NCBI GenBank assembly: GCA_001179505.1
Contig: CDMY01000837.1
Span: 1-16,191, forward strand
Length of the DNA stretch: 16,191 bases
Origin: Vitrella brassicaformis CCMP3155
Lineage: Eukaryota > Protista > Chromerida
Direction: 5' to 3'
How positions within the stretch are numbered: the stretch's first letter is position 1; every line of letters starts with the position of its first letter. Made by a program: the position numbers and the translations under genes. Of this stretch, positions 1-16,191 are shown in pieces. The notes beneath the pieces were generated by a model, which was given only the letters and a program-made list of their open reading frames with translations, was not told the DNA's origin and did not search any database.

Positions 1-181
1 ACGAACACTGTGACTTTGCACTGACAAGGCGCTCTGAGGACCTCCCTCCTTTGCTGAAGCTCTGATTAATTTTTCCGTCCCGGACGAACACTGTGACTTT
101 GCACTGACAAGGCGCTCTGAGGACCTCCCTCCTTTGCTGAAGCTCTGATTAATCTTTCCGTCCCGGACGAACACTGCGACT
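1..181. repeat. 83-bp tandem repeat, 2 full copies plus a 15-bp partial; may extend left of the window
   Basis: Units at 1-83 and 84-166 (acgaacactgtgactttgca...ttccgtcccgg) differ by one base (ttttt vs tcttt). A third unit starts at 167 and diverges after about 15 nt. Confidence 0.95.
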
Positions 182-311
182 GGCGGTTCCGTCAAACCGT
201 TAACCAACAACCAGCCGTTCTTTGGATCTTTAGACGTCAGTATGCTGTTGCTTCATCTGATTCATCTGCCGTTCTCGTTTTCGGCTTCAGTATGGCCCCA
301 AACGATGTACG

Positions 312-2529
312 ATGATACCAAGACCAGGGTTTGACTCCCATGCTTCCATCAAATTTGTTCTCAGGGACAGTGCAATGGACGGCAATGCCAACTTTGCTGA
401 TCTGGAGGCACTGGAGCCCGACGTGAAAGTGCCCTTCTACATCTATCAAACGCCGGCGATGAGGAAGCTGTACGACGGCTGTCAGCGCACTGCACTCAGC
501 ATTCTCGACGGAAGGTGGCCTCCTCATTTGCCCAAGGGCATGGGTGATGTCAACAGAAAGAACTATGGTGTGTATTCCGATTGTTCGGCCTTCGAAAGAG
601 AGAACATTCCCCTCTTTCAACGTTGCAGATGAGGTCTTCTGGCTCGATCAGCTCTGGAACGATTCTTGGAGGACGTTTGACCCAGAAGATGCCCTCGTCT
701 TTGTTATCCCGGTGTATCCTGGTGCGTACACCGACTGCAAATGTCTGAATCACTTCTGTGATTTCTATATGTTCTTAGTATTGTCTCTTGAGCAAGCCTG
801 TGAAGGAGACCGAAATCAGACTCACGCACTGGCCGAGGCAGCAGTGAGGGAGGTGAGATATGAATGCTTGCCTCTTACACTGATGCGTGCTTGTTCAGAT
901 CATGCAGCTGCCCTACTTTGGAAGGAACGAAGGACTTGATCACATTGTAATGGTAGGCGCAAATACACAGGAAATGGACTTGCTGGTAAGGCTGTTGACT
1001 CGTCAGGGAATTGATTGGCGATTTACACATACGAAGAACAAAAGCATCAAAAGAGCATTCGGCAGGCGGTTTGCAGCATTGGCAAAAAAAATCTCATGGG
1101 GGCGAAAAGTCGCTGAGAGAGGTTCGTTACCGGGAATCTATCTCTGTGTATCTTGGCATTGATACACCACCAACCTTTCCAGGTTACGGTCACATTGGTT
1201 GTGCGGTGACATCACCTTTCACGTATGCATCGCGGAAAAAGAAAAGGAGAGAGAGAGAGAGAGAGAGAGAAAATCGCTTCCACTTATTTCTCTCTGTCGT
1301 GTCAGCTCAGTCCTGACCTTTCTGCAGAAAGGTAATCAGCCATTTGAAAAAGAAAGCCTTCTGGAGCGCGGCCTAATAGACGCAAGAGATGTCTTTGAGG
1401 ACAACTGCATACACACCGCCCGCAATCCACCGTCGAAACATGACTGGTTCGCAAGAGATTACAGCATGTTCTTCCAGGGTGAGGCATACAAAGGCAATTC
1501 GTGCCTGTCTCAACATAGTGCTAATGGCTCCCCTCAGGTCAAACGAGTTTTCGGCGTGGGTACATCTACCGACGACTTGCTTTTCAACATCTTGTTGGCT
1601 GGAATTTCACCGCCAAGTCATGTCTTAGGCAAAACATTACATGTCGCAGGAACCCAAACGTCTTCGTTTCTTCGTCCACAAACAAGCTCCTGAATTTGGT
1701 CGGGAGCGACACTCAGATGCAACAACTGCTCCCGAATTGCCCGCGTCAAGCTAATGAGAGACTTTTGTTTGATGATGCCTCTTTCGGTGGGCATTCTCAA
1801 GAGCCTGGGCTTGGAAAGTTTGAGGGATGCCGACTTCAAGTATCAACGAAAGACGCGAATGTAGCAGCCCGCAGGGCTGCGACCTTCCTGCATCGGCTTG
1901 CAAACTCCAAGTTGAATCTCTGTTTCAGAGGCGATGATGTGACGTCATCGCGATACGTGGATGGATTCAGAAGCCGCACTCTCAACGTCTTAATCACGGA
2001 GGCTGAGGAAATGTTCAAATACGCGATGCCTTTCCAGGTTCCGAAGAACAGCTTGAATTCACTTTGTTCCGCGTTTTCCGCCTCTCTCAGTGCGAAATTC
2101 CTTGGCGCAATTTCACCTTTGTCATTGATGGGCCTTTGTTCAAGGCAGATCCCCGAAAGGCTCTGACTCCTATCCTCGAGGAGGTCTATGGAGATCATGC
2201 AGCCATCAGAGAGAGGCTGCGGCTCATGGATTATTATAGCAAGAAGATCTTGTGGGACGCACCTGGCAGCACTACGGCACGCTCAGTGCTTCGAGCCATG
2301 ACACGACAATGCCTAACTGAAAAGGCGAAGGCCGACTTCATCAGAAGAACGTCTAAATGGAAACATGGTGAGTGGATGCGACTATGCAACGCGGGCGGTA
2401 TGCATGCAATTCTCAGATATTCAAGGCGCATCGACAAATGAGGGAAATGTTCGAGACCATCCTCTCTTCTGGAAATGCTCGTTCCCTGACCATTCAGCAC
2501 CACGTGAGGAACAATTCGGCCAGCATTGA
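312..2529 (+). CDS. Exostosin-like (GT47/PF03016-type) glycosyltransferase, paralogue 1, multi-exon; 5' end uncertain
   Basis: Manual GT-AG splicing gives an open frame. Introns: 568-628, 722-778, 853-898, 953-1006, 1122-1182, 1223-1305, 1479-1537, 2038-2090, 2368-2416; stop TGA at 2527-2529. Motifs PFYIYQ, WRTFDPEDALVFVIPVYP, RNEGLDHIV, MFFQG and SKLNLCFRGDDVTSSR match the exostosin pattern (R..DP..A..FFVP; G.DH; FF.G; S.FCL.P.GD...S.R). A possible acceptor at 290 suggests further upstream exons. Confidence 0.8.
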
Positions 2530-2548
2530 CCTGTGACAGGTCAATACA

Positions 2549-2596
2549 TGATGGTAATTGACTTGTGTTGATTGATGGTAATTGACCTGTGTTGAT
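2549..2596. repeat. 24-bp tandem duplication between the convergent GT47-1 and AP2 3' ends
   Basis: tgatggtaattgacttgtgttgat followed by tgatggtaattgacctgtgttgat; one mismatch. Confidence 0.9.
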
Positions 2597-2728
2597 GCCT
2601 GACGGGTGGCCTTCTGCTTCTTTACCGTGCATACTGATTATTTGCACCAAGTGAACAGCGTTCTGTATATCAACAGCGATAATGTCACGTCTCTGTACAA
2701 TCTATCAACTCAATCTACATGATGGCCC

Positions 2729-3450
2729 TCACTCACTCCTCCTTTTCTTCGGGCGCTCCTCCTCACTATCATCTACGACCATCTCACCAGACTGGTAGTG
2801 CAGGGCCTCCATCTCCCGCCTGTAATCGATGGCCATCTGCTTGGCCTCTTCGTCGCCGTACTTCAAGGACTTGCTCTTCTGTTCGCCGCCCTGGTACCAT
2901 CTGGCCAGCCATCTGTGCTTGCTCTTGTCGTAGCTGACGCCCCTGACACCGCTCTGTCGCCCTGCCGGCGCTCGCACAGACGCCCGCCCGGTGCGCTCCA
3001 TCTCGGCACGGTGCTGCTCAGCCAACACCTGACATGCACACAGATACATACAGGTGCATCATGAGGCTGACAAGAAAGAGCCTGAACTTCAGCCGATTAC
3101 GTGGTTACCTTGGCCTCGTCCCCGTGCTCCTTGACAAGGAAGTACTTGTGCTTCAGCTTGCCGTCAGCCTCCATCATGGGTTCGTTTGGCCTGAAGTCCG
3201 ATGAAGCTGGGTTTGAGTCCTATGCAGGCGCAGGTTCAGTGAAATGAGGTCAGAGGGACACGAGCAGCTGAGGGAAATGATCTGAAATGGACAAACACGG
3301 CTGCGGTGAGTCTCTGTACATGTGCGCAACGCAGCACCGCAACAGCCAGACATACGCACCCCACACACATGGATGGATGGATGGATGGACCTGTTGTGGG
3401 TGTGATTCATCACTCTCCCTGAGGCCGTCCTCGTCCTCTACGTCCACCAT
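2729..3450 (-). CDS. AP2-domain (ApiAP2-like) DNA-binding protein, ~156 aa, 3 exons: one partial and one near-complete AP2 repeat
   Basis: Exons 3450-3391, 3219-3109 and 3028-2729 are all phase 0 with GT-AG ends. Translation includes ...EADGKLKHKYFLVKEHGDEAKVLAEQHRAEMERTG (C-terminal half of AP2) and QSGVRGVSYDKSKHRWLARWYQGGEQKSKSLKYGDEEAKQMAIDYRREME (AP2: GV...W...W...KYG...A...A...R). The protein ends in an NLS-like RPKKRR. Exon 1 is less certain. Confidence 0.85.
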
Positions 3451-3452
3451 CA

Positions 3453-3500
3453 ATCCAATGAAAATTTTCGTTCATCATCCAATGAAATTTTGCGTTCATC
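3453..3500. repeat. 24-bp tandem duplication in the short divergent intergenic region between AP2 and GT47-2
   Basis: atccaatgaaaattttcgttcatc (3453-3476) and atccaatgaaattttgcgttcatc (3477-3500). Confidence 0.85.
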
Positions 3501-3672
3501 AACACCCCAGCATGCGAAAAAAACCCGTCGGGGAACATTGGGATTTATATCTCTGGAGTGGCTGCCCAGGCCTCCGGACGGGGGTCTGCTGAGTGCCTGT
3601 TGTCCGAAATTGTATCACTCACGCTCCTTCTGTCACTAGCATCGCTTTCTGTTCTGGAAAACACGACTGACG

Positions 3673-5876
3673 ATGTCAGGCACATGGCTGTTGTTTCCGT
3701 GTTTCTCTTGCCTTTGGCTCTTTGAATGTGTCAAACTGTCCGTTTGTGTCAGCCACCATCATCGGCTCCTAGAGACGCCCTCATTCTCTCATAATTTCGC
3801 ATTCAATAACCAACGGATGAACATCATCCAAGACGCCAGCAACGACTTCGCCGATCTAAAGGCACTGGAGCGGGACATTGAGGTGCCGTTCTACATCTAC
3901 CAAACGCCGTCTATCAGGAAGCTTTATGACCTATGTCAAGAGAGCGCGCGTAGCATTCTTGAGGGCCGATGGTCCCCTCATTTCCCTTTAGAGAATAGGA
4001 AGAACACTAACGAGATATACTGGCTGGACCAATTATGGAACGATACATGGAGGACGTTTGACCCTGACAAAGCGCTCGTCTATGTCCTCCCAATCTATCC
4101 CGGTGTGTCGATGAACAGTACGGGGGAAAGTGAGTCATTCCACTTGAGCGCTTGAGTTTCGTGTATTTGGTCCAGTTCTGCTGTATCATCGTTCGTGCAA
4201 GGAAGGGAATAGGAAGAAGATACATGCACTGGCAGACAAGGCTGTTAAGGAGGTGAGACATCCTATGAACATATATGAATGGGTGTAGCATTTGTTCAGG
4301 TGACGGAGACCCCACAATGGGAGAGAAACCGCGGGCTCGACCACATCCTCGTGGTGAGTGTGTACTCATCCATGGCTCATGGCAAAACGATGTTTGTGTC
4401 ACTGGATTGGCTTTCTCATAATGCAGCTGACCGATTTTGAGTTTAAGTACCCTGGTCGCATGGACATGGTATTTGGGAGAGCGTTTTCGACAATTGCGAG
4501 GAATATCACACAGGGGCGGCACCTTGCAGACAATCGTACGGAGACAGAAGAAAAATGACCAGCCATCCGCAACGCACATCTCGTCGAGTATCCTGTCACA
4601 GAGAGGGGCCTCTTTGGATGTGCTGTCACGATTCCCCACACGTATGCGAATCGCCCATAAGTATGCGAATCGTCCCTGATGCATGCACGCATGACCTCAC
4701 ATTGCTTACATTCAGGTCATCTCTGACAGCGCTGCAAAAAGCCTACCAGCCTTTTGAGAAGGAAAGCCTGCTGAAGCGCGGACTCATCCAGCCGACGGAC
4801 GTGTTTGAGGATGACCGACTTGCCTTGGCTTTCGATCCTCCCTCGAGACACGACTGGTTTCAACGCGACTACACGATGTTCTTTCAAGGTAGATCTGGAC
4901 TTGCAGGTACCATACGAATACGCTGACGGTGTGCAGGACACTTGCACAACGGTCGTCCGTATCGCAAATCCGCTTTTAAGCATTTGCCGGGATGGCGCTA
5001 CGTGCCAGGAACTTGCACGGATTGCCTCCCAAGAACCAATGTCTTTGTCGCATCGGGACTCGTGTCAAAACCGACATACCCTTTATGTCCCCGCCAAAGG
5101 GATATCACTCGCGGTACACGCGTCCCAATGGGCAGGTTCGAGCAGTGCAAAAGTGCGGCAAGGAACCACACAGATCGCCTCTTCGAGACAGCAACGTTTA
5201 TGCATCGTCTGGCTAACTCCAAGTTGAATCTATGTTTTCGTGGTAGAGACGTGACGAGCTCGAGGGTTGCCGATGCTTTTTGGGCCCGGACGCTGAACGT
5301 CCTGATAAATGAGCTTGACGACGTTTTCAGATACGGCATCCCCTTCCAGTGCGAAATCCCATGGAGGTATGCAGAAAGGACAGTGACGTTAGCACACGAC
5401 CCGTATTGTGGGGGTCGGCGCTGTTCCGCCCTACGCAGGAATTTCACATATGCAATCGAGGGCTCTGTTTTCGAGCAGGACCCTCGCGCAGCGCTAAAGC
5501 CCATACTGGATGAGCTCTACAAGGACCACCGAGCCGTCACAAAAAAGCTGCGCCTGATGGACTACTACAGCAAAAAGATACTGTGGAATGCACCAAAAAG
5601 CGAGACAGCAAGGAGTGTGCTCCGCGCAATGACACGGCAATGTCTCACTAACGAGGCGAAGCTCGACTTCATTGAAAGGACTAGCAAATATGGTAAGCCA
5701 TCCATTCACACAGCGATGCAGAACCGCCGCTGGCTGGAATCTCGTCTGCGCGTGTCGGGGGGGAAGGTACGGCAGCGAATGTGCGGGACCATCCCTTGTT
5801 CTCCGAATGCACTTTCCCTGACACGTCGGTGAAGAGTGACGAGCAGCGAAAAGCGCATAGCAAGAAGATACTGTGA
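3673..5876 (+). CDS. Exostosin-like (GT47) glycosyltransferase, paralogue 2, multi-exon; start and last acceptor uncertain
   Basis: Introns: 4103-4175, 4253-4299, 4354-4426, 4536-4601, 4642-4715, 4889-4936, 5367-5438, and 5693 to either 5721 or 5766; stop TGA at 5874-5876. Exon-by-exon colinear with paralogue 1: VPFYIYQTP, WLDQLWNDTWRTFDPDKAL, RNRGLDHILV, GCAVT, QPFEKESLL, DWFQRDYTMFFQG, SKLNLCFRGRDVTSSR, LRLMDYYSKKILW, NVRDHPLF. The ATG at 3673 opens a hydrophobic, signal-anchor-like N-terminus. Confidence 0.8.
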
Positions 5877-6342
5877 CTCCACTTGTGTGATGGCCCTGCT
5901 TGGCCTTCTCGTTTCCCCCTCGCCTCCGCCCACCATCGATCCCCTTCACCCCGCACCGTCCTAGATGCTACAGAGGAGAGCACTAATGGACCATTAACAA
6001 TGAACGAGAATTAGAGCTCTCATCGAAATCGCACCGAACGCGCTGCGGTGTATATCTCATTACTTGGAGAGAGAGAGAGAGAGAGAGATCACTGCACAGT
6101 TTTGATCTTCTGAAGAGGTGCCTCGACCACCTAAACAAGGAATGCAGAGCAACACCATGGATCATGTAATTAGAGCCGTCTGTTTTGAACGCGCCCAATA
6201 TCATGAATGAGAATTCTAACACAAAAGCAATATCAGTCGCCCTCAGATCAACCCGTCTATCTACACCCCTTCTCTACCGTCTAAATCGTGGCTTCGACAA
6301 CACACATGTACATCTACTCTGCCGTGCATGCATGATGTGTAC

Positions 6343-6461
6343 CGCTGGAGGGGCGTCTTGCCGTCCGGTCTCTTGCGCATCGTGTCGTACTTCAGAAAGT
6401 CCACACGCGATGCTGCCTCGGGGGTGTCGGCGTAGTCCGCCCTCTGCGGATTCTCGAACAT
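6343..6461 (-). other. Possible isolated coding exon of an unidentified gene (MFENPQRADYADTPEAASRVDFLKYDTMRKRPDGKTPLQR)
   Basis: Real ATG at 6461, GC3-rich codons and a GT donor (gtacac) at 6342. No family recognised and no complete gene model could be built. Confidence 0.25.
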
Positions 6462-6865
6462 TCAGCACTTCCTCGTACGACCCTCCCGGTCTGAATCCTC
6501 TGTGATCCCATGGAGAATGGCGTCATTTTCATAGTGTGGGTCCGTGCTCGTTTGTCTGTTGCGTTGGCACGTAGTGCGAGTTTGTGTGTGCGTGGCGGGC
6601 GGCGCCGCTGGGAGATACGCCAGGCGGGCGCTGAGGATTGTGCTGGCATGTTTGTCGCGTGATTGAGAGTTGGTCGATTGACACAGTTCATTTCATGAGA
6701 GACCGAAACTGCCTGCCGTTGCGCTACGAGTCAATGTATTTTCACATCATACCATTAAATGCATCACCTTCAGCTTCTTCCAATTTTGATGTTAGCGATG
6801 TTTTCTGATGCCAAGCATCACTCATGAGTAAACAGCATACTCACTGTCCAAACGTGCAGTCACTT

Positions 6866-6956
6866 ACAGTCCTCACAGTATGCGTCAAAGAACCCGCCCG
6901 GTCCCACTTTTCCGTCGGTCAACTCTGTACGACACGCATCCCAAGAGAGAGAAAAA
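6866..6956 (-). repeat. 91-bp segment, inverted copy of 16101-16191
   Basis: The reverse complement of 6866-6956 equals 16101-16191 except for one base (tgggatg vs tggaatg). It contains a polypyrimidine/AG acceptor, an exon-like LTDGKVGPGGFFDAYCED and a GT donor. Confidence 0.95.
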
Positions 6957-7430
6957 ATATGCAACAGAGAAGAAAAAGAAAACAAAAAAATGGGTGCGGG
7001 ACATGTCGTAGGCCCAGTGTCTCGAGCTGGAGACATGTGACCAGAGATGCTTACTGGAAGCCCCATCCCACTACTGATGGGACAACCATGGGCATGGATT
7101 GTATTGTCTCGGAAGACGCAGGTGCGCCGAAGTCGACGATCTGACGTCTCACGCTGCGCTGTCCGGCACGTCAGATAGATATCAGCTGGGGAGGTTGCCG
7201 GGGCCAGCTTTTCGCCGCACCGTCTGAGATGGAGCAGCATCAGTGGTCTCGGCGCCATCTCAGACAGCACGCACCCGCGGGGGGTGACAGCACGTGATTA
7301 CTTGGTGTCTGTTGTATCTCGTTTGTAATACAGACTTAATGCGAACACAGTGACATTCCACGTTACAAATGAATGCACGTGACCACACCTCAGTCCTCCA
7401 TCATGCACCCACCCACCCACACACACACAC

Positions 7431-7492
7431 AAATGTACTTGAGTGAGAGAGAGAGAGAGAGAAATGTACTTGAGAGAGAGAGAGAGAGAGAG
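7431..7492. repeat. Compound microsatellite with a duplicated aaatgtactt(ga)n unit (31-bp period), preceded by (CA)n
   Basis: aaatgtactt at 7431 and 7462, each followed by GA repeats. Other microsatellites in the window: (GA)n ~1246-1270 and ~6067-6088, (GGAT)n ~3371-3389, (CTG)n ~9825-9855, (GACA)n ~14437-14458, (CT)n(GT)n ~14740-14770. Confidence 0.9.
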
Positions 7493-8227
7493 GAGGGGGT
7501 AGACAATTGAGACACAACCACCAGCGACTGGGCCAGACGTTTTGCTGTGGCTCGCCCAGTGGGCAAGAAGCGTCCGATCGGGGTTCGTTACTATCCGTTT
7601 TTTCTCTGTTCGCTAAGCGATGTAGCTTGACACACTGAAGCAAGGCCAGTCAGTGAGGTTGGTTGGGAGAGATTCTCTTCCGTAGAAGCGCTCACCGCGC
7701 CCATTGGCTTTACTGACTGATGCGCTGACTCTGACTGCCTCCTGAAGGATGGTTGGGAGCGTGCTTGAGATCGGAAGAGCAACCTCGAGATCTGCTGGAG
7801 TACACGCAACGTGACGGCAATGACGTCTTGAACATGCACGTCTTGACAAGCAGAAGCGTATCGGAACTACAGAAAGAACTCACATTCGACGCAACAACGA
7901 ATCACCTCGTCATTCTGCGATGGCAGGGCGTCAGTCAGTCACATGAGTGTGTGCTTGTCAGTCAAGCAATGAATGGATTCATTCGTTCATTCAGTGAATC
8001 ACTGCATCACTGCAGACAACCCTCCTCGGTTGCTTCGCTTGGGAGACGGCCGTGATGACTCAAGAGAGAATGACAGAGTGATTCGTTCGTTCATGCCTTA
8101 TCCAGCATCACGTCCCATTGCAGAATCACGTCATGACACTCATGTGTGAGACCTCTAAACTTTACATGGAGCTGTCGATGTGTTTACATCAACAGACGCT
8201 CGTGAATATAATTCCAGCACCCTCACG

Positions 8228-9370
8228 ATGTTGCCTTGGCTGTTGTTTGGATGGCCTTTGGGCTTTGGAAATGTCCTTGGCATCCTCTTGCCGCACTCTA
8301 GGGATAATCAAACTGCATTGGGATCAGTGGAATCTTTGTCGTCGCGTGATGATCCCGTCGTTTGGAGCCTTGCTCCTGTCCACGATTCCCACACCTCCAC
8401 AGGCTACGAACTTCGTCCGCCATTTGCGACAGAATTGGTATCGGACAACGACGAGGGTACCAAGGACAAACCGCCGGTAATTGACTTTCAAAGTGAAGAC
8501 GGAGCCTTGCATTACTACTCTCCCAAGTTCCGGCCGAAGAAAGGGATTGCCTATAGCAAGATATCGCTTGTTGTACCTTTGACCTTCAAGTTCTTTGGCG
8601 CCTGTCTTGACAACTTGGTGGGGTATTTCTACAACGGAACGCGGCTCCCAGACCAAATGATCCTGCTTGTTTCGGAGTTCGATCACAAACCCTCGTCGAA
8701 AGCACGATGCAAAAGCTTGGTTGCTGATTGGGTAGAGAGAGGTCTCAATGTCTCCATGATAGCACGAGGCGGGATCCACCTCATAGGAGACCAAAAAAAC
8801 TACGGATGGTCCCTATCCAGCCAACCTGTCACGACATTCTTTGACGTTGATGATGTCCCTCACCCCCAAAGGATTGAAATACTTGAAGAATATTTCAGCC
8901 ACGATCCAAGCATTGATTACTTCCTTGCAGGATACACGCCACTCAAGGGCAGACCGAACAGGCTATTTTATGAGAGAATCGAAGTGGGGAAGTTATCGAC
9001 GCGATACAATCTCAGGCCTGAAGACATTCGGCCGACTTACAGCAGATTCTATCAAGAATATCAAAAAGAATTTGCGGACCCCTTCACGAAGGGACTGCCT
9101 TGCTGTTGTGGTGCAGTGTCGAGAAAAAAAGTACCTAACGGATGGCCAACAGTTCGGACGGATTTGCTTCCTGTAGCAAACTTTTCTGAAACGCTTCGTG
9201 ACTTTGAAGATTGCTATATGTTCTTGACGCTGAATTGGAGAGGATATAATTGTTACACGGCGGGTCACATTGATCTTGGCTATTATGTGAGAGGAAGCTT
9301 CAGGAAACTTGGGCATTGCTTAAATGCTACCCTCATAGAGCGACCCTCTGGTCGTTTCTCTTTGTTTTAA
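8228..9370 (+). CDS. Intronless GT-A fold (GT2-like) glycosyltransferase, 380 aa, with N-terminal signal/anchor
   Basis: Single ORF with first ATG at 8228 (the track's 8180 start is GTG). Hydrophobic N-terminus MLPWLLFGWPLGFGNVLGILLP. GT2-type motifs ISLVVP, PDQMILLV and QKNYGWSLSSQPVTTFFDVDD..HPQRIEIL, equivalent to (A)RN.G...A.G.YI.FLD.DD...P..LE with a DxD motif. Confidence 0.75.
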   Translation: MLPWLLFGWPLGFGNVLGILLPHSRDNQTALGSVESLSSRDDPVVWSLAPVHDSHTSTGYELRPPFATELVSDNDEGTKDKPPVIDFQSEDGALHYYSPKFRPKKGIAYSKISLVVPLTFKFFGACLDNLVGYFYNGTRLPDQMILLVSEFDHKPSSKARCKSLVADWVERGLNVSMIARGGIHLIGDQKNYGWSLSSQPVTTFFDVDDVPHPQRIEILEEYFSHDPSIDYFLAGYTPLKGRPNRLFYERIEVGKLSTRYNLRPEDIRPTYSRFYQEYQKEFADPFTKGLPCCCGAVSRKKVPNGWPTVRTDLLPVANFSETLRDFEDCYMFLTLNWRGYNCYTAGHIDLGYYVRGSFRKLGHCLNATLIERPSGRFSLF

Positions 9371-9467
9371 TGAGACGCCGCTTCAATGGAAGGCACTCGG
9401 ATTGCATGCAGGCACGAATAAGGTCTCACAGGCAGATGAGGAGCAGACAGTTGTGAGTAGACCCGAA

Positions 9468-10196
9468 TTATTGACGCTCTTTGTGTAGTCGCTCAATTGT
9501 GGATGTGTCAGAGTGGCTAATGGATGCATTGCACACTATATGTACACTCGAATTATTTGTGCCAGCAGAAGTATACAAACAAACAGTAATATCTGCAGAG
9601 GTCTGAAATCTGACCACCAAACACAAATATATCTGCAGAGTCTGTTTTCTCGCTGGGTGGCCGCGAAACTCAAATAAAACGACATCCACTGATCCTCCTC
9701 TTGGTCCGCGTCCCGCCATGTAGTCCCGGCGCATCTTGTTGTAGAGCCGCTGTCGAGCACCATCGTCTCCCTCCCCCTCCTCTCCCTCCTCCTCACGCAC
9801 CCTCTTCTTGCTCGGATTGGCACCGCTGCTGCTGCTGCTGCTGCTGGCCTGCTGCTGGCGAAGATCCCTGCGGCTTGGTAGCGGCCTGGGGAGCCGCCTT
9901 CTCCGCTTCCTTGGTGACCTGGGGCCCGATTTCAAAGTGGCCGTCGTCTGTGCCCACGGATACGAGCACCTGCTTGCGCGGGGCCTGCTTGGGTGCCGCT
10001 GCTGCCTTCGGGGCGGCGTCCTGCGGCGGAGATGTGGCGCTGCTGCTGGCAACGGGCTGGGGCGGATTGGCACCTGGCTGAGGTGGCATGGCGAGGTCAA
10101 CGAGCGGTGCGGTCGGCTCGGCGAGGCGGGCTCAGTGGGTGTCAACTCGCCACCGTCAGCAGGAGGGAGCCCTACGGAGGGCTGCACGGATGACAT
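9468..10196 (-). pseudogene. Frameshifted low-complexity (Pro/Ala/Gln, then acidic/basic) gene or gene fragment
   Basis: The natural-looking frame 10089-9793 (PPQDAAPKAAAAPKQAPRKQVLVSVGTDDGHFEIGPQVTKEAEK...QQQQQQQ) stops just after a (CAG)n tract. A second frame then carries the plausible continuation SSSSGANPSKKRVREEEGEEGEGDDGARQRLYNKMRRDYMAGRGPRGG. Confidence 0.45.
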
Positions 10197-10233
10197 AGAT
10201 GGAAGGAGTGGGTCACAACAGCCGTGCCAAAAG

Positions 10234-11142
10234 CACCCCGTGCAACGCCTCCTCCCTTGGATTTGAATTTTTTTAGATTACTCCCTTTCTATTTTTATTC
10301 GATTTTTTGAGGGGTTTGGAACGTCTTAAAAAAGGAGATGGGGGATTGTGGGGGGGCGAAGCCCCTAGGCTTTTCGCCCGCGGAAATGACTATTTTTGGT
10401 GCCGAAAAAACCGCTCGCACATCACCGAGACACCGGAGAAATCGAGGAAAATAGTTGATTGATTGGTTGACTAATTGATTGCTTCATATACGTATCATCC
10501 CCGACTGTCTGTCTCTGTGAATGAATGTGGTGCCTCTACCGACACTGTCTGGCTGTTTGTCTGTATGAATTGTCTATGCATGTCTCTATGTGTTGTGTGT
10601 AATCCTATGTCTATCTTATGTGTGCGTGCGTGTATGTGTGTAAGTGTGAAAGCAAATAGACTGTGTGGTCAATACAAACGAGTGCTATCCAGTTCGATGT
10701 GTGAAAGACATTGGTTTGCGAGAAAAGCATGGCAAGGAAGCTGTAATTCAACGGGTTGCCTAGTTGCAACCCACATTTGTATATTTTCTCCTCTTTTTTT
10801 TGGCTTTTACAATGTTTCCGGCTTTTACAATGTGTTCCTTGATTGTTGTTGTTGTTGTTTTTTTTAGATTTTCTCATAAATAATCAATTTTTTTAAGACT
10901 TATAATTATCATTTATTTATTTATCTTCTTATTTCTTCAAGTTTTTTTTCTCTTTTCTTTTCTTTTCTTTTCTTTTCTCTGTTTGTCTTTTTTCTTTTTC
11001 ATCTTTTTCTTTTTCTTTTCATCTTTTTTTTGGCGTTGTTTTAACTATTTTTCGACAGTTTGCCGGTTTTTAAATATTTTTTTCAGCACGTTTGGGACGT
11101 TTTAAAAATTGTGCGATCAGGAGAGAAGCCTTGCACGGGGTG
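10234..11142. mobile_element. Non-autonomous TIR element A (909 bp), termini CAC...GTG, AT-rich interior
   Basis: Left end caccccgtgcaacgcctcctccct; reverse complement of the right end caccccgtgcaaggcttctctcct (12 bp perfect, imperfect to ~24 bp). The interior includes long T-rich tracts at ~10790-11050. No convincing ORF and no TSD found. Confidence 0.75.
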
Positions 11143-11147
11143 GCAGT

Positions 11148-11511
11148 CACTCCGTGCAAGCCTCCTCCCTTTGATTTGAATTTTTTCAAAATTGCTTCCT
11201 TGTTTTTATTCTTATTTGAGGGGTTTGCGAAGTTTTAAAATAGAGATGGCTGGTTTGGAGGCGGCGAAGTGAAGGGGGTCTAAACGTGTTTTCAATGGCT
11301 AAAACAAGTCTCAAAATAGCCTTTCCGCCCCCCACCCGCTCCCCCCCAACCCCCGGTCATCGCCTAAAACTCTTAAAGTTTCTCCCCGATTTTTTATGTA
11401 TTTGAATTCTTTTAAATATTTTTCGCCGGTTTGCCGGTTTCTAAATATTTTTGGGCACATTTGGGACGTTTTAAAAATTGCTCGATCAGGGGAGGAGGCT
11501 TCAACGGGGTG
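11148..11511. mobile_element. Non-autonomous TIR element B (364 bp, MITE-sized), same family as element A
   Basis: Left end cactccgtgcaagcctcctccc; reverse complement of the right end caccccgttgaagcctcctccc (22 bp, 3 mismatches). The first ~120 bp resemble 10234-10350, and the last ~95 bp resemble 11050-11142 (tttgccggttt.taaatattttt...tttgggacgttttaaaaattg..cgatcagg). Confidence 0.75.
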
Positions 11512-11817
11512 CGCCACGAGAATCAAGGATACATCGACACCGACTATGACAGCCCTGATGTAGATAGTGATGCAGTGAGAGAGACGGGACAGCCCGGCAG
11601 CTCTGCAGATAAGGTTATGGAGGACAGTGACGGCAGGGAGTGTGCGGCGGAGCTAGAGGGTATGATGGAGGAGGAGCGGCGTGGCGGCTCTGGTGACGAC
11701 TGGGGCGTAAAACATCACTGCTTCAACTGGCCTTTCTTTCGTAAAGCAAGTACACAGGCCATTTAAATGCGGACACGTAACTGCACAATCTATCAGCATG
11801 GCTACACTCAACACTTG

Positions 11818-11948
11818 TCACTCTGCCCTTTCGTCGGGCTGGTAGTGCCTTACCTCCATTTCCCGCCGGTGCCTGATGGCCATCTGCCTGGCCCCCTCGT
11901 CGCCATACTTGTTGAGAGGGATTTGGTGTTTTGCTTGACACCTGCCAT
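11818..11948 (-). pseudogene. Frameshifted AP2-domain fragment (C-terminal half)
   Basis: Not in the ORF track. Frame 1 reads MAGVKQNTKS. After a frameshift near 11910-11922 it reads LNKYGDEGARQMAIRHRREMEVRHYQPDERAE*, which aligns with GGEQKSKSLKYGDEEAKQMAIDYRREMEALHYQ of the AP2 gene at 2729-3028. Confidence 0.75.
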
Positions 11949-12132
11949 GATGGAGATGGAGATGCATGTGAGGTTTGAAATGTGTCTAATAAACACATGT
12001 GGCTGTATTTCGCAGATAGAACGAGGTTTAGATGCTGTCACGGTTCCGTACACGTTTGCAAGTTGTCAGCGAATGTCTGGTGTTTAACTTCCTTCGTCCT
12101 CTGCCTAATGCTCTCACCGTCACTGTTACCGC

Positions 12133-12403
12133 CGTTCTGTCCCGCGGTGTCTGTGTCCGATGTGCTATGAGTAATAGCACAAAGCTCGAGGATGTTGGAT
12201 GAAGTGTTGCTGGTGAGTGAGAGTGGGTGTTTGATTGGGTGTGTGAAGGTTTCTGTTACTGAAGGCTCAAGCTATCTCTGTTCGCACACACGGGGGACTG
12301 CTCTTATCAACGACTGCCTGTCTGTCACACAGACGGGCACAAACAAACGAATGAACGAACGATCGGACGACGAACGACGAACGAACGCACGAACACACGA
12401 TGC
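12133..12403 (-). repeat. Left arm (271 bp, uninterrupted) of a large inverted repeat
   Basis: Its reverse complement matches 13460-13521 joined to 15419-15652. It holds the unsplit target gtCCGAtc (plus-strand gatcggac, 12361-12368). Confidence 0.95.
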
Positions 12404-13147
12404 GAGGCCCTCTGTGTGACCCTCACCCCCCCGAAAGCATCCGAAAGATAACAAGCAGAGAAGATAGCAGTGCCATCATAGCACTGCTTTTAAGAATGGA
12501 CTCTTGGGAGCGGAAATGGCCGTGAAGTAGTAGAAAAGAAGAGGATGGTCGACTTTCTCTGAGATTGAGACACAACTGATCGAAGAAATCCACCCTGGTC
12601 TGAACACGATCTTCAGCTTGTCCGTGTTTGTTTGACGGGGGAGAAATCGAAACAAAGAAAAGCTACAACAGCTGGACATCTGTAGGATTATGTTTTATGA
12701 CGGCATCAGGCCACCCATGATCCGTGTTCGCATCACGTTTGACTTGCTGCCGACTGTCCCTAATCCTGGCGTAGCGTAGGGAGCCCCCTGATGAGGGTGG
12801 GTGGCTAAAAGTTGTCCGTGCGTCAATGCGCTGGGACAAAGACGATTACATGAACTGCCCTGTGGGGACAGCCACGGGGTCTGTGCAGGCTCGCTGAGTC
12901 AGCGAACTTTGCACTCCATATCGCTGAGAGGTTGCACCCCAATGTTTTGTGTCAGCGTATCGCGGTGATGCTGCAGGGTGATCAGAAAGGGGTATCTGAA
13001 TCATTGATGAGAATCGTGACTGACTGATCCGATCCTCAGAGAGAAACGCTTTGCTAGGAAAGGGAGGGAAGCGTACATTTTTTCTTGTCCTCGCTGTGCC
13101 CTTCCTTTTGGTTTCACGGTGGGGCAGAACGTGTCGTAGACAGAACG

Positions 13148-13266
13148 GGAAGCTCCGCCCATCGGGGGAAGCTCCGCCCTCTCGCGATCCTCACACAGGG
13201 GCAGCTTTGGAAGCTCCGCCCTCTCGCGATCCTCATACAGGGGCAGCTTTTTTGGAAGCTCCGCCC
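13148..13266. repeat. 42-bp minisatellite (2 copies) with four copies of the 13-mer GGAAGCTCCGCCC
   Basis: Units at 13167-13208 and 13209-13250 differ by one base. The 13-mer starts at 13148, 13167, 13209 and 13254. Confidence 0.9.
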
Positions 13267-13459
13267 CAAACCCTAGACAAACCCTCGAGAAGACAGGGCG
13301 GAGGGAGAGAATCACCTTTGACCTCATCCCCAATTGCCGACATCCAGTGTGCAGCAGTTGTTTCATTCGTTTTTCATCGTTTCGGCCTCCCTGTGTTGAT
13401 TCCCATCATCAGCACAGGCAGATTCCAGACCAGTTGTTGTGACCAGCAGCTAGGTGTGT

Positions 13460-13521
13460 GCATCGTGTGTCACGAGTGACACGTCGTGTGTTTGTGCGTT
13501 CGTTCGTCGTTCGTCGTCCGA
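13460..13521 (+). repeat. First part of the right arm of the inverted repeat, ending in the left CCGA TSD (13518-13521)
   Basis: gcatcgtgtgt[+21 bp]ttgtgcgttcgttcgtcgttcgtcgtccga matches the reverse complement of 12363-12403. Confidence 0.85.
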
Positions 13522-13704
13522 AACACGTTCTTACGAGAAACAGACTCTTTCTCACGTGAAACAGACTCTCGAGATCGGAAGTGAATGCATGATTGATTGA
13601 TTGATGGCTCAAACATGTACAAACAATGCGTCACCGTGGCATGTGGTCCACCGCACAGACACACCCACAAACAATCATTCACGGCCATATCGACAATCCT
13701 CACG

Positions 13705-14686
13705 TCATAACAGCTCATCGTCAGGCGGCTCATCATCATCAGGTCGCTTCTCTGGGCTTCCAGACACCTGACGCCACGCCCACTCACGAATGAAGCTCTC
13801 GACTCGTTTGCATTGGGTCAGCTTAAATCCAGCAAGCCCGATGCAACCCAACGATATACGGTCAATTTGAGGCTCGATCGCCTCCTTTGCCGCGGCAGCA
13901 CGTCCACGAGTCCTCCGCCCGTCACCCTCGACGGCACTCGGGTCACTGAATGCACAACAGCACACACCCACAAGCAAGATGTGCAAAGGAACACTCCAGG
14001 AGTACCTCGACGGAACACTCACCTGGGAACTTTACGATAGGCAAACTCAAAAGTCCCATTTGCAGTCCATCCCGCATTCTTCCCCTCCCCCAGCATCCAC
14101 CAGACATCCACCTCCTCCTCTTGCATGTGCACCGCGACACACTGACCAATGAAAGCAGCGCCGCCCTCCAGCTGCTCTGGATCTGCGAGAAAAGCATCAA
14201 CCCAGACGTCATATCACCTTCTGTTCCCCCTCCCCACCCACCTCCCCAGATGAGCAGCAAATCACCCGTCTCGAGCCGCTCGACCTTCTTGACGTATCGC
14301 TCCAGAGCATTCTGGTTTGACTGATTGATGCCGCTTCGCTGACCCACACATGCCGGCGCATGGGCTCGCAGGCCGACCTTCTTCAGTGCATCGTCGAGCT
14401 GCTGGTAACTGGGGGTAGAGATGTACTGTGGCACCTGACAGACAGACAGACAGACAGACGGACAGTGGCCTGGAGCATATTTGCAGGGAACCACCGCCCA
14501 GCAGCTCACGTCGATGTGTGGATGCGTGCGACCAGTCTCCGAGAACGATGATTGCGGCAGAGAAAAGTTGATGCTCTCGCGCTCGTATGTCCCGAGCGCC
14601 AACCTTTTGCAGTAGTCGATCTCTGCATTGGAAAACATCTCGGGCCAGTTGTCCTTGATCTTCTCCATTTCACTTGCCACAGCCAT
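13705..14686 (-). CDS. Multi-exon hypothetical protein inside the TIR element (248 aa from ATG 14686; up to 321 aa if two upstream exons are real)
   Basis: Exons 14689-14510, 14434-14266, 14182-14023 and 13945-13705 join in frame across 75-83 bp GT-AG introns. Translation: MAVASEMEKIKDNWPEMF...THPHID|VPQYISTP...VERLET|DPEQLEGGAAFIGQCVAVHMQEEEVDVWWMLGEG...YRKVPS|DPSAVEG...DRISLGCIGLAGFKLTQCKRVESFIREWAW...DDELL*. Exons 15075-14923 and 14840-14778 also splice in frame. No family recognised. Confidence 0.6.
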
Positions 14687-14739
14687 TGCCTGAACACAAC
14701 CAGGACACACAATTTCGCCCGAACCAACACCAAGCAGTG

Positions 14740-14770
<31 letters not shown>

Positions 14771-14784
14771 CCGTGACCTTCCAG

Positions 14785-15197
14785 GTTGCTGTTCGTGGGC
14801 AGATGGCTCTCTCCTGGCAGCGGGCGGGCAGGCCGTCAACCTGAACCTCGACAGCAGCAATCCGCCGATGCTCCAGGAGAACTTGTGGGATGAGGAAGGA
14901 GAGATGGAAATGGGGGACTCACGGCAGCAGGAGCAGGGTGGGTTGGGCATGGGCATGGGCATGGGTATGATGGGTGGTGAGTCGGCCGTCCGTCCGCCCT
15001 TCTACAACATTCCAGGCCATCAGCAGCTCCCCGGAGGGTCCATGCACCTGCAGCCCCACCTTCAGGCTGCGCCATCGCGGTTCACACTGGACGAGGGCAG
15101 GAGCGGGGGCGAGGGCAGGGGCAGCGAAGGCCCCGGGGGCCGCGATAGTGGTGGAGTGGTGTGTCGGTCATTCTGTCAGTCAGCCACTTTAATTTGA
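14785..15197 (+). other. Coding-like fragment on the opposite strand inside the TIR element (possible captured host exons)
   Basis: Acceptor ccttccag at 14784, GC3-rich codons encoding DSSNPPMLQENLWDEEGEMEMGDSRQQEQGGLGMGMGMGMMG, a gtgagt donor, and a stop at 15195-15197. No real start codon upstream. Confidence 0.35.
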
Positions 15198-15418
15198 CTG
15201 CATTGTTTGTGCGTCTCTGGACTCTCCTTATCCATTTTTATGTTCATATTGACCAATCATTCCTTGATTCGCCACTGCAAAGTGATCTGGAGCCCATTGC
15301 GTGGGTCATTCACTCGATCACTCAGCCATCAATCAATCAATCAAACAATCAATTACTTTCTGGCCGTTCTCGAGTCTGTTTCACGTGAGAAAGAGTCTGT
15401 TTCTCGTGAGAACGTGTT

Positions 15419-15652
15419 CCGATCCTTCGTTCATTCGTTTGTTTGTGCCCGTCTGTGTGACAGACAGGCAGTCGTTGATAAGAGCAGTCCCCCGTGTGTG
15501 CGAACAGAGATAGCTTGAGCCTTCAGTAACAGAAACCTTCACACACCCAATCAAACACCCACTCTCACTCACCAGCAACACTTCATCCAACATCCTCGAG
15601 CTTTGTGCTATTACTCATAGCACATCGGACACAGACACCGCGGGACAGAACG
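15419..15652 (+). repeat. Second part (234 bp) of the right arm of the inverted repeat; serves as the leader of the gag-like ORF
   Basis: Identical to the reverse complement of 12133-12366 except at 15425. It contains an 8-bp-stem hairpin at 15604-15624 (tgtgctat-tactc-atagcaca) and ends 16 bp before ATG 15669. Confidence 0.95.
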
Positions 15653-15668
15653 AGCTTGAGAAGGCAGG

Positions 15669-16172
15669 ATGAAGCTCAGGAGTGGGACAAAGACGGCCGG
15701 CGCCCCTCATGCGAAGGGGATGGCCAACAAGGCCGTTGTGCAGGAGGAGGCCAAGCAACGCAACCGGGGAGAGAAAGCGCTGCTCCACAAAATGCGTGAC
15801 GACAGGCGGAGGGCCATGAAGAATGCTGGGAGCACGGCTGACGTGGCAGCCGTACGGCTCTCAGCAGCTCATCAGGAGGATGAGCCACCAGAGATTGATG
15901 TGAGTCAGCCACTCACACAATCACCGGCCAGGACGCCGAGTGCCATCACACGTGAAGACCTGAGGCAGCTGACCGATGTGCAAAGACCCAAGGTGAGTTT
16001 GCCGAAGTTTAATGGCGTGTCTGGCACATCCATAGAGACATTCATTCAAGCCATCAGGGTCGCAGAGGAACTGCATGGGCAGACAAAGGGCATCTTCTCG
16101 TTTTTCTCTCTCTTGGAATGCGTGTCGTACAGAGTTGACCGACGGAAAAGTGGGACCGGGCGGGTTCTTTGA
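15669..16172 (+). mobile_element. Retrotransposon gag-like ORF, apparently truncated (167 aa)
   Basis: It starts MKLRSG, has a low-complexity linker, then KVSLPKFNGVSGTSIETFIQAIRVAEELHG, which resembles the P.F.G...FI...E start of Ty3/gypsy-type capsid regions. The last ~23 codons come from the 91-bp duplicated segment. No PBS or TG...CA LTR identified. Confidence 0.5.
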
Positions 16173-16191
16173 CGCATACTGTGAGGACTGT
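16101..16191 (+). repeat. 91-bp segment, inverted copy of 6866-6956; may continue beyond the window
   Basis: One mismatch over 91 bp against the reverse complement of 6866-6956. Confidence 0.95.

What the first reader, a model, noticed from the sequence alone, without database searches (positions are those of the whole stretch)
13518..15422. Gene-carrying TIR transposon with a 4-bp CCGA TSD, supported by an empty site in the same window
The element is bounded by 47-bp TIRs with one mismatch. Each TIR is built from two acg(a/t)gaaacagactc sub-repeats, as expected for transposase-binding sites. It is flanked by CCGA on both sides, and the paralogous repeat at 12361-12368 has a single CCGA, which fixes the insertion point. 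A 4-bp TSD gives perfectly symmetric AAC...GTT termini; 3- or 5-bp readings need a 1-nt asymmetry. AAC termini with a GC-rich 4-bp TSD do not fit Tc1/mariner (TA), piggyBac/Kolobok (TTAA), hAT (8 bp), MULE (9 bp) or CACTA termini. I cannot assign a superfamily, so this may be an undescribed family. The near-identity of the TIRs and of the host repeat implies a recent insertion.
Basis: partly seen in the sequence, partly recalled or inferred. Interest (0 to 1): 0.8.

Follow-up and report, generated by a model that had tools for sequence, protein, structure and literature searches.

The report
Sola-type transposon remnant in Vitrella
This is a real, recently inserted 1.9-kb jumping gene in the alga Vitrella brassicaformis, but it is a crippled copy of a known transposon type (Sola), and the gene it carries is the leftover tail of its own transposase, not cargo.

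Summary
Window 13522-15418 is a 1897-bp element with 47-bp terminal inverted repeats (TIRs) that differ at one base. Each TIR holds two 15-nt sub-repeats. The element is flanked by CCGA on both sides, and the paralogous arm at 12133-12400 is an uninterrupted empty site. The genome is Vitrella brassicaformis CCMP3155.

The terminus recurs about 31 times in the genome and never in a reversed-pattern control. All five complete elements I could read have perfect 4-bp target-site duplications (TSDs): CCGA, ATGT, CTAT, CCAC and GGTG.

The interpretation needs correcting in two places:
- **The internal gene is not cargo.** Among 1.84 billion proteins, the only real relative of this spliced gene (P0001, 256 aa) is the C-terminal half of P0002, a DUF7869 protein of the same genome.
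- **A superfamily can be assigned.** P0002 lies inside a 2.6-kb element on contig C667 with a related TIR that has the same first 8 bases (36 of 47 identical overall) and a GGTG TSD. The DUF7869 core motif matches the published Sola1 transposase core, and Sola elements make 4-bp TSDs.

The window copy is therefore a non-autonomous, internally deleted Sola-type element, and a new family for chromerids. The AWWT target preference typical of Sola1 is not met. No intact transposase was found. About 20 solitary termini remain unexplained.

The parts
13518..13521 (.). Left copy of the 4-bp target-site duplication (CCGA)
   Evidence: It is identical to 15419-15422. The empty paralog has a single copy at 12363-12366.
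13522..13568 (+). Left TIR (47 bp), on the 3' side of the internal gene. It starts AACACGTT and holds two 15-nt sub-repeats at 13533-13547 and 13554-13568.
   Evidence: (I3, D19). Twenty-three family ends begin at this same base.
13705..14686 (-). Spliced remnant gene P0001 (256 aa). Exons are 14686-14510, 14434-14243, 14183-14025 and 13947-13708, with the stop at 13705-13707. It is homologous to the C-terminal half of the DUF7869/Sola1-like transposase P0002. The catalytic core is absent.
   Evidence: Searches give the exon map. One search gives phmmer E 1e-12 to P0002 residues 198-422. Searches give the pairwise matches. Searches find no Pfam family.
14687..15371 (.). Non-coding filler between the remnant gene and the right TIR. 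It includes CT/GT and GGCAT-type microsatellites. About 190 bp next to the TIR is shared with other family ends.
   Evidence: One search finds only microsatellite and TIR-proximal matches elsewhere. One search matches window 15227-15418 to L031 and L048. One search shows the reading frames.
15372..15418 (-). Right TIR (47 bp), on the 5' side of the internal gene
   Evidence: The outer 26 nt match the family consensus exactly.
15419..15422 (.). Right copy of the TSD (CCGA)
12133..12400 (-). Empty-site paralog: an inverted copy of the host repeat, uninterrupted, with the single target TCGG at 12363-12366
   Evidence: (I1, I4).
13484..13521 (+). Host repeat, left of the insertion (filled site)
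   Evidence: The host repeat is dispersed, with at least 15 copies at 81-95% identity.
15419..15652 (+). Host repeat, right of the insertion (filled site)

Best explanation
Window 13522-15418 is a non-autonomous, internally deleted member of a Sola-type (Sola1-like, DDD transposase) DNA transposon lineage of Vitrella brassicaformis.

**Proposed mechanism.** A full-length transposase supplied in trans would bind the paired sub-repeats in each 47-bp TIR. It would cut the element out at the AAC...GTT termini and reinsert it at a 4-bp staggered cut. Repair of that cut duplicates the four target bases, here CCGA.

**What the internal gene is.** The 4-exon gene is what remains of the element's own transposase after a deletion removed the N-terminal and catalytic exons. 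It is not captured host cargo.

**Shown here:**
- the termini, the TSD and the empty site;
- the multi-copy family with 4-bp TSDs;
- homology of the internal gene to the C-terminal half of a DUF7869 protein;
- the location of that protein inside a sister element with a related terminus (same first 8 bases) and a 4-bp TSD.

**Inferred:**
- that DUF7869 equals the Sola1 transposase core (motif-level reading only);
- that the sub-repeats are the binding sites;
- that mobilisation was in trans and recent.
For: **1. It is a real mobile family.**
- There are 34 terminus hits against 0 in the control, and 34 against 0 for the 18-nt outer pattern.
- Flanks diverge exactly at AACACG in 23 ends.
- Five of five complete elements have perfect 4-bp TSDs: CCGA, ATGT, CTAT, CCAC and GGTG.
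- There is an in-window empty site and further uninterrupted host-repeat copies.

**2. It is linked to a transposase.**
- P0001's only real relative among 1.84e9 representative proteins is P0002, with E 1e-12 over query 11-236 and target 198-422. Pairwise BLAST confirms this at 7e-10 and 3e-6.
- P0002 is a DUF7869 protein, E 1.6e-27.
- P0002 lies within L050:80-2706 (C667:29466-32092). Its right TIR is AACACGTTATCACGTGAATTGGACT..., 36 of 47 bases identical to the window TIR. The outer 15 nt of its left TIR are intact, and GGTG flanks both sides.
- The gene has the same orientation in both elements, and the stop-to-terminus distance is 183 bp versus 197 bp.

**3. It fits the Sola superfamily.**
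- The DUF7869 consensus is LQxDNCxxENKN...FLPVGHTHEDIDQ. The Sola1-1_AP core is FYSDNCGGQNRNRF...ITHTFLERGHTQS (supplement of PMC3985635). E.10 is Sola1 according to PMC5751038.
- Sola elements have 4-bp TSDs (PMC3627910 and PMC3845634).
- One external DUF7869 element, L086:437-4139, has 22-bp perfect TIRs and a 4-bp TSD, AAAA.

**4. The insertion is recent.** The arms are 99.6% identical and the TIRs match at 46 of 47.
Against: - The equation of DUF7869 with Sola1 rests on reading motifs by eye. No statistical comparison with Repbase or Dfam Sola profiles could be run, because the published fragment has no reference here and was not typed in.
- The Sola1 hallmark target AWWT (PMC3845634) is not met by any of the five TSDs.
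- No intact transposase was found. The C667 copy lacks the N-terminal part with the first catalytic Asp. The only other DUF7869 locus, C843:2999-3777, covers profile positions 226-419 only.
- The left TIR of the C667 element is split by a 336-bp insert.
- About 20 of about 31 termini are solitary and unexplained.
- MMETSP transcript evidence exists for P0002 (as P0004) but not for P0001.
Confidence: 0.78

Rival explanations
1. The element belongs to another or an unknown superfamily and merely captured (transduplicated) a fragment of a DUF7869 gene, so the internal gene says nothing about its transposase.
For: The window copy has no catalytic domain. Its internal 1.5 kb is unique in the genome at the DNA level. 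Other members of the family carry unrelated, non-coding interiors.
Against: The DUF7869 gene P0002 is itself bounded by a related terminus with the same first 8 bases (AACACGTT, then CACG-GAA and two GACT-core sub-repeats) and by a 4-bp TSD. The gene orientation and the roughly 190-bp stop-to-terminus spacing are the same in both elements. A 4-bp TSD is what a Sola enzyme is expected to make.
Confidence: 0.08
2. The DUF7869 lineage is not Sola proper. It is a distinct, so far unnamed group of DDD transposons that shares a short core motif and the 4-bp stagger with Sola1. On this reading the reader's 'undescribed family' would be right at a higher rank.
For: The targets are not AWWT. The termini (AACACG...) differ from the insect Sola1 TIR GGACCG.... 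The Sola link is at motif level only. No paper in the held library mentions DUF7869.
Against: The DNCxG[QE]N[KR]N and GHT motifs, with the same spacing logic, are the conserved core of the two Sola1 representatives in PMC3985635. From my own knowledge of Bao et al. 2009, which is not held here, the Sola groups are described as having different termini and different target preferences. Protein length (650-780 aa) and the one external TIR/TSD example also fit.
Confidence: 0.12
3. It is a local inversion, a palindrome or an assembly artefact, not a mobile element.
For: The window is rich in inverted duplications (I1, I2, I4), and the assembly is a scaffold-level short-read build (PMC4501334).
Against: The same termini occur on more than 25 other contigs with unrelated flanks and perfect 4-bp TSDs. 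There are precise empty sites.
Confidence: 0.02

Closest known systems
Sola superfamily, Sola1 group (Bao, Jurka and Kapitonov 2009; group E.10 of Majorek et al. 2014)
   Same: It is a cut-and-paste TIR element with a 4-bp TSD. The related transposase has the DNCxG(Q/E)N(K/R)N ... GHT core. Full-length relatives are 650-780 aa. Non-autonomous deletion derivatives exist.
   Different: Targets are CCGA, ATGT, CTAT, CCAC and GGTG, not AWWT. The TIR starts AACACGTT, not GGACCG, and is 47 bp with two internal sub-repeats. The host is a chromerid alga. The genes contain introns. No intact autonomous copy was seen.
Sola2 chimeric families of dictyostelids (DFa and PPa families; Bao and Jurka 2013, PMC3627910)
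   Same: They have 4-bp TSDs. Family members share one terminal region but have entirely different interiors or 3' parts, and in some members most of the transposase is deleted. This resembles the heterogeneous interiors seen here.
   Different: The Sola2 core reads DGCAGQYKN...SHG, which is further from DUF7869 than the Sola1 core is. Their TIRs are short (12-21 bp) and their TSDs are AT-rich. They carry Fanzor, which is absent here.
Internally deleted non-autonomous elements that keep part of the transposase gene (for example maize Ds and Drosophila KP-type P elements; from general knowledge)
   Same: The ends are intact, the catalytic part is deleted, and a truncated transposase-derived open reading frame remains.
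   Different: These belong to other superfamilies. No repressor or other function is shown for P0001.

Membership tests
Sola superfamily | 4-bp target-site duplication | tested here: met
   Five of five complete elements have one: CCGA, ATGT, CTAT, CCAC and GGTG. The empty site has a single copy.
Sola superfamily | Terminal inverted repeats bounding the element | tested here: met
   The window has 47-bp TIRs matching at 46 of 47. The termini are conserved in about 31 genomic ends.
Sola superfamily | Encodes, or derives from, a Sola-type DDD transposase | tested here: inconclusive
   The window copy keeps only the C-terminal domain, homologous to DUF7869 protein P0002 at E 1e-12. The sister element on C667 carries the second and third acidic motifs, DNC and HEDID, but lacks the first Asp region. 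The identity of DUF7869 with the Sola1 core was read at motif level from the supplement of PMC3985635 and not scored.
Sola1 group in the strict sense | Preference for AWWT target sites (called a hallmark of Sola1 in PMC3845634) | tested here: not met
   None of the five TSDs fits AWWT. The flanks of solitary ends show no AT-rich consensus either. I therefore file the element under the Sola superfamily with a Sola1-like enzyme, not as Sola1 proper.
Sola1 group in the strict sense | Transposase clusters with Repbase Sola1 in a phylogeny or profile search | not testable with these tools
   No Repbase or Dfam protein library is on hand. The published Sola1 fragment has no reference, so the comparison was left out.
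piggyBac / Kolobok | TTAA target duplication | tested here: not met
   None of the five TSDs is TTAA.
Tc1/mariner-pogo | TA target duplication (2 bp) | tested here: not met
   All TSDs are 4 bp and none is TA-based.
Autonomous transposon | Intact transposase gene between the TIRs | tested here: not met
   P0001 has no Pfam family and no DUF7869 core. A profile of full-length relatives finds only partial copies on C667 and C843 in the whole genome.

The most novel reading that the evidence does not exclude
The DUF7869 transposases, with their conserved C-terminal domain, may form a separate Sola-like lineage that has GC-tolerant, non-AWWT targeting. In that case the intact 4-exon open reading frame kept by this otherwise gutted element (P0001, the C-terminal domain alone) would be a functional truncated transposase derivative, for example a repressor or a TIR-binding or chromatin-binding factor, not decaying debris.
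Probability: 0.12. Interest if true: 0.5.

Novelty: new member of a known kind. Interest (0 to 1): 0.3.

Why it matters
The genome paper for Vitrella reports only 0.17 Mb of class II elements and, in the text held here, names no superfamily (PMC4501334). This work adds four things:

- A Sola-type family is documented in a chromerid, a close free-living relative of apicomplexan parasites, with defined ends, TSD length and empty sites.
- Transposition was evidently recent.
- The Pfam family DUF7869 gets a likely identity as a Sola1-like transposase core.
- One annotated 'unnamed protein' (P0001) is re-labelled as a transposase remnant.

This is useful for annotation and for transposon surveys. 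It does not change the current picture of transposon biology.

Tried and rejected
- **Shared protein as transposase.** A roughly 1000-aa protein shared by two solitary-end loci (L037, L040) looked like a candidate transposase. It has no Pfam hit and at least 172 genomic matches unrelated to the TIRs. It belongs to a large lineage-specific gene family, so I rejected it.
- **The 5.7-kb pair on C307 (L030) as the autonomous copy.** It has N gaps, internal duplications and no coding signal. Its similarity to L031 is at the DNA level in all frames.
- **Partners for the solitary ends.** I tried an nhmmer profile over 10 kb, genome-wide pattern censuses, and a search for a short reverse-complement terminus followed by the matching TSD. 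None turned up a partner.
- **Pfam on P0001 and its exons.** Nothing was found.
- **An alignment artefact.** MAFFT aligned P0001's GRTHPHID with the catalytic GHTHEDID. I treat this as an artefact, because phmmer and BLAST place P0001 against P0002 residues 198-422.
- **TIR/TSD hunt in 80 metagenome loci encoding relatives.** Only L086 gave a clean element. The other pairs look like orthologous genes or transcripts.
- **Host repeat as an LTR with a gag gene.** The adjacent ORF has no Pfam hit, so this stays open.
- **Scoring the published Sola1-1_AP fragment against DUF7869.** I left this out because that stretch has no reference.
- **Papers not held.** Yuan and Wessler 2011 and Bao et al. 2009 could not be read.

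Full report
**Observation**

- The element runs from 13522 to 15418 (1897 bp).
- Its ends are 47-nt inverted repeats that differ at one base. Weaker similarity extends to about 86 nt.
- Each TIR holds two 15-nt direct sub-repeats, ACGAGAAACAGACTC and ACGTGAAACAGACTC, spaced 21 nt.
- CCGA flanks both sides (13518-13521 and 15419-15422).

The surrounding DNA is one arm of an inverted host repeat.
- Window 12133-12367 is the reverse complement of 15418-15652 at 99.6%.
- Window 12363-12400 is the reverse complement of 13484-13521.
- The other arm is therefore uninterrupted and carries a single TCGG at 12363-12366.

**Organism**

- The assembly has 72,700,666 bases in 1064 contigs.
- The internal gene is the NCBI protein 'unnamed protein product [Vitrella brassicaformis CCMP3155]'.
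- The genome paper gives exactly these assembly figures. It reports only 1.5 Mb of transposable elements, of which 0.17 Mb are class II (PMC4501334).

**Is it a mobile family?**

Yes, on four grounds.
- A DNA search of the genome found the TIR on many contigs, while the interior is unique.
- A pattern census with the outer 26 nt, allowing up to 3 mismatches, gave 34 hits and none for the reversed pattern. Three of the 34 are the offset inner sub-repeat, leaving about 31 true ends.
- When 23 ends are oriented alike, homology begins at exactly AACACG and the flanks are unrelated.
- Four complete pairs exist, and each has a perfect 4-bp TSD:

| Contig | Coordinates | Length (bp) | TSD |
|---|---|---|---|
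| C837 (the window) | 13522-15418 | 1897 | CCGA |
| C274 | 5558-6903 | 1346 | ATGT |
| C902 | 3389-4694 | 1306 | CTAT |
| C307 | 109814-115478 | 5665 | CCAC |

Five-bp readings fail in the other three copies, so the stagger is 4 bp.

The host repeat is itself dispersed, with at least 15 copies at 81-95% identity. On C935, C456, C863 and C995 the match coordinates run straight through the insertion point, and C639, C767 and C704 show the same adjacent-match pattern. These are further empty sites, inferred from coordinates only.

**What the internal gene is**

The annotated protein P0001 (256 aa) has four exons on the minus strand: 14686-14510, 14434-14243, 14183-14025 and 13947-13708.
- It has no Pfam family.
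- In the word-index search it found only itself.
- A protein search of the genome gave one weak paralog on C667.
- The exhaustive HMMER search over 1.84 billion representatives returned one real relative, P0002, at E 1e-12, with query 11-236 aligned to target 198-422. It also returned one spurious repeat protein.

P0002 is Vitrella CEM29264.1 and a DUF7869 (PF25273) protein, E 1.6e-27. A slightly longer version of it occurs in the MMETSP transcriptome, so it is expressed. Its C-terminal domain is also conserved in animal DUF7869 proteins. P0001 is therefore the C-terminal half of a DUF7869 protein, without the DUF7869 core.

**The physical link to the TIRs**

The evidence comes from locus L050 (C667:29387-32779).
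- An nhmmer profile of the family termini picked up a right-end terminus 197 bp after the P0002 stop codon.
- Read out, the right end is AACACGTTATCACGTGAATTGGACTAATTCTCAAGTATCAGACTTGC. That is 36 of 47 bases identical to the window TIR, with the same first 8 bases and the same two-sub-repeat layout.
- The outer 15 nt of the left TIR sit at L050:80-94. The rest of the left TIR resumes at 431, after a 336-bp insert bracketed by a repeated CACGT.
- GGTG flanks both ends.
- The genome-wide 18-nt pattern census independently lists the right terminus at C667:32075-32092.

The DUF7869 gene thus lies inside a 2627-bp element of the same terminal type with a 4-bp TSD. The gene's orientation relative to the ends, and the stop-to-terminus spacing (183 bp in the window, 197 bp on C667), are the same in both elements. 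This makes 'transposase remnant' far more likely than 'captured host gene'.

**Which superfamily**

- Twenty full-length relatives from animals and environmental eukaryotes share the core LQxDNCxxENKN...FLPVGHTHEDIDQ and an upstream DGxDQxK motif.
- The supplementary alignment of Majorek et al. 2014 gives the Sola1-1_AP core as ...FDLEKVLTTPQ...FYSDNCGGQNRNRF...ITHTFLERGHTQS. A second Sola1 representative reads SDCCPGQNKN...PGHSR (PMC3985635).
- Muszewska et al. 2017 state that group E.10 is Sola1, and that Sola had no Pfam model at the time (PMC5751038).
- Sola elements make 4-bp TSDs (PMC3627910 and PMC3845634).
- One environmental DUF7869 element, L086:437-4139, has 22-bp perfect TIRs and the TSD AAAA.

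I could not score the DUF7869-to-Sola1 similarity statistically. The published fragment has no reference here, and I left that step out rather than type it in. The AWWT target preference, called a Sola1 hallmark, is not met. I therefore place the family in the Sola superfamily with a Sola1-like enzyme, and not in Sola1 proper.

**Mechanism and status**

The window copy lacks all catalytic motifs, so it must have been moved in trans. The near identity of the filled and empty arms, and of the two TIRs, points to a recent insertion.

No intact source was found. DUF7869 occurs at only two loci in the genome, C667 and C843. A profile of full-length relatives matches only positions 261-452 and 597-642 on C667, and 226-419 on C843. 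Neither includes the first Asp region. An active copy may lie in unassembled DNA or may have been lost.

**Open points**

- About 20 termini are solitary. Each has a sharp outer boundary, 150-740 bp of shared subterminal sequence, and then unique DNA. No partner was found by any method.
- Whether P0001 is expressed or functional is unknown.
C843 and C477 therefore remain unread.

**Verdict**

The finding is real and well delimited, but it is ordinary in kind. It is a new, non-autonomous family of a known superfamily in an under-surveyed lineage. The scan's earlier notes on this genome list other transposons but not this family.

Noticed in passing
L050:80-2706 (C667:29466-32092): A 2.6-kb sister element with a GGTG TSD carries the 5'-truncated, expressed DUF7869/Sola1-like gene P0002. 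Its left TIR is split after 15 nt by a 336-bp insert bracketed by a repeated CACGT.
   Followed up: yes
G000 contigs C12, C164, C214, C407, C491, C318, C1045, C179, C204, C293, C303, C646, C694, C872 and others: About 20 solitary family termini have a sharp outer boundary and no partner end on the contig.
   Followed up: partly
G000:C429:63716-63784: Two termini lie back to back within 69 bp. This is either a minimal TIR-TIR element or a relic of excision or deletion.
   Followed up: no
window 12124-13521 and 15419-15660: The host sequence hit by the element is itself a dispersed repeat, with at least 15 copies at 81-95% identity, many on small contigs. The adjacent ORF at 15669-16172 has no Pfam family.
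   Followed up: partly
L037:1511-3754 (C694) and L040:4872-8355 (C164): A roughly 1000-aa protein with no Pfam hit is shared at 42-50% identity and belongs to a family with at least 172 matches in the genome. This looks like a large lineage-specific expansion.
   Followed up: partly
L086:437-4139 (metagenome contig OODW01000022.1): A DUF7869-encoding element has 22-bp perfect TIRs (AGGACTATTATGAGAATTCACT) and a 4-bp TSD, AAAA.
   Followed up: partly
window 1-181: An 83-bp unit is repeated in tandem about 2.2 times at 98-99% identity, at the very start of the contig.
   Followed up: no
window 6866-6956 and 16101-16191: A 91-nt inverted repeat (99%) reaches the end of the window. It is probably part of another inverted copy of a dispersed repeat.
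   Followed up: no
window 378-727 and 3832-4108; 4942-5829: There are diverged paralogous exons (72-76% at the DNA level) and a weak Exostosin GT47 signal. A weak Glycos_transf_2 signal lies at 8180-9367. Together they suggest a cluster of glycosyltransferase-like genes.
   Followed up: no
G000:C269:73272 and 76393 (L031): Two identical termini with identical flanks lie 3121 bp apart, with an N gap between them. This is either a tandem duplication or a scaffolding artefact.
   Followed up: no
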